DNA from: an uncultured bacterium
GTDB taxonomy: Bacteria; Verrucomicrobiota; Verrucomicrobiia; Verrucomicrobiales; DEV007
Length of the DNA stretch: 64,000 nt
Assembly (NCBI GenBank): GCA_963977015.1
Contig: CAXBMO010000021.1
Location: forward strand, 1 to 64,000
Reading direction: 5' to 3'
The notes beneath the pieces were generated by a model, which did not search any database, was not told the origin of the DNA, and saw only the letters and a list, made by a program, of their open reading frames with translations. The position numbers and the translations under genes were made by a program. Shown piece by piece: positions 1 to 64,000 of this stretch (positions within the stretch are counted from its first letter, which is position 1; each line of letters starts with the position of its first letter).

Positions 1-148
1 CATGCGAAGCCAATCTTCAACAATGAGGAACAACTTGCGCGTCCGTCATCATTTTCAAACGCTCCCCAGGCGCACTGCGACCGGCCTGACACTTGACTTG
101 TGAATCCTACAAGTCGAACGGTATGGAACCTGCTAGGTAGTCTTTCCC

Positions 149-1258
149 ATGATCGCACAGCCACTCACCAAGTTGGTCATAGTTTGCTCCTTTTGGCTCA
201 TTGCATTCGCTCACAGCGAGTCGCTTTATGTTGCCGGAAAAGGAGGAATCTACGCCCTCGAATTCGACGATTCCGACGGCTCATTGTCACCAATCACAAA
301 GGTTGCTGATGTAATGGCCCCGTCCTATTTCGCCTTTCATCCCGAACAGCCCTTTCTCTATTGCACCAACAACGACGGCGATAAGGGAAGCAAGACTTCC
401 AGTCATTTGGTCTCGTTTCTCGTTACCGACGACGAACTCATTGAGCTGAGTTCCGTCGAGACCGGCGGGACCACATCTGCCTTTGTTGAGGTGGATCAAC
501 GCGGTCGATTCGCGTTTGTCGCAAACTACCTTGGCGGCTCGATTGCCGGGTTTCAGATCGAGCCAGACGGGCGCATTGGATTGCCGACCATTTTCGTGCA
601 GCACGAAGGATCCAGCACGCATCCCACCCGGCAAACCGAACCACACCCACACGCGGTTCGAATGTCGCCGGACAACCGGTTTGCCTATGTTCCGGATTTG
701 GGAACCGATGACATTTTCATCTATCAGGTAAACCATTTCGACGGGTCGCTCTCTTCCGCAATTGAACCGTGGTCCAAGGCCGGGCAGGGATCAGGCCCCC
801 GCCACATGGACTTTCATCCACGGGTTGACGTCGCTTATGTCATTAACGAATTGGACTCAACGGTTTCCGTTTTTTCGCGCAATCCGGATCTGGGGGCACT
901 CGTTGCCGGCCAAACGCTCTCAACCCTGCCCAAGGACTACCAAGGCCCCAACGCCTGTGCCCATATCCAGGTTCACCCCAATGGAAAATGGGTTTACGGT
1001 TCGAATCGCGGTCACGATTCCATTGTGGTCTATGAGACGACCAGCAATGGCTTTCTCTCCTGGGTTGATCAGAGCAAGACCGGCAAAACGCCGCGTCATT
1101 TCACGATTTCTCCCAGCGGTGACTGGCTGATTGTCGGCAATCAAGCCGACGATACCCTCTCCGTTTTCCGCATCAATCCTCGCACCGGCCAACTTGCTCC
1201 TACGAAGCAAACCGACATTGCCGTCCCTTCGCCGTCTTGCCTGAAATTCTCCAACTAA
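149..1258 (+). CDS. Lactonase family 7-bladed beta-propeller (6-phosphogluconolactonase-like), with signal peptide
   Basis: 369-aa ORF with VANYLGGS, PHPHAV, PDLGTD, GSGPRH, NELDSTV, SNRGHDSI and KTPRHF motifs typical of Pgl/YbhE; hydrophobic N-terminus. Confidence 0.9.
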   Translation: MIAQPLTKLVIVCSFWLIAFAHSESLYVAGKGGIYALEFDDSDGSLSPITKVADVMAPSYFAFHPEQPFLYCTNNDGDKGSKTSSHLVSFLVTDDELIELSSVETGGTTSAFVEVDQRGRFAFVANYLGGSIAGFQIEPDGRIGLPTIFVQHEGSSTHPTRQTEPHPHAVRMSPDNRFAYVPDLGTDDIFIYQVNHFDGSLSSAIEPWSKAGQGSGPRHMDFHPRVDVAYVINELDSTVSVFSRNPDLGALVAGQTLSTLPKDYQGPNACAHIQVHPNGKWVYGSNRGHDSIVVYETTSNGFLSWVDQSKTGKTPRHFTISPSGDWLIVGNQADDTLSVFRINPRTGQLAPTKQTDIAVPSPSCLKFSN

Positions 1259-1464
1259 CGCATTTGAAGTGGAGAGATTTGGCTTCCGACACGGCGTTGT
1301 GAGGGAGTCGAGCACGCTCGCTGACTGATTAGGAACGCAGGAGAACGCCAAAGATTTCGCGATTACGCTTCCTTCGGCAAAGCCGCACTCTTTCTCTCGA
1401 ACCCATTCACCGCTCAACGGCTACCGGCTTACTGAAACGGCTCGAAGCAGGAGAGCTTTTCCGC

Positions 1465-1508
1465 AAAGAAAAAGCCCGGCTTCCCTCTTGGGGAAAACCG
1501 GGCTTCTT
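1465..1508 (-). terminator. Rho-independent terminator (possibly bidirectional)
   Basis: AAGCCCGG...CCGGGCTT stem with an A-tract on the left (U-tract on the minus strand), between convergent lactonase and nrdA. Confidence 0.7.
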
Positions 1509-1630
1509 CGTAAAAGCGTTGTGGAGTTCTTGATGAACTCGGGTTGTTCAATCCGCGAGAATTGGGGTTCCCCCTTCATCCGTGGTATCGGTAACATTGG
1601 TTGAAGTCATCGTGTGCAATCTAGTGGGTT

Positions 1631-1665
1631 AAAAAGGGAGTGGCCGTTTGGCGCCGACCACTCCC
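1631..1665 (-). terminator. Rho-independent terminator after nrdA
   Basis: GGGAGTGG...CCACTCCC stem followed on the minus strand by TTTTT, 28 nt after the nrdA stop. Confidence 0.75.
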
Positions 1666-1692
1666 AAAGTTGATTCTCTCAGGCTCGGATCG

Positions 1693-4600
1693 TTACTGGC
1701 AGGCTTCACATTCCGTGCCATTCATCATCGCCTCGATGCTGCAGGCCTGTGCATCTTTTGGAGTCGGAGTTCCTTCCTGAGGAGTCGCGTTAGCTCCGCC
1801 TCCTCCAGCGATGCCCCGCACTTCCTTCTTCACGTCGATGGTCGATTTCTCGATGCTCGATGCGGCCAGGGTGCGCAAATAGTAAGTCGTTTTCAGACCT
1901 TTGTGCCAGGCGGAGCGATACATGTGCGAGAGCGTCTTCATGTCAGGCTTGGCCAGGAAGAGGTTCACCGACTGCGATTGGTCGATCCACTTCTGGCGGC
2001 GGCCAGCGGCGGCAATGAAGTATTCAAAATCGATCGCAAACGACGTAATATACTTCGCCTTGAGATCAGCTGGAATATCCGCGATTTCGCTCAATTCACC
2101 GTTGTGATACTTCAAACGGTCAATCATTCCCTGATTCCAGAGCCCCCTAGCCTTGAGATCACGAACAAGGTAAGGATTCAGCATGATGAAATCTCCGCCG
2201 AGGTTGCTCTTCACAAAGAGGTTCTTGTAGAGCGGCTCAATGCAGGGCGTGCTTCCCATGATGTTGGAAATGGTCGCGGTTGGAGCGATCGCAATCACAT
2301 TGGAGTTCCGCATTCCTTGGTTGCGGATCTTCTCACGAATCGGCTCCCAATCCATCTTGCCACCACGGGGGACATCAATCTTCACGCCACGCTCTTCTTC
2401 CAGAAGATCAATCGTGTCCTGAGGAAGAAGCCCGCGATCCCACTTGGAACCGGGATAGCTGGAGTAGTTGCCCTTCTCTTTTCCAATATCACTGGATGCC
2501 TCATAGGCATAGTAGGCAACGGCTTCCATGATCTCATCGTTGAATTCCACAGCTTCCTGGGAAGCGAAGGAAACATCCTTTTTATAGAGAGCATTTTGGA
2601 GCCCCATCACGCCCAACCCGATCGGCCGGTGGCGCATGTTTGCATTCTTCGCGGCATCAGTAGGATAGAAGTTGATGTCGATCACGTTGTCCAAGGCACG
2701 AACCGCGATGCGGATCGTCTCTCTCAACTTCTCGTGATCAATCTCGCCATTCTCATTGACGTGCTGCTCCAGAACGACTGAGCCCAGATTACAAACCGCG
2801 GTCTCATCGGCTCCGGTGTTCAACGTAATCTCCGTGCACAGATTGGAGCTGTGAATCACACCTGCGTGATCCTGAGGGCTCCGAACATTGCAGGGGTCTT
2901 TGAAGGTGATCCAGGGGTGCCCGGTCTCGAAGAGCATCCGCAGCATTCCTTTCCAGAGGTCAATCGCTTCCACCTCTTTCCCAAAGATCTCTCCCTTGCG
3001 AGCCATCTGCTCATACTCGGCATAACGCCCTTCAAAGGCTTTGCCGTAGAGGTCGTGGAGCTCTGGAGTTTCATTGGAACGGAAAAGCATCCACTTCTCC
3101 CGAGCTTCCATCCGCTTCATGAACAAATCCGGAATCCAGTTCGCGGTATTCATGTCATGAGTCCGGCGGCGATCGTCTCCCGTGTTCTTGCGAAGCTCCA
3201 GGAAGTCGAAGATATCACTATGCCAGGACTCCAGATACGCACAGCCCGATCCCTTTCGCTTTCCGCCCTGGTTGACGGCAACGAGTTGGTCGTTGTGCAG
3301 CTTGAGGAAGGGAATCACCCCCTGGCTCTCGCCGTTGGTCCCTTTGATATAGCTTCCCGTTCCGCGAACCGACGTCCAGCTGCCACCAAGTCCACCAGCC
3401 CATTTGGAGAGGTAGGCGTTTTCCGCAATCCCGCGATTCATGATCGACTCAATGCTGTCATCGACCTTGTAGAGATAGCAGGACGAAAGCTGCGAATGAA
3501 GCGTTCCTGAATTAAAGAGCGTTGGCGTTGAAGAACAAAAGCGCCGACTCTTATACAGGCGGTAGAGATCGATGATCTTCGACGTGGCGTCTTCTTCCTT
3601 ATAGAAGATGCCCATCGCAACTCGCATCCAGAACAGCTGAGGTGTTTCGAGACGGCGATGGCTGGCGGTCTTGTCGACAATCAAGTAACGATCATACATC
3701 GTCTGGATTCCCAGATAGTCGAAGTCCAGATCCGCCACGGGATCAATTGCCTCGGACAAGCTGTCCAAGTCGAGATTGGCCAATTCCGGATTTAGCCGCT
3801 CGATTTCGATTCCACGTCGCAGGTTCTCTTTGAAAGCCTTGCGGTGAAATTTGGGCAGCTGTTCGATTCCGTCCTGAACGATGCTCCACTCCAGCGTCTC
3901 TTCATAGATGTAGGTGAGCAGCAAACGACCGGCGAACTTGGAAAAATCCGCATCCTTCTCAACAAGGCTTTTGGCATTCAGAAGCAGCGTCGTGCGTAGT
4001 CCCTCCTCAGAAATCTCTCCAAAGATTGACCGGCGCAATTCCTGTTCAATGACATCAGGAGCCATGTCGATTTCCAGATTGATCATCGCAAACTCGATCC
4101 GCTTGCGTAAATCCAGACCGTCCCAAAGGTAGGTATCACCATTGGCCTTGGTTACGAGAACCATCGAATCCTGGCTGGAATCATCCTCACTCGGAGCCGA
4201 CTCCGCTTCCTGGTCTTCGCGAAGCCCCTTGCGGTGCTCCCGATAAATGATGTAGGCCCGGGCGGCACGACGATGCCCTTGCAGCATCAACTCGTCTTCC
4301 ACCATGTCCTGCAGATCCTCGATGTGGATATACTCGGTTCCACTTTCGAGCATCTTGGCCGTCAGCGCGCGTGCCACGTCCACAGCCGGCTCTGAATCCA
4401 TGTGCAGCGACAAGAATGACTTCCGCACCGCCAACTCGATCTTATCCGGATTCCACGCCACCAAATCTCCATTCCGGCGAATCACTTTGACCACACCTGC
4501 GGGCACCAGCTTCGGCCGGCTCCCATTTACGGGTGGTTTGTCAGCTTTATCACTCATGGAGAGATTCCGTTTCACCATCATGCTCCGGGCAATGTCGTAG

Positions 4601-4995
4601 GCATGATGTTGTTCGAGTGCTTTTTCGATCGTTCTCTTCAGTTCCTCCTCACTCAAAACCACCTTCCCCTCGGCATCGATGCCCTGATTTTCCAACAATT
4701 GGCGAACCACCGAAGTCGAAACCTGGGCAACCAACGAGCGGTTTTGCTCGGTGAAGATGTCCGTCTCATTCTTCGACAGGAGCAGATCCGTCAGCGCTGA
4801 CCCAACCGTGTTGGCAATGTCTTCCGGGTCCAGATTCCGACTTTCCGTCTCGGTTTGGATGACCAATCGGGACTCGGCAAGATCACTCCCGTTCAGGGCG
4901 ACTTCTCGCCAATTGAAACGGGGCTTTCTCTCGTCGGGCTCTGATGCATAGCGCTTGAGCGCCTGGTCTTCTTCAAAGAAGGTTCTTCCAATCAT
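1693..4995 (-). CDS. nrdA: Ribonucleoside-diphosphate reductase alpha subunit (class I) with long N-terminal ATP-cone region
   Basis: STPTLFNSGT, QLSSCYL, SNLCTEI (radical Cys), IAPTATIS, TTYYLR and C-terminal CEAC; ATP-cone starts VIRRNG and VTKANG plus a degenerate N-terminal cone. Confidence 0.97.
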   Translation of the reverse strand: MIGRTFFEEDQALKRYASEPDERKPRFNWREVALNGSDLAESRLVIQTETESRNLDPEDIANTVGSALTDLLLSKNETDIFTEQNRSLVAQVSTSVVRQLLENQGIDAEGKVVLSEEELKRTIEKALEQHHAYDIARSMMVKRNLSMSDKADKPPVNGSRPKLVPAGVVKVIRRNGDLVAWNPDKIELAVRKSFLSLHMDSEPAVDVARALTAKMLESGTEYIHIEDLQDMVEDELMLQGHRRAARAYIIYREHRKGLREDQEAESAPSEDDSSQDSMVLVTKANGDTYLWDGLDLRKRIEFAMINLEIDMAPDVIEQELRRSIFGEISEEGLRTTLLLNAKSLVEKDADFSKFAGRLLLTYIYEETLEWSIVQDGIEQLPKFHRKAFKENLRRGIEIERLNPELANLDLDSLSEAIDPVADLDFDYLGIQTMYDRYLIVDKTASHRRLETPQLFWMRVAMGIFYKEEDATSKIIDLYRLYKSRRFCSSTPTLFNSGTLHSQLSSCYLYKVDDSIESIMNRGIAENAYLSKWAGGLGGSWTSVRGTGSYIKGTNGESQGVIPFLKLHNDQLVAVNQGGKRKGSGCAYLESWHSDIFDFLELRKNTGDDRRRTHDMNTANWIPDLFMKRMEAREKWMLFRSNETPELHDLYGKAFEGRYAEYEQMARKGEIFGKEVEAIDLWKGMLRMLFETGHPWITFKDPCNVRSPQDHAGVIHSSNLCTEITLNTGADETAVCNLGSVVLEQHVNENGEIDHEKLRETIRIAVRALDNVIDINFYPTDAAKNANMRHRPIGLGVMGLQNALYKKDVSFASQEAVEFNDEIMEAVAYYAYEASSDIGKEKGNYSSYPGSKWDRGLLPQDTIDLLEEERGVKIDVPRGGKMDWEPIREKIRNQGMRNSNVIAIAPTATISNIMGSTPCIEPLYKNLFVKSNLGGDFIMLNPYLVRDLKARGLWNQGMIDRLKYHNGELSEIADIPADLKAKYITSFAIDFEYFIAAAGRRQKWIDQSQSVNLFLAKPDMKTLSHMYRSAWHKGLKTTYYLRTLAASSIEKSTIDVKKEVRGIAGGGGANATPQEGTPTPKDAQACSIEAMMNGTECEACQ

Positions 4996-5078
4996 AATTT
5001 TGAGTCTTTGTTTTGTGCGGTTTGCGTGGCGTAGGGTTGTGTTTGTGTTGGATGGTCAGTCCAGATTTCCAGGTCGTC

Positions 5079-6164
5079 TTAAAGATCGTCATCATCGAAT
5101 GATCCCAGGGCGGAAGCCTTCTGGTATTCGGTGACGCGTCCTTCGAAAAAGTTTTGCTCCTTGGTGATGTCCATCATCTCAGCCAACCAAGGGAATGGAT
5201 TGGTGATTCCTGGATTCAGCGGAGCCAGGCCGACACCGGTCAATCTCCGGTCGGCAATGTAATCAATGTACTGAGTGAATTCTTCAGCACTCAACCCAAC
5301 CGAATTCACCGGCAGGCAGTCTTGAATGAAGTCTTTCTCTAGATTGACCGCTTCAATCATCAGCTCCGTCAATTCGCGCTGAAAGTCAGGCGTCCAGATC
5401 TCCGGATTTTCCTCGATGAGATCCATCAGCAGATTGCGGAACACCTCGATGTGATTCGATTCATCGCGAAGCGTGTAACGGAACATCTGGCCGATGCCCG
5501 GAAACTTGTTCTGGCGATACAGACTCAAAATCATTCCGAACAGGCCGTAAAACTGCGTTCCCTCCATGCACTGCCCGAACACAAAGATGTTTTTCGCCAG
5601 CAGCTGCTTGTTTGCCGAATCCGTCAGATCGAGATCGCGGCGCAACTCCTTGGAAATTCGAGTCACGAACTCATTCTTGCGCCGAACCGTTTCAATCTGC
5701 TCGAACATCGCCTCACACTCATGGGGATTGATCCCCAAACTTGAAATCATATAGAGCAGGCTGTCGGCGTGAATGTTCTCCTCATGCGCATGCCGCCCCA
5801 ACACCAGCTTCAACTCGGGCGCGGTCACAACTTCGCGAACCACGTGAATGATGTTGTCGCCAACAATTCCTTCCGCCGCAGAAAAGTAGCCAATGCCCAT
5901 CCGGATGATCCAGCGCTCGTTCTCACTGATCGCATCGGCCGACTGCCACTGCTCAACATCCTTCTGCATCGGGATGTCCTCCGGCTCCCAATGATTGTTC
6001 TTCATCGTGCGATACAGATCGTAAGCCCAATGATATTTCAAGGGCAGCAGGTTGAACGCCATCGTGTCGCGTCCGTTGATGACCCGCTTTGCCGAGAAAG
6101 CCTCTTCCGCTTTATCCTGGTCAAGAATGAAAGTTTTATCGCCGATGTCGAAGGTCTTTTCCAT
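5079..6164 (-). CDS. nrdB: Ribonucleotide reductase beta subunit, class Ic (R2c, Mn/Fe)-like
   Basis: Ferritin-like ligands FSAAE98, E129NIH132, MEG..FY, DESNH; C-terminal NFFEGRVTEY; Leu136 at the tyrosyl-radical position. Confidence 0.95.
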   Translation of the reverse strand: MEKTFDIGDKTFILDQDKAEEAFSAKRVINGRDTMAFNLLPLKYHWAYDLYRTMKNNHWEPEDIPMQKDVEQWQSADAISENERWIIRMGIGYFSAAEGIVGDNIIHVVREVVTAPELKLVLGRHAHEENIHADSLLYMISSLGINPHECEAMFEQIETVRRKNEFVTRISKELRRDLDLTDSANKQLLAKNIFVFGQCMEGTQFYGLFGMILSLYRQNKFPGIGQMFRYTLRDESNHIEVFRNLLMDLIEENPEIWTPDFQRELTELMIEAVNLEKDFIQDCLPVNSVGLSAEEFTQYIDYIADRRLTGVGLAPLNPGITNPFPWLAEMMDITKEQNFFEGRVTEYQKASALGSFDDDDL

Positions 6165-6308
6165 GTCAGAATTTATTTCGAAGTTCTAAGTAATCAGTGA
6201 GTGATGAATATCTTTTTGGGGAGAAAAATGCCCCTCTCGCTTCAGGCCAGAGGGGGTTTAAGTGGCTTTCTCGATCGTCAGTTCAGCAATTGCTGATCCG
6301 AAATCATA

Positions 6309-6366
6309 CCCCAATATCTAGTGTCCTGGCAAACTTATAAATCCATTTTTTGTCCACATCTTGTGC
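6309..6366 (-). promoter_or_regulatory. Tandem NrdR boxes upstream of nrdBA
   Basis: CCCCAATATCTAGTGT (6309-6324) and TGTCCACATCTTGTGC (6351-6366) resemble the acaCwAtATaTwGtgt consensus; starts 42 bp apart (four helical turns). Confidence 0.75.
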
Positions 6367-6713
6367 ACACAACCCGTCAATAACTCGCTTGTATTCCTCC
6401 CAAAATCCCGCCAAATCTGATACATACCGTCTCTTTCGAGAATCTTGACTTTTGAACTCTGTTTACATCTTGGATGTTTCAAATTTCATCCAACCTCCCC
6501 GCCAAACTCATCGAATAGAGCTTCCGTCCATCTGTGCCGAATCCCACCTTGAGCATTGCTTGAAAGTCCGGGCAATTACTTTTTGGACTTGTTAGAACTT
6601 TGTTCGGTCTTCCCCCGAAGAAGTTCGCCATTTCAGCGCATTTTTCGAATTGAAGACCGGGAGAACAGGATTTACTGGACGTCTTCCGCCTTTGGATTAA
6701 CGTGAACGTCCCC

Positions 6714-6805
6714 GGAAGGATGGCTGAGCTCGGTTTAAGGCGCCTGATTCGAAATCAGGTGTAGGGGCAACTCTACCGTGGGTTCGAATCCCACTCCTTC
6801 CGCCA
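6714..6805 (+). tRNA. tRNA-Ser (anticodon CGA)
   Basis: Acceptor GGAAGGA/TCCTTCC + G-CCA; anticodon arm CCTGA-TTCGAAA-TCAGG; long variable arm GTAGGGGCAACTCTAC; T-arm GTGGG-TTCGAAT-CCCAC. Confidence 0.97.
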
Positions 6806-7072
6806 CCCCCTTCAACCGAGCCACCCCGCCCCCCGGAATCACACCAAGCTGGATTCCCGGGCACTCAAACGCAGGCGCCAAGGGTAGATCATTCTGCGCA
6901 CTTTCGATTTTCGGCGCCAAAACCCCGGCCTGACGGCTCACATACCACATGTGGACTCATCCGGCCCGAACCAGGCCCGTCACCGCGTCAATGGAGTGGC
7001 CGCATCCCGAAATCCGGCGAACTTGTCGTTTCTCTCAAACGGGCTGAACCTATAGCCCCCCCCTTTTCCCCA

Positions 7073-7807
7073 TTGCATCCGTTCGCATTGAGCCCCCAAC
7101 CCTTTGAACGATTCGGCGCATCGCACTTGACGGTCCTTGCCCTGATTCCGGTGATCACGTTCGGCCTGTGCTATTTCGCGCGCCGAAACCCGGATTCGCA
7201 AGCCACTCGAATCCAGAACCGGGTTCTCGCTGCGATTCTCCTGTCTTCCTACCCGGTCAAGATCTGGTCGGGCCACATCGCGGGTTGGCCGGCAACGCCG
7301 CTGCCGATGCATCTCTGCGATTGGGTCGCGGTTCTTTGTGGCCTGGCGTTGATTCTGCGCAAACGCTGGATGGCCGAGTTGGCCTGGTTTTGGGGAATCA
7401 CCGGAACCGTTCAGGGCCTGGTGACCCCGATGCTGGCTCACGCCTTCCCTCACCCGCGCTTCTTTGCCTTCTTTCAGCTCCACGCCGGAGTCGTCATCTG
7501 CACCTTCTACCTGGTTTGGGGGCTTCGCCTGACCCCACGCCCGGGATCCGTCTGGCGGGCCTTTGGAGCACTGCAGATCTACACCCTCGCCGCGATCCTC
7601 ATCAATCTCTTGACCGGGCAAAACTACGGATTTCTCTGCCACAAACCCGACGCCACCTCCCTCCTCACCTATCTTGGCCCGTGGCCCGTCTATATCCTCA
7701 CTCTGGAAGCCCTCGCCCTGCTGCTCTTCACCCTCCTGTATCTGCCGTTCCGCACGATCGACCGTGAAACCAACCGCGGGTCAAAAAGCGAACCCGGAGA
7801 ATCCTGA
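7073..7807 (+). CDS. YwaF / TIGR02206-family integral membrane protein
   Basis: Multi-TM 244-aa ORF with LPMHLCD, FWGITGTVQGLVTP, NYGFLCHKP and LGPWPVYI motifs; TTG start uncertain. Confidence 0.85.
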   Translation: MHPFALSPQPFERFGASHLTVLALIPVITFGLCYFARRNPDSQATRIQNRVLAAILLSSYPVKIWSGHIAGWPATPLPMHLCDWVAVLCGLALILRKRWMAELAWFWGITGTVQGLVTPMLAHAFPHPRFFAFFQLHAGVVICTFYLVWGLRLTPRPGSVWRAFGALQIYTLAAILINLLTGQNYGFLCHKPDATSLLTYLGPWPVYILTLEALALLLFTLLYLPFRTIDRETNRGSKSEPGES

Positions 7808-8034
7808 CAAGAGATTCCATCCTCTCACAGGGTCATCAGGAAATGCGACGAGTTTGGGAGTCGAAGCGCCTGCCCAAACCTTCGCAGCCATGCAGCCGGA
7901 CGCGCCCGAAAATTGCGCGGCAGCCATTGCCAAGCCTGACATTCTGCCCCATGGTCCGCCTTCCATTCTTTGAGGTGACTTCGGAACCAAAGGCTAGGCA
8001 GAAAATTGACGCTCAGCTCAGCGCGGCAGGGTGG
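7799..8034 (+). repeat. 236-bp direct repeat, copy 1 (promoter + first 20 codons of hsdR)
   Basis: Colinear with 9807-10042 at offset 2008; 3' two-thirds nearly identical; contains TTGCCA-N17-CATGGT (7927-7955). Confidence 0.92.
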
Positions 8035-8178
8035 TCTGTTGTGCCCTCTGGTTCCCTCATTGTCAATGGTCCCACCGCCATCTGGCAGGCCTACGAAGCC
8101 CTCGAAAACATCCGCTCCTCCGACACCCAACGCCACTGGCTCGACGTCATCAAAAACTACGTCGCCCTCATCGCTTAA
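7975..8178 (+). pseudogene. hsdR: Type I restriction subunit R remnant (N-terminus fused to C-terminal scraps)
   Basis: VTSEPKARQKIDAQLSAAGW resembles HsdR N-termini; IWQAYEALE and QRHWLDVIKNYVA resemble EcoEI-R C-terminal segments; only 67 codons. Confidence 0.65.
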
Positions 8179-8185
8179 CGAGACC

Positions 8186-9417
8186 TTGGCCAAAAAGAAG
8201 ACAGCTTCGAATCTCAATAAAGCCCCTGCCAGCGCAGAGGAAAGCAGCCCCGTGCCCGGCGACTACCCGCAGCTGCTCGCTGCCGTGAAGAAACGGATTC
8301 AAACCGCACGCGTCCAGGCTCACCTCGCCGCCAACCGCGAGCTGGTGCAACTCTATTGGGATCTCGGCAAACTCATCGTCGAACGCCAAGAATCCCAAGG
8401 CTGGGGCAAAGCAGTCGTCAAGCGACTCTCCGGAGACCTATGCGTTGAATTCCCTGAAATGAATGGGCTTTCACTCTCCAGCCTCTGGCGGATGCGCTCT
8501 TTCTACCTTGCTTACAATCAGGAAATTGCAAATCTCGCACAACCTGTGCGAGATTTAAATATCACAGGCAAATCCTCCGAGAATCTCGCAAAGCCTATGC
8601 GAGATTTGCCTCGGGATTCAAATCTCCCACAACCTGTTGGAGAAATTCTAAACAGGTTGTTTCAGAAGTAGAGGACGGCAGGTGTCCGGCGTCCCTCCTT
8701 GCAATCCCCTGGGGACACAACATTTCGCTCGTCGAAAAACTCAAAGCCCCCACCCTCCGCCTCTGGTACGCCGCCCAGGCCGCCGAACACGGCTGGTCGC
8801 GCGCCGTCCTCGTCCACCAGATCGAGAGCGAACTCCACCTGCGCGCCACCAGCCAGGACAACAACTTCGCCGCCACCCTGCCCGATCCCCAATCCGATCT
8901 CGCTCGCGAGCTGATCAAAGACTCGTTCAACCTCGAGTTCCTCGACGTCCGCACCTCCATCCGCGAGCGCGAACTCGAAGAATCCCTCATCACCAACCTG
9001 CGCGATTTCCTCCTCGAACTCGGCACCGGCTTCGCCTTCATCGGCAACCAGTACCGCCTCGACATCGGCGGCCAAGCCTATTTTCTAGACCTCCTCTTCT
9101 ACCACACCCGCCTGCACTGCCACGTCGTCGTCGAGTTGAAAATCGACGCCTTCAAACCCGAGCACGCCGGCAAGATGCAGTTCTACCTCGCCGCCATCGA
9201 CGACCAGCTCAAGTCCGAACGCGACGCCCCAACCATCGGCATTCTGCTCTGCAAAGAGAAAAACAAAGTCGTCGTCGAATACGCCCTACGCGATGCCAGC
9301 AAGCCGATCGCCGTGGCGGACTACACGCTGAAGAAAACCCTGCCGAAGGAACTGAAGGGCGAGCTTCCAAGCGCGGCCGAGTTGAAGAAGCAACTGAAGG
9401 GAGAAGTAGGATCATGA
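8186..9417 (+). pseudogene. DUF1016 / YhcG-family PD-(D/E)XK nuclease, single-base frameshift near 8650
   Basis: Frame 2 gives NRELVQLYWDLG, GWGKAVV, LWRMRSFY; frame 1 from 8653 gives IPWGHN, WSRAVL, FLLELGTGFAF, DLLFYH, VELK, GKMQFYL, IGILLC; start TTG 8186 or GTG 8252. Confidence 0.9.
8530..8667 (+). repeat. Array of four in-frame coding palindromes inside the DUF1016 gene
   Basis: AAATCTCGCACA-ACC-TGTGCGAGATTT (8530-8556, perfect 12 bp); AATCTCGCA-N7-TGCGAGATT (8582-8606); 8620-8646 (9/12 pairs); TTCT[-]AAACA-GGT-TGTTTCAGAA (8646-8667). Confidence 0.9.
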
Positions 9418-9525
9418 TCACCCTCGTCCGCCACACTGTCGATCCCGAAACCGAGCCCTCGCGCCCTTCCCCAACCTCGTAAGCCAACGCTTCGACGCCA
9501 GGCTGCCCAACAGCAAACCGCGGCG
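9414..9525 (+). pseudogene. Further HsdR C-terminal-region remnant (frameshifted)
   Basis: ITLVRHTVDPETE / LAPFPNLVSQRFDA / AQQQTA read across frames; resembles the EcoEI-R C-domain segment lying between the two scraps at 8090-8178. Confidence 0.5.
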
Positions 9526-9806
9526 GATCGCTCAGCCAGTCTACTTCGCCTCGGCATTGGGGCTTTGAGCACCTTGCCCGCCGCATCTTAATGAATGCTG
9601 CCGAATTCAGGCGAATCTATTCGACCGGAGCAACTCCCTGTGTTTGGGATACAGCCTAGGATTAGGATAAGACTGCTGAGGTTGGTTAGGGATGAGCAAG
9701 GAGAACACGACATACCATACTTTTTTCCAGAGTGGCATGGAGTTGGATTCTGATCCCTATGATTACCAGGTGCGGCTGGCCGGCGTGGATCAAGGAACAA
9801 ACCTGC

Positions 9807-10042
9807 GAATCCTGACAAGAGATTCTATCCTCTCACAGGGTCGCCACGACACGCGCCCAGTTTTAGAGCCGAAAGCGCTGCCCAACCAATCGCAGCCAAG
9901 CAGCCGAATACGCCCGAAAATTGCGCGGCAGCCATTGCCAAGCCTGACATTCTGCCCTATGGTCCGCCTTCCATTCTTTGAGGTGACTTCGGAACCAAAG
10001 GCCAGGCAGAAATTCGGCACTCAGCTCAGCGCGGCTGGGTGG
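9807..10042 (+). repeat. 236-bp direct repeat, copy 2 (promoter + hsdR start)
   Basis: Matches 7799-8034; carries TTGCCA-N17-TATGGT (9935-9963), a sigma70-like promoter facing DUF5131-tcmP. Confidence 0.92.
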
Positions 10043-10043
10043 C

Positions 10044-10097
10044 GCCCGACTCCTCCCCCACTCCACGTTGGCTGCAGCGTTCTTCGGCAAAGTTTGA
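10044..10097 (+). pseudogene. Possible HsdS C-terminal remnant
   Basis: ARLLPHSTLAAAFFGKV* resembles the usual HsdS ending (LRQSIL.AAFSGKL*); very short. Confidence 0.4.
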
Positions 10098-10139
10098 CCT
10101 ACCAAAACCACCAAAACATTCTACTGATCACTTGACCAC

Positions 10140-10928
10140 ATGAGTGCGAATTCCAAAATTGAGTGGACCGACGCGACGTGGAATCCGGTTCGCGGATGTA
10201 CCAAGGTCAGTCCCGGCTGCAAACACTGCTACGCAGAGACGTTTGCGGAGCGGTTCCGTGGTGTCCCGGGGCACCCCTTCGAGTTCGGCTTCGATCTCCG
10301 CATCGTCCCTGAGAAACTTGGAGATCCGATTAGGTGGTCTCGGCCACAGAAGGTCTTTGTTAATTCGATGAGCGACCTCTTTCACGAGGATGTTCCCGAC
10401 TCCTACATCGAGCAGGTATGCAAAGTAATGCTGGCCGCGAATTGGCACACCTATCAAGTCCTTACCAAACGTGCAGGTCGACTATCGCAACTGCTAAAAA
10501 GCAAACTCACCGACGGGGCTAAAGCATCGCACATTTGGTGGGGAGTAAGCGTTGAGGATCAGAGTTACGGGCTTCCTAGAATCGACCACCTTCGAGCCGC
10601 GAATCCCAGCAGCACCTTTTTGTCAATCGAACCTTTGCTGGAAGATTTAGGGGAATTCGACCTTGGCGGGATCGATTGGGTCATCGTTGGAGGCGAGAGC
10701 GGACACGGCGCCCGTCCCCTTCGGAAGCAATGGGTCCGAAATATACGCAAGCAGTGCCGGACGGCTGGAGTTCCATTTTTCTTTAAGCAATGGGGCGGCG
10801 TAAAAAAGAGCCTCAATGGCCGAACGCTGGACGGACGGACCTACGACGAGTTTCCAGAGTCATCCTCCCATCAAGTAGCCTCTTTCATTGAGCGAAAAGA
10901 ACTGATCGCGAGCCTAGCTTCAGCTTGA
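10140..10928 (+). CDS. DUF5131 / phage Gp37-Gp68 family three-Cys-motif (radical-SAM-like) protein
   Basis: SKIEWTDATWNPVRGCTKVSPGCKHCYA (CX6CX2C), FVNSMSDLFH, LTKR, SIEPLL, WVIVGGESG, PFFFKQWGG. Confidence 0.93.
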   Translation: MSANSKIEWTDATWNPVRGCTKVSPGCKHCYAETFAERFRGVPGHPFEFGFDLRIVPEKLGDPIRWSRPQKVFVNSMSDLFHEDVPDSYIEQVCKVMLAANWHTYQVLTKRAGRLSQLLKSKLTDGAKASHIWWGVSVEDQSYGLPRIDHLRAANPSSTFLSIEPLLEDLGEFDLGGIDWVIVGGESGHGARPLRKQWVRNIRKQCRTAGVPFFFKQWGGVKKSLNGRTLDGRTYDEFPESSSHQVASFIERKELIASLASA

Positions 10929-10932
10929 CCGA

Positions 10933-12012
10933 ATGCCCCGCGAAGAATTTCACGACAAGCCCTACGATGAGGGCACGCTTACAAAGCTAAGTATCTTTGA
11001 GCTCTACGTTCAGGAATGGCTTCCTGTATTCCTATCGCAGCCAGAGCCTCCATTCGAGGAACTACACATTTTTGATTTCTTTGCCGGTCCTGGAAAAGAT
11101 GCCAATGGCGTCTTGGGATCTCCCCTCCGAATACTCAGACAGCTGCAGTCCTATCACCAATCGACGCTTGCAGGTTGGGGCGCAGTAGAAAAAACAACCC
11201 ATTTTTTCGATCTAGCCGAAGATAAGATCGAAGTCTTGCGGAACACTATATCATCGGAGGCACTTGACGTGCCTGGCGTAAATCTCGACCTGAAGCCCAA
11301 TGAGTTCACTGCGGCCCTTCACGAATTCCGACCGGTTCTTAAGAATCCCCGCGCGGCCAAGTTTTTGATTATCGATCAGTTTGGTGTGGATGCAGTTAGC
11401 GATAAAGTGTTCCTCGACCTAATATCATTCCCCACTACCGATTTCATATTTTTCCTATCCTCGTCGACTCTGCACCGTTTCCGAGAGCATCCTGCAATTA
11501 AGCAGAAAATTGCCAACATCGACGACTCATACCACGTCCATCGGGCGACTTTCGAATACTATAAGAACCTGATTCCAGAACAGGAAGACGTTTCCCTTGG
11601 GCAGTTTTCAATTCGGAAGCGAAGCAACATTTACGGGCTTATTTTTGGTAGCCAGCACCCGCTTGGGATTCACAAATTTTTGCAGGTTGCATGGAAAAAC
11701 GACCAGATCGCCGGCGAGGCAAATTTTGACGTCGAGCGGGAAAACATTGGGAACGATGAGCTCCTCTTGGAATTTGAGGAAATGAAGCCCAAGAAGATTC
11801 AAGGTTTCGAGAACGCTTTAGCCGAAAGCCTTCGATCAAAGGGTCTCCTTACCGAGGCAGACATTATCAAATTCTGCATCGAAGCAGGTATGACCGCCCA
11901 GCACGCAGCACCGGTAATCGCAAAACTCAAAAAGGAGAAGGTCTTGGCCGCCGATTTCAGAGTGCCTAATGTGCGCAACACCAAAGAGCCCCGCCCCATT
12001 AACTATCTGTAA
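10933..12012 (+). CDS. tcmP: Three-Cys-motif partner protein (TcmP-like, SAM-binding fold)
   Basis: Starts 4 nt after DUF5131; N-terminal TLTKL..F..Y...W and DFFAGPG motif; IDQFG in place of the usual DP(F/Y)G; AT-richer than flanks. Confidence 0.8.
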   Translation: MPREEFHDKPYDEGTLTKLSIFELYVQEWLPVFLSQPEPPFEELHIFDFFAGPGKDANGVLGSPLRILRQLQSYHQSTLAGWGAVEKTTHFFDLAEDKIEVLRNTISSEALDVPGVNLDLKPNEFTAALHEFRPVLKNPRAAKFLIIDQFGVDAVSDKVFLDLISFPTTDFIFFLSSSTLHRFREHPAIKQKIANIDDSYHVHRATFEYYKNLIPEQEDVSLGQFSIRKRSNIYGLIFGSQHPLGIHKFLQVAWKNDQIAGEANFDVERENIGNDELLLEFEEMKPKKIQGFENALAESLRSKGLLTEADIIKFCIEAGMTAQHAAPVIAKLKKEKVLAADFRVPNVRNTKEPRPINYL

Positions 12013-12016
12013 ATGC

Positions 12017-12109
12017 CTGCACTCCTCCGCCATCGTCCAGACAATCTGGAACCACGCCCACGTCCTCAAGACTGCGGGTGCCGGTGAAGACAACTTTGTC
12101 CAAGGGTGA
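12017..12109 (+). pseudogene. hsdM: Type I methyltransferase HsdM N-terminal remnant
   Basis: SSAIVQTIWNHAHVLKTAGAGEDNFVQG* resembles HsdM N-termini of the IVQK.WNY.HVL...G..YGDYVEQ type; no ATG, early stop. Confidence 0.6.
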
Positions 12110-12206
12110 GCCGCCTCCGACAAGGGCGCGAGCCTCCCTTGAGAAGATCAAGCTTTCTCGCTGAAGTGAAAAAGTGGTGACGCTGCGGCCGTGGTAGGGA
12201 GGACAA

Positions 12207-14762
12207 GTGAGCCCCCTGCCCGCACATTGCATTCGCTGGATGATCGTTCTGGCTCTTCTGCCGATCCACGGTTTCGCCACGCCGGCGAATAAGGCGGCTT
12301 TGGGCCGATACCTGGGCGATCTGTTGCCGGTTGACCTGGATTCCTGCGCGACGTGCCACGTTCGGGCTCATCCTGACGGAGCGGAGCGTTTGGCTGATTT
12401 CCCTCACAATCCGTTCGGGAATCGGCTGGCGGAGCTGGGCGATGCACGTTCCCTGAGAGAACGCCTCGAACAAAGCGCGATGGAGGACTCGGACGGTGAC
12501 GGGGTCACCAACGTCGAGGAATTGCTTTCGGGTTCGGCACCGGGAAACGCGGATTCGCATCGGATGCCCCGCCCGGAAACGCTCGAGGCGTTCGCGAACT
12601 TCCAGAATCGGTATCCGTGGCGCCCGTTTTTGCCGGTTCAACGACCGGACGCGCCCGAGCTGCCCCATCCGGGGTTCGAAATCCGGAGCCCGATTGATGC
12701 CTTCATTGCCCAGGAACACGAAAGCCGCGGTCTGAAGCCCCGCCCCGAAGCTTCGAAGGAAACCTGGCTGCGCCGCGTTCATCTCGATTTGACGGGCTTG
12801 AGTCCGACTCCCGGGGAGCGGGCGGCCTTTCTGGCGGATCGCTCCGGCGAAGCCCAAGCCAAGGTGGTTGACCGGCTCCTGGCCAGCCCGGCTTATGGGG
12901 AGCGCTGGGGGCGCCACTGGATGGATATCTGGCGATACAGCGATTGGGCGGGCTACAAGCAAGCGTTGCGCGACAGCCAACGCCACATTTGGCATTGGCG
13001 GGACTGGATCATTGAATCGCTGAACGCGGACAAGGGTTACGATCAGATGTTGGTGGAGATGCTGGCGGCCGACGAGCTTTCCCCGGAAGACGACGATGCG
13101 CTCCGGGCCACCGGCTATCTCGCTCGTAACTTTTTTAGGGAGCGCAACCAGTGGATGGACAACGTGGTGAGTCACACGGCTCAGGGGTTTCTGGGGCTGA
13201 CCGTGGGCTGCGCCAAGTGCCACGATCACATGTATGATCCGATTGCGCAGCGCGATTACTACGCGATGCGGGCGATTTTTGAGCCTTACCAGGTTCGAAC
13301 CGACCGCGTGCCGGGCGAACTGGATGTGATGAAGGTGGGCTTGCCGCGCGTTTATGATGCCTCCCTCGAGCCGAAAACGTATCTCTTTGATCGCGGCGAC
13401 GAGCGTTACCCGATCAAGGACGAGGTCATCCCGCCGGCGCCGCCGTCCGCTCTGGGAGGAGATTTCGAGCCGGAACCGGTGAAGTTGCCGCGATTGGCCT
13501 GGCAGCCCGATCGCCGGGAGTTTGTTCGCGCGGATTTGATCGCCAACGCGAAGTCCGAAATCAACGCGGCGAAAACCGAGCTCGAGCGGATCGCCGCGCA
13601 ACGCCGCCTTGCGACTTTGAACGCGGAAATTGCGATCGAAGACCTGGAAGATTCTGGAATGAAGGAGACGGCGGAGTGGGAAACGGAGGCCAAACGGCTG
13701 GTCCAACTGCAACGCGCCAGCAAACTGGCAACCGCCAGGTCCAGGCTGGAATCTGGCGAGAACGCCAGGAAAAAGGCGGAAGCGGAGATGGCAAAGGCGA
13801 AAGAAGCGAAGGATAAAACGGCGGAATCCCGCGCCAGCAAAGCCATGTCGACGGCGAAAAAGGCGATGGCCGATGCGGACAAGCTTCTCGCCGCCGCCGA
13901 AAAGGCGATGAAGGCTGAGGTAACCACCCAATATGAGCCGAGGAAGCAGGCCAAGTATCCGAACCGGAGCAACGGCCGTCGCCTCGCGTTCGCGCGTTGG
14001 CTGACCGATGCCAAAAACCCGCTTACGGCGCGGGTCGCGATGAATCACATTTGGCTCCGCCATTTTGGGCAAGCGATTGTCCCGACCGTGAACGAATTCG
14101 GCGCCCACGGTCAACCGCCGACTCATCCGGCGTTGCTTGATTGGCTGGCCGCCGAGTTCATGGATCAAGGCTGGAGCATGAAGGCGATGCATCGCCAGAT
14201 CGTTCTCAGCTCCACCTATCGCATGTCGAGCACTCCGGACCCTGCCAATGCGACCATCGACCAGGACAACGTCTTTCTCTGGCGAATGCCTTCGCGGCGG
14301 ATGGAGGGGGAAATCGTTCGCGACAATCTACTCCACATCGCCAACACGCTGGACCGAAGCCTCGGTGGACCGGACATTCCGCATACCGAAGCGCAGAAGT
14401 CGAAACGACGCTCCATCTACCTCCGTCACGCGCACGAGAAGCTGGTCGAGTTCGTGCAGATTTTTGACGGCCCCAAGGTGAGTGAGTGTTATCAACGGGA
14501 TTCGACGGTTCAACCGCATCAGGCGCTCGCGCTCGCCAACAGCCAACTCACGTTCGATCAATCGAAAACGATCGCGGCGGAGCTTCCCAAGGTCGCCGGA
14601 GATGAGCGGGCATTGGTCGATGCCGCGTTTATCCGGATTCTGACGCGAATACCAAGCCGCGAGGAACGCCAGCTCTGCCTTGAATTTCTGGCCGATGGCG
14701 CCACCCATGAACAGCTCGTCATGGTGCTCTTCAATCACAACGAGTTCGTTACGATCCGATGA
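12207..14762 (+). CDS. DUF1549/DUF1553 (PSD1 / planctomycete cytochrome c-type) protein
   Basis: IDAFI, LRRVHLDLTGL, YGERWGRHWMD..RY, CAKCHDH, LTARVAMN, PTHPALLDWLA, RRSIYL, QALALAN; N-terminal CATCH and DSDGDG loop; GGGAGG RBS before GTG. Confidence 0.92.
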   Translation: MSPLPAHCIRWMIVLALLPIHGFATPANKAALGRYLGDLLPVDLDSCATCHVRAHPDGAERLADFPHNPFGNRLAELGDARSLRERLEQSAMEDSDGDGVTNVEELLSGSAPGNADSHRMPRPETLEAFANFQNRYPWRPFLPVQRPDAPELPHPGFEIRSPIDAFIAQEHESRGLKPRPEASKETWLRRVHLDLTGLSPTPGERAAFLADRSGEAQAKVVDRLLASPAYGERWGRHWMDIWRYSDWAGYKQALRDSQRHIWHWRDWIIESLNADKGYDQMLVEMLAADELSPEDDDALRATGYLARNFFRERNQWMDNVVSHTAQGFLGLTVGCAKCHDHMYDPIAQRDYYAMRAIFEPYQVRTDRVPGELDVMKVGLPRVYDASLEPKTYLFDRGDERYPIKDEVIPPAPPSALGGDFEPEPVKLPRLAWQPDRREFVRADLIANAKSEINAAKTELERIAAQRRLATLNAEIAIEDLEDSGMKETAEWETEAKRLVQLQRASKLATARSRLESGENARKKAEAEMAKAKEAKDKTAESRASKAMSTAKKAMADADKLLAAAEKAMKAEVTTQYEPRKQAKYPNRSNGRRLAFARWLTDAKNPLTARVAMNHIWLRHFGQAIVPTVNEFGAHGQPPTHPALLDWLAAEFMDQGWSMKAMHRQIVLSSTYRMSSTPDPANATIDQDNVFLWRMPSRRMEGEIVRDNLLHIANTLDRSLGGPDIPHTEAQKSKRRSIYLRHAHEKLVEFVQIFDGPKVSECYQRDSTVQPHQALALANSQLTFDQSKTIAAELPKVAGDERALVDAAFIRILTRIPSREERQLCLEFLADGATHEQLVMVLFNHNEFVTIR

Positions 14763-16228
14763 CTACCCGACGCACCTTTCTTCAGAACACCGGCATGGGA
14801 GTGACCGGCATGGCTCTCTCCTCGTTGCTCTTTAAAGACGGAGCGCTCGCCGCCACCAGCGGCCCGGCATCCGGCCCCCATCATTTGCCGCGCGCCAAGT
14901 CCGTGATCTGGATTTTCCTCATTGGCGGGCTCAGCCACCTTGAGAGCTTCGACCCCAAGCCGATGCTGAACAAGTATGCGGGCAAGACCTTCGACGAAAC
15001 GCCGTTTGGCAAAGAGGTGCTCGACGAAAAGAAGATCAGCGAGAAGTTGCTCGATCCTTCCAAAGCAAAACGTGAGATCTACAAGCAGGTCATGCCGTTG
15101 CAAGTCGGCTACCAGCGTTATGGAAAAAGTGGGCTCGAAATCAGCGACTGGTTTCCTCACATTGGCGCCTGTGCTGACGACATCACCCTGGCCCGGGGAA
15201 TGTGGACGATCGACAATAATCACGGGGCGCAACTGACGTTTCACACCGGCCGAAAAATCACCGAGGGCGCCTACCCTACCGTGGGTTCCTGGGCCAGTTA
15301 CGGACTGGGCACGGCGAACCGGAATCTCCCGGAATTCGTGGTCCTGGGAAACCCCAGCGCAGATTGTTGCGGAGCCGCCTGGACGCATGGTGCCGCTTAC
15401 CTGGGACCGGAATACGGCGGGGTTCGCATGAAGGTCGATCCGAAAGATCCGTTGTCGTTCGTGCGTCCGGCCGATGAACAATTCAGCATCGATGAACAAC
15501 GCGAAAACTTTTCGCTGCTCGGAAAGCTGAACCGGCTCGCCGGGATTGAGTATCCCGACGATCAACAACTGCAGGCGCGCATCAAGTCCTACGAACTCGC
15601 GTTCGAAATGCAAAGCGCCGTGCCCGAAGTGATGGACTTCGCCAAAGAGCCGAAGCACATCCACGACCTCTACGGAATCGGAGAGAAAACGACGAACGAC
15701 TTTGGCCAGAAGTGCCTCGCCGCCCGACGGCTCGTGGAACGCGGGGTTCGCTTCGTTCAACTTTTTCACGGGTACACGGGTAACGCCGGCGGCTGGGATT
15801 CCCACACGAACATCGTCCGCAATCATTCGACGCGGGCCAAGCAAATGGATCAACCCGTTGGCGCGTTGATCGCCGATCTCAAACAGCGCGGTCTACTCGA
15901 TGACACCATGGTGGTGCTGGGCTCCGAATTCGGGCGAACCCCGGGTGCCGAGTTTCGAAAGGGCAACAAGAACGTCGCCGGATCGGGCCGCGACCATCAT
16001 CCGCATGGATTCACGACCTTGATTGCGGGGGGCGGAACCAAGGGAGGTTTTGCCTACGGGGCGACGGATGAACTCGGCTTCCATGCCACCGAAAAACGCC
16101 ACTACGTGACCGATCTTCACGCGACGGTTCTGCATCAGCTGGGTCTAGACCCACGCCGTCTCGAGGTTCCGGGCCGCAAACGGCTGGAACGCGACTTCGG
16201 AAACGTGATGACCGAAATCCTGACGTAG
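14759..16228 (+). CDS. DUF1501 domain protein (Tat signal)
   Basis: RRTFL, AKSVIWIFLIGGLSHLESFDPKP, ARRLVERGVRFVQ, WDSH, EFGRTP, GRDHH; ATGA overlap with upstream gene. Confidence 0.93.
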   Translation: MTTRRTFLQNTGMGVTGMALSSLLFKDGALAATSGPASGPHHLPRAKSVIWIFLIGGLSHLESFDPKPMLNKYAGKTFDETPFGKEVLDEKKISEKLLDPSKAKREIYKQVMPLQVGYQRYGKSGLEISDWFPHIGACADDITLARGMWTIDNNHGAQLTFHTGRKITEGAYPTVGSWASYGLGTANRNLPEFVVLGNPSADCCGAAWTHGAAYLGPEYGGVRMKVDPKDPLSFVRPADEQFSIDEQRENFSLLGKLNRLAGIEYPDDQQLQARIKSYELAFEMQSAVPEVMDFAKEPKHIHDLYGIGEKTTNDFGQKCLAARRLVERGVRFVQLFHGYTGNAGGWDSHTNIVRNHSTRAKQMDQPVGALIADLKQRGLLDDTMVVLGSEFGRTPGAEFRKGNKNVAGSGRDHHPHGFTTLIAGGGTKGGFAYGATDELGFHATEKRHYVTDLHATVLHQLGLDPRRLEVPGRKRLERDFGNVMTEILT

Positions 16229-16288
16229 GTCACCCCGAAGGCGACTAACAACTAACCTCAGCCAAACCCCAGGCTTGGAGATGATCTT

Positions 16289-17725
16289 CTAGACCGTTGC
16301 TGCGGTGGGAATCTCAAACCCGGCACTGTTGCCATCTTTTAGCAAGGCGTTGGCCGCTTCCGCATGTTCTCCGGTGTGGAGTTCCGTCTCCGGATCAAAG
16401 GTCAGCCAGGGTCCAACGGTGTATTCAGCGCCATTCTCCGGAATCCCGACACCGTCACGCATGATCTCGTGAAGGCGGAGAAAATGCTCGGCGGCATCCG
16501 CGTTGTCGCCAAACCGGGCGGCCTTGGCATTGAACGGGACCTTTTCGCCGAGGCGATAGGAGTTGTTCATGAGATGACCGAGAACGCAACCGTAGTGGGC
16601 GTCGTGGACATTGCCATTCGCCAATTCCGGGCTCCCTTCGCGACAAGCCGTGATGAAGGCATTCCAGTTTCCGCCGGGCGTGACCTTTCCGCCACCAACA
16701 CGGATCTTTTCGCCTTCCTTGCTGCCGGCTGCATAGTATTTCCCGCGCACGATCTTGCCACCGTCCTCGAAGTAATATTCGTTCTCAACCTGACGTTCGT
16801 ATCCCTCATAGTTGACGTTGCGAACATTGAAAAAGGCGTACTGCCCATTGGGATATTCCCCGATTCCGAACATGGTGTTGGGGGTCTCCCCCTGGTCATC
16901 CCACTGAAACCGGCCGCCGATGGCCATGACGCGAGTGGGATGCGTCAGGTCTTTGTCCAACGCCCAGCGTGCCACATCGAGCTGATGGGTGCCCTGGTTG
17001 TTGAGATCGCCATTGCCGGTTTTCCAAAACCAGTGCCAGTTGTAATGAACCAAATTGCCGTGGTAATCAATCTGCGCCGGACCGCGCCAGAGATCCCAGT
17101 TTAGTCCGCTCGGCGGCGACTTCACTTCCTTGACTCCGATGCCTCCGCGCGGCTTGCAGCAATACCCATAAGAAACCTTGAGCTTGCCAAACTGGCCGGC
17201 CTGAATCGCTTCGTGGAGACCGGCAATTCCTGCACTGCTCCGACTTTGGGTGCCGTGCTGAATGACGACGCCGTATTTTTTCTGGGCTTCGACGCAGATT
17301 CGCCCCTCGGCCACATCGTGACTCATCGGCTTTTCCACATAAACGTGCTTGCCGGCTTGAGCCGCCCAAATGGTCATGAGCGAATGCCAGTGGTTTGGTG
17401 TCGCGATGGAAATCGCATCCAAATCGGGATCAGCAAGCGCTTCGCGGATGTCGGCCACGCCCTTGGCCTGGTATTTTCCCTCCACCTTGCCCTCGAGACG
17501 CTTCAAGCCCCGGCCCAGCACCTTTTCGTCCGGATCGATGAGGTAGGCGACTTCGACATTCTCAGCCTTGGTCCAGCCATCCATGTGGGCGTTGCCCCGG
17601 CTATTCAAACCGGCAATGGCGATGCGGAGTCGATCGTTGGCGCCTTTGGCGGCGGCGGGAAGAATGAGGGGAAATGCAGCCGCTCCGATGGACTGCTTCA
17701 GGAAATCGCGACGGTGGGTTTTCAT
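16289..17725 (-). CDS. Gfo/Idh/MocA family oxidoreductase (Tat signal)
   Basis: RRDFLK, IATPNHWH, GKHVYVEKP, QHGTQSRS, NQGTHQLD. Confidence 0.92.
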   Translation of the reverse strand: MKTHRRDFLKQSIGAAAFPLILPAAAKGANDRLRIAIAGLNSRGNAHMDGWTKAENVEVAYLIDPDEKVLGRGLKRLEGKVEGKYQAKGVADIREALADPDLDAISIATPNHWHSLMTIWAAQAGKHVYVEKPMSHDVAEGRICVEAQKKYGVVIQHGTQSRSSAGIAGLHEAIQAGQFGKLKVSYGYCCKPRGGIGVKEVKSPPSGLNWDLWRGPAQIDYHGNLVHYNWHWFWKTGNGDLNNQGTHQLDVARWALDKDLTHPTRVMAIGGRFQWDDQGETPNTMFGIGEYPNGQYAFFNVRNVNYEGYERQVENEYYFEDGGKIVRGKYYAAGSKEGEKIRVGGGKVTPGGNWNAFITACREGSPELANGNVHDAHYGCVLGHLMNNSYRLGEKVPFNAKAARFGDNADAAEHFLRLHEIMRDGVGIPENGAEYTVGPWLTFDPETELHTGEHAEAANALLKDGNSAGFEIPTAATV

Positions 17726-17829
17726 CAACAAGGGCACGAGGAGACGGCTGACGTTCTTACGCAGATTCGCTCAATCTTTATCGTGAACGGCAAGGTTGGG
17801 GAGTGACCGGAATGATCGCCGGGTTCACC

Positions 17830-19056
17830 TCACTGAACCAGAGCTTCAGCAAAGGCTTTGCCAATTTGCGCCATGATTTTGGCGGAACCCATGTAGTGGA
17901 AATCAAAGTTTGAGGTGCTCGTTTTTAAAATCTCCAATTCCCGCGGAGAGAAGATTTCCGCATAGAGTTTTTCTTGAGCCTCGGCTCCCTGCTCTTTGGT
18001 CATGGTTCCCTGCTTCACCGCGGCCTTGACCTCTTCCAGCTTCGGCTTGATCTGCTTTTCGCGCTGCCGCAACGCAACCACTTCCTGGTCCCAGAACTCC
18101 TCGGTCAACACCGTGAAAACGTTGCCCTGAAATTCAGGCAGCGCGGCGGGAGCTGCCATCGCGTCGCGAAAGTTCTGATGCACATTCTTGTACCGTTGTT
18201 GATCCGGGGTATACTTGTCGACAGGTCCGCCGACTCCCAACACCCCAATCACCACCGGCATGTTCGGAGCGGAAAGGTCGTTCCTCACATCACGTATCAG
18301 TTGCGCGAGCAGCTCGCTATATAGGGCATAGCCGCCCGGCTGATCCCGATGCTGATAGGTTCCACGATCGACCATGTCGTTCCATCCCTGGAACCAGACA
18401 AAGCCGCCCAACTCATACCCCTGATCTGCCTCGTAATCCGGATAAACCCGTTTGATGTCCTGCAGGACCGATTTCACGTGATCGACCATCAACCGGTAAT
18501 AATGCCCCGTCGCTTCGGCCTTGTCCGCTTTGATCTGGTCAATGTCTTTGCCCTGCTTGGCCATCTGTTCCAGTTGAGTCTCGTTGAACTCGTAGGGCGG
18601 TGCACTCGGTGGTCGAAAATCGGTGTGGACGCTCTTGCCGCCCCAAGCTGTTTTGATGATGAGAATCGGCTCATCGAGAAGTTTCTCCATGTAGATCCCA
18701 AAGGTGAACTCCGGGCCAATTTTCGGCCCGCGCTGCTCCGCGCCAAACCCCGTTGTCAATTTCCCCGCCCGCTCTTCCTTCGAAGAATCAATCGACGAGA
18801 TCCAGACTTTCTCACAGACCCGGTCGGAGCCATCGGCATTTCGCATCTCCTTCAGAATCGGAGCCGTCTTCGGGTTCAACGCCATCGCATCAAACGTGCG
18901 GACATGGGCATGGCCCTGCATGTTGGACTGCCCGGCCAGAATGAAAATCTTCAACGGTTTGGGATCATCGGCTGCGGCAGGAGTTGGAAATACCAGTGCG
19001 ACCAGGAAGAAAAGGGCAATGGTCAGCAACGATCGGTCTTGGGGGCTTTGGTTCAT
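17830..19056 (-). CDS. Sialate O-acetylesterase (SASA/DUF303) family SGNH esterase, secreted
   Basis: FILAGQSNMQG, IGPEFTFG, IKTAWGG, WFQGWND, FHYMG; signal peptide. Confidence 0.88.
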   Translation of the reverse strand: MNQSPQDRSLLTIALFFLVALVFPTPAAADDPKPLKIFILAGQSNMQGHAHVRTFDAMALNPKTAPILKEMRNADGSDRVCEKVWISSIDSSKEERAGKLTTGFGAEQRGPKIGPEFTFGIYMEKLLDEPILIIKTAWGGKSVHTDFRPPSAPPYEFNETQLEQMAKQGKDIDQIKADKAEATGHYYRLMVDHVKSVLQDIKRVYPDYEADQGYELGGFVWFQGWNDMVDRGTYQHRDQPGGYALYSELLAQLIRDVRNDLSAPNMPVVIGVLGVGGPVDKYTPDQQRYKNVHQNFRDAMAAPAALPEFQGNVFTVLTEEFWDQEVVALRQREKQIKPKLEEVKAAVKQGTMTKEQGAEAQEKLYAEIFSPRELEILKTSTSNFDFHYMGSAKIMAQIGKAFAEALVQ

Positions 19057-19222
19057 GGATAGAGAGCATGCGAGATCGGAACCCTTCCCGTCAATCTGGA
19101 ATCCCATTCAGCGCATCTTACGCCACAGCGCGCCATGAACGGCTCTTCTCCCAATTTCGCTGGCTTACACTTGAAAACAGCCGGGGGCACTCCAACCTTC
19201 CGAAATTCAAAACCCCTCGAGA

Positions 19223-20716
19223 ATGCGTCCCTTCCATTGTTTCCTCCTTTTCGCCCTCCTCCTTGGCAATTGGCCCCTGACGGCCACGGCTCAAGACCGA
19301 CCCAATGTCGTTTTCATCCTGACCGACGACCAGCGCGCGGATGCGCTGAGCTGCATGGGGCATCCCCACCTCAAAACGCCGAACATCGATCGACTGGCGG
19401 AAGAGGGAGTGCTCTTCAAAAACCATTTCTGCACGACCTCACTCTGTTCCCCGAGCCGGGCATCGATTCTGGGCGGGCTCTACGCTCATGCTCACGGCGT
19501 GGTCAACAACTTCACCGATTACCCTCGCGATCTCCCCACGTTTCCTCGCCAACTTCAAAGTGAGGGCTACACGACGGCCTACATCGGCAAGTGGCACATG
19601 GGAGAGGACGACGACAGCAAGCGTCCGGGGTTTGATCACTTCGTCACCCACCGCGGACAGGGCAAATACTTCGACACCGAGTTCCGCACGAACGACGGCG
19701 AGCGCGAAGTTGTGCCCGGCTACTACACCACGGTGGTAACGGACATGGCCATCGATTGGATGGAAGGGCAGGAAGAAAGCGAGAAGCCGTTTCTTCTCAT
19801 GCTCGGCCACAAGGCCCCCCACAGTTTCTATTTTCCGGAGAAAAAGTATGAGACGGCCTTTGACCACGTTCGCATCCCCTACCCGGAGACGGCATTCCAG
19901 CTGGACGACAAGCCCAAATGGATCACGCAACGCCTGGGAACCTGGCACGGGATTTACGGGCCGCTTTTCGATTGGAGAAAGGAGTTCCCCGATTCATCCG
20001 CTTCCGGGATGTTGCATTTTGAGAACATGGTCAGGGCGTATTGGGGCACCCTGCTCTCGGTCGATGACTCCGTTGGCAGGATCTATGACTACCTCTATCG
20101 CACCGGCGAATTGGACAACACCCTCTTCATCTTTACGAGCGACAACGGCCTGCTCGAAGGTGAACACGGGATGGTCGACAAGCGAACCGGGCACGATCCA
20201 TCGCTGCGCATCCCATTGGTCGTTCGCTATCCGGAACTGGTCTCCCCCAAAATGCCGAAAGTGATCGAGGAGCAAACGTTGACGCTCGATTTTGCGGCTT
20301 CCATTCTGGAGATCTGCGGTGCCGCCCCACTTCCCAAAACCCAGGGACGTTCCTGGAAGAAACTGATCAGCGAAGGTGATCCTGACTGGCGCACCAGTTG
20401 GTATTACGAGTACAACTACGAAGTTCAGTTTCCCTACACGCCAAACGTCCGCGCGCTGCGAACCGACGAATGGAAATACATCCGCTATCCTCACGGTGAC
20501 GGATCACCCGACAAGCACATGGCCGAACTCTACAATCTGAAGAAGGATCCCGATGAAACGAAGAACCTGATCAACGAAGACCGTTATCAGAGCCTGGTCG
20601 TGGAATTGCGGGAAGAACTGGATACCCGAATCAAGGAGGCCAATCCAGACGCGGAAGACGTGATGCCGCTCGACGAGGGCATCAAAGGCGAGCTTCCTGA
20701 CGAGAAGATTCGTTAG
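19223..20716 (+). CDS. Sulfatase (formylglycine-dependent, S1)
   Basis: [32 protein letters not shown]; signal peptide. Confidence 0.95.
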
Positions 20717-20733
20717 GCACGGTCCGTTGAATC

Positions 20734-21840
20734 CTAATCGACGATAAAGAGCGGCTCATCCAAGACTTCCATTCGCGGCTCGATTCCCAATCCGGGTTGG
20801 GTTGACGCCTTCATCACTCCATTCTCGCGTTGCGGCGCTCCCGTCGCATTGCTCACGGTGACGTAGCTGTTGAAATCGGTCGAGGTGAACCGCATCTCCT
20901 CCGGCGTGCTGTGGGCGAGATGAGCAATGGCTGCCGTGATGATGTCACCACCCCAACTGTCCTCAATCGTCATCGCGATCCCGAGATCCGCACAAAGATC
21001 CCGAGCCTGCCGAGCCTTCGTCAGCCCCCCGAACTTGCTGATCTTGATGTTCACCACATCCATGGCCTGCTCCGCATGTCCACGAAGAAGCGGATCGAGC
21101 CCGTCGATATTCTCGTCGAGAACAAAGGGACCGTCCCAGCGATCGCGAACGGCACGACACTCCTCATAGCTCGCGCACGGCTGCTCGATATAGACATCGA
21201 CGTCCCTGACCCCACGACAAACCCGAAGCGCCTCGTGCTTGAGCCAACCGGTGTTCGCATCGGCAACGAGGATGTCGCCCTGCTCCAGTTCGGCGGCGAC
21301 GGCATGGATGCGATTGACATCCAGATCGACGTCATGACAGCCGACTTTGAGTTGAAAACGCCGATACCCCTCGGCCCGGTAACCAGCAACCTTTGCTGCC
21401 ATCGCTTCCGGAGATTCCTGGGAAATGGCACGATAGAGCTGAACGGATTCGCCATAACGCCCTCCGAGCAATTCGCACACCGGCATCTTTGTCGCCTTCC
21501 CCAAAATATCCCAGCAGGCCATATCAATCGCTGATTTGACGTAGGCGTGCCCCTTGAGCGCGACGTCCATCCGGCGATTGAGTCGCGTCAGTTCAAGCGG
21601 AGACGCTCCCAGCAAATGCGGTCCCAGTTCATAGATTCCTGCGCGAGCTCCCTGACCAAAAGCGGGAAGGTAAAAGGGGCCCAACGGACACACCTCGCCC
21701 CAACCGGAGATCCCGGCATCGGTATCCACTCGAACAATGGTGCTGTCGAAAACGGAGACGCTTTTTCCTCCGGACCAATGATAGGAACCTTCGACCAGTG
21801 GAAGATCGACCTGGTAGACGGTGAGTTTGCTAATTTTCAT
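20734..21840 (-). CDS. Enolase-superfamily (MR/MLE) enzyme, cis-3-hydroxy-L-proline dehydratase / hydroxyproline-betaine epimerase-like
   Basis: [47 protein letters not shown]. Confidence 0.8.
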
Positions 21841-21871
21841 GAGAATAGATAATTGGTGAATGATGGCCTGG

Positions 21872-22615
21872 TCAGGGAGCCGGGGCGCCCCAAAGTTTCC
21901 GGACCAAATCATGTATGGCCGGGTCGTGTTGTTTCAGTTCCTTGCGGTTGAAAGGAAAGAAGTCATTCTTTCCGAAGTAAGCCTCGGTTGATTCCGCAAA
22001 GTATTCCATCGGATTCGACATCGCGTAGGCTTTGTCCTTGATCGTGCGATTTCCGTCGAAACGGGGAACCTCGTCATAGGTGCCGGAATCGCGGGCCCGC
22101 TCGTAGGCGGCGCGAATCTCCGCATTGCCGTATCCTCCCTCCAAAATGCGATCGTGGTAGCCATGGGCGAGTTCGTGCAGCAGCAAATAGGGCATGCGAC
22201 GATCCTCGAAAGGGAAATTCTTCACATTCGTGATTTCGATGGCCCGCCCCATGGCCGGGTTGCGTCCGTTCTTCTTGAGCCAGCCGACCTGGGGATGATA
22301 CTCGGCGATTCCACGACGGCCCTCATAAGGTGGATTGATCCAGATGGGAATCTGGCGGAGTTGGCGCAAGGCAGGCTCTGGCACAGCATCCACGACACGC
22401 TGAAGCTGGACGTTGAGCAGCTCCAGCATCCGGTTCGTCGGCTCGGGAGATTCTGCGACGAGCCGATCGTGGAGATGAATCGTCCAGCCATGGACTTCGA
22501 TGGTCGCATGGCCCGGTTCATCGTCTACCGGGCTGATCGGGGAGTCCGCTCGTTCGGCCGCTCCCGCGAACGTGAGCCGTGAAAGGAGGAACAACAGAAA
22601 ACACAGTTTCGTCAT
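21872..22615 (-). CDS. Secreted zinc metallopeptidase (zincin, HExxH)
   Basis: [33 protein letters not shown]; signal peptide. Confidence 0.85.
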
Positions 22616-22695
22616 GAACCGGGTTCCATGAATCGTGGAGCTTCCGGTGCGGATTGTGGAGCGGGAAAATGGTGACATCACAGGGAATCAGGTCT

Positions 22696-23652
22696 TTAGC
22701 TTGGTTTTTTTGCACCCTCCCACTGCTCCCACCAGGTGCGAAACTGTTTCCACTGGGCATGGAGAAACCTTTTCTGGCTGTCGCTGAGTTGGTCGGAGGG
22801 ATGGAGGTGGTGCGAGTATTCGGGGTGTCCTTCCAGAACCATGAGTTCCTTGTAGTAGAGAACGAGGTCCGGACCTTCGTCGAAGGAGGAGAGAACGTGA
22901 AGGGCGTTGTCGAGTTCCTGCGCCAGGCGATTGGCGGTGGGGTCGCCACCAGCCGCCGCGGTGGAAAGCTCAACCAGTCGGAGCACTTCGCGAGGCAAGG
23001 CGTTTCCAACTCCGGTTATCGCTCCAACCGCACCGCAGTGGACGAAGCCATGAACGACCTGCGTATCGACTCCAACCATGAGCGTGAGGCCAGGATCGCC
23101 GCTCGTGATATGCTCGGCGGCATAGCTGAGCGAATCGGCTCCCCCAAATTCCTTAAAGCCGACCAGATTCGAATGCTCTCTCCGGAGATCAAAGAAGAGA
23201 TCGGCTTTGGTTTCGAACCCGTAGTAGGGACTATTGTAGATCACCGCAGGGAGATCCCCTCCAGCGTTGAGAATGTCGGCGAAGTGAGCGCGCTGGGCGG
23301 AGGGAGCAGAGCCGCGGGAGAGAACCCGGGGAATGACCATCAACCCCGCCGCCCCAACCTCACGGGCATGGGCGGCATGGGCAGCGGCGATCCCGGGATT
23401 CTGGGCTCCGGTGCCGACGACGACCGGAATTCCCGCATCGACCAACGCGGTGACACCTTCCTGGCGTTGTGCATCCGTCAGGAGCGGCCAGTCGCCCATC
23501 GATCCACAATAAACGACACCGCGCATTCCGGCCTCGATCAGTCCGGATGCGGTTCGCACGAGAGCCGGGAAGTCGGGAGTGCCGCTCTCATCACACGGCG
23601 TCATGAGGGCCGGGATGCAGCCTTGGAAAATATTCGATTCAGAAGCAGGCAT
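22696..23652 (-). CDS. DapA-family lyase, probably 1-pyrroline-4-hydroxy-2-carboxylate deaminase
   Basis: IFQGCIPALMTPC, VVYCGSMGDWPLL, IYNSPYYG, GFKEFGG, LVLYYK typical of the hydroxyproline-pathway DapA-like subfamily. Confidence 0.8.
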   Translation of the reverse strand: MPASESNIFQGCIPALMTPCDESGTPDFPALVRTASGLIEAGMRGVVYCGSMGDWPLLTDAQRQEGVTALVDAGIPVVVGTGAQNPGIAAAHAAHAREVGAAGLMVIPRVLSRGSAPSAQRAHFADILNAGGDLPAVIYNSPYYGFETKADLFFDLRREHSNLVGFKEFGGADSLSYAAEHITSGDPGLTLMVGVDTQVVHGFVHCGAVGAITGVGNALPREVLRLVELSTAAAGGDPTANRLAQELDNALHVLSSFDEGPDLVLYYKELMVLEGHPEYSHHLHPSDQLSDSQKRFLHAQWKQFRTWWEQWEGAKKPS

Positions 23653-23773
23653 ATTCGGTTTCGGTCAGGGTTGGTTTGCGCTTGCGCCCCCAGTGTTTCA
23701 TACGCGGGGAGGGTTTGCGACTCCCAAACGGTTGATCGGGAAAGGAATCTCGCCGAACGAAGCATTTACACTG

Positions 23774-26302
23774 ATGAAACCCCGTCTTCTTGCTCTCGCC
23801 ATCCTCACCCTCGCATTTCCATGTTCCGCCAAAGCTGACAAGATCGTCATCGCCGAAGGTGGAACCGCCAAACTGACCATCGTCGTGAGCCCGAAGGCGA
23901 GCGAAGCAGTTCGCGCGACGGCCAGTGACCTTGCGCGGTATCTTGAACGCATTTCCGGCGCGACGTTCGAGATCACTGAAGCCTCTGGAGAGAACGGCCT
24001 CGTCCTCGGATTGCCCGATCAGTTTCCCAACCTGCCGTTCCCATCCGAATTCGGCAAGGGAACGTTCGAACGCGATCACTACCGAATGACTTCAACCCGG
24101 GACGGGCTCTACCTGCTCGGGGCAACACCGGATGCTGTTGCTTTCGCGGCTTGAGACCTGCTTCACGAATTCGGCTACCGTTTCTACTTTCCTTCGAAGA
24201 CGTGGGAAGTGGTGCCGGAACGTCAGCGATTGCAGATCGACATCGACCGTGCTGAAACACCGGATTTTTACAACCGAAGCGCCCCAAGAGGCGGGTTGCG
24301 ACGCACGCAGCGACCGTGGTCGATCGAGGATTGGAAACAGTGGCAGGTTCGCAATCGCATCAAATCCAGTTTCGCGCTCAGCACCGGGCACGCCTACGAC
24401 GGCATCCTTAGCCGAAACCGGGCGGAGTTCGATCGTCATCCGGAATTTCTCGCGCTGCGGAACGGCGAACGCGGTGGGAACAAATTTTGCATCTCGAATC
24501 CAGGTTTGCGCGACTTGGTGGTGCGTGATGCGGTGAAGCAGGTCGAAAGCAACACGGATCGCGACTCGATATCGCTCGATCCAAGCGACGGTGGAAATTG
24601 GTGTGAGTGTCAGGATTGCCGGGAGATGGGCAGTGTTAGTGACCGCGTGGTCATTCTCTGCAACGAAGCCGCGAAAGCGATCAACGGGCTCGGCCATGGG
24701 GAAAAGTTCGTCGGGACCTATGCCTACAACTATCACTCTCCGCCCCCGAGCGTCGAGGCGCATCCCAACGTCGTCGTCAGCCTCGCCACCGCGTTCATCA
24801 AAGGCGAGCAGTCGTTCGATGAAATTCTGGCAGGATGGTCGGCGAAAGCCAAGTTGATCGGAATTCGCGACTACTACGGGCTGCCGGTCTGGCATCAGTC
24901 GATGCCCGGAACGGGAAAGGCCGGGCGGCCCATTCCGCTAGCGCAGACGATCCGCGATCAACACGCAGCGGGCGCGCGATTCATCAACGCGGAATCGGAC
25001 GAAGCGTGGGGACCCAACGGGTTGGGCTACTACATCGCCAGCCGCCTGCTCTGGGATATCGACACGTCAGTCGATGCCGCGATCGACGATTTCCTGACCA
25101 CTTGCTTCGGGAAGGCAAAGGAGCCGATGCGCGAGTTCTACGATTTCATCGGCTCCGGTCCGCGCCCCAGCGATCACATGGTCGGGACGATGTATCGACA
25201 ATTGCAGGCGGCACGGCAACTGAGCGAGGATCCCAACATTCTCGCCAGGATCGACTCTCTCGTCCTCTACACACGGTATGTCGAGCTTTGGCGGCAGGCT
25301 GGCGACCAGCCGGGTTTCGATCGCGTGGCCAATTTTCTGTGGCGTTCCCGCGAGAGCATCATGTGCGATTCGATCGGCATGTTTTGGTATCTCAACCGCA
25401 GCGCGCGATCGAATGCGAATCGGACGTGGATTCCGGGGAAACCGCAGTCGATGAGCTTGCCGCCGGAGCGTCTGCGCGAGCGTGGTGACGAGCCGTTTTC
25501 GGAAGCGGAAATCCTGACATTCATCGAAAACGGCATCCGAAATCACGACGTGCTGGCCTTCACTCCCCTGGATTTCAGTGACGATCTCGTTCCTGCGAAA
25601 GAGGCGTTGGCGTTGCCGGATCTCAAGCCGCTTGGGAAGGCATTTTTCGGCGGGGTAGAGGGCGAAACGACAACCCGTGGCGAGCTTCACAACTACACCT
25701 GGATCGACGACGCACCGCGCGAAATTCGGCTCGTTGTGAAGACCGGAGTCATTTACGACGTGCGCGGTCCAGCGACGGTGAAGCTCGCGCATCGCGGCCC
25801 CGTCGGCGTGGAAAAGATCGATTTCTACGAAGTGGCCACGGCTGAAGTTCCGGAAGACAAAGAGTGGCACGAAGTCCGATTCACCGCTGAGAAGAAGGGC
25901 CTCTACCGCGTTACCTGGGCTGAACGAATGTCCGGGACACGCGTGAAGTGGCCTGAGGACTTGCCGCGTACCGTGCTTTCGAGCGAAGGTGCCGAAAAAC
26001 AAGTCAGCGGACGGCACAGTTGGTATTTTTACGTTCCGAAAGGCACGCGTGTTGTCGGCGCCTACTCGCAGGCCGGCGCAGGTGGGCTATTCGATGCGGA
26101 CGGCCAGCAATTGTTGGATTTTGGCGAGCAGCCGAAGGACTACGTTTCGATCGCTGTTGCCAACGGTCAGGACGGTCGCCTCTGGAGCATTCGCGCGTTG
26201 GGCGGACGATTTCGCCTGATGAATGTTCCGCCTTACGTCGCCGGAAGTGCCGCTGGTTTGTTGCTGCCAAAGGAGGTCGTGGAGCGGGATGGCCGGGAGT
26301 GA
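23774..26302 (+). pseudogene. DUF4838-like secreted (putative glycoside hydrolase) protein interrupted by one in-frame TGA at 24152-24154
   Basis: ORFs 23579..24154 and 24209..26302 share a frame; junction reads AVAFAA*DLLHEFGYRFYFP; signal peptide from ATG 23774; H.EF.AL..G.R, FCISNP, SDG..WCEC..C motifs. Confidence 0.8.
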
Positions 26303-26385
26303 GCCACGCTCCTGCGGCGGGGTCGTCAATCAGGGGGCCGAAAAGAATCCGTCTGGAGGCGAGGGAATTTCAGGTCGAGAAAAGA

Positions 26386-28188
26386 TCAGGGTGAATCGGT
26401 AGTGATTTCGACAACCCCATAGACAACAATTCTGGGAATGGTGAAAGCGACCCGGCCGGAATTGGAATGGAAGTTCAATTCCAGGGATTGCCCGCTTTCG
26501 GGGGTGTGCAGTTTGAGCGCGCTGACCGATCGACCATCCGGAATTTGTAAATCAACGGCGATGGATTCCACGGGAATCGGACGTTCATTCGAGGGGCTGC
26601 TGCTTCGCTCTTCCTTGGTTTCTCCTTCGTCGCGATCGTAGTTGACCAGGTGGAGCAGAATCCGCTTCCGTTGCGACCAGGCGGTGGCGCGGACGGTCCA
26701 AGGGGCGTCGATCGTGGTGGCTTTTGCTTGGCTGGGTTGAAATTCGACGAGGGCCTTGGATTGAGCCTCCGAGAGCTTCGCTCCCTGGGGAAGAACGACC
26801 TTGGAAAAGCGGCGGAGGCGCTCAGCCGTGACATTTTCATCAGCCACGACTTCGAAGAGAACCTGGTCTTCGCATAGTTGCCGGCCGGTCTCGCGAAAGC
26901 GATCGAAGGGCTCGATGTTTCCTTCCCAGGCAGACTGACGAGGTAAGATCAGCGCCACTTCGGCGAAAGGCACGGCGCCTTCGAAGAGATCGCGATGATC
27001 GTGCAGGAAATTGGTGGTTCGGACGAGGATTTCAAACCCGGCGGGATCCTCAAATCGCATGTAGCGCCCCATGCCCATGGCGCCGGTGGCATAACCTTCG
27101 GCCATGCTCACGGCCAGCCGGATGCGCTCGTATTTCCCCATGACGAACGGCTTGCCGCCCCCGAGTTCCCGAATCACCAAATGACTCAGCCACGCGTCGC
27201 CCGCCTTGTGCTCGGCGAGGTTGTGGTTCTTTCCGACGAAGGCCGCGCCTCCGGATTCCCAGAAATAGTTTTCGCCGTTGCCCCACAGGTCGATGGGGAG
27301 GAACATCCGTTCGTTGCCGACACTAACGTTGCTCATGTGATTCCATTGCGCCAAGAGGAGGTCCGGCTTCAGGCTGCGGCCGTAGTCGATGAAGATGTTG
27401 TCCCAATTGCGCTTGAAACTCTCGGCGCCCCAACGTGCGCCCAGCCAGTGAAGCTCGGTGGCTTCTTCTGGATCGGGGTAACCGGAAATCTTCACCGGGA
27501 TGGAATCAAACTCGACGGATTCGAGATTCCGCTCGTCGAGCCACTTGCGAAAATCGGCCCTACAATAGGGGCAGGAACAGCCGAGGTTATAATTGTAGGT
27601 AGTGATGACGCCATCCACGCCGTGATCGATGGCGGCCTTGAGCATCTGCTTGAACATCTGGCGCGCGTGCGGGCTGGAAAGGCAGAAAGCAAGCTGCGCC
27701 TTCTCGTAGCGACTGGTTTGGAGAGGTTTGCCAGTGGCGTCGCGCTGGACGAGTTCGAGCAGGTCTTCGTGCGGCTTGGGACCAAGCAGGTCCTCGGGCC
27801 AGCGATTGTTGTAGTAGTCGATGAAGCCGCTCTGCTGTTCCCAGTCGCCGAAGGCTTTGACCAGGCGGAAATGGCCAACCGCTTTGAGGCCGAGATCGTG
27901 GATTTCCCCGTTCAGATCGCCTTGAAATTCGAGAACCTTTCGCTCGCCGGAAAACGGAAGCTGCATCGTCGAGCCCTTCGCACTCTCGCGGCTGGCGAAT
28001 TCGTGGAACATGGCGCCATACTGGCCAATCTGGACAATTTCCGGGTGGGCGGCCTCAAGATAGGGGATGAGATTTTCGTCCGTCATCGACCGCGTCACAA
28101 AGAACGTGCGATGGGGATAGTCCTCGCCCCGGGCGAAGCCAGGAAGCGCGAGAACCAGCAAAAGAAACAGAGCGTAGGATTTGAGCAT
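26386..28188 (-). CDS. Secreted hypothetical protein, glycoside-hydrolase-like barrel with CxCxxC motif
   Basis: Signal peptide MLKSYALFLLLVLALPGFARG; FCLSSP, GVDGV, GCSCPYC...F..WL; C-terminal LHLVNY beta domain; upstream ORF extension lies in mobile DNA. Confidence 0.7.
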   Translation of the reverse strand: MLKSYALFLLLVLALPGFARGEDYPHRTFFVTRSMTDENLIPYLEAAHPEIVQIGQYGAMFHEFASRESAKGSTMQLPFSGERKVLEFQGDLNGEIHDLGLKAVGHFRLVKAFGDWEQQSGFIDYYNNRWPEDLLGPKPHEDLLELVQRDATGKPLQTSRYEKAQLAFCLSSPHARQMFKQMLKAAIDHGVDGVITTYNYNLGCSCPYCRADFRKWLDERNLESVEFDSIPVKISGYPDPEEATELHWLGARWGAESFKRNWDNIFIDYGRSLKPDLLLAQWNHMSNVSVGNERMFLPIDLWGNGENYFWESGGAAFVGKNHNLAEHKAGDAWLSHLVIRELGGGKPFVMGKYERIRLAVSMAEGYATGAMGMGRYMRFEDPAGFEILVRTTNFLHDHRDLFEGAVPFAEVALILPRQSAWEGNIEPFDRFRETGRQLCEDQVLFEVVADENVTAERLRRFSKVVLPQGAKLSEAQSKALVEFQPSQAKATTIDAPWTVRATAWSQRKRILLHLVNYDRDEGETKEERSSSPSNERPIPVESIAVDLQIPDGRSVSALKLHTPESGQSLELNFHSNSGRVAFTIPRIVVYGVVEITTDSP

Positions 28189-28299
28189 GGTGGTTGAAAA
28201 AGGTTGTGGCCCCCTTCTTGGTGCCTGTGCACGGCACGTTCCAAGCCCCTCTTTCTTGTCGTTCTTCGCCAGGTAGCTTTTCTGGTTGGCTAGCAGAGG

Positions 28300-28453
28300 C
28301 AAAAATGGGGACGGGCTATTTCGGCGTGAGGGCCAATTCCACGGAGTCCGACCTCCGCACCGTCGAGATGGCCTACGACGATGTCTACCGCCTGATTCTG
28401 GAGACGGGGTGCGTTCGTGACGCTTAGGTAGAAATAGCCTGTCCCCATTTTTG
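28300..28453. mobile_element. 154-bp MITE-like unit with 23-bp terminal inverted repeats
   Basis: CAAAAATGGGGACGGGCTATTTC (28300-28322) and GAAATAGCCTGTCCCCATTTTTG (28431-28453), 22/23 complementary; no target duplication seen. Confidence 0.6.
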
Positions 28454-28561
28454 ATCTTGGTATTCGTGGAGGCACGTTCGCCACGATGCGTCGATGGCCG
28501 GTTCCCGGTTCTTCGTCGAGAACACGATGTGGTAATGAAGGCTGAGGTAGGTGGACGGCAT
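28424..28561 (-). pseudogene. tnpA: IS200/IS605-type Y1 transposase (TnpA/REP-associated) N-terminal remnant
   Basis: MPSTYLSLHYHIVFSTKNREP.I...WR..LHEY, then runs into the 23-bp repeat and stops before the HUH motif. Confidence 0.85.
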
Positions 28562-28585
28562 GGTTGGTTGGGATAAAATGGTGAT

Positions 28586-28935
28586 ATGGCTGGCATCCCA
28601 TCCGGGATGCATTCATGGCGGTGATCGTAACCGGTGGTGTCGCTACGCTCGACCACCGGCTAATGGCTTCCGAAGCCTCCGGCTTGGGGTTGGGATTTGG
28701 GTTCATCATTGGTAAAACCGGGCTCCGCCCTGTTCCTGAAGCGGGCGGGCGCGGTCGGACCGAGGGGAATCTCCGGGGTCCGGGACGAACGGAGCCCCAA
28801 GTTACGCGCGCCTTCGCTCGCGCGTCTCTCACCAAGCCGGAGGCTTCCCCAGCCATTAGCCGGTGGTCGAGCGCAGCGAACACCACCGGGCCCCGTCACC
28901 AACCAGAACCGCATCCCGGCAGGGATGCCAGCCAT
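28586..28935. repeat. Pair of about 100-bp inverted REP-like elements (BIME-like) next to tnpA
   Basis: 28586-28687 ATGGCTGGCATCCC...CCGGTGGTGTCGCTACGCTCGACCACCGGCTAATGGCT..GAAGCCTCCGGCTTGG mirrored by 28832-28935; each has internal hairpins. Confidence 0.85.
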
Positions 28936-29333
28936 CTGCCAATCCCCACCATCGCCGAGCGGAAGCTCGCTGCTACGGAATCGACCGCACAATCGGGACG
29001 GTTCTTGCGCGGTTGGAATGACTCCCCGTCCCTCCGACTTCGCCCGCGACTGTCTCCTCACAGAGATTTGTAGTGCCCCCTTACTTTTTGGACAGCCAAT
29101 AGTATTATTTAGGCTGCAATTTTGCATAGGTCTTGGTTTCGTTGATTGGGTGTGCGGTGGTTGAGAGCCTGGTGAGGCCGGGATTGATTGTAGTGAAAGA
29201 TCCAGGTGGGCAGCGCGAGTCGAGCCTCCTCAAACAAATGACCGATCGTCGATCCCCAACCGGTCGACCAGGAAGGCCTGCACCTTGACGAACTCGGCGA
29301 TGCAACTTGGGTGCCTCGTGGCGAGATGCTGAG

Positions 29334-30563
29334 CTAAGGCTTGGCAATGCAATAGATCGCACGCTCCGAGCGAAGGAAAAGCCGTCCATCACTCACTGCC
29401 GGGGACGCGTTCCACAGGCTGTCGTCACCCACGATCTTGTTATGCGCCAGCAGTTCAAAGTTTCGCGACGCGGCATAGATCATCGCTCCGTCCTTTCGCG
29501 TAACGACGAGAATGCGATCGCCGATCACCAGGGGTGAGGCATAGGTCCGGTCGGTAATGGGAACGCTGACTCGCTCGCGGTAGACTTCTTCTCCCGTGCT
29601 GGCATCCAGGCAGGTGAAGATGTCTCGCTCAGGAATGAAGATGAGCCCGTTCCGGATCGCCGGTGAAGGAACCGTGACGGCGCGCTTGGATGACCACAAG
29701 GTTTTCCCTTCTGCCGAAATCGCGACGGTGGGCCCACGTCCCCCCTGGATCGCATAGGCGATGCCATCAACCACCGTGGGGCTGTTGCAAACGTAGGCAT
29801 CTGGACCGCCCAGCTTCCAGCGCTCAGCACCGGTTCGGGCGTCCAGGCCAAGGAATTGATCCCGTGCATTCACCAACACGACATCGTCGGCCAAGCCTGG
29901 AGTATTGTAGCATTGGACGATTCCCTCCTTGCGCCACACTTCCTTGCCGGTGGCCTTATCGAGGGCGATGATTGCCTTGCTTTCCGAGCTGGCATTCACG
30001 ATCAGAAGATCTTCAGACAGGGCGAGTGCGCCGCCCGATCCGAATCCGCCGGTATCGGTGCCCACCCCGGTAAAATGCCACAGTAGGTTTCCGTCAAAGT
30101 CGTAGGCCAGCGCCCCTTCCTTGGCATAAAAGACATAGACGGCCTTTCCGTCCGTCACCGGCGTATGAGAGGCATAGCCGTGATGCGCAACAAAGTTGGC
30201 GTACCCGGAAACCTGATTCTCCGCCTGATGGGGTGTCTCCCAGAGGATCTTCCCATCCGCTTTGTTGAGACAAATCAGGTGCCGCTTGAGGTTGCCGCGG
30301 TCACCCGGGTTTTCCTGCGATTCCCCGTAGCCGGAGTAGCTGGTGAGAAAAATCCGGTCTCCCCAAATGATCGGGCTGGACGACCCTTTGCCGGGCAGTT
30401 CCGTTTTCCAGGCCAGGTTCTCGTTTGCGCTCCATTCATTGGGAATGGCTTCCGCATTCGCGGCAATTCCCGATCCATTGGGGCCGCGAAACTGGGGCCA
30501 ATTTTCAGCCGAAGCCGGAACGAGGGTGAGCAGCGATAACGCGAGCAAAAAGAAATTTCTCAT
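29334..30563 (-). CDS. PQQ-like beta-propeller protein (BamB-like family), secreted
   Basis: AENWPQFRGPNGSG, WKTELPG.G.SSP, TPVTDG, ASP...G.L.LR repeats; signal peptide. Confidence 0.9.
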   Translation of the reverse strand: MRNFFLLALSLLTLVPASAENWPQFRGPNGSGIAANAEAIPNEWSANENLAWKTELPGKGSSSPIIWGDRIFLTSYSGYGESQENPGDRGNLKRHLICLNKADGKILWETPHQAENQVSGYANFVAHHGYASHTPVTDGKAVYVFYAKEGALAYDFDGNLLWHFTGVGTDTGGFGSGGALALSEDLLIVNASSESKAIIALDKATGKEVWRKEGIVQCYNTPGLADDVVLVNARDQFLGLDARTGAERWKLGGPDAYVCNSPTVVDGIAYAIQGGRGPTVAISAEGKTLWSSKRAVTVPSPAIRNGLIFIPERDIFTCLDASTGEEVYRERVSVPITDRTYASPLVIGDRILVVTRKDGAMIYAASRNFELLAHNKIVGDDSLWNASPAVSDGRLFLRSERAIYCIAKP

Positions 30564-30612
30564 GGTTTCGAGTAGAATGGGCGACTGGGAATCAGAAATC
30601 AATCCATCCCCA

Positions 30613-30639
30613 CAAAAATGGGGGCAGGCTATTTCTACC
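30613..30639. repeat. Third copy of the 23-27-bp terminal repeat
   Basis: CAAAAATGGGGGCAGGCTATTTCTACC matches the reverse complement of 28427-28453 at 26/27 positions. Confidence 0.8.
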
Positions 30640-31052
30640 CAAGAGTTCAATGACGAATGAATTCTAACAAGGATTCTCCCGAAGCCAATCTCGATGGCGT
30701 GGAGACCTCGGTCGTTGCCCGTTCCATGCCTATCAAAGCATTCACACCACTCCACGCTTTTCCCTCTCCTACAAAGCGAGGCGCGCCCCTTCCAAATCCT
30801 GCCTCGAACGACGCTACACAACGCCGCGTAAATCTCGCATATTCATGCCCCCTCCCCATTTCACATCCCGCATCTTGCGAGCTCCGTCGCCCCGCTTCAC
30901 TCCAAACTTTTCTCGCCGCTGAACAAACAAACCCTCAAGGTATTCCTTCGAGCCTTTTTGGTGCCATCCCGGTATCGGGACACCAAACTGATCCGCACCG
31001 CGGAACAGCCTGCGAGAATCACCGCCAAAGTCGATCGAGCACTCGCAAGCGG

Positions 31053-32246
31053 TCAAAGGCCGGAAACGAATCGTTCCAGCCGCTCAAGCGCGGTTTCCAG
31101 TTCCTGCCGGCTGGTGGCGTAGCAGGCGCGGACGCAGCCTTCGCCACTTTGGCCAAAGGCGTTTCCGGGGACCATGGCGACGCTTTCCTGCTCGAGGAGA
31201 TTCATTGCGAAGTCCTTACTGCTGAGACCAAATTTGCTGATATCCGGGAAGAGATAAAAGGCCCCACCAGGAGGAAAACAGGGAATGCCGATCCGCTGGA
31301 ATCCTGAGAGCATCAGGTTCCGACGCATGGCGTACTCGCGTCTCATTTTCTCAACTTCACCGGCTCCGTTGCGCAAGGCTTCGATGGCGGCGGCTTGACT
31401 GGTGATGGGGGCGCAAAGCATGGAGTATTGATGAATCTTCATCATCGCCTCCGTTAGGAACTCGGGGGCACAGGCATATCCCAAGCGAAAACCGGTCATG
31501 GCAAACGCTTTGGAGAACCCGTGCATCAGGATGGTGCGATCGCGCATTCCGGGAAGGGAAGCGATCGAGGTGTGCTTCGGGAGAACGGCGGTGTCGGCAT
31601 CATCGTAGAGCAACTCGCTGTAAATTTCGTCGGTGATGACGATCAAATCATGATCGATCGCGAGCTTGGCAATTTTTGCCAATTCACCCAGTGGCTCGAT
31701 TCCTCCCGTCGGATTCGTCGGGAAGTTGAGCATGATGATGCGGGTTTTGTCGGTGATCGCCGCTTCCACATCCTCCGCCTTCAGGGCAAAGCGGTCTTCG
31801 AGCCGGGTGTGAATCGGCACGGGAACACCATAGGCCATGGCAATCGTCGGACTGTAGGAAACGTAGCACGGTTCGTGGTAAATGACCTCGTCACCAGGGT
31901 TCAGCAAGGCGCGAAAGGCCAAATCCAGAGCCTCGGACACGCCAACGGTGATCAGAATTTCGCTCGCCGGATCATAGTCGACCTGGAACTGACCGTTCAC
32001 ATACGTGCTGATCTCATCGCGAAGCGATTTGAGCCCCAGATTCGACGTATAACTGGTGTTTCCCCTCTCCAGCGAATAGATCGCCGCTTCCCGGATATGC
32101 CACGGCGCCGAGAAATCGGGTTCGCCAACACCGAGGCTGATCACATCATCACGACCTTGTACCAACTCGAAAAAGTCGCGAATGCCGGAACGGGGGACTT
32201 TTTGGAGTTGCCGGGAGATTTTGCTCTGTAGGTGACTCTCACTCAC
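31053..32246 (-). CDS. PLP-dependent aminotransferase class I/II
   Basis: SGIRDFF, ISLGVGEPDF, NFPTNPTG, DEIYSEL, GFSKAFAMTGFRLG; GTG start inferred. Confidence 0.92.
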   Translation of the reverse strand: MSESHLQSKISRQLQKVPRSGIRDFFELVQGRDDVISLGVGEPDFSAPWHIREAAIYSLERGNTSYTSNLGLKSLRDEISTYVNGQFQVDYDPASEILITVGVSEALDLAFRALLNPGDEVIYHEPCYVSYSPTIAMAYGVPVPIHTRLEDRFALKAEDVEAAITDKTRIIMLNFPTNPTGGIEPLGELAKIAKLAIDHDLIVITDEIYSELLYDDADTAVLPKHTSIASLPGMRDRTILMHGFSKAFAMTGFRLGYACAPEFLTEAMMKIHQYSMLCAPITSQAAAIEALRNGAGEVEKMRREYAMRRNLMLSGFQRIGIPCFPPGGAFYLFPDISKFGLSSKDFAMNLLEQESVAMVPGNAFGQSGEGCVRACYATSRQELETALERLERFVSGL

Positions 32247-32442
32247 AATCGGGAGGATAATACACGGGAATCGCCGGTTGCTTTCACCAATGTCAAAAAA
32301 ATTACGGCCCCGGGATGGATGTCGACATTGGATTTGAAATACCCTCAAAAAGACTGATAGTAATACTTAATGCAATTTCCATAATTTAGGAAGAATTGTA
32401 TACTTTCTATTTACCTGCCACCCTGTTCCTCTGCCCTCCTTC

Positions 32443-35400
32443 GTGAATCTCCATAAGCTGCTTACGATCAATCTCTTCGTCAGCCTGGCTTTCGGTTTCT
32501 CAGGGCTGGCGGCCGGGGTTTCAGAAAGCCATTCCCGAATCTTCTTTTCGAACCTGAGTTCCGTGGATGGGTTGGCCAACGGAGAGATCCAGCAGATTCT
32601 GCAAGATCGCCGGGGTCAAGTGTGGTTCGTGCACGAGAATGGCCTGGCCAGATTCGATGGATTCGAACTGCGGGCAATCAATGGCCCGAACTCGATGCAT
32701 GCAGGCGGATGGTGTCATCCCATTTCGGCGCTGGAAGAAGATCACAACGGGTATTTCTGGATGGGAACCCAGGGCGGAGGGTTGATTCGATTTCATCCGG
32801 ATTCGGAATCGTTGCTGGAATATCGCCATGATCCCGAGAACCTGGACTCTCTCAGCCAAGACATCGTCACGGCGGTCCATCGCGATTCCCAGGGGATCAT
32901 CTGGATCGGAACCGAGGAAGGTTTGAACTGGCTCGATCCGCAAACGGGACAGATTCAACGCGTTTTTGAGCATCGACTCAATCAACGGTCGATCACGCAA
33001 ATTGCCGAATCCAACGGTGAACTCTGGGTCGCGACCCGGGGAAGCGGGCTCTTTCTCCAGGCGTCCAACAAGGATTGGCTTCGGGTTTGGAGCGAACCGA
33101 CGGAGATCACCGCGCTGGAGGTGGAGAGTGACGTGATCTGGATGGGAACCCTGGGGAGCGGCGTGTTTCGATTTGATCGCAAGTCCCACACGAGTGAGCA
33201 ATTCTCCAAAGATTCCGGCCTTCTGGGACATGATGTGTTGTCACTGCAACGGGACCCGAACAACGGGCTTTGGGTCGGGACCACCAAAGGACTTTGCCGT
33301 CTGAACCTTGAGACGCTGCAATGGAACCAGTATCTCCATCATCCCTACGATCGAAACAGCCTGGCCCGGGGCGAGGTGCAGGCCATTTTGCGCGATAGCC
33401 GCAATGTCCTGTGGGTCGGAACCAACAGGGGCATGGTCAGTCGCCATCTCCTCCAGCAACGCTGGTTTCCACACCTGAGCAACGATCCGGAGAACCCCAA
33501 TTCCCTCAATGAGAATGCCGTGTTTGGCATGGCCGAAAGCCACGACGGAAGAATCTGGATCGGAACTGAAAATGGTCTCAATCGTTATTCCCCGGAATCC
33601 GGCGACTTTGAGCATTTTCATCAGGAAACGGAGGCCCCACTGGACTTCTACATTTATTCCATCCTGGAAGATCGAAAAGGCAGGGTATGGCTCGGAACCC
33701 GAAATCAAGGATTGCTCCGGCTCGACAGCCCTAACGAGCCCCTCCGAAGATTTGGAGACAAATCCGACTACGTCAGCAAACCCGGGCAAACGGTCGCCTC
33801 CCTTTTGGAAGATCGACAAGGACGAATCTGGATCGCGCTTTCCGGGATCGGGCTGGTTTCCTACCAAGACTCCACCGGGTCCTTTCAAATGGTTGGATCT
33901 GAGTTTGCCGGGCCGCGCTTTATCAATCAACTTCATGAGGACTGGCTGGGACGAATCTGGATTGCGGCGAGCGATGGCGGCTTGTGGCGGTTTCAGCCTG
34001 CGGAAAGCACCTTTGTTCACTACCTGGATTTGCCGGGGGTGGAAGACGAGTTGCCTTCAAACACCGCGTTTGCCCTCGCCAGCAGCGAAGCATCCCGGGA
34101 ATTGTGGATCGGAACCCGAAACGGAGGATTTTCCAGTTTCAAACCGGAGAGCGGCGAATTCGTCCATCACCAACGCAAGAGTCCGGGAAATCCGGCCACC
34201 TGGAAGGTTCAAGGTTTGGTGGTGGGGGCCGACAACTCGCTTTGGATTTCCAGTGATTCGGGGCTTTCCCGGTTCGATCCAGCGTCAGGAACCTTTCGCC
34301 ATTTTTCGGTTCGAGACGGACTTCAGGCGCCCAAATTTCACCCCAATGCGCTCCTCCGAACCCGGAACGGAAGCATCCTGGCGGGAGGCACCAATGGCTT
34401 CAACATCATCGATCCACGTTACCTGCCAGAAAAGCACAAACCGGCGTGGCCATTGCTGACGGACCTGCAGCTCAATGGGGAAACCGTCACGCCATCAGCC
34501 GATGGAATTCTGAAAAAGCCCCTGCCAACCCTGATGGGCGGGCCATTGCGGCTGCCCTTCGACAGCAATCTTCGCTTTGCCTTTCGATTCGGGACTCTGG
34601 ACTATGCCCAATTAGACCACTGCCAGTTCCGCTACCGAATGGCCGGTTTCGAGGATGAGTGGCGACTCGCCGGCGAAGACCGCACGGTCGCCTATCCTGC
34701 CATTCTTCCGGGAAAATATGAGTTTCAGGTCGAGATGACCCCCGACGGGGAACACTGGACCGGGCTCAACCATAACCTTCAAGTGATCGTGGTCCGCCCC
34801 TGGTATCAGCGAGCCTGGGCGATTGCGATTTGGATCCTGCTGGGTCTGGGAATCATTGTTGGCGGGGTTCTCACGTTTCACCGCATTCAACTCGCTCGCG
34901 CCAAAAGCCGGAATGAGCATTTGGAGAACGAGCGCAATCGCGCCAAAGCAGCCCTCGCCCGCCAAGTCCAGTATTCCATGCTGCTGGAGCGAACGAACAC
35001 GGAGTTTCGTCGCAATCTGGACAGCACCCAGGTTTTTGACGCCGCGCTTCGACGCCTGGGTGAACACTTCCAGACGAACCGTTGTATCCTGGCTTCACTT
35101 TCAGAGAACGCGGATGACGGCTTGGAAATTCTTGCCGAATTCATCGAGCCTGATTACACCAGCCAACGCGACATCCAGCTCCCCAAGAGTAATGATCCGT
35201 TAATCTGCGCCATTCTTGATTCTGAACATCCGGTTGCGATCGACAATATATCCTCCAAGACCCCGCAGTTGGATCTCGATGCCCATTCCATTTTGGCCGT
35301 CCGAACCGCGCACCAGAAGAAGCCAAACGGGATCATTCTGCTTCAGCAGTGCAATGGAACGCGCTGCTGGAACGACGAAGAAATCGAATTGCTGGAGTCC

Positions 35401-36699
35401 ATCGCCGACCAGCTGGGGATTGCGGTGGCGCAGTTTTTGCTCTCGCAGAAAGAAGCCCGCCAAGCTCAGGAATTGGAGAATTCCCGCATTGAAGCCGAGG
35501 CCGCGAATCAGGCAAAAAGCGACTTCCTGGCGAAAATGACGCACGAGCTTCGAACGCCACTCAACGCCATCATCGGTTTTTCCGAAGTGATGAGCCGCGA
35601 TGAAAACCTGAACGAGAGACAGAGCGAGCACCTTGCGATCATCAACAGCAGCGGAGAGCATCTCCTCGGGGTCATCAACGATGTCCTTGAAGTCTCCAAG
35701 ATCGAGGCCGGCAAGGCGGAACTGGTGTTGGAGCGGGTTGATCTGGAAAGCCTGCTCAAATCGGTGTTCGGCATGCTGTCCGTTCAATCCGCCAAGAAGG
35801 AGATTGAATTGAATTTTGCGGCGACCTCAACGCTGCCGAAGTGGGTGGAAGCCGACAAAGGCAAGATTCGCCAAATCCTGATCAACCTCCTCAACAACGC
35901 GATCAAGTTCACCAAACAAGGGGGAGTTTCGCTCCGCGTCGGCGCCAACTACCAACAGCCATTTGGAGACGACGCTACGCGTTATCCGTTGGTTCTCGAG
36001 GTTGAGGTGGAGGATACCGGCATGGGAATCCAGGCGGAAGAACTTCCCAAGCTCTTTCAGAAATTCGTCCAGACGACGAGTGGAAAGTCTTCAAGCCAGG
36101 GCACCGGCCTTGGTCTAACCATCGTCAAAGGATTTACCGAGTTGATGGGAGGGCATGTCTCCGTTTCCAGCCAATTTGGCCAGGGGACGACCTTCTCGGT
36201 CGCGATTCCGATGGTTCAACTGGTCGAGGCTCATTCCTCCAATCCCGAATCAGTCGCCCAAAACCTTCAGGTGGAAGGCCTGGTCACGGGTCACCCATCT
36301 GTCCGGGTTCTGATTGCCGATGATCAGCCGGTCAATCTGCTGCTGTTGCGCAAACTTCTCGAGACTGCCGACTTCGACATTGAGGAAGCGACCGATGGAC
36401 AGGAAGCCGTCGAAAAATGGCGCAGCTATCAACCGCACATCATCTTCATGGATGAGGAAATGCCTCATCTGCGGGGCACGGAAGCCACCCGCATCATTGC
36501 GGCCGAGTCTGGTGGACAAATGCCACCGATCATCTCGTTAACGGCATTTGCCCTGGAGGATCAGCGCATCGCGGCGGCCGAAGCGGGGTGTGCCGATTTC
36601 CTGACCAAACCTTTCAAACGCGACGAGCTCTTCGACATCATCGCGAGGCACTTGCCGGTTCAATACCGGTATCGGGAACCCGCCGCCAAGGCCGCGTAA
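32443..36699 (+). CDS. Hybrid sensor kinase: periplasmic Reg_prop beta-propellers + Y_Y_Y, TM, GAF, HisKA, HATPase, receiver
   Basis: Repeated D..G..WIGT..GL blades; FRYRMAG...W, Y..I.PGKY.F.V; TM; R.W...E..LL..IADQLGIA (GAF); HELRTPLNAI; NAIKFT, DTG.GI, GTGLGL; IFMD..MP, KP. Confidence 0.93.
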   Translation: MNLHKLLTINLFVSLAFGFSGLAAGVSESHSRIFFSNLSSVDGLANGEIQQILQDRRGQVWFVHENGLARFDGFELRAINGPNSMHAGGWCHPISALEEDHNGYFWMGTQGGGLIRFHPDSESLLEYRHDPENLDSLSQDIVTAVHRDSQGIIWIGTEEGLNWLDPQTGQIQRVFEHRLNQRSITQIAESNGELWVATRGSGLFLQASNKDWLRVWSEPTEITALEVESDVIWMGTLGSGVFRFDRKSHTSEQFSKDSGLLGHDVLSLQRDPNNGLWVGTTKGLCRLNLETLQWNQYLHHPYDRNSLARGEVQAILRDSRNVLWVGTNRGMVSRHLLQQRWFPHLSNDPENPNSLNENAVFGMAESHDGRIWIGTENGLNRYSPESGDFEHFHQETEAPLDFYIYSILEDRKGRVWLGTRNQGLLRLDSPNEPLRRFGDKSDYVSKPGQTVASLLEDRQGRIWIALSGIGLVSYQDSTGSFQMVGSEFAGPRFINQLHEDWLGRIWIAASDGGLWRFQPAESTFVHYLDLPGVEDELPSNTAFALASSEASRELWIGTRNGGFSSFKPESGEFVHHQRKSPGNPATWKVQGLVVGADNSLWISSDSGLSRFDPASGTFRHFSVRDGLQAPKFHPNALLRTRNGSILAGGTNGFNIIDPRYLPEKHKPAWPLLTDLQLNGETVTPSADGILKKPLPTLMGGPLRLPFDSNLRFAFRFGTLDYAQLDHCQFRYRMAGFEDEWRLAGEDRTVAYPAILPGKYEFQVEMTPDGEHWTGLNHNLQVIVVRPWYQRAWAIAIWILLGLGIIVGGVLTFHRIQLARAKSRNEHLENERNRAKAALARQVQYSMLLERTNTEFRRNLDSTQVFDAALRRLGEHFQTNRCILASLSENADDGLEILAEFIEPDYTSQRDIQLPKSNDPLICAILDSEHPVAIDNISSKTPQLDLDAHSILAVRTAHQKKPNGIILLQQCNGTRCWNDEEIELLESIADQLGIAVAQFLLSQKEARQAQELENSRIEAEAANQAKSDFLAKMTHELRTPLNAIIGFSEVMSRDENLNERQSEHLAIINSSGEHLLGVINDVLEVSKIEAGKAELVLERVDLESLLKSVFGMLSVQSAKKEIELNFAATSTLPKWVEADKGKIRQILINLLNNAIKFTKQGGVSLRVGANYQQPFGDDATRYPLVLEVEVEDTGMGIQAEELPKLFQKFVQTTSGKSSSQGTGLGLTIVKGFTELMGGHVSVSSQFGQGTTFSVAIPMVQLVEAHSSNPESVAQNLQVEGLVTGHPSVRVLIADDQPVNLLLLRKLLETADFDIEEATDGQEAVEKWRSYQPHIIFMDEEMPHLRGTEATRIIAAESGGQMPPIISLTAFALEDQRIAAAEAGCADFLTKPFKRDELFDIIARHLPVQYRYREPAAKAA

Positions 36700-36702
36700 A
36701 TT

Positions 36703-38049
36703 TTACCAGGACCGGTTTCGGGCCCAATCTCCGGTAATGGCCAGCGTCATCCCCGGGCTCTGAATGTTGACGAAGAGCGTGTCGTGATTCGGCGAGAAAC
36801 ATGCACCGGCAAATTCCGAGTTGCTGATCGAGTTCGCCGCCAACGTGTAAAACCGGCCTTCCGGAGTTACGCCGCGCAACATATTCGACTCCTTCTTGGC
36901 ATCCTCGCAGACAATGAGATCTCCCCAACGAGCGATCGTCATGTTGTCACCATTTTGGAGCAACGCGTGATCATTGGGTTCCAGATAGAGCTCCACTTCA
37001 GACGTCTTGGGAAAATAACGCCAGATCTGACCGCCCTGGTTTTCCCCACCGGTTGTGCAGACCCAGTAAATCGCGTCATGCCCATACCACATGCCTTCAC
37101 CACGAGCAAAAATGGAACCGCCTTTTCCCTGGCCCTGAACGCGAAGATCATTCTTGGGCGAATCGATTTCCTCCATCTCCTTCCACTGCGCCTTGAACCG
37201 TCTCCCAACCGGAACCCCCATCGTGGTATCCTGACCCGCAAAATCGTTGATCATGAGCGTTTCGAACTTCCCTTGTTCCAAATTGCCGGGCAAATCGGGA
37301 ACAAACCGGTAAATCAATCCATCCGGAAGATCCTCCGTCAGGTAAACAATCTGCGTCTCCGGATCGACCGCAATCGCCTCATGGCGGAATCGTCCCAAGG
37401 CTGATCGGAGGACCGGTTTCTGCAACTGCGGCGTCAAGGTCGGCCAAACTTCAAAGCAATAGCCATGATTTTGGCCGCGGGACGTCACCATTTCCTTGGG
37501 ATCAGGCTCTTCGCAGGAGATCCAGGTTCCCCACGGCGTCGGTCCCCCCGCACAGTTGCGATCCGTGCCAAACAAGCTCTGAAACTGGCCATCGAGCCGC
37601 TGGCGATGGCAATCGTAAACAAGGGTCGAAGTTCCGCCAAAATAGGGTGATTCACCTTCCGCCCCGACATCGTAACACAGATCCGGATCGAATCCCTCTG
37701 GGAGCCGGGTCAGGTCGTCAAACAGGCCTCCCTCCTTCGTCATGCTCAACGCAAGTTCGTGATTGCGAATGATCACGGTTTGTCCGGTCGGCGCATCAAA
37801 TGCCGCCATTCCGTCCGGCTTTCCAGAAACCTTCCACCCGTCATCCATCAAATCCCCGGTCCGAGACAGCACCTGATAGCTGAATCCGTGGGGAAGATCG
37901 AGAATTCCATCGGGATCGGGAATCAGCGGCCCATAAATAGCGTCACTCTGAACCTGGTTCTCCACGGCAGATCCGCTCAAGCGCTGCAGCCCGGAAAACC
38001 CAACCGTCACGGCGGCTGCGGTTCTCAAAAATTGGCGTCGGGTTTTCAT
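36703..38049 (-). CDS. PhoX / DUF839 family alkaline phosphatase (Tat signal)
   Basis: RRQFL, PDGMAAF, RNHEL, NCAGGPTPWGTWISCEE, GRFRHEA, GEG, DN, CED, EFAGACFSP, VNIQSPG. Confidence 0.9.
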   Translation of the reverse strand: MKTRRQFLRTAAAVTVGFSGLQRLSGSAVENQVQSDAIYGPLIPDPDGILDLPHGFSYQVLSRTGDLMDDGWKVSGKPDGMAAFDAPTGQTVIIRNHELALSMTKEGGLFDDLTRLPEGFDPDLCYDVGAEGESPYFGGTSTLVYDCHRQRLDGQFQSLFGTDRNCAGGPTPWGTWISCEEPDPKEMVTSRGQNHGYCFEVWPTLTPQLQKPVLRSALGRFRHEAIAVDPETQIVYLTEDLPDGLIYRFVPDLPGNLEQGKFETLMINDFAGQDTTMGVPVGRRFKAQWKEMEEIDSPKNDLRVQGQGKGGSIFARGEGMWYGHDAIYWVCTTGGENQGGQIWRYFPKTSEVELYLEPNDHALLQNGDNMTIARWGDLIVCEDAKKESNMLRGVTPEGRFYTLAANSISNSEFAGACFSPNHDTLFVNIQSPGMTLAITGDWARNRSW

Positions 38050-38110
38050 CCCGGCAATCTGGCCCGGCATTCCAGATTTCAAATGGGATTTTCGAACTAT
38101 GAAGAACTTG

Positions 38111-39043
38111 TCACACCACCACTTCCAACGCACCGGGAAGCACTTCCGCAGTTTGCGGCGTTTCCGTCAGCACATCTCCATCCACCTGCACCGGAAGAAT
38201 CGGATCCGTCTCGATCTTCACTTTCTTTACCTGCCAACGCCCAACGAGGTGTGACGCATCCACCACCGCCGCCTCTTCTCCCTTGGGTTCATCTCCCATC
38301 ATCATTCGAACCAACGAGAAGATTCCTTCCACATCCGCCTGGCGAATCAGGATCAAATCCAGCTTTCCGTCATCAATCTCGATTCCCGGCGACAAGGTCA
38401 AACTCCCAACTCCAAACGCTCCGGTATTCGCAATGACGCAGGCAACCGCTTCCGCGTAAACTTCCCGTTCATCATCAATCGTAATCCGATATTTGGCAAC
38501 GCTCACTTCCTGCAGGGCCTTGGCCGCAGCAAACGCATAAGCCCACCTGCCAAACTGTTTCTTGAGTTCGCGACTCGCATCCTGCAGCACATCGGTTTCA
38601 AACCCACATCCAGCCCGGAGCAAAAACGGATATTTGCCCAGGTGCCCCACATCCAGTCGCCTCGTATTAAACTCATCGCCGGTAATTCTCTGGAGCGATT
38701 TGGTCAATTCCTTGGGCAAGTCCAATTCCTTGGCCACGAGATTCCCCGTCCCCCCCTGTAGAATCAAAAGCGGCACATCCGACTTCAAAAGTCCTTCAGA
38801 AACGTCCATCACCGTGCCGTCGCCACCGAAACAGGCAACAACATCCGCGCCACGCTCCACCGCTTTCCGCGCCGCATTTGCGCCATCTCCAAATTCATGA
38901 GTCACGGAGACTTCAAAGCGAATTCCAGCCGGCCGGAGGATCTCGTTCAACGTATGAATCAGCGGAACCCGCTTGCCCGTCGCCGGATTTACAATTACGT
39001 GAATGGATGCGGGCTTTGCCCTCTTCTGCATTTCCTGTAGCAT
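38111..39043 (-). CDS. Diacylglycerol/lipid kinase family (YegS/BmrU)
   Basis: IVNP, GGDGT, GGTGNL.A, DDGKLD, QVDGD. Confidence 0.9.
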   Translation of the reverse strand: MLQEMQKRAKPASIHVIVNPATGKRVPLIHTLNEILRPAGIRFEVSVTHEFGDGANAARKAVERGADVVACFGGDGTVMDVSEGLLKSDVPLLILQGGTGNLVAKELDLPKELTKSLQRITGDEFNTRRLDVGHLGKYPFLLRAGCGFETDVLQDASRELKKQFGRWAYAFAAAKALQEVSVAKYRITIDDEREVYAEAVACVIANTGAFGVGSLTLSPGIEIDDGKLDLILIRQADVEGIFSLVRMMMGDEPKGEEAAVVDASHLVGRWQVKKVKIETDPILPVQVDGDVLTETPQTAEVLPGALEVVV

Positions 39044-39115
39044 TTTCGTTACATGTTTCCCGTTTCAAGGGAGTAGCATCTTAGTATCATGCCGCCGTTT
39101 CTCAAAGCCGCAGCA

Positions 39116-39811
39116 ATGCCAAAAATCTTGATAGTTGATGATGAGCCCGATGTTCGGGAACTGGTGGAATTTAATCTGACGAAAGAAGGATGGAATGTTA
39201 TTGAAGCCGAAAATGGCCTGGAGGGGATGAAAAAGGCAAAAAAGGAAGCTCCCGATCTCATCATTCTCGATCTAAACATGCCGGAAATGGATGGCATGAC
39301 GATGTTTAAGTATCTGCGAGAGAGCAAGAAAACTCAAGATATCCCGGTTTTGATGCTGACGGCCAAGAAGGAACTGGATGATAAGTTGGAGGGATTGGCA
39401 GTGGGCGCAGATGACTACGTTTCCAAGCCGTTCAGCACCAAGGAGCTCGTCTTGAGGGTTCGAAATCTCGCAAAACGATCCCAAAAACCCAAAAACCCGG
39501 GAGAACTGACGACGGGCTCCTTTCGGCTCGACCGCAACAACCTCAAATTTTACCTGTCAGATGAGCCGATCGACCTCACGGCAACGGAGTTCAAATTGTT
39601 GCTCATCTTGATCGAGAATCTTGGAGAAGATCAGGATCGTGGAGACTTGTTGAGCCGCATCTGGGGTTACGACGAACGCATCCAAACCCGGACGCTCGAT
39701 ACCCACGTGAAGCGATTGCGCGAGAAATTGGGCCAATATGGAGATTGTATCGAAACCGTGCGAGGCATCGGCTATCGCTTCAAGCAGCCGGTGGAAGAAG
39801 ATGAGGCGTAA
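39116..39811 (+). CDS. phoB: OmpR-family response regulator, PhoB/PhoP-like
   Basis: ILIVDD, LDLNMP, MLTAK, GADDYVSKPF, LTATEF, RTLDTHVKRLREKL, TVRGIGY; upstream of a PhoR-like kinase. Confidence 0.8.
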   Translation: MPKILIVDDEPDVRELVEFNLTKEGWNVIEAENGLEGMKKAKKEAPDLIILDLNMPEMDGMTMFKYLRESKKTQDIPVLMLTAKKELDDKLEGLAVGADDYVSKPFSTKELVLRVRNLAKRSQKPKNPGELTTGSFRLDRNNLKFYLSDEPIDLTATEFKLLLILIENLGEDQDRGDLLSRIWGYDERIQTRTLDTHVKRLREKLGQYGDCIETVRGIGYRFKQPVEEDEA

Positions 39812-39817
39812 ATTGTC

Positions 39818-41134
39818 GTGATCGCTGCCTTTGTCGCGTGGGTCGCCTCGCTGGGACTCATCGCCCTGCTCCTTTATCACCTGCGATTGCGTAGCTCTCT
39901 CGCAAAACTGGAGGAGAGGTTTCGCGATCCGGACAGCCATTTGGCGCCCCCCGAAACCGAAGTGCGTTTTCTGACGCCTTCCTCGGTCAAACACCTGGCG
40001 AATCAAATCAATCGCCAAATGGATGAACGGGTCGAGCGAATCGCCCTGGAAAATCGGCAAAAACGCCTCACGGAATCCATTCTGGACCAATTTGAAGATG
40101 GCTTTCTCATCGTCCGGGAAGATCTGAGAATTGGGTTCGCCAATACCGCAGCCCGGCAGTCTTTTGCCCACAAATCAGAGATCATCAACATCCCGGTCAT
40201 TGAAGCGTTTCTCGATCATCGAATCGTCAAAGTGATTCAGGACGCGCTCAACAGTCCAAAGAAACGGAAGGCAACGATTCGAATGGAAGAGCGAATCGAA
40301 AAGGACGGTCAGCAAATGAACCGCTTTCTGATGGTGGAAGCGGGCCCCCTGCCCTTCCCGATGCAAGGCGTCGCCGGCGTCTGGGTAATCCTTCGGGATG
40401 AATCGGAACGCCACTACCTGGAGCAAACCCGGCGGGATTTCGTCGCCAATGCCTCCCATGAACTCCGCACCCCCCTTTCCATCATTACCGGTTATCTGGA
40501 GAACCTGATTGATGGCGATGTCACCGATCCGGAAATGATGACCCGCTTCCTCACCGTGATGAACAAACACGCGATTCGACTGGGCCGCATCGTTGAGGAC
40601 ATGCTCACCATCTCCAAATTGGAGAACAACTCCGAGCTCATTCGCACCGAGCCGTTTGACCTGCTGGAAAGTGCTGCGGACATGGTCGAACACCTCCAAC
40701 TCTTGATCACCGAAAAAGACGCCAATGTCGTGATCGACATGCCGGAAGATCGCTCAATCATTGGCGACCGGTTTTACTGGGACCAGATCTTTTTCAACCT
40801 GATCGAAAACTCCCTGAAGCAGAATGATCATTCCGGGTTGGAGATTGAAATTCGGCTGCGCCCCGACGCGGCGAATGAACATTTCATTCTCGAGATCAGC
40901 GACAACGGCGTCGGGATTCCCAGCTCGGACCTGCCTCACGTTTTCAAGCGATTCTACCGGGTCGAAAAAACGCATACCGCCAAAGAGATCAAAGGCACGG
41001 GATTGGGTCTTTCCATCGTCAATCGCGCGATCGAGGCCCACGGTGGAACCATGACCGTTCACAGCCAACCCGGCATCCGAACGACCTTTCAAATCACGAT
41101 TCCCAAGCCCAAAGCAACCGACTCAGGAACTTGA
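39818..41134 (+). CDS. phoR: PhoR-like sensor histidine kinase
   Basis: TM + PAS; RRDFVANASHELRTPL; NLIEN, DNGVGIP, FYRV, GTGLGLSIV. Confidence 0.85.
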   Translation: MIAAFVAWVASLGLIALLLYHLRLRSSLAKLEERFRDPDSHLAPPETEVRFLTPSSVKHLANQINRQMDERVERIALENRQKRLTESILDQFEDGFLIVREDLRIGFANTAARQSFAHKSEIINIPVIEAFLDHRIVKVIQDALNSPKKRKATIRMEERIEKDGQQMNRFLMVEAGPLPFPMQGVAGVWVILRDESERHYLEQTRRDFVANASHELRTPLSIITGYLENLIDGDVTDPEMMTRFLTVMNKHAIRLGRIVEDMLTISKLENNSELIRTEPFDLLESAADMVEHLQLLITEKDANVVIDMPEDRSIIGDRFYWDQIFFNLIENSLKQNDHSGLEIEIRLRPDAANEHFILEISDNGVGIPSSDLPHVFKRFYRVEKTHTAKEIKGTGLGLSIVNRAIEAHGGTMTVHSQPGIRTTFQITIPKPKATDSGT

Positions 41135-44100
41135 TTTGAGGGAAAGGACGCTCTCCAAAAAGGGTGCGGTCCGACTCTTCTCGTGACTGCGAAGTTCTTC
41201 CGGCGAACAAGCCGCCACCACTTCGCCGCCGTCTTCTCCGGCCTCGGGACCAATCTCGATCACGTAGTCCGCCTCGGCCACAATATCCAGGTTATGCTCG
41301 ATCACAACCACCGTCGCGCCATCATCGACCAGACGATGGAGGACTTCCAACAAGCGCTCCACATCCTGCATGTGCAGGCCGATTGAAGGCTCCTCAATCA
41401 GATAGAGAAAAGACTTCGGTTGCCGATTCTGGCGAAGCTTTGCCGTCTGGCTGCGACCAACGCCGCGCGTCAGCTCACTCACCAATTTGATTCGCTGCGC
41501 TTCTCCACCGGACAACGTCGGACTCGGTTGCCCCAGTTGCAGATAGCCCAGTCCCGTATCGCAAAGTAAACCCAGGGTTCGGGAAATGCGTGGACTCGCC
41601 TCAAAGAACTCATTCGCCTCGTCGATGCTCATCTGCATCACCTCGCCAATGTTCTTCCCATTGTAGAGAATCTCCAGCGTCGCATCGTTGTAGCGCATTC
41701 CATGGCAGTCCTCACATTCCACATAGCTGGTGGGCAGGAAGTTCATCTCGAGCTTGATCTGCCCATTTCCCTTGCACGTTTCGCAGCGGCCGCCCTCGGT
41801 GTTGAAACTGAACCGGCTGGCGGTATAGCCACGAGCCCGCGCATCGGGAACCTGCGCGTAGAGCTTCCGAATCTCGTCGAACACCTTGATGTAGGTGCCG
41901 GGCGTTGATCGGCTGGTTTTTCCAATAGGCGATTGGTCGACCTCGTAAACGGCTTCGATCTGATCAACGCCCTTGATCGATTTCCAGGTCTTCTCGCTCG
42001 GTTTGCTGCGATCCTTCGGCAAATTCGCCCGCACCGCAGGCTGTAGAACTCCGCGCATCAAACTGCTTTTTCCGGAACCGGAAATTCCACACAAAACCGT
42101 CATCCGGCCGACCGGGATTCCCAGACTAACATTCTTCAAATTGTTCGCCGTCGCTTTCTCAATCCGAATCCAGCCTGCCTTCGCGTTCCTGGCCGGAATG
42201 GGTCGGCGTTCTCCCCGCATCGGATGCACCAACGGATGCTTCAATTTCTTGCCCGTCGCCGAATTCGGGTTCTTCCGAATTTGCGCCAGGGTTCCCTGCG
42301 CCGACACCTCACCACCAAAGCGCCCGGCTCCGGGTCCCAGATCGATCACGTGATTGCTGCGACGCATCGTCTCTTCGTCATGCTCAACCACGACCAGGGA
42401 GTTCCCTTTGTCTCGCAAGGCCGTCAAAGTATCGAGCAGGCTCGCATTGTCCCGAGGGTGCAGACCGATCGTTGGTTCGTCGAGCACATAGAGAACCCCT
42501 CTCAGGTTGGAGCCGAGCTGCGCCGCGAGACGAATGCGTTGGCTCTCGCCACCACTGAGCGTTTTCGCGCTGCGATCAAGCTGCAGATAGCCGAGCCCCA
42601 CTTCCTCCATGAAACGCAGGCGCTGGGTGATCTCCGGAATAATGTCCCGGGCAATCAACCCATCTTTGCCGGTGAACTTGAACTTCCCGACGACCTCTTT
42701 CGCGTCGCTGACACTCAAGCGGGCGATCTGATCGATCGTGGAATCCTGGACTCGAACATTTCTCGCCACTTCATTCAGCCTCCCCCCGTTGCAGGTTGGG
42801 CACGTCACCAATTCATCCGGCTCAACCCACTTTCGTTGCCGCTCTTCCCTCAATTCCGCCTCCAGCTGCGACTCTCCATCGTCCTTGTCCCATCGCGGCT
42901 TGATGTGCACCTCGCCATATCCCCGGCAATTGGGACACCAGCCATGGGGCGAGTTGTAGCTGAACAAGCGGGGATCCAGTTCCTCGAACGAACGCCCCGT
43001 GTCGGGACAACTCATCGTCGTGCTAACGACTTGAATGTCCTTTTTGGCGTCGATGTACTTCGCGGTTTGTTTGCCCAGCTTCAATGCGGTCTCCAGAGCC
43101 TTCCGAATTTCGCCGGAGGGCGTCTTCTTGTCGATCTCGCAAATCACCACGTCGATGGTGTGTTCCTGGAAGCGCGTGAGCTTCTTGAAGTCGGTCGAAG
43201 GCTTGAACTCCCCATCGACCAACAGTTCCTCATACCCGTGCTTTTCAGCCCATTTGGCGACATCCGTGTGAAACCCCTTCCGCGCCTTGACCAGCGGCGC
43301 CATGATCTTGATCTTCCCGTTCGCCGCCGCCTTTTTGGCTTTCGTCACAATCGCGGTAATCGATTGTTTCACCACGGGCTTCCCCGTGGCGGGAGAATGC
43401 TGAATCCCGACCTTGGCAAAGAGCAGGCGCAGAAAGTGGTAAACCTCCGTCACCGTCGCAACCGTCGACTTCCCTCCTCCCCGCGAAATGCGTTGTTCGA
43501 TCGCGACCGTTGGCGGAAGCCCCGTCACGTGATCGATGTCCGGTTTCTCCATCTGTTCCACGAACTGCCGCGCATAGGTCGACATACTATCCAGAAAGCG
43601 CCGTTGTCCTTCCGCAAACAAGATATCAAAGGCCAGGGTCGACTTCCCGGAACCGCTCAGCCCTGTCACAACCACCATTTCGTCGCGCGGAATCTCCAGA
43701 TTGAAGTTTTTCAAGTTATGCTCCCGCGCGCCGAGCACCTTGATCACCGATGCATCCGATTTCAACATGGGAGCTCGATAGGTGGCCTGCCGCTCTCTGA
43801 CACTCGTTTTCGCATCCGGATAAAGAACTTGGGACAACGATTTCGCGGTATGCGATCGCTTCACCTTGGCAATCGCTTCCGGCGTCCCTTCGGCGACGAT
43901 CTCGCCTCCCGCGCTTCCCGCTTCCGGCCCCAGATCAATCACCCAATCGGCACACTTGATCACCTCCACGTTGTGTTCGATCACCAGAATACTGTCTCCG
44001 TTTTCCACCAATCGTTGGAAGACCTTGAGAAGCATCGCCACATCGTCAAAATGGAGTCCCGTCGTCGGCTCATCGAAAATCAACAGCGAGGAGTGATCCT

Positions 44101-46699
44101 TCTGCTTGCTGCCGCTCGATTCCAACAAGTGCCCCACGAGTTTAAGGCGTTGCGCCTCACCTCCGGAAAGCGTGTTCAGCGGCTGTCCCAAACGGAGATA
44201 TCCCAACCCGACATCCTGGAGCACACTCAGACTGGAAACAATTTTCGTGGAAAGCCGGTTTCCCTCCATCGCATCGAAAAAGGGAATCGCGCGATCGATC
44301 GTCATGCTGAGAACGTCGTAGATGGATTCACCCTCGAGTAAAACCTCCAACGTCTCCGGAGTGTAACGCTTCCCCTCGCACTCCGGACAGGTCACGTAGA
44401 CATCGCTCAGGAACTGCATCTCGACCTTCTCGAATCCGGTCCCCCAACAGCGTTCGCATCGCCCAGCACCCGAGTTAAACGAAAAGTAGCCGGGAGTCAG
44501 ACCGCGGGCTTCCGCATCGGGAGTCGTCGCAAACAACTTCCGAATTCCCTCGAAAACGCCGGTAAACACCGCGGGCGTCGAGCGCGGTGTTTTGCTGAGG
44601 GGCGATTGATCCACCATGATCACCGTGTCCGTCTTGGAGACGCCTTTGAGCGACTTCACCGCACCAACCTCCGTCTCGGCGACTTCTCCACGATCTCTCA
44701 GGATATTCTGATAAAGAACGTCGTGGATAAGGGTCGATTTGCCGGAACCGGAAACACCCGTGACGACCGTGAAAATACCGAGAGGGATCTTCACATCGAT
44801 CCGCTTCAGGTTGTGCTGCCGGGCGCCGACAATTTCGATCCAGTTGGTCGCGACACGACGATTCTCCGGAATCGGGATCACCTTCTCGCCCGTGAGGTAG
44901 GCGCGGGTTAGTGAGCGAGAACTTTCAATCCCTTCCGCGCCCTGTTTCATATCTCCGGCATAGACGATTTCGCCACCTCCCTCCCCTCTTCCGGGTCCGA
45001 CATCGACCAGATAGTCCGCCGCGCGAATCACCGCTTCTTCATGCTCCACGACCAGGAGCGTGTTGCCCTTGTTTCGCAATTGCTCCATGACCTCGATCAG
45101 TCGCCCGATGTCCCGCGGGTGAAGGCCGATGCTCGGTTCGTCCAAAACGAAGAGCGTGTTGGTGAGTGACGCTCCCAGGCACGTCGTCAGGTTGACCCGC
45201 TGAACCTCGCCGCCGCTGAGGGTTCGCGTCGCCCGATCCAGATTCAGGTATCCCAGCCCGACGCGATCCATGTATCCCAGCCGGGAAGTTACCTCGTTCT
45301 TCAGGAGTTCCGCGCTGGAGTCTCCTGCCGGTAGCTTGACGCTTTCGAAGAACGGCAACAGCTCGTCCACGGAAAGCGTCCACAGCTCGGGCAAGGTCTT
45401 GTCGTTCACTCGGAAATTCAGCGCCTCGGGTTGGAGCCTGGTCCCGTTGCACGTGTCGCATTCGGTATAACTCCGAAATCGGCTCAGAAACACGCGAACG
45501 TGCATTTTGTAGCTCTTCGACTCGACCCATTTGAAGAACCCTTTGACGCCATACCAACTGCCGATCTCGTAGGCAGCCTCCGGGTCGCCGCCATCACCCT
45601 TGATGACCCATTCCTGGTCGCTTTTCGGAAGATCCTCAAACGGCGTGTCCAGGTCGACGTCCTGCACCACCGCGCAACGCTCCAGATCGGCCTGACATTC
45701 GTAGTATTTGTCTCCTTGAAACGCTTTGACAACGCCTTCCCGAATCGAAAGCGTTTTGTCGGGAAGCGCCCGCTCGACATCGATTCCGATCACTCGCCCA
45801 AACCCGCGACAGTCCGGGCATGCTCCCAACGGATTGTTGAAACTGAAGAGTCCGGCCACCGGCTCACGAATGTCCGTATCGCACGAAGCGCAATGCCACT
45901 TGGTCGAAAACGAAAGCCGCTCGTTCGAGTCCGGCTCCACCAGCGCGACTTTGCCTTTTCCAAAGTGTAGCGCCGTTTCAACCGCTTCAAGGAGTCGACT
46001 TTTGCGATTCGCCGCGACGCGATCCTGAATCACATCGACCATGCCCTGCAATCTCCGCGAAAACTGATCCGGCTGGTCGGTTCGATAGATTTCCCCATAG
46101 ATCAACACGCGGACATAGCCCTGAGCCTGGAGAAACTCGAAAAAATCGGCCACCTCCGTATCAGCCGGCACCGCGATGCCGAACGTCACCAGCACCGGTT
46201 TGTCCTCAAAAGTCGCTTTCGCGGAACTGCTGATGCTTTGCGGAGTGTCAGGCTGAACCCGCGATCCGCATTCCGGACAAAAACCTTCCGCGACCCGGGG
46301 AAAAAGCAGCTTCAGGTAGTCGTTGATTTCGGTGATCGTTCCAACCGTCGAACGCGTCGTCTTCACGTTGTTCGACTGCTCAATCGCGATCGCCGGAGGA
46401 ATTCCGCGGATCTCCTCCACCTGCGGCTTGTCCATCCGGTCGAAAAATTGACGGACATAGGGCGAAAACGTCTCGACATAGCGGCGCTGGCCTTCCGCAT
46501 AGATGGTCTGGAAAGCGAGGCTGGATTTGCCACTTCCACTCGGACCGGTCACCACAATCAACTGATTCAGTGGCAAATCCAGGTCCACCCCCTTCAGGTT
46601 ATTCTGCGTCGCGCCGCGAATTTCAATCGCTTCGGACAGCTTCGCTCGGGACTTTCGACGCTTCGCCCGATTGGTGGGGTGCTTGCTAGGTTCAGGCAT
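41123..46699 (-). CDS. uvrA: Excinuclease ABC subunit A, double-length (two UvrA units fused)
   Basis: Four Walker A ([32 protein letters not shown]), four LSGGE.QR signatures, duplicated zinc fingers; about 1858 aa from ATG 46699. Confidence 0.95.
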
Positions 46700-46782
46700 T
46701 GCTGACCATACGACCCCTACTCGCCTTTGGCTCAAGCGGCTTTTTGCGGAAAATGCGCTTCCGGCCGCTTTTCGCGCCCGGA

Positions 46783-46811
46783 CCTGTGACAATGCAAGCC
46801 CGTCGGCATAG
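46783..46811 (+). promoter_or_regulatory. Putative ECF-sigma promoter CCTGTGACAAT-N10-CGGCATAG
   Basis: Same motif and spacing as upstream of the ECF sigma gene (53521-53549, minus); ATG follows 6 nt later. Confidence 0.8.
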
Positions 46812-46817
46812 AGGCCC

Positions 46818-49800
46818 ATGAAAGCTATGAAACTGCGCCATTTCTTTGTCATCTCCCTCACCTTGGTGCTTTTTCTGGCGGGATGGATTTATCACCCGGT
46901 AGAAAATCAACGTGATCCCCAATATGCCGAGATGGTTTCGCGACTGGTCTCGAAGAGCTTGGATGTCGTAAAGGTCTCCCTCGCGGCGAGAACTCCTTCC
47001 CCGGTTGAAACCAAGGCGGCCAAGTCAGAACGCGTCACGGACGGGCTGCAACTTCTCTACGACTTTCGCGAAACGACAGGCCCCAAAATCCGCGATCGCT
47101 CCGGTGTCGGCACCCCCATGGATTTGACCATCGGAAATGCGTCCGCCGTCGAACGGACCGGGACGTCACTCATCGTCAAATCGCCGACCATCCTCGTTTC
47201 AGCGAAACCCGCTACGAAACTGACGGAAGCGGTTCGTCAAACCGGCGAGTTCACCCTCGAAGCTTGGATCAAACCCGCGAAGGAGTCCCAAAGCGGTCCC
47301 GCCAGAATCGTCACGCTCTCCCTCGATTCCCGGGAACGAAACTTCACACTCGGCCAGGACGGAAACCGCTACGACGTCCGGTTTTTGACCAACTCGACCG
47401 ACAGAAACGGCCTACCGTCCCTTGCCGGCCCCAAAGGGCAACTCGGGGCCAGGTTGACCCATGTGGTCTACTCCCGCGAACGTTCCGGCCAAACCGTTCT
47501 CTACCTGGATGGCAAGCCGCACGCTCAGCGAAACACCGGCGACAACCTGAAGAACTGGGATTCCAGCTACCGCTTCGCCCTCGCCAATGAGTTGAGCAAT
47601 GACCGCGCCTGGCTCGGTGAATTTCATCTCGTCGCCGCTTACAACCGGGCGCTTTCCCCGGCCGAAGTCCGCCAGAATCTGGAAGCCGGGGCCAATCCCG
47701 AAGGTGACGGTGACCTTCTCGCCGTGGAATCTCCGCCGAAACCGAAGATCGATCTCCCCACGGTCAAACTTCCCGGGGGAAACTCGCTCACCCACGTCGA
47801 CTTCGAGCGTCACGTCATGGGAATCCTCACGCGCCAGGGTTGCAACACCGGTTCCTGCCACGGTTCCCTTCAGGGAGAGAGCGACATGGCGCTGAGCTTG
47901 TTTGGCCATGCTCCCGAGCCGGACTACTTCTCGATTATCGATGAGAGTTTTGGTCCGTTCGCCGATCCGCTTGCCCCGGAAAAAAGCGCGTTGCTGCGCA
48001 AACCCACCCTGCTGAGCAAGCACAAAGGCGGTGAGCATTTTTCGCAACGTTCGTGGCAATACAAGGTCTTGAGGAACTGGATTCAGGGCGGCGCCGAATA
48101 TCACAGCGGCAGCGGTGACGTGGTCGGCGTTGAGATTTCACCTCCCCTGCACCGTTTCTCTCGTCCGGGAAAAACGGTCAGACTCAAGGTCGAAGCCACC
48201 TTTGCCGACGGCACGCGTGAGGACGTCACCCCCTTCAGCAAGTTTGAGATTGAGGACGACTTTGTGGCGGTTGTGAACGAGGACGGACAGGTTCGCGCTC
48301 AAAACCCCGGCGACACCGCGATCGTCGTTTCCTATCGCGACGAGGTCGTCGCCTCCCGCGCTCTGGTCGCGACTCCGATTGGTTACCTTGAGGAAGCCAA
48401 AAAATGGCTCTGGAACCCGGGAACCCAGCTTTCCGCGGCTCACTACATCGACCGCGAGATCGGGACCAAACTGGACGCGCTCAACATCGAACCGTCCGCA
48501 CCGGCAACCGATGGCGAGTTTCTCCGCCGGGTTTATATCGATACGATCGGCCGGTTGCCAAGCCCGGACGAGACACGGACATTCCTCGCCAACCGCAAGC
48601 CTGACAAACGCGCCGAAAAAATTGACGAGCTTCTGCGTCACCCACTCCACGCGGCGCTCTGGGCGACCAAGTTCAGCGACATCACCGGGAACAACTCAAG
48701 CGCCATGGAGAATCCGGGCGAGAAACGCAGCAAGATGTGGCACGATTGGTTTCGCGACCGGATCGCCGAAAACGTTCCCTACACGGATTTGGTCCGCGGC
48801 GTCATCCTGGCAACCAGCCGGGACGGCCGGAGCATTGACCGCTGGATTCAAGACGCTCGAAAGCAGGACGAAGGAGCTCTTCGCGGCTTCGAGAATTCTT
48901 ACGCGAAACGCGAAACGCTCGATCTTTTCTGGCAACGGCGAAACATGACTCAGGAGCTCTACGCGGAACAGACGGCAGCCGCGTTTCTCGGCGTTCAACT
49001 CCAGTGCGCGCAATGCCACAAGCACCCCTATGACCGCTGGACACAGGCGGATTACCGCGCCTACGCCAACGTCTTCGGCCAGGTCAAAAACGATCGTTCG
49101 TCAGAGGCTCGCAAGCAAATCGACTCCGAGAACAATCGGCGCAAAAAGGTCAAGGTGAACAAGAAGAACCTCCCCAACCTGCGCGAAGTCTTCGTCGATA
49201 CGGAGAGGCCGAATCGGCTCAAACATCCGGAAACAAACCAACCTCTGCCACCAACGCCGCTGGGTGCCGAAGCGTTGGAAGAGGATGGCGATTTCCGGAT
49301 CGCCTACTTTGATTGGCTGACGCAGCCCGAAAACCCGTTCTTCGCCCGATCCTTCGTCAATCGCGTTTGGGCGCACTATATGGGCATTGGCATTGTGGAA
49401 CCGGTCGATGGCTTCTCCGCCGCGAACCCGCCTTCCAACGAGAAACTTCTCGCCGCGTTGGCGGAAGATTTCGTTTCAAGCAATTACGACATGCGCCACC
49501 TCGAACGGCAGATCCTCAATTCGCAGGCTTATCAACGCTCGTCGATGCCGAACGAGACCAACCAGGAAGATAAGAACAATTATGCGCGCAAATATCCCCG
49601 TCAGATGATGGCCGAAGTCGTGGTCGACGTCTTGAATTCGGCTCTCGGCAAGAACGACGAATTCACCCGCGACGCGCCCAAGGGAAGCAGCGCCATTGAG
49701 GTGGCAGGCAGCCGGATTCAGGACGGAAACCTGGCTTACGTCTTCAGCGCTTTCGGACGACCAACCCGAACCGCGATCTGCGACTGCGAACGGAGCGGAG

Positions 49801-50111
49801 ATCCGGCCCTGCCGCAGACGCTCTATCTGATGACCGACTCCCGGGTTTATGACAAGATCCGTAACGGGCGACTGAAAGAGGAATTGGCCAAGGATAATCG
49901 GTTAGGTCGCCTGAAGAAGAAGGAACTCGGCGACAGCGAAATTGGCGAAATCGTTGAACAACTCTTTCTCTCCACCCTGACGCGCTTCCCGGACGAAATT
50001 GAACGGCAGGCCGCAATCGCCAACGTGCGCAAACAGGACGGAAGCGAAGCGGGTTTCGTCGACGTCTTCTGGGCCCTCATCAACACCCGCGAATTCATCC
50101 TCAATCACTAA
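46818..50111 (+). CDS. LamG + Ig-like + DUF1549/DUF1553 protein
   Basis: N-terminal hydrophobic segment; LamG (TLEAW, QSGPARIV, LTHVV, LYLDGK, ALS..EV) about 47028-47690; GCNTGSCHG; FLRRVYIDTIG; CAQCHKHP; NRVWAHY; CDCER; EFILNH. Confidence 0.92.
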   Translation: MKAMKLRHFFVISLTLVLFLAGWIYHPVENQRDPQYAEMVSRLVSKSLDVVKVSLAARTPSPVETKAAKSERVTDGLQLLYDFRETTGPKIRDRSGVGTPMDLTIGNASAVERTGTSLIVKSPTILVSAKPATKLTEAVRQTGEFTLEAWIKPAKESQSGPARIVTLSLDSRERNFTLGQDGNRYDVRFLTNSTDRNGLPSLAGPKGQLGARLTHVVYSRERSGQTVLYLDGKPHAQRNTGDNLKNWDSSYRFALANELSNDRAWLGEFHLVAAYNRALSPAEVRQNLEAGANPEGDGDLLAVESPPKPKIDLPTVKLPGGNSLTHVDFERHVMGILTRQGCNTGSCHGSLQGESDMALSLFGHAPEPDYFSIIDESFGPFADPLAPEKSALLRKPTLLSKHKGGEHFSQRSWQYKVLRNWIQGGAEYHSGSGDVVGVEISPPLHRFSRPGKTVRLKVEATFADGTREDVTPFSKFEIEDDFVAVVNEDGQVRAQNPGDTAIVVSYRDEVVASRALVATPIGYLEEAKKWLWNPGTQLSAAHYIDREIGTKLDALNIEPSAPATDGEFLRRVYIDTIGRLPSPDETRTFLANRKPDKRAEKIDELLRHPLHAALWATKFSDITGNNSSAMENPGEKRSKMWHDWFRDRIAENVPYTDLVRGVILATSRDGRSIDRWIQDARKQDEGALRGFENSYAKRETLDLFWQRRNMTQELYAEQTAAAFLGVQLQCAQCHKHPYDRWTQADYRAYANVFGQVKNDRSSEARKQIDSENNRRKKVKVNKKNLPNLREVFVDTERPNRLKHPETNQPLPPTPLGAEALEEDGDFRIAYFDWLTQPENPFFARSFVNRVWAHYMGIGIVEPVDGFSAANPPSNEKLLAALAEDFVSSNYDMRHLERQILNSQAYQRSSMPNETNQEDKNNYARKYPRQMMAEVVVDVLNSALGKNDEFTRDAPKGSSAIEVAGSRIQDGNLAYVFSAFGRPTRTAICDCERSGDPALPQTLYLMTDSRVYDKIRNGRLKEELAKDNRLGRLKKKELGDSEIGEIVEQLFLSTLTRFPDEIERQAAIANVRKQDGSEAGFVDVFWALINTREFILNH

Positions 50112-50117
50112 ACGACT

Positions 50118-51422
50118 ATGAAGCAACCATCCTGGATCGACTGCGAGGGCAATGCCCGGCGCGACTTCCTCAGGTTCGGCACCGCCGGCCTCATGGGGCT
50201 CAGCCTGACCGATGTCCTGCGACTTGAAGCGGCTTCGCAGGGAACCTCAAAAGCAAAAAGCATCATCATGATCTGGCTCGCGGGGGGACCGGCCACGATC
50301 GACATGTGGGATTTGAAACCGGACGCACCGAACAACATTCGCGGCGAGTTCAAACCGATCGGGACGTCTGCCGATGGCATCCAGATTTCCGAGCATCTTC
50401 CCAGCCTCGCCAAAGTCATGAAACACTGCGCGGTGGTTCGCTCCGTTCGTCATACCATTCCCTCGCATGGTCCGGGGACGGTCTATATGCACACCGGCCA
50501 CAAGCCCACCCCGGCGTTGGATTACCCATCCATCGGCTCACTAACGTTCAAACTGCTCTCCACGCCGACCGGTGTTCCACCCTACGTGACTTTTGGGCGG
50601 GAACGTGATCGGGCGGCGATGGGCGGCTATCTGGGACCAGCCTACAATCCCTTTCAAGTCGAGGGAAATGGGCGCAACGGAGATTTTCGAGTCCGAGGAC
50701 TCACTCTCCCTTCCGGTTTCAGCCTGGATCAGCTCGCCAATCGCGCGGAACTGCTCAACACCTTCGATTCCCGCTTCCAGGCCTTCGATCAATCCGGTTC
50801 CATCGCCGGCAGTCTCGACCAATTCCAGCAACAAGCTCTCGACATGTTGCGTTCGCCGAAAACGCGGACGGCGTTCGATCTCGAGAAGGAACCTGACAAA
50901 CTTCGCGATCGCTACGGCAGGGACACCTTTGGCCAAGGCGCTCTGGCAGCACGCCGCCTGATCGAGGCCGGAGTTCGTTTTGTCAGTGTTGGCACCGGCG
51001 GATGGGATACCCACGGAGACAATTTCAAGAAGCTCAAGGACAGCAAACTTCCCGAACTGGACCGCACCTTGTCAGCCTTGATCGAAGATCTCGAGAATCG
51101 AGGGTTGCTCGATGAGACCATGATTTATTGCACCGGCGAGTTTGCGAGAACACCCAAGGTCAATGGCAAGGGCGGACGCGATCATTGGGCCAAATCGATG
51201 GCGGTGCTGATGGCCGGCGGTGGCCTCAAACGCGGCTTCGCCCACGGCACTACGACGAAGGACGGGATGGCGCCCGATGACGATCCCTGCACCCCGGCTG
51301 ATCTTTGCGCGACCATGTTTCACAACCTGGGAATCGATGCCCGGGAACAACTCGAAACTCCTTCCGGACGATCGATCGCACTCTTTCGCGACGGAAAGGT
51401 CCTGACCAACCTGCTGAGTTGA
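50118..51422 (+). CDS. DUF1501 domain protein (Tat-like signal)
   Basis: RRDFL, IWLAGGP..IDMWDLKP, ARRLIEAGVRFV, WDTH, EFARTP, GRDHW. Confidence 0.93.
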   Translation: MKQPSWIDCEGNARRDFLRFGTAGLMGLSLTDVLRLEAASQGTSKAKSIIMIWLAGGPATIDMWDLKPDAPNNIRGEFKPIGTSADGIQISEHLPSLAKVMKHCAVVRSVRHTIPSHGPGTVYMHTGHKPTPALDYPSIGSLTFKLLSTPTGVPPYVTFGRERDRAAMGGYLGPAYNPFQVEGNGRNGDFRVRGLTLPSGFSLDQLANRAELLNTFDSRFQAFDQSGSIAGSLDQFQQQALDMLRSPKTRTAFDLEKEPDKLRDRYGRDTFGQGALAARRLIEAGVRFVSVGTGGWDTHGDNFKKLKDSKLPELDRTLSALIEDLENRGLLDETMIYCTGEFARTPKVNGKGGRDHWAKSMAVLMAGGGLKRGFAHGTTTKDGMAPDDDPCTPADLCATMFHNLGIDAREQLETPSGRSIALFRDGKVLTNLLS

Positions 51423-51428
51423 AAATCG

Positions 51429-52904
51429 TCAGGGCGTCCGGGTTTGATCCGGCCCCGAGGCGAAATTGCGCCGCACCTCGGCTTCGCTCAGCGCCTTAGA
51501 ATAAATGGCGGTGAGCCGAATCCGGCCGCGCCAGGATCGATTTTCACCGCTTGGATCATTGCCGAGGCCCAATTTGAGATTGGGATGCCAATTGGAGAAA
51601 TAGCCGGGAATCCGGGATTGTGCGACGACCTTGCCGTCCAGGTAAAACCTGGCTTCGCCGCCGGGTGTCCGGGTGAAAACGAGATGGGTGAGCTTGGTGG
51701 AAACGCGCGCGGAGGATTGCAGCACCTCGTAAGTTTTCGTTTCCGTGGTGCGAAGCCGAACGACGTAGCGGTCTTGGTCCTGGCCGAGAAGAAAGTTCGT
51801 GGCACTGCTTCCGTGGGAAAAGGTCACGATCCGAGCGGGCCCCGATTGCGCTTTCTTCGCCGGTTGGACCCAGACCTCAATCGAAATCGCGCGGGATTCC
51901 TGACAGGCGTTCTGAATCTTGGTCGCGGCGCTCCGGGACTGGAAATTCGGAGCGTTATCTTTGGAGTTTTTCTCCGCGCTCAAATCCAAAGCCGCCCCGA
52001 ATCCGGACCGGTCGCGAACGACCTTCCCCGCTTCCTCGAAGGTATACAGGGCGACCAAATCACTCTCGACGCGGCTCGGTCTCGCAGCAAGATCCTGATC
52101 CGGTCCCACGACAGCGAACATGCCCGCGCGCACCTCAACCATCGCGCCATCGGAAACGCGGCGGAGATCCACCTGCCCTTCGCTGACTTCCAGCCGGGTT
52201 TGCGCTGCATCAGCGGTCAGGGCGAATTGGGTCCCGCGCACAATGGCGTAAGCGTGGGGTGTTTGCAGAACAAACGGCTCGCCCGGCGGTTGCCTGGTCA
52301 CGTCGGCATCAATTCGACCGGCAACCAGTTGCAGGCGTTTTGACGGGGTTTCATCCAGCTCGAAACTGGGCTCAAAGACGACTTCCGTGCCCCGATCAAG
52401 CCGCACCTGGGTGTCGTCTTTGTATCGCAACTCTCCCGTCGAGTCCGGCGAAGCAACCACCCGATCGTAAGGCCGCAGTTTCACGCCCTGGCTCACCCAC
52501 TCGGATTCCCCCTGGCTCAAAACTTTGACCGCCCCTTCAATCCCCACAAAGTCTGCCGGTTCGAACCAGCCGTCCTGCACCAAAACCAGCGCAATGGCCA
52601 ACGCGGCCGCCATTCCAGCGGGAATCGCGATGCGATAAAACCATCGATCGACAAGTGTCTCGAGGATCGCGGGCGCCGGACTTTTCCGGGATTTCCGGGC
52701 CAATTTCGCGACGCGCGCCATGGTGGCGTCTGCAACGTCGAAATTCTGGTCCAGATTCCGCAATTCCACTTCCACATCGAGCAGCTGCCGGAATTGGGTC
52801 GCCGTTTCTGGATTCGCATCGACGAGCGATTGCAGTTCGCGCGTTTCGTTGCGCGAAAGGCAGCCTTCCAGCTCCTTCTGAACGAGTTCTTCGAGGCGTT
52901 TCAT
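51429..52904 (-). CDS. FecR-domain anti-sigma factor with C-terminal LamG domain
   Basis: Short cytoplasmic N-domain, one TM, FecR motifs (TPHA...VRGTQF, V.EG.V), LamG about 52075-51460; ATGA overlap with the sigma gene. Confidence 0.88.
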   Translation of the reverse strand: MKRLEELVQKELEGCLSRNETRELQSLVDANPETATQFRQLLDVEVELRNLDQNFDVADATMARVAKLARKSRKSPAPAILETLVDRWFYRIAIPAGMAAALAIALVLVQDGWFEPADFVGIEGAVKVLSQGESEWVSQGVKLRPYDRVVASPDSTGELRYKDDTQVRLDRGTEVVFEPSFELDETPSKRLQLVAGRIDADVTRQPPGEPFVLQTPHAYAIVRGTQFALTADAAQTRLEVSEGQVDLRRVSDGAMVEVRAGMFAVVGPDQDLAARPSRVESDLVALYTFEEAGKVVRDRSGFGAALDLSAEKNSKDNAPNFQSRSAATKIQNACQESRAISIEVWVQPAKKAQSGPARIVTFSHGSSATNFLLGQDQDRYVVRLRTTETKTYEVLQSSARVSTKLTHLVFTRTPGGEARFYLDGKVVAQSRIPGYFSNWHPNLKLGLGNDPSGENRSWRGRIRLTAIYSKALSEAEVRRNFASGPDQTRTP

Positions 52905-53512
52905 GTCAGCACTCCCTTCGATTCCATGCACTTGCGCAGCTGACCGCGAGCGCGATAGAGCAGGGTGCGAACCGCCCCGGCCGATTTGCCGATCACTCCC
53001 GCAATTTCCTCGGTCTTCTTCCGCTCCAGATAATGCAGCCGCACCGCCTCCGCCGCGCTTTCCTCCAGGCCGCCGAGACATTCACCCAACGCCTGACGCC
53101 GCAACCAGATCTCCTCATTCTTGCCGATCTCGTTCGCCTCCACGCCATCGAGACGCTCGATGACCGACTTCGCATACGCCTCGATCCGCCCTTTGTAGCG
53201 ATAGCGCTTGCGCAACTCCTCACGCACCATGTTCCGGGCAATCGCCTTGACCCATTTGCCGAATCCGCGACCGATTTCATACTGGTCGAGCGCCTGAAAC
53301 GCCCGCACGAAAACCTGCTGAACGACGTCCTCCCGCGCGCTGTAATCGATCAGCATCGCATTGACGATTTTGAGCACCTCACCCTGATAGCGAACCACGA
53401 TCTGGCGATACGCCTCCACGTCCCCCTTGCGAATCTGCGCAACGATCTCGTCGGTCGAGAAATCTGCAGCGTCGGGCTTCATGGACCACGATGGAATGGG
53501 AGACATGCTCAC
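52901..53512 (-). CDS. ECF-type RNA polymerase sigma-70 factor
   Basis: GD.EAY..IV..YQ, EDVVQQVF..A, F..W...IARN (region 2); L..CL..L, L.Y.....EEIA..IG.....V...L.RAR..LR.C (region 4); start GTG 53512, ATG 53506 or 53482. Confidence 0.92.
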   Translation of the reverse strand: MSMSPIPSWSMKPDAADFSTDEIVAQIRKGDVEAYRQIVVRYQGEVLKIVNAMLIDYSAREDVVQQVFVRAFQALDQYEIGRGFGKWVKAIARNMVREELRKRYRYKGRIEAYAKSVIERLDGVEANEIGKNEEIWLRRQALGECLGGLEESAAEAVRLHYLERKKTEEIAGVIGKSAGAVRTLLYRARGQLRKCMESKGVLT

Positions 53513-53520
53513 TTAGGGCA

Positions 53521-53549
53521 CTATGCCGCTCGAACCTGATTGTCACAGG
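53521..53549 (-). promoter_or_regulatory. Putative autoregulatory ECF promoter CCTGTGACAAT-N10-CGGCATAG
   Basis: Minus strand reads CCTGTGACAAT CAGGTTCGAG CGGCATAG; 19/19 motif positions identical to 46783-46811. Confidence 0.8.
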
Positions 53550-53692
53550 CAAAATTCGGGAACGGGTTTGGTCCCGCGAAAAAGGGTCGCTTCCACGCAT
53601 CCGTTTTCGCCGATTTCCTCACACGATCCGTAAGCGAAAGTGATAGCTCGCCGCCTAATCAACGCTTAGCCTCAATTCTCCGCAAATCCTCC

Positions 53693-54730
53693 ATGTATCT
53701 CCAATCGATCTCCAGCGCCTTTCCTGAGTTTACCTACACGCAGGAAGACTGCTGGAACACGATCAAGGAATCCCCACTTTCCTCGCTGCTAAAGCCCCGC
53801 AGCCTCACCATTCTGGAAAAAATCCTGACCGGCGATTCCGGGATCGACGAGCGCCACTTTTGCCTCGAAAAACCGGAAGATGTCTTTCTGAAGGATGCCG
53901 GCCAGCTCAATCAAGAATTCGAGAGGTTTGCGCCGATGATCTCCGGCAACGCGCTCAACAGCGCGCTCGATCAGGCCGGCCTTCCCGCCACCGCAATCGA
54001 CGCCCTTTTCATCTGCACCTGCACCGGCTACATCTGCCCCGGCATTACCAGCCACCTCGCCGAACAACTCGGCATGCGCAGCGACGTCTACCTTCAGGAC
54101 CTCGTCGGACTCGGCTGCGGCGCCGCCATCCCGACCCTCCGCAGCGCCGAAGGCTACCTCAGTGCCAATCCGGACGCGACCGTCGCCGTCATCGCCGTCG
54201 AGATCTGCTCCGCCGCCTTTTACATGGATAACGACCCTGGTGTCCTCATCAGCCTCTGCTTGTTCGGCGATGGCGCCAGCGCCTCCATCTGGCGATCGCG
54301 CCCCAGCGACGACGGACCACAGCATCGCCTCCAGAACTTCCAAACCGTTCACAAGCCCGAGGATCGCGAGAAAATCCGCTTCGTGAACGCCGAAGGAAAG
54401 CTCAAAAACAAGCTGGATCGCTCCGTCCCCCAGCTCGCCGCCGAAACCGTCGGAGAACTCTTCCGCACCGCCAGTCACAACGGCGACATCGACCAGATCC
54501 TCGCCCATCCCGGTGGCCGCGACGTCATCGAAGCGATCGAAAGCACCCTCCCCGACTATCAGCTCCAGGAAAGCCGCCACGTTCTCCGCAACTACGGCAA
54601 CCTCAGCAGCCCCTCCGTCCTCGTCGCCCTTGAGCACCACCTCGCCAACGGCCATCCCCAGGACAACCTCTGGCTCACCTCATTCGGAGCCGGATTTGCC
54701 TGCCACTCGGCGGATTTTGTTCGCAGTTGA
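53693..54730 (+). CDS. Type III polyketide synthase (chalcone/stilbene synthase-like)
   Basis: Catalytic triad contexts GLGCGAA (Cys), HPGG (His), YGNLSSPSV (Asn); EICS, LFGDGA, FGAGF. Confidence 0.92.
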   Translation: MYLQSISSAFPEFTYTQEDCWNTIKESPLSSLLKPRSLTILEKILTGDSGIDERHFCLEKPEDVFLKDAGQLNQEFERFAPMISGNALNSALDQAGLPATAIDALFICTCTGYICPGITSHLAEQLGMRSDVYLQDLVGLGCGAAIPTLRSAEGYLSANPDATVAVIAVEICSAAFYMDNDPGVLISLCLFGDGASASIWRSRPSDDGPQHRLQNFQTVHKPEDREKIRFVNAEGKLKNKLDRSVPQLAAETVGELFRTASHNGDIDQILAHPGGRDVIEAIESTLPDYQLQESRHVLRNYGNLSSPSVLVALEHHLANGHPQDNLWLTSFGAGFACHSADFVRS

Positions 54731-54773
54731 AGAAGATTTGACCTTGGGAACGGAAGAAAAGCCGTCTCCGGAG

Positions 54774-54963
54774 AGCCGGAGGCTCATCCCGAAACTAGCC
54801 GGCGGTAAAGCGAAGCGGAACCACCGGATCAACGGCGAACCCGAGATGCGTCCCGGCAGGGACGCCAGAACCGTTCTCGCGCACCTTCCGGCGCGCCATG
54901 TTCTTTGCCGTCGGGGGCCCCGGGGTTTCACCCGCGCTAGGCTCGGTTGTCCCTCCGGGACGC
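54774..54963. repeat. Degenerate REP-like element(s) of the family at 28586-28935
   Basis: AGCCGGAGGCT...TAGCCGGCGGTAAAGCGAAGCGGAACCACCGG...GCGTCCCGGCAGGGACGCCAG (54774-54868) parallels 28835-28932, followed by further GC hairpins. Confidence 0.7.
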
Positions 54964-55081
54964 TGTTTTGGACCCTTGTGGCGGATCGGGTGGCGGGTGA
55001 TTTTTCGAAACGTTCGTGACTTCCGCCACCGCTCCCCGTGTCTACAGATCTGACGTTCCAACCACTTTTGGTCTAGGGATC

Positions 55082-55124
55082 GTGGCGCTCGCAAGCGGGA
55101 GACGGAACCGTTCGCGGGCGCCAC
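55082..55124. repeat. 17-bp imperfect GC hairpin (REP-like)
   Basis: GTGGCGCTCGCAAGCGG-N9-CCGTTCGCGGGCGCCAC. Confidence 0.55.
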
Positions 55125-55184
55125 ACTCTGGAATGGGAAAAACCGGGTGGGATTCGTGCCAGGACGTGCTATCAGGTTAGCCCC

Positions 55185-56306
55185 ATGAGCACTGAACTCT
55201 TGCACGATCTTGATGAAGTCCTTCTCATGGGACCCGGCCCTTCGATGGTTCCCGAGTCGGTCTTGAAGGCGCTCGCGACGCCGACGCTGGGGCATCTCGA
55301 TCCCCAGTTCATCGAGTTGATGGATGAGATTCAGTCGATGCTGCGCGATTTGTTCCGCGCCGAAAGCGGGTTGTGTCTGCCGCTTTCCGGGACCGGTTCA
55401 GCCGGGATGGAGGCGACCTTCGTCAATCTCATCGAGCCGGGGGACCGGGTGCTGATCTTGAAGAACGGGGTGTTTGGAAACCGGATGGAGGATGTGGCAG
55501 GGCGTTTGCAGGCGGAGGTGGAGACGCTGGATTATGAGTGGGGGACGCCGGTGGTGCCGCAGGATTTGCGCGAGAAGTTGGCGAGTTCCGCACCCTACAA
55601 GATCGTGGCGATGGTGCATGCGGAGACGTCGACCGGAGTGGCAAATCCGGCCGAAGAGGTGGCGGAGATTTTGCGGGACAACCCGGCTCTGTATCTGCTG
55701 GATTGCGTGACGAGCCTCGGTGGAATGAATGTCGATGTGACCGAGTGGGGCGTGGATGCGGCCTACAGCGGAACGCAAAAGTGTCTTTCCTGCCCTCCCG
55801 GGTTGGCTCCGGTGTTCTTTTCCGACAAGGCGGTGGATGCGCTGCGCTCCCGTCAGTCGAAGGTGCCAAACTGGTATCTGGATGTGACGATGCTGCTGAG
55901 TTATTGGTCGGGCGAGAAGCGCGTGTATCATCACACGGCGCCGATCAACATGCTTTACGGGTTGTATGCGGCGCTGGATCTGGTGCTGACGGAGGGGCTG
56001 GATGCGTCGTTTGCCCGTCATCGCGCGGCACATCGGCAACTGGTGAACGGGCTGGATGCGATCGATCTGCAGATGCTGGTGGAGGAGAAATCTCGCTTGC
56101 CGATGTTGAATGCGGTGGTGGTGCCGGAGGGGATTGATGAAGCGGCGCTGCGAAAGCGGCTTCGCCAGGAGTTTCTGATCGAGATTGGCGCGGGTTTGGG
56201 TCCGTTGGCCGGGAAGATTTGGCGGATTGGCTTGATGGGGCATACCGCGAATCCGGAAAATGTGGATCGCGTGCTTGAGGCGCTGGAGAAATCTGTGTCA
56301 GAGTGA
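55185..56306 (+). CDS. Alanine-glyoxylate / serine-pyruvate aminotransferase (class V)
   Basis: [59 protein letters not shown]. Confidence 0.93.
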
Positions 56307-56336
56307 GGCTTCAACCTTTGCCCCACCCCTGCCCTC

Positions 56337-57818
56337 ATGATTCCTTCGATTGCTCGAATTGCGATCCTCGCCCTGCTCTGCCAATGCGCCTTCGCGGAGA
56401 CTGAGCCGCCCAACATCGTCTTCCTGCTCGCCGACGACCAAAACTTCGATTCGCTCGGCTGTTATGGGAACGAGGATGTGCAAACGCCGAACATCGATGC
56501 GCTCGCAGCCCTTGGCATGGCGTTCGACAATCATTACGACACGACAGCGATCTGCATGGCGAGCCGGGCCAACATCCTGACCGGAATGTATGAGTACAAG
56601 ACGGGCTGCAACTTCAACTACGGCGATTTGCCGGAAAACCGGTGGCGCCAGTCCTACCCGGTGTTGCTGCGCGAGGCGGGTTACCTGACGGCTTTCGCGG
56701 GCAAAATCGGGATCGAGGTGGAGGGAATCGGGCTTCCGCAAAGCGACTTCGACGCGTGGGGCGCGGGTCCGGGCCAAACCCACTACCAAACGGCGAAGAA
56801 CCAATCGATCGCGAAGTATGCGAAGGAGTTTCCCCATTCCTCACGGGCCTACGGGGCGTTTGGGCGCGACTTCATCCAGCGCGCAGCCAAGGAGGAGAAG
56901 CCCTTTTGCCTTTCCATCAGCTTTAAGGCGCCGCACATGCCGAAGACTCCGGACTCCGAGTTTGATCACGTGTATGCGGGCAAGGTGTTCAAGAAACCGG
57001 CGAACTACGGCCGCGAATTCAGCGAACATTTTTCCGAGCAAAGCAGGCAGGGTCGCCAGTATGAGCGGTTTCACAGTTGGGGCTATGCGGACAAGTACGA
57101 TGAGAAGATGCGGCTCTATCATCAGCAGATTTACGGAATCGATGTCGCGGTCGGGATGATTGCCGAGGCGCTGAAAACGGCGGGAGTCGCCGAGAACACG
57201 GTGGTGATCTACACCTCGGACAACGGCTTCTTTTGCGGGGCGCATGGCTATGGCTCCAAGGTCTTGCCGTATGAGGAAGGCTCGCGCGTGCCGCTCATTA
57301 TCGCGGATCCGCGGAAGCCGGCCACGCACGGAAAACGATCCGGTTCGTTGACCGGGAACATCGATTTCGCGCCGACGATCCTGACGCTGGCGGGACTGGC
57401 CGCGCCCGAAAACGTGGACGGCGTGTCTCTGCTGCCGCTTCTGGAGAATCCGGAGGCGGAGGTGCGCGAGACGCTGCAGTTGATGAACTTCTGGGGACCA
57501 CCGGAAACCCATTCGTTCGGAATCGTGAGCCGCGATTGGAAGTATGTGAACTGGTCGTATGGCGGAAATGGCCTGACGCCCACCGAAGAGCTCTACGATA
57601 TGCGGCGCGACAAGCTGGAGTTGACCAACGCGGCGCTGAATCCGGAGAAACGTCCCGCCTTGGAACTAATGCGCACGCACTACGACGCAGCGGTTTCGCA
57701 GATTGAAGCCAACGCGGTGCGCCCCGCCCACGCCAAATACGGAACCCTTTTCGACCGCCACCAACCCTGGGACGCGAAATCACACTTGCTCGGCAAGAAG
57801 AAGTCCCGAAAGGAGTAG
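56337..57818 (+). CDS. Sulfatase (S1, CxAxR variant), secreted
   Basis: [32 protein letters not shown]; signal peptide. Confidence 0.92.
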
Positions 57819-57909
57819 TCGCCTGCGGTGGCGAGCTCCGCAAAGAGGAGTTCAAGCAGGAGCACTTCGATCACCCCGGCGCGATCCGAACCTGATCGGT
57901 CGTTTGGGA

Positions 57910-58755
57910 CTATTCTCCTTTTTGGAGAAGCTGGGGCGCGAATTTCGCGACCACGACGGCGGCGATGAGCATGAGGACGAGCGAAACGTAACCGAGAATC
58001 AAACCGGTCAGGATTTTGCCTTTCCCTTGATCACCTTCCTCCTCGGAATTCATCCGAATCAAGGCGATGTGGCCCATGATGATCGCGGCAGGCCCGAAGA
58101 GAAGCGAACCAAAGCACCAGAACGTCACGAACGAGACGATGCCGGAAATCAGCGTCAGCAACGGCAGGGGTCCCGGCTTTCCACCTTCATCGTCGCTGGT
58201 TGACGGAGCGGGTTGAGCCGGAGGATTTGGCCCTGGAGGTTGCGCGGCGGGAGGCAACGGGGCCGCAGGCGCAGCGGGTGGCGCCGGATCAGCTTGCGGC
58301 ATCCCATAGGGACTTTGGGTCGGAGCCTGAGGCATTGGCGAGGAACCAGGTGTGCCGGTCGGAAGCGGACTGCCCGATCCCGGCAACGGTCCCCCTTGCG
58401 GCAAACCGCCGTGCCCGGGCAACGGTTGTTGCGGTGCAGGCTGCTGGGGATAAGGTTGTTGCGGCGATTGCGCCGGAGCCGATGGGGCGTATCCCGGCGG
58501 AGGCGGCACCGCGCTCGGCGGAGCTGGCAACGGCTGCTGTGGCGGAGTCGGCTGCGTTCCCGAATGCGCCAGACCGTCATTCGCCGTGGGAAGATGCCCA
58601 AACCCGCCATCCGGAGCAGCGGGCGCTGAACCCGGCTTGGGCGGAAACTCGATCTTTGAGCTGCAAATCGGACACTGAACCGAGGTTCCATAGAAAGTCT
58701 CATCTCCGGAGACCTTCTGTCCACATTTGGGGCATGCTACTTTCAGTTCGGCCAT
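57910..58755 (-). CDS. Zinc-ribbon + proline-rich linker + DUF4190-like membrane protein
   Basis: CPKC..CPIC, long P/Q/A/G-rich linker, two TMs with AIIMGHIAL..M...G.G....GLILG. Confidence 0.8.
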   Translation of the reverse strand: MAELKVACPKCGQKVSGDETFYGTSVQCPICSSKIEFPPKPGSAPAAPDGGFGHLPTANDGLAHSGTQPTPPQQPLPAPPSAVPPPPGYAPSAPAQSPQQPYPQQPAPQQPLPGHGGLPQGGPLPGSGSPLPTGTPGSSPMPQAPTQSPYGMPQADPAPPAAPAAPLPPAAQPPGPNPPAQPAPSTSDDEGGKPGPLPLLTLISGIVSFVTFWCFGSLLFGPAAIIMGHIALIRMNSEEEGDQGKGKILTGLILGYVSLVLMLIAAVVVAKFAPQLLQKGE

Positions 58756-58986
58756 GACAGGACGGGATCATGAGCGAGGAATCCGGTAAGAATCCAGCGG
58801 AAAGTTAAGAAAACCGATGAATCTGGGGAGAAAGGCAAAATCGACACCTCAGGGTGATCGCCCACCCATCCTTTGACCGACCCAAATGCCAATCAGAAGT
58901 CGATCGATCCCACGCGTCAACTCCGGCACGGTCTGGAAATGAGGGAAAGATAACACTTTGAGACGGGCCAACCTCCCCATATCGTC

Positions 58987-60225
58987 TTGCGAATGCTTGC
59001 GTCCTCCCGTTTCTCTTTTCTTCAATGGCCGTTGGTCGCATTCTCAGATTCGGTCGTTCGAGTCCCTGAAGACGCCCTTCTCACCGACCACCTCTCCAAA
59101 TCCCGCTTTTCCGTTCGTCTTCTCCGCTACTGGTGGGCGGCGCAGGCGATCCGTCAGGAAGCCAAAAGCCGGGACACGCCCCTCACGATCGTCGACTATG
59201 GTTCCGGCAGAGGCTGGTTGAAGAGGTTCGTGGGAAACGATGTCGATGCCAAATGGATCGCGATCGATTGGAACCCGGAAACGGAACTGCTCGAGCGCGC
59301 GGGCTATGACGAAATTCTCCACGCCAACTTTGACCACCCGCTTCCGATCGAGCCGGGATCCGTTGATGTCGTCTCGTCCCTCCACGTTTTCGAGCATTTG
59401 CCGCGCCCGGCCTTTTCCCTCACGCAGATCGAGGACGTTCTCGCCCCGGGCGGCTGCCTGCTTGCCACGACGCCGACCATGCCGCATTTCCTCGCCTCCT
59501 GGCGTCAGGCCATATTCAGACGGCGCCTCGCCGACGGACGCATCTCGCGTGGCGGCCATATCAATTGTCTCTCGCCGTCCCGGTGGCGCGATCTCGCTGG
59601 AGACTGCGGCCTGACGATGGAGTTCATCACCGGTTCCCATCTCATGCGCAACACGGGCAATCCGCTGGAAAGCCTGCGCTCCTGGATTCGCTTCAATCAA
59701 CTTTGGGCCGCGTTATTTCCCTCCCTCGGGTCAGAGGTTTGTCTCCGCGCGAGAAAACCGGTTGCTCATGAGGATCTCGAAAAGTGGAACCGCCAGAAGC
59801 TGGTCAAAACCAAGCGCCGGCCGGAAATCGCGATCAGCATCGTCACGACCGTGATTGCGCTGGTGGTCGCCGCATTCCTGATCGTCACCAACACCAGCCA
59901 GGCCAAAGCCCGCGTCGATAGCATCCTCATCAAGCAGCTCCAAATGGGCGCGGGACACCTGTTGTTGATCCATCACCCCCTTCTCGAAAACTTCGAGAAG
60001 CACACCAACGCGACGATTATTGCGTCTGCTGCCGACATTCCCGGCGCGTTGGCCACCCTCCCCCAGGACACCCACATCGTGCTGCACGAAGACCACCTTG
60101 AGGCTCTGATGCCGAGCGCGAGCAACTACGTTGTCGACTCCCGAATCGATGTGGATGACGACGATTTCTACCTCATTCGCAAAGGCACCAACGGAACGGC
60201 GCTCGATCACTTTTTGTCCAAATAG
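58987..60225 (+). CDS. Class I SAM-dependent methyltransferase with internal TM and extra C-terminal domain
   Basis: IVDYGSGRG motif I, DVV.SLHVFEHL, L.PGG.L..TTP, HIN; TM IAISIVTTVIALVVAAFLIV; start uncertain. Confidence 0.78.
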   Translation: MRMLASSRFSFLQWPLVAFSDSVVRVPEDALLTDHLSKSRFSVRLLRYWWAAQAIRQEAKSRDTPLTIVDYGSGRGWLKRFVGNDVDAKWIAIDWNPETELLERAGYDEILHANFDHPLPIEPGSVDVVSSLHVFEHLPRPAFSLTQIEDVLAPGGCLLATTPTMPHFLASWRQAIFRRRLADGRISRGGHINCLSPSRWRDLAGDCGLTMEFITGSHLMRNTGNPLESLRSWIRFNQLWAALFPSLGSEVCLRARKPVAHEDLEKWNRQKLVKTKRRPEIAISIVTTVIALVVAAFLIVTNTSQAKARVDSILIKQLQMGAGHLLLIHHPLLENFEKHTNATIIASAADIPGALATLPQDTHIVLHEDHLEALMPSASNYVVDSRIDVDDDDFYLIRKGTNGTALDHFLSK

Positions 60226-60319
60226 CGTCTCGCAAACACCCCATTCCCTTTGGGGGACAACTCAAACCGCAGGATTGGACAGCGGCCCGGAGTCGTGGTT
60301 ACTTACGGTTTCCCCTCAC

Positions 60320-60853
60320 ATGGTTCCACGCAATATCATTCTGATCGGCTTCATGGGCACCGGCAAATCGACGGTCGGCCAGAAAATCGCAGACAGCCTC
60401 GACTTTGAGTTTGTGGATACGGATTCGCTGGTGGTGGAAATGGCTGGCAAACCAATCACTCAAATCTTCGAGGAGCAGGGAGAACCGGCCTTCCGGGATC
60501 TGGAAACGAAGGCGCTGGAGCAGGCTGCGGACGGTCAGCACCGGGTGATTTCGACCGGCGGAGGAATCATCCTGCGAAGCGAAAATCGGGCGCTGCTGCA
60601 CGGTCACGGTTTTTGCGTGTGGCTGCGGGCCAAGCCGGAAACCGTCTACGAGCGAACCTGCGCAAACAACGAGCGTCCCCTGCTTCAGGGCGAATCTCCG
60701 CGGGATACGATCGAACGCCTCCTCGCCGAACGCGATTCGCTCTACCGCCAGACCGCCCATTTCAACGTCCGGACCGACGATTTGGTGGTGGAAGATATTT
60801 CCTACGGGATCTGCGAAAGCGCGTCGGTGTTCTTTCAGAAACAGGACGGCTAG
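60320..60853 (+). CDS. aroK: Shikimate kinase
   Basis: NIILIGFMGTGKSTVG, DTD, GE..FR..E, STGGG, RPLL, R..LY. Confidence 0.93.
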   Translation: MVPRNIILIGFMGTGKSTVGQKIADSLDFEFVDTDSLVVEMAGKPITQIFEEQGEPAFRDLETKALEQAADGQHRVISTGGGIILRSENRALLHGHGFCVWLRAKPETVYERTCANNERPLLQGESPRDTIERLLAERDSLYRQTAHFNVRTDDLVVEDISYGICESASVFFQKQDG

Positions 60854-60866
60854 CGAGCGATCGATC

Positions 60867-61904
60867 ATGGCTGAGCCCACGGAATTGAGGTCCCAGATTC
60901 GCGAGATTGCCGAGCGCCTGGGCTTTGACGATTGCCGCATCGCGTCGGCCAACGAAGCCGCGCACGCCGAGGAATTCCGTCAATGGGTCGCCGACGAATG
61001 CTATGGCGACATGGCGTGGATGGCTAAAAACGTGGATCGCCGCACCACGCCGCAGAACGTCCTGCCCGGCGCAAAATCGACCATCGTCCTCGCCATGAAC
61101 TACCTGGTCGAGGGCAAGGCGCAAACGCGCGGCAAGTTTGCCCGTTACGCATGGGGCAGCGACTACCACGACCTCATCGAGAAGAAGCTGAAGGAGTTCA
61201 ACGCGGAGCTGGAGGCGATCGGTGGGAAGCAGCGCTACTACGTCGACACCGGTCCGGTCCTCGAACGCGATTTCGCCTCCGAATCCGGTCTCGGCTGGAA
61301 CGGCAAGTCGACCGTCCAGATTCATCGCCAACTCGGCACCTGGTTCTTCCTCGCCGACATCTTCACCACGCTCGACATCGCGAAAGATGAGCCGTTTGGC
61401 GACCACTGCGGAAAGTGTACCCGCTGCATCGACGCCTGCCCGACCGACGCCATCACCGAGCCACATCGTGTCGATGCGCGCCGCTGCATTTCCTACCTCA
61501 CGATCGAGCACCGCGGAACGATTCCGGAAGAATTCCGCCGCGCCATGGGCGACCGCATCTATGGCTGCGACGACTGCCTCGCCGCCTGTCCCTGGAACCG
61601 TTTCGCCCAGCAATCCCACGAAGCGCACTTCGCCGCGCGCGAATTCGTTACGGATTGGGATTTGCGCGACTTCCTCGAGCTCGACGACGAAGGCTTTCGC
61701 CAACTTTTCCGCAAGAGCCCGGTCAAACGCACCAAGCGCCGCGGCTTCCTCCGCAACGTCTGCGTCGCGTTAGGCAACGTCGGAACCCCCGAGGATCTCC
61801 CTGCCCTCGAACGCGCCGCTCAGGATCCCGAGCCGCTCATCGCCGAACACGCGGAATGGGCCATCGCCGAAATTCGAGAGCGCGAATTCGCATCGTTAGT
61901 CTGA
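60867..61904 (+). CDS. queG: tRNA epoxyqueuosine(34) reductase
   Basis: ARYAWG.DYH, VDTGPVLER, GWNGK, CGKCTRCIDACPT, CISYLTIE, YGCDDCLAACPWN. Confidence 0.95.
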   Translation: MAEPTELRSQIREIAERLGFDDCRIASANEAAHAEEFRQWVADECYGDMAWMAKNVDRRTTPQNVLPGAKSTIVLAMNYLVEGKAQTRGKFARYAWGSDYHDLIEKKLKEFNAELEAIGGKQRYYVDTGPVLERDFASESGLGWNGKSTVQIHRQLGTWFFLADIFTTLDIAKDEPFGDHCGKCTRCIDACPTDAITEPHRVDARRCISYLTIEHRGTIPEEFRRAMGDRIYGCDDCLAACPWNRFAQQSHEAHFAAREFVTDWDLRDFLELDDEGFRQLFRKSPVKRTKRRGFLRNVCVALGNVGTPEDLPALERAAQDPEPLIAEHAEWAIAEIREREFASLV

Positions 61905-62005
61905 AAGCAAAGCCGAAACCCAAAATCCTGGCATCCGCACAAAGCAATCAAACCTGATGGCGTTGCGAACCGACTCGCAATGGCTTTTCCAGAGGACAAA
62001 TCAGC

Positions 62006-62911
62006 TCAGGCCTTAACCTGAGCCATCGCCTTTTCCAGCGCCTCGCGCGACGCATTCAGCCCCGCAAATCCGCCGAACTCGATCCCGCAATACCCGCTGA
62101 AGCCGGAATCGACCACGATTTGAAGCATCTTGGCGAAATCGATCTGCACGGAGTTCGCCTCGTCATCCCAACCGCGATCCTTCACCGAAACGCCTTTGGC
62201 GAAGGGCAATAGCTCCTCGATCCCGCGATAGGAATCGTAGCTCTCGCCGTCCCGGATCTTGAAATTCCCGAAGTCCGGCAATGTCCCGCAGCGCTCATGC
62301 CCGACGGTCTGAATCACTTCCACAAGCCACTTCGCGTTGCTGGAAAGCCCGCCGTGATTCTCGACAATCACGTTCATGTCGGACGCCGCGCCAATCTCTG
62401 TCAGCTTGGCCAGCCCATCCGCCGCCAATTTCACCTGCTCCTGCCACGTTCCCGAACTCCCCGCGTTCACCCGGATCGAGTGACACCCGAGAAACTTCGC
62501 CGCATCGATCCACTTCTTATGGTTCTCCACCGTCTGCGCCCGCTTCGCCGTATCGGGATCGCCGATATTCCCTTCCCGATCACACATGATCAGCAAACTC
62601 TTCACGCCCAGATCTTCGGCCCGCTTCTTCATCTCACCGAGATAGGCCTCGTCCTTCGCCTTATCCATGAAGAACTGGTTCACGTATTCCAGCGCGAAGA
62701 TCCCGTGATCGCTCGCCACTTTCGCGAAATCCAGATTATCCATCTTCCCGCCCTTCAACTCCTGAACCAGGGTCCACTGTGCCAGCGAGATCTTGAGCGG
62801 CGGCTCGGAAGCTTTTTTCTCAGCAAACGCGGGTGAAGACGTAGCCATGGCGGTGAGAGCGGCGGTTTTGAGGAAGTTCCGGCGAGTAGGGGTTTCAATG
62901 CGTGGGATCAT
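62006..62911 (-). CDS. Sugar phosphate isomerase/epimerase (xylose-isomerase-like TIM barrel), Tat signal
   Basis: RRNFLK, ISLAQW, EYVNQFF, LIMCD, GCHSIRVN, VENHGG, LPDFGNF, GIE. Confidence 0.88.
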   Translation of the reverse strand: MIPRIETPTRRNFLKTAALTAMATSSPAFAEKKASEPPLKISLAQWTLVQELKGGKMDNLDFAKVASDHGIFALEYVNQFFMDKAKDEAYLGEMKKRAEDLGVKSLLIMCDREGNIGDPDTAKRAQTVENHKKWIDAAKFLGCHSIRVNAGSSGTWQEQVKLAADGLAKLTEIGAASDMNVIVENHGGLSSNAKWLVEVIQTVGHERCGTLPDFGNFKIRDGESYDSYRGIEELLPFAKGVSVKDRGWDDEANSVQIDFAKMLQIVVDSGFSGYCGIEFGGFAGLNASREALEKAMAQVKA

Positions 62912-63056
62912 GAACCTACAGAGGCCAGAACTCACCGCAATTCCAAGGAAAAATGCGCGCAGGTTTCGGTCCCGCGTCACAACGGCCTCGGGGAATTCGT
63001 TGACGAACCCTAACTTTATGCAATCATCAAGCTCTTTTGCGCCTTCCTGTTCCCAA

Positions 63057-64000
63057 ATGACCGCTGCGATCGCTCTTACCGACACCCAGGATGCTGCAGC
63101 GGACGCGATCCGAAGGGCGGTCGAGTTGCTGCAGGCTGGTGAGGTTGTGGCCTTGCCGACCGAAACGGTTTACGGGCTGGGAGCCGATGCGCTGAATGAG
63201 GATGCGGTGGCGAAGGTGTTTGCGGTGAAGGAACGGCCCGAGTTTGATCCGCTGATCGTGCACTTGTCGGATCGGGAGCAGTTGCGCGAGGTCGCGGAGA
63301 TTCCGGAGGAGATTGAATCTTACATCCAGCAACTGGTGCAGGAGTTTTGGCCGGGGCCGTTGACGATCGTGTTGCCGAAAAAGGCGGCGATTCCGGATTT
63401 GGTGACGGCGGGGATGCCGACCGTGGCCGTTCGAATGAGCGCGCATCCCATTTTCACGAAGGTGGCGCGGACCTTGGGACGACCAATTGCCGCGCCGAGC
63501 GCGAATCGTTTCGGACGAATCAGCCCGACGTCGGCAGCGGCTGTGATGGAGGAGTTGGGGGATCGGATTCCGCTGATTTTGGATGGCGGGGCGTGTTCGG
63601 ACGGATTGGAGTCGACGATTGTGCGGGTTTCGCCGCCGGAGAAGAACAAGCCGGTCTATGAGATTTTGCGCGCGGGTCCGGTTACGCCGGATATGCTGAA
63701 GCAGTTTGGCCAGATCAAGAAACGCAAGCCGGGGAATGTCGCGAAGGATGCGCCCGGGCAGTTGGCAAGCCATTACGCGCCACGCACGCCGATCCGGCTC
63801 TTGGAGAAGCCGAGCGATTTTGTGGCGGATCCGGCCAAGTCTTACGCGCTGCTGAGTTACCGCGAAAACCCGAAGGACGGCTATCTGGATCTGCACGAGT
63901 GGGACGAAGTTGCGGCGCTGACGCCGGGGTCCGGGAAACAGGCCGAGGCGGCGGTTCGCTTCTTCTACGTGTTGCGCCAACTGGATCACGCCGGGGTTGA
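63057..64000 (+). CDS. sua5: L-threonylcarbamoyladenylate synthase (Sua5/TsaC), runs off window end
   Basis: Own translation from ATG 63057: VVALPTETVYGL, K.RP..DPLIVH, FWPGPLT, AAPSAN.FG..SPT, GLESTI, APGQL.SHYAP; no stop before 64000. Confidence 0.93.
   Translation, partial: MTAAIALTDTQDAAADAIRRAVELLQAGEVVALPTETVYGLGADALNEDAVAKVFAVKERPEFDPLIVHLSDREQLREVAEIPEEIESYIQQLVQEFWPGPLTIVLPKKAAIPDLVTAGMPTVAVRMSAHPIFTKVARTLGRPIAAPSANRFGRISPTSAAAVMEELGDRIPLILDGGACSDGLESTIVRVSPPEKNKPVYEILRAGPVTPDMLKQFGQIKKRKPGNVAKDAPGQLASHYAPRTPIRLLEKPSDFVADPAKSYALLSYRENPKDGYLDLHEWDEVAALTPGSGKQAEAAVRFFYVLRQLDHAGV

Follow-up and report, generated by a model that had tools for sequence, protein, structure and literature searches.

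The palindromic elements of Rickettsia, which Ogata et al. reportedly described in 2000 and 2002 as in-frame 'protein-coding palindromes', are about 100–150 bp long and are dispersed in unrelated genes of one genus as selfish insertions. REP/BIME sequences and their RAYT partner combine palindromes of 20–40 nt, often arranged in tandem, with a nuclease-type gene encoding an HUH enzyme; REPs are extragenic and present in tens to hundreds of copies. The specificity of type I HsdS changes with how many short tandem repeats it contains (EcoR124I/II 'TAEL' repeats), and the cruciform inverted repeat of ColE1 has a 13-bp stem and a 5-nt loop. A further class comprises inverted repeats kept by template switching. 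The sections of Lavi et al. 2018 (PMC5941160) that bear on this point argue for template-switch correction in E. coli and concern non-coding repeats only.

The palindromes described below lie in a gene of the YhcG/DUF1016 family. According to Kosinski et al. 2005 (PMC1189080), in its treatment of this family, the YhcG domain is nearest to archaeal Holliday-junction resolvases and carries a D ... E-x-K nuclease motif. A Foldseek search yielded weak Hjc matches (E-values of 3.4e-3 to 2e-2, TM-scores on the target of 0.43–0.51, about 0.47 for the best E-value) and nothing at E ≤ 0.001; a sequence search of the PDB found no relative of the YhcG protein. Deletion of yhcG is reported in Hu et al. 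2009 (PMC2672614) to be synthetically lethal with hypomorphs of dnaB, dnaN and parE. Furthermore, the surroundings of type I restriction systems and of phase-variable loci are enriched in YhcG/DUF1016 genes (PMC9881135).

Four palindromic units in a YhcG pseudogene

The window is a stretch of 64,000 nucleotides from an uncultured bacterium of the Verrucomicrobiota (contig CAXBMO010000021.1). Its YhcG gene is single-copy in the 6.9-Mb genome and was labelled by PADLOC as defence candidate PDC-S02. The linker-coding part of this gene contains the four units. The relevant features are as follows.

8186..9417, plus strand: YhcG-family gene (DUF1016_N plus YhcG_C PD-(D/E)XK), a pseudogene; assigned from open reading frames, translations and Pfam
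7791..8034, plus strand: left copy (244 nt) of a direct repeat bracketing the pseudogene; carries an HsdR-like reading-frame start
9799..10042, plus strand: right copy of the direct repeat, 244 nt, 87% identical to the left copy
8530..8556, no strand assigned: unit 1, perfect 12-bp arms, 3-nt centre, dyad centre 8543; encodes NLAQPVRDL
8582..8606, no strand assigned: unit 2, dyad centre 8594; encodes NLAKPMRDL
about 8620..8646, no strand assigned: unit 3, degraded palindrome (9/12), dyad centre 8633; encodes NLPQPVGEI
about 8645..8667, no strand assigned: unit 4, other arm type, bulged, dyad centre 8656
8629..8660, no strand assigned: alternative pairing that joins the centre of unit 3 to that of unit 4; perfect 10-bp arms at 8629-8638 and 8651-8660

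The gene has no continuous reading frame. In translation, the upstream frame extends from a TTG at 8186 to a stop at 8669–8671, and the downstream frame, open at least from 8530, ends with a stop at 9415–9417. Pfam matched DUF1016_N (PF17761) in both frames, with E-values of 2.7e-24 (upstream) and 1.2e-11 (downstream), and YhcG_C (PF06250) with an E-value of 2.6e-64; the D ... E-x-K motif is legible in the translated downstream frame as LDLLFYH and VELK. The frame changes near 8649/8650, because one base has been lost from the left arm of unit 4. The copy of the window is thus a pseudogene, broken by a one-base frame change, which the original prediction had missed. A programmed -1 frameshift at unit 4 was rejected: reading of the sequence revealed no slippery heptamer, and a same-genus homologue has one extra base at this position and reads through, so that the change is taken as a mutation. 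In the same-genus relative G002, the neighbours of the YhcG gene carry HSDR_N/ResIII and EcoEI_R_C fragments.

The four units lie between 8530 and 8667, where they had been predicted, and share one codon phase: units 1 to 3 (dyad centres 8543, 8594 and 8633) are centred on the first codon position of the upstream frame, and unit 4 (8656) on the first codon position of the downstream one. Unit 1, correctly described beforehand as a perfect 12-bp stem with a 3-nt loop, is among only 33 perfect stems of at least 12 bp (loops of 0–7 nt) in the whole 6.9-Mb genome. In unit 2, which is 88% identical to unit 1 and lies 51 nt from it, 11/12 arm bases are complementary (10/12 when scored at offsets 2–13). 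Unit 3 follows 39 nt from unit 2, with a direct-repeat identity of 81%. The self-complementarity claimed for unit 4, with its different arms, amounts to 9 pairs if one bulged base is allowed, but to only 7/12 ungapped; its counterpart in G002 is a perfect 11-bp stem. The three peptides predicted for units 1 to 3 were recovered by direct translation. The fourth, ILKQVVSEV, had been offered as a repaired reading; KQVVSEV is indeed found in the other frame, and the complete peptide therefore needs a repaired frameshift. The block was also rightly called AT-richer than the rest of the gene, its G+C content being 43.5% compared to 56–61%. Folded as DNA, positions 8515–8680 reach -39.6 kcal/mol, whereas shuffled sequences reach -16.5 +/- 2.9 kcal/mol (z = -8.1; 0/200 as good). 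The minimum-energy fold of the block makes use of the alternative pairing 8629-8638/8651-8660.

That the units arose from faulty assembly or sequencing in a metagenome bin of low coverage has a vanishingly small probability, although the sequencing depth is merely 3–5, the contigs of one run break inside the block (at 8574 and 8656) and a one-base frameshift might be an error. Logan contigs from two separately assembled runs cover 8451–9000 and 8462–8893, span both the block and the frameshift and are identical to the window; the depth is 3–5, and all four runs belong to one study, which may be the window's own source. No RNA data set was listed among the sequencing runs. Moreover, the same architecture was found in more than 100 unrelated assemblies, finished E. 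coli genomes included. No variants within the population were seen in the Logan contigs at this depth, at which rare forms could escape.

Comparison with known classes of repeats

With up to two mismatches allowed, the arm pattern matched only units 1 and 2 in the 6.9-Mb genome, and in the K-12 chromosome the unit core pattern occurs only in and beside yhcG. Both searches rule out a dispersed genome-wide repeat. REP/BIME membership was rejected likewise, since neither genome contains the many dispersed extragenic copies that define this class. The units resemble REP/BIME and RAYT in palindrome size, in their often tandem arrangement and in their association with a nuclease-type gene. In contrast to REPs, they are intragenic and occur nowhere else in the genome, and the enzyme partner is a PD-(D/E)XK nuclease instead of an HUH enzyme.

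Like the Rickettsia elements, the units are in-frame palindromic DNA that adds a tolerated peptide segment. However, a YhcG unit measures about 27 nt, is ancestral to the family and is restricted to one gene family, where it occupies the homologous site, and to the sequence directly flanking the gene; it is not found in many unrelated genes, and a Rickettsia-type element was rejected. A CRISPR array, for which repeats of 28–37 nt with unique spacers of similar length outside genes were expected, does not fit either: the units lie in frame inside a gene, 39–51 nt apart from start to start, with 12–24 nt between them. An intrinsic terminator was discarded, as there is no terminator-like site at 8530–8667 on either strand and no T-run after the stems; a scan for terminators and promoters gave no site at the units. 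A permissive Rfam 15 search of 7800–9700 had a best score of 17.5 bits, compared to a gathering threshold of 56, and all E-values were at least 1.4.

ColE1-type inverted repeats are similar in arm length, short centre and AT-rich surroundings; these repeats form cruciforms, whereas the YhcG units are known here from their sequence. The units also resemble the repeats kept by template switching in their (near-)perfect arms and in conservation beyond expectation, and the mirrored arm change and the G/C difference at the centre of one E. coli unit may correspond to the paired arm changes and centre flips of that class. Unlike the repeats analysed by Lavi et al. 2018 (PMC5941160), which are all non-coding, the YhcG dyad is intragenic, has a fixed codon phase, belongs to a single protein family and has been retained across phyla and through horizontal transfer.

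Occurrence and covariation of the dyad in YhcG genes

Related loci were searched with a 7-sequence alignment; a 15-sequence alignment contained no sufficiently conserved stretch. A unit was defined as at least 9/12 pairs within the linker region. By this threshold, 76 of 78 homologous genes from many phyla contain at least one unit at the same place and in the same codon phase, and two are unit-less. The linker region holds 104 units in 14.0 kb, compared to 39 in the other 69.6 kb of the 78 genes, and the centre is codon position 1 in 100/104 linker units. The dyad was also present in 16/16 full-length homologues from viral contigs, and L004, L019, L026 and L027, which lie outside the 78-gene filter, carry units as well. 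The module thus delineated is about 27 nt long and has arms of 12–13 bp, AT-rich outer ends and a dyad centre at codon position 1. It has a fixed location in the gene, some 310 nt from the trimmed start, where the linker that joins the N-terminal helical part to the (P/S)W.H motif is encoded. As judged from these sequence comparisons, the palindrome is an ancestral, family-wide trait and not peculiar to the gene of the window, a point missed by the original prediction. The latter had assumed a single motif as usual in the family. This applies to 60 of the 76 unit-bearing genes, whereas 16 have two to four units at the 9/12 threshold; overall, copy number ranges from 1 to 5. The coding palindrome of YhcG genes appears to be previously undescribed: no prior account was found in the full-text literature searched.

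A comparison with synonymous shuffles, which had been suggested as a check, gave a clear excess of self-complementarity. The longest perfect stem in the linker region averages 9.9 bp versus 4.4 bp in the shuffles (200 per gene, 78 genes); in 48/78 genes none of the 200 shuffles reaches the observed stem, and in 57/78 at most two do. Outside the linker region, stems are as long as in the shuffles (6.42 versus 6.45), and none of the 78 genes is an outlier. A weak-stem subgroup, mostly from Pseudomonas (L033, L037, L040, L041, L045, L049, L060), consists of intact genes with perfect stems of at most 5 bp and 9–10/12 pairs. Covariation was seen at all 12 pairs, each of which changes on both sides, in agreement with the prediction that symmetry and not sequence is conserved. 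Cells with changes on both sides number 206, compared to 55.9 +/- 5.7 in shuffles; as homologous genes share ancestry, this and the other counts across genes overstate independence. The covariation score of 0.545 exceeds those of shuffles (0.162) and of slid partners (0.095 or less); the units had been pre-selected at 9/12 or more pairs, which inflates the share of paired cells, but not the count of pair types.

Within the units, the nucleotides are more constrained than the peptide. A shared amino acid has the identical codon in 78.4% of cases inside units versus 47.0% outside (gene pairs), whereas amino-acid identity is 0.60 inside and 0.66 outside. The codons are rare and AT-rich: GC3 is 0.40 in units and 0.73 elsewhere, and is lower within units in 76/76 genes; ATT accounts for 74% of Ile codons in units versus 19% elsewhere, and TTG for 53% of Leu codons versus 13%. 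Codon position 3 pairs with position 2 in the other arm, which is under protein-level selection, and pairing alone can therefore reduce synonymous change.

L121, L122 and L123 retain the dyad in another reading phase and have lost the peptide motif. Since the dyad outlasts the motif, the peptide looks like a passenger and not like a product under diversification. The AlphaFold2 model of the four-unit L005 protein has pLDDT values of 40–55 at residues 101–140 and above 90 on either side, which suggests that the unit region resembles a flexible linker. Both observations speak against the idea that the hairpins diversify a protein segment and thereby provide programmable specificity, of which there is no indication. 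We regard such a specificity cassette, or an operator bound sequence-specifically by a dimeric protein, as very improbable, even though close relatives differ in how many units they have and in the sequence of the arms, palindromes are classical dimer sites, and HsdS specificity changes via the number of short tandem repeats. As with the TAEL repeats, the in-frame repeat number of the units varies between alleles of a restriction-related gene; however, TAEL repeats are non-palindromic and form a structured spacer that sets target spacing, whereas the YhcG unit is a DNA dyad in a low-confidence region. In addition, the arms differ between units of a single gene, so no single sequence-specific binder fits all of them, and apart from the copy beside the K-12 gene, there are no potential target copies in the window's genome or the K-12 chromosome.

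A hairpin in the mRNA is the next candidate. Located at the domain boundary, it would slow ribosomes, offer an RNase site or bind a protein, and would limit a potentially toxic full-length nuclease. The fixed position, the very stable stems and the clustering of rare codons in the units are all consistent with this explanation, and the effect of additional units would add up. However, mismatches in units comprise 30 G·T and 37 A·C, and therefore lack the G·U-type excess expected for RNA. Moreover, pairing often stops only one or two bases short of the centre (at offsets 2 and 1, complementarity is 81% and 53%), which an RNA loop does not need, the stems have no trailing T-run, and Rfam provided no match. 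The wobble test is not decisive, because template-switch correction would likewise erase G·T pairs. On balance, an mRNA hairpin is quite unlikely.

Maintenance and possible role of the palindrome

The segment is hypervariable, as had been predicted. The window and G002 have different unit arrays, in both unit number and arm sequence, and among E. coli strains O157 has one unit, NMBU/MMC two and K-12 three, which are 39 nt apart. Between close relatives, unit number shifts in multiples of 3 nt (spacings of 24–57 nt). The BL21-type yhcG allele has an endpoint exactly at the right edge of unit 3, and in LR-71-1 an IS1 is inserted in the left arm of unit 3. E. coli has an extra unit 20 nt past the yhcG stop codon. 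This unit shows one mirrored double change (strain MMC), and its centre base, G or C, differs between K-12 and O157. Template switching, which had been proposed as the driver, is thus plausible.

A dyad resembling a unit also lies 17 nt past the stop of L121. A downstream unit as a general 'cassette' boundary was rejected, because no such unit was seen within 400 nt past the ends of the other 78 genes; four downstream matches among the 78 genes are neighbouring paralogues or unrelated stems. That the BL21-type deletion ends at the downstream unit was rejected as well, its right junction being about 15–20 nt beyond that unit. Among the 45 records listed out of 4468, none had the C-terminal segment of the E. 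coli gene inverted between units.

A serious rival to any functional reading is a neutral palindrome that perpetuates itself. An ancestral quasi-palindrome in a permissive linker would persist without function, with its peptide tolerated, because template switching reverts or copies arm mutations and slippage duplicates or deletes units. The missing G·T excess is in line with this explanation, as are the dyads surviving in two pseudogenes (window and G002), the mirrored double change and the centre difference in the non-coding E. coli unit, and the linker-like, low-confidence unit region of the AlphaFold2 model. In the material pertinent here, Lavi et al. 2018 (PMC5941160) report preferential correction of imperfect inverted repeats; according to Mönttinen and Löytynoja 2022 (PMC8794818), hairpins can arise and be maintained through template switching. 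Against neutrality stands the near-universal retention of the dyad (76/78 and 16/16) in subfamilies of about 30% identity from bacteria, one archaeal MAG and viral contigs: an unselected 27-nt element can be lost by one in-frame deletion and should therefore be absent more often. Furthermore, even genomes with a GC3 near 0.8 preserve the codon phase and the AT-rich outer ends, and in the window the dyad adjoining PW.H has decayed whereas the upstream copies are perfect, as if one good dyad counts. Neutral persistence is therefore possible, if somewhat unlikely.

The reading that we prefer, tentatively and with slightly less than even confidence, is that a palindromic DNA module characteristic of YhcG/DUF1016 genes as a family has been expanded in the block to four tandem copies. 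The module would act as DNA, by forming a hairpin or cruciform, because both strands are treated in the same way and G·T is not in excess among the mismatches. Arm complementarity would be upheld by arm-to-arm template switching, to which selection for at least one good dyad may be added, and the repeated peptide would be a tolerated passenger. With low confidence, the cis-acting structure may be coupled to the gene's own PD-(D/E)XK nuclease, whose fold is nearest to that of Holliday-junction resolvases. Recognition of the structure by the nuclease could then lead to autoregulation, or to a nuclease-plus-substrate module that travels as one gene; confidence in this step is low as well. Covariation, the absence of a wobble excess, perfect arms and persistence in the pseudogenes of the window and G002 are also expected from function-free template-switch correction. 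The weak stems of the mostly Pseudomonas subgroup, the two unit-less genes and the weakness of the Hjc likeness likewise count against the preferred reading.

The most far-reaching form of this cis-acting reading, which we consider doubtful, is that YhcG and its palindromes are a self-contained nuclease-plus-substrate module, a miniature counterpart of REP/RAYT in which the Hjc-like nuclease acts on the hairpin or cruciform of its own gene. Such a module could feed back on its own expression, could cut the chromosome at this site in response to a phage infection that disturbs supercoiling or replication, or could drive the duplication or gene conversion that spreads units to other gene linkers and to the 3' flank.

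YhcG/DUF1016 is a very widespread, uncharacterised nuclease family, and a covarying palindrome at a fixed site, found across phyla and in K-12, is the first concrete handle on its role; the family may act on folded DNA. The units also offer a clean natural setting in which to study the survival of palindromes within genes. The best-known peptide motif of the N-terminal domain may reflect DNA symmetry and not protein function, which would have consequences for alignments and domain models that rely on this motif. The questions raised by the yhcG palindrome are directly testable in E. coli K-12.

The yhcG pseudogene and its palindromic units

The palindromic units reside in a damaged gene of the YhcG family, which is found together with the following features.

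Features of the yhcG region in the window
1693-6164, minus strand: large and small subunits of a class I ribonucleotide reductase with ATP-cone (housekeeping)
7791-8034 and 9799-10042: direct repeat of 244 nt, 87% identical, bracketing the yhcG pseudogene
8186 (TTG) to 9417, plus strand: YhcG-family gene with DUF1016_N (PF17761, E 2.7e-24) and YhcG PD-(D/E)XK (PF06250, E 2.6e-64)
8530-8556: unit 1, perfect 12-bp stem with a 3-nt centre
8582-8606: unit 2, 11 of 12 arm bases complementary
about 8620-8646: unit 3, weaker, 9 of 12 complementary
about 8645-8667: unit 4, different arms, one-base bulge
10140-12012, plus strand: two PDC-M30 genes directly downstream of the pseudogene (PADLOC parts B and A, E about 1e-102)

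As the original prediction had stated, the segment between the LWRMRSFY block and IPWGHN contains four units in the same codon phase; in each of them, the dyad is centred on the first codon position of the local frame. The perfect stem claimed for unit 1 and the higher AT content of the block were likewise recovered (43.5% G+C versus 56-61% for the gene). Units 1-3 are mutually direct repeats with 100, 88, and 81% identity and spacings of 51 and 39 nt. The computed single-stranded DNA fold of the block has an energy of -39.6 kcal/mol, compared to -16.5 +/- 2.9 kcal/mol in dinucleotide shuffles (z = -8.1; none of 200 as good). In the whole 6.9-Mb genome, 58 perfect stems with loops of 0-7 nt comprise at least 11 bp and 33 at least 12 bp; a search of these 6.9 Mb did not find the arm pattern of units 1 and 2 elsewhere. 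With respect to a possible assembly artefact, Logan contigs from two runs span positions 8451-9000 and 8462-8893 with zero differences from the window, at a depth of 3-5 and with all four runs belonging to one study, possibly the window's own source. The assembler of the bin therefore created neither the units nor the frameshift.

According to ORF translation, the upstream frame ends at the stop codon 8669-8671, and the remaining protein (…KQVVSEVEDGRCPASLLAIPWGHN…) continues in a frame shifted by one base. A second yhcG was not found in the genome. The homologue from G002, a genome of the same genus, is 89% identical across the C-terminal part. There, the equivalent of unit 4 pairs perfectly over 11 bp, and the left arm in the window is one base shorter; loss of this single base explains both the bulge and the change of frame. 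Because no slippery site was found in the sequence at this position, we read the frameshift as a probable mutation. The G002 gene is itself damaged upstream, where its frame changes and the LSLSSLWRMRS block is missing.

Fragments of a type I restriction R subunit surround both yhcG copies. An HsdR-like frame start (…EVTSEPKARQK…SAAGW) is present in both copies of the 244-nt repeat, and the G002 gene is flanked by HSDR_N/ResIII and EcoEI_R_C fragments, which terminate in repeated C-terminal pieces. Both surroundings look like a scrambled type I restriction locus. PADLOC assigned the window gene to the candidate defence system PDC-S02, and a DUF5131 protein (PF07505) and its neighbour constitute the two matches to the candidate system PDC-M30. 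The neighbourhood is a decaying defence island; the ribonucleotide reductase genes adjoin this remnant.

Conservation of the dyad in the YhcG family

Homologues were collected from 61 related genomes (29 loci) and from many phyla (80 loci); among others, Pseudomonas, Burkholderiales, Verrucomicrobia, Myxococcales, cyanobacteria, actinobacteria, and a Methanosarcinales MAG were sampled. Of these 109 loci, 78 contained one continuous frame of at least 250 residues in which a script recognised both an N-terminal motif of the family and the nuclease motif. The 31 excluded loci were fragments, broken genes, or had an N-terminal motif outside the script pattern; four of them (L004, L019, L026, L027) were inspected by hand, and all four contained units. 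With a threshold of at least 9 of 12 complementary positions, the 78 genes contained 104 units in 14.0 kb of linker region versus 39 in the other 69.6 kb, and the centre was at codon position 1 for 100 of the 104. At least one unit occurred in 76 genes, and the longest perfect stems reached 16-18 bp. The expectation of a single motif per family member held for the 60 genes with one unit; it did not hold for 16 genes having two (6), three (8), or four (2).

The arms of the three G002 units have sequences other than those in the window (EILKQAVAEL, SILAQPAREV, EVLKQAVSEF; 10-11 of 12 positions paired). Three units, spaced by 39 nt, occur in E. coli K-12 yhcG, after which the family is named; they encode EIHQTMSGEL (11/12), GIPQTPSAEF (11/12), and KIWQTLSAKS (12/12). 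Among 18 viral-contig loci retrieved with a distant subfamily member as query, the dyad was present in all 16 full-length homologues. Two loci (L055 and L095) carry tandem yhcG paralogues of different subfamilies, each with its own unit type. A degraded dyad was observed in seven intact genes, mostly from Pseudomonas (L033, L037, L040, L041, L045, L049, L060), with perfect stems of at most 5 bp, 9-10 of 12 pairs, and the peptide EFVQQAAAQL or similar. This subgroup would offer a natural contrast group for functional tests.

Synonymous codons were shuffled 200 times within each of the 78 genes. The longest perfect stem of the linker averaged 9.9 bp, compared to 4.4 bp after shuffling; the observed stem was reached by no shuffle in 48 genes and by at most two in 57. 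The homologues thus display the excess self-complementarity asked of them in the original prediction. Outside the linker region the values were 6.42 and 6.45 bp, and no gene stood out. That symmetry rather than sequence is conserved was corroborated by a gapless alignment of 97 distinct units, in which all 12 pairs showed changes on both sides. Cells with such changes numbered 206, versus 55.9 +/- 5.7 after shuffling (none of 500 as high), and the covariation score was 0.545, versus 0.162 after shuffling and at most 0.095 with partners slid by 1-3 columns; the preselection of units at 9 or more of 12 pairs inflates the percentage paired, not the variety of pair types.

Codon usage also differs. 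GC3 was 0.40 in units versus 0.73 elsewhere, and was lower in 76 of 76 genes. In GC-rich genes, ATT accounted for 74% of Ile codons in units versus 19% elsewhere, TTG for 53% versus 13% of Leu codons, and CAA for 63% versus 28% of Gln codons. For 54 single-unit genes, shared amino acids had the same codon in 78.4% of cases inside units versus 47.0% outside, at an amino-acid identity of 0.60 versus 0.66. Furthermore, three viral loci (L121, 11/12; L122 and L123, 10/12) have the dyad in another reading phase and lack the usual I-x-Q-x-x-S-type peptide. An AlphaFold2 model of a four-unit protein gave pLDDT values of 40-55 at residues 101-140 and above 90 on either side, the alignment being mostly gapped at these residues, which lowers confidence by itself. 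Taken together, the shuffling, covariation, codon, phase, and model results indicate that the conserved entity is the nucleic acid, not the peptide.

Turnover of units and their occurrence at new positions

Unit number and type change between close relatives. In the window gene, three units share one arm type and the fourth has another; in G002 the numbers are one, one, and one, arranged in a different order. As foreseen, copy number varies: E. coli strains have one, two, or three units, and the 76 unit-bearing genes of the collected set one to four. In E. coli O157:H7, a 78-nt deletion has left one unit. Two units with other arms are present in strains NMBU_W05E18 and MMC-J-0085, where they occupy a stretch of local divergence within a gene that is near-identical elsewhere. 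A yhcG match was found in 4,468 of 5,426 complete genomes, 3,538 of which cover at least 80% of the gene. The BL21-type allele (L115), common in complete E. coli genomes among the matches listed, breaks off precisely at the right-hand border of unit 3 (gene nt 406), and foreign DNA with a transposase fragment follows. In strain LR-71-1 (L116), an IS1 insertion interrupts unit 3 within its left arm. These are two independent yhcG truncations, both breaking at unit 3.

Units also occur at other places in and beside the gene. In K-12, a perfect, non-coding unit lies 20 nt past the yhcG stop (L113, 10970-10998); translated in frame, it would encode ILQTVSAES. Apart from the yhcG units, it is the sole exact match to the unit core in this chromosome. 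The downstream copy of MMC-J-0085 has a mirrored change on both arms relative to K-12 within near-identical flanks, and its arms match an intragenic unit of another strain. The O157 copy differs from K-12 solely by G/C at the exact centre. Such changes are the signature that would be expected of template switching or gene conversion between units. The viral locus L121 has a unit-like dyad 17 nt past the stop codon. In L019 (gene nt 555, 663) and L027 (240, 348), an extra near-identical dyad 108 nt upstream completes a pair flanking a conserved G-F-S…N-L…M-R-x-F segment, and L012 (312, 495) has an extra copy in a second linker, ahead of the nuclease domain.

Probable nature of the palindromic module

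Judged from sequence, the units most likely constitute a palindromic DNA module intrinsic to YhcG genes and able to form hairpins or a cruciform. In the length of the arms and in their AT-rich ends, the units are similar to classic cruciform sequences. A structure selected in sense RNA should tolerate G·T far more than A·C, and the mismatched positions of the 104 units comprise 30 G·T versus 37 A·C, a test weakened because template-switch correction would erase G·T pairs too. Complementarity extends close to the centre (81% at offset 2, 53% at offset 1), a terminator scan found no T-runs after units, and no Rfam family matched them. For these reasons, we favour an element acting at the DNA level, with both strands treated alike.

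Arm-to-arm correction would keep the arms complementary, and we think that selection for at least one good dyad may also maintain them; the module undergoes duplication and loss in multiples of 3 nt. The main rival explanation is that the palindrome is functionless and merely self-perpetuating, being renewed through template switching within a permissive linker. Lavi et al. 2018 argue that such correction occurs in E. coli, but their analysis was confined to non-coding repeats (PMC5941160). Across remote subfamilies, and in GC-rich genomes as well, retention is near-universal, the phase is fixed, and the AT-rich ends are conserved. This argues against pure neutrality, whereas nearly all other observations, including persistence in two pseudogenes, are equally expected under it.

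For a functional module, we propose with modest confidence a structure that acts in cis and is coupled to the product of its own gene. This putative role is suggested by three lines of evidence. Kosinski et al. 2005 (PMC1189080) assigned the nuclease domain a position closest to the Holliday-junction resolvases of archaea, Foldseek returned weak Hjc matches (E 3.4e-3 to 2e-2), and deletion of yhcG is synthetically lethal with dnaB, dnaN, and parE hypomorphs according to Hu et al. 2009, who suggested a role in resolving replication intermediates (PMC2672614).

No description of palindromes inside YhcG/DUF1016 genes was found in full-text searches covering the main text of openly accessible papers. 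So far the family has been described solely as a predicted, uncharacterised nuclease, and it is reported to be enriched beside programmed-inversion targets and type I systems (PMC9881135). The units are akin to known in-frame palindromes and to inverted repeats maintained by template switching. If it is true that the nuclease acts on the structure of its own gene, YhcG would represent a new kind of module.
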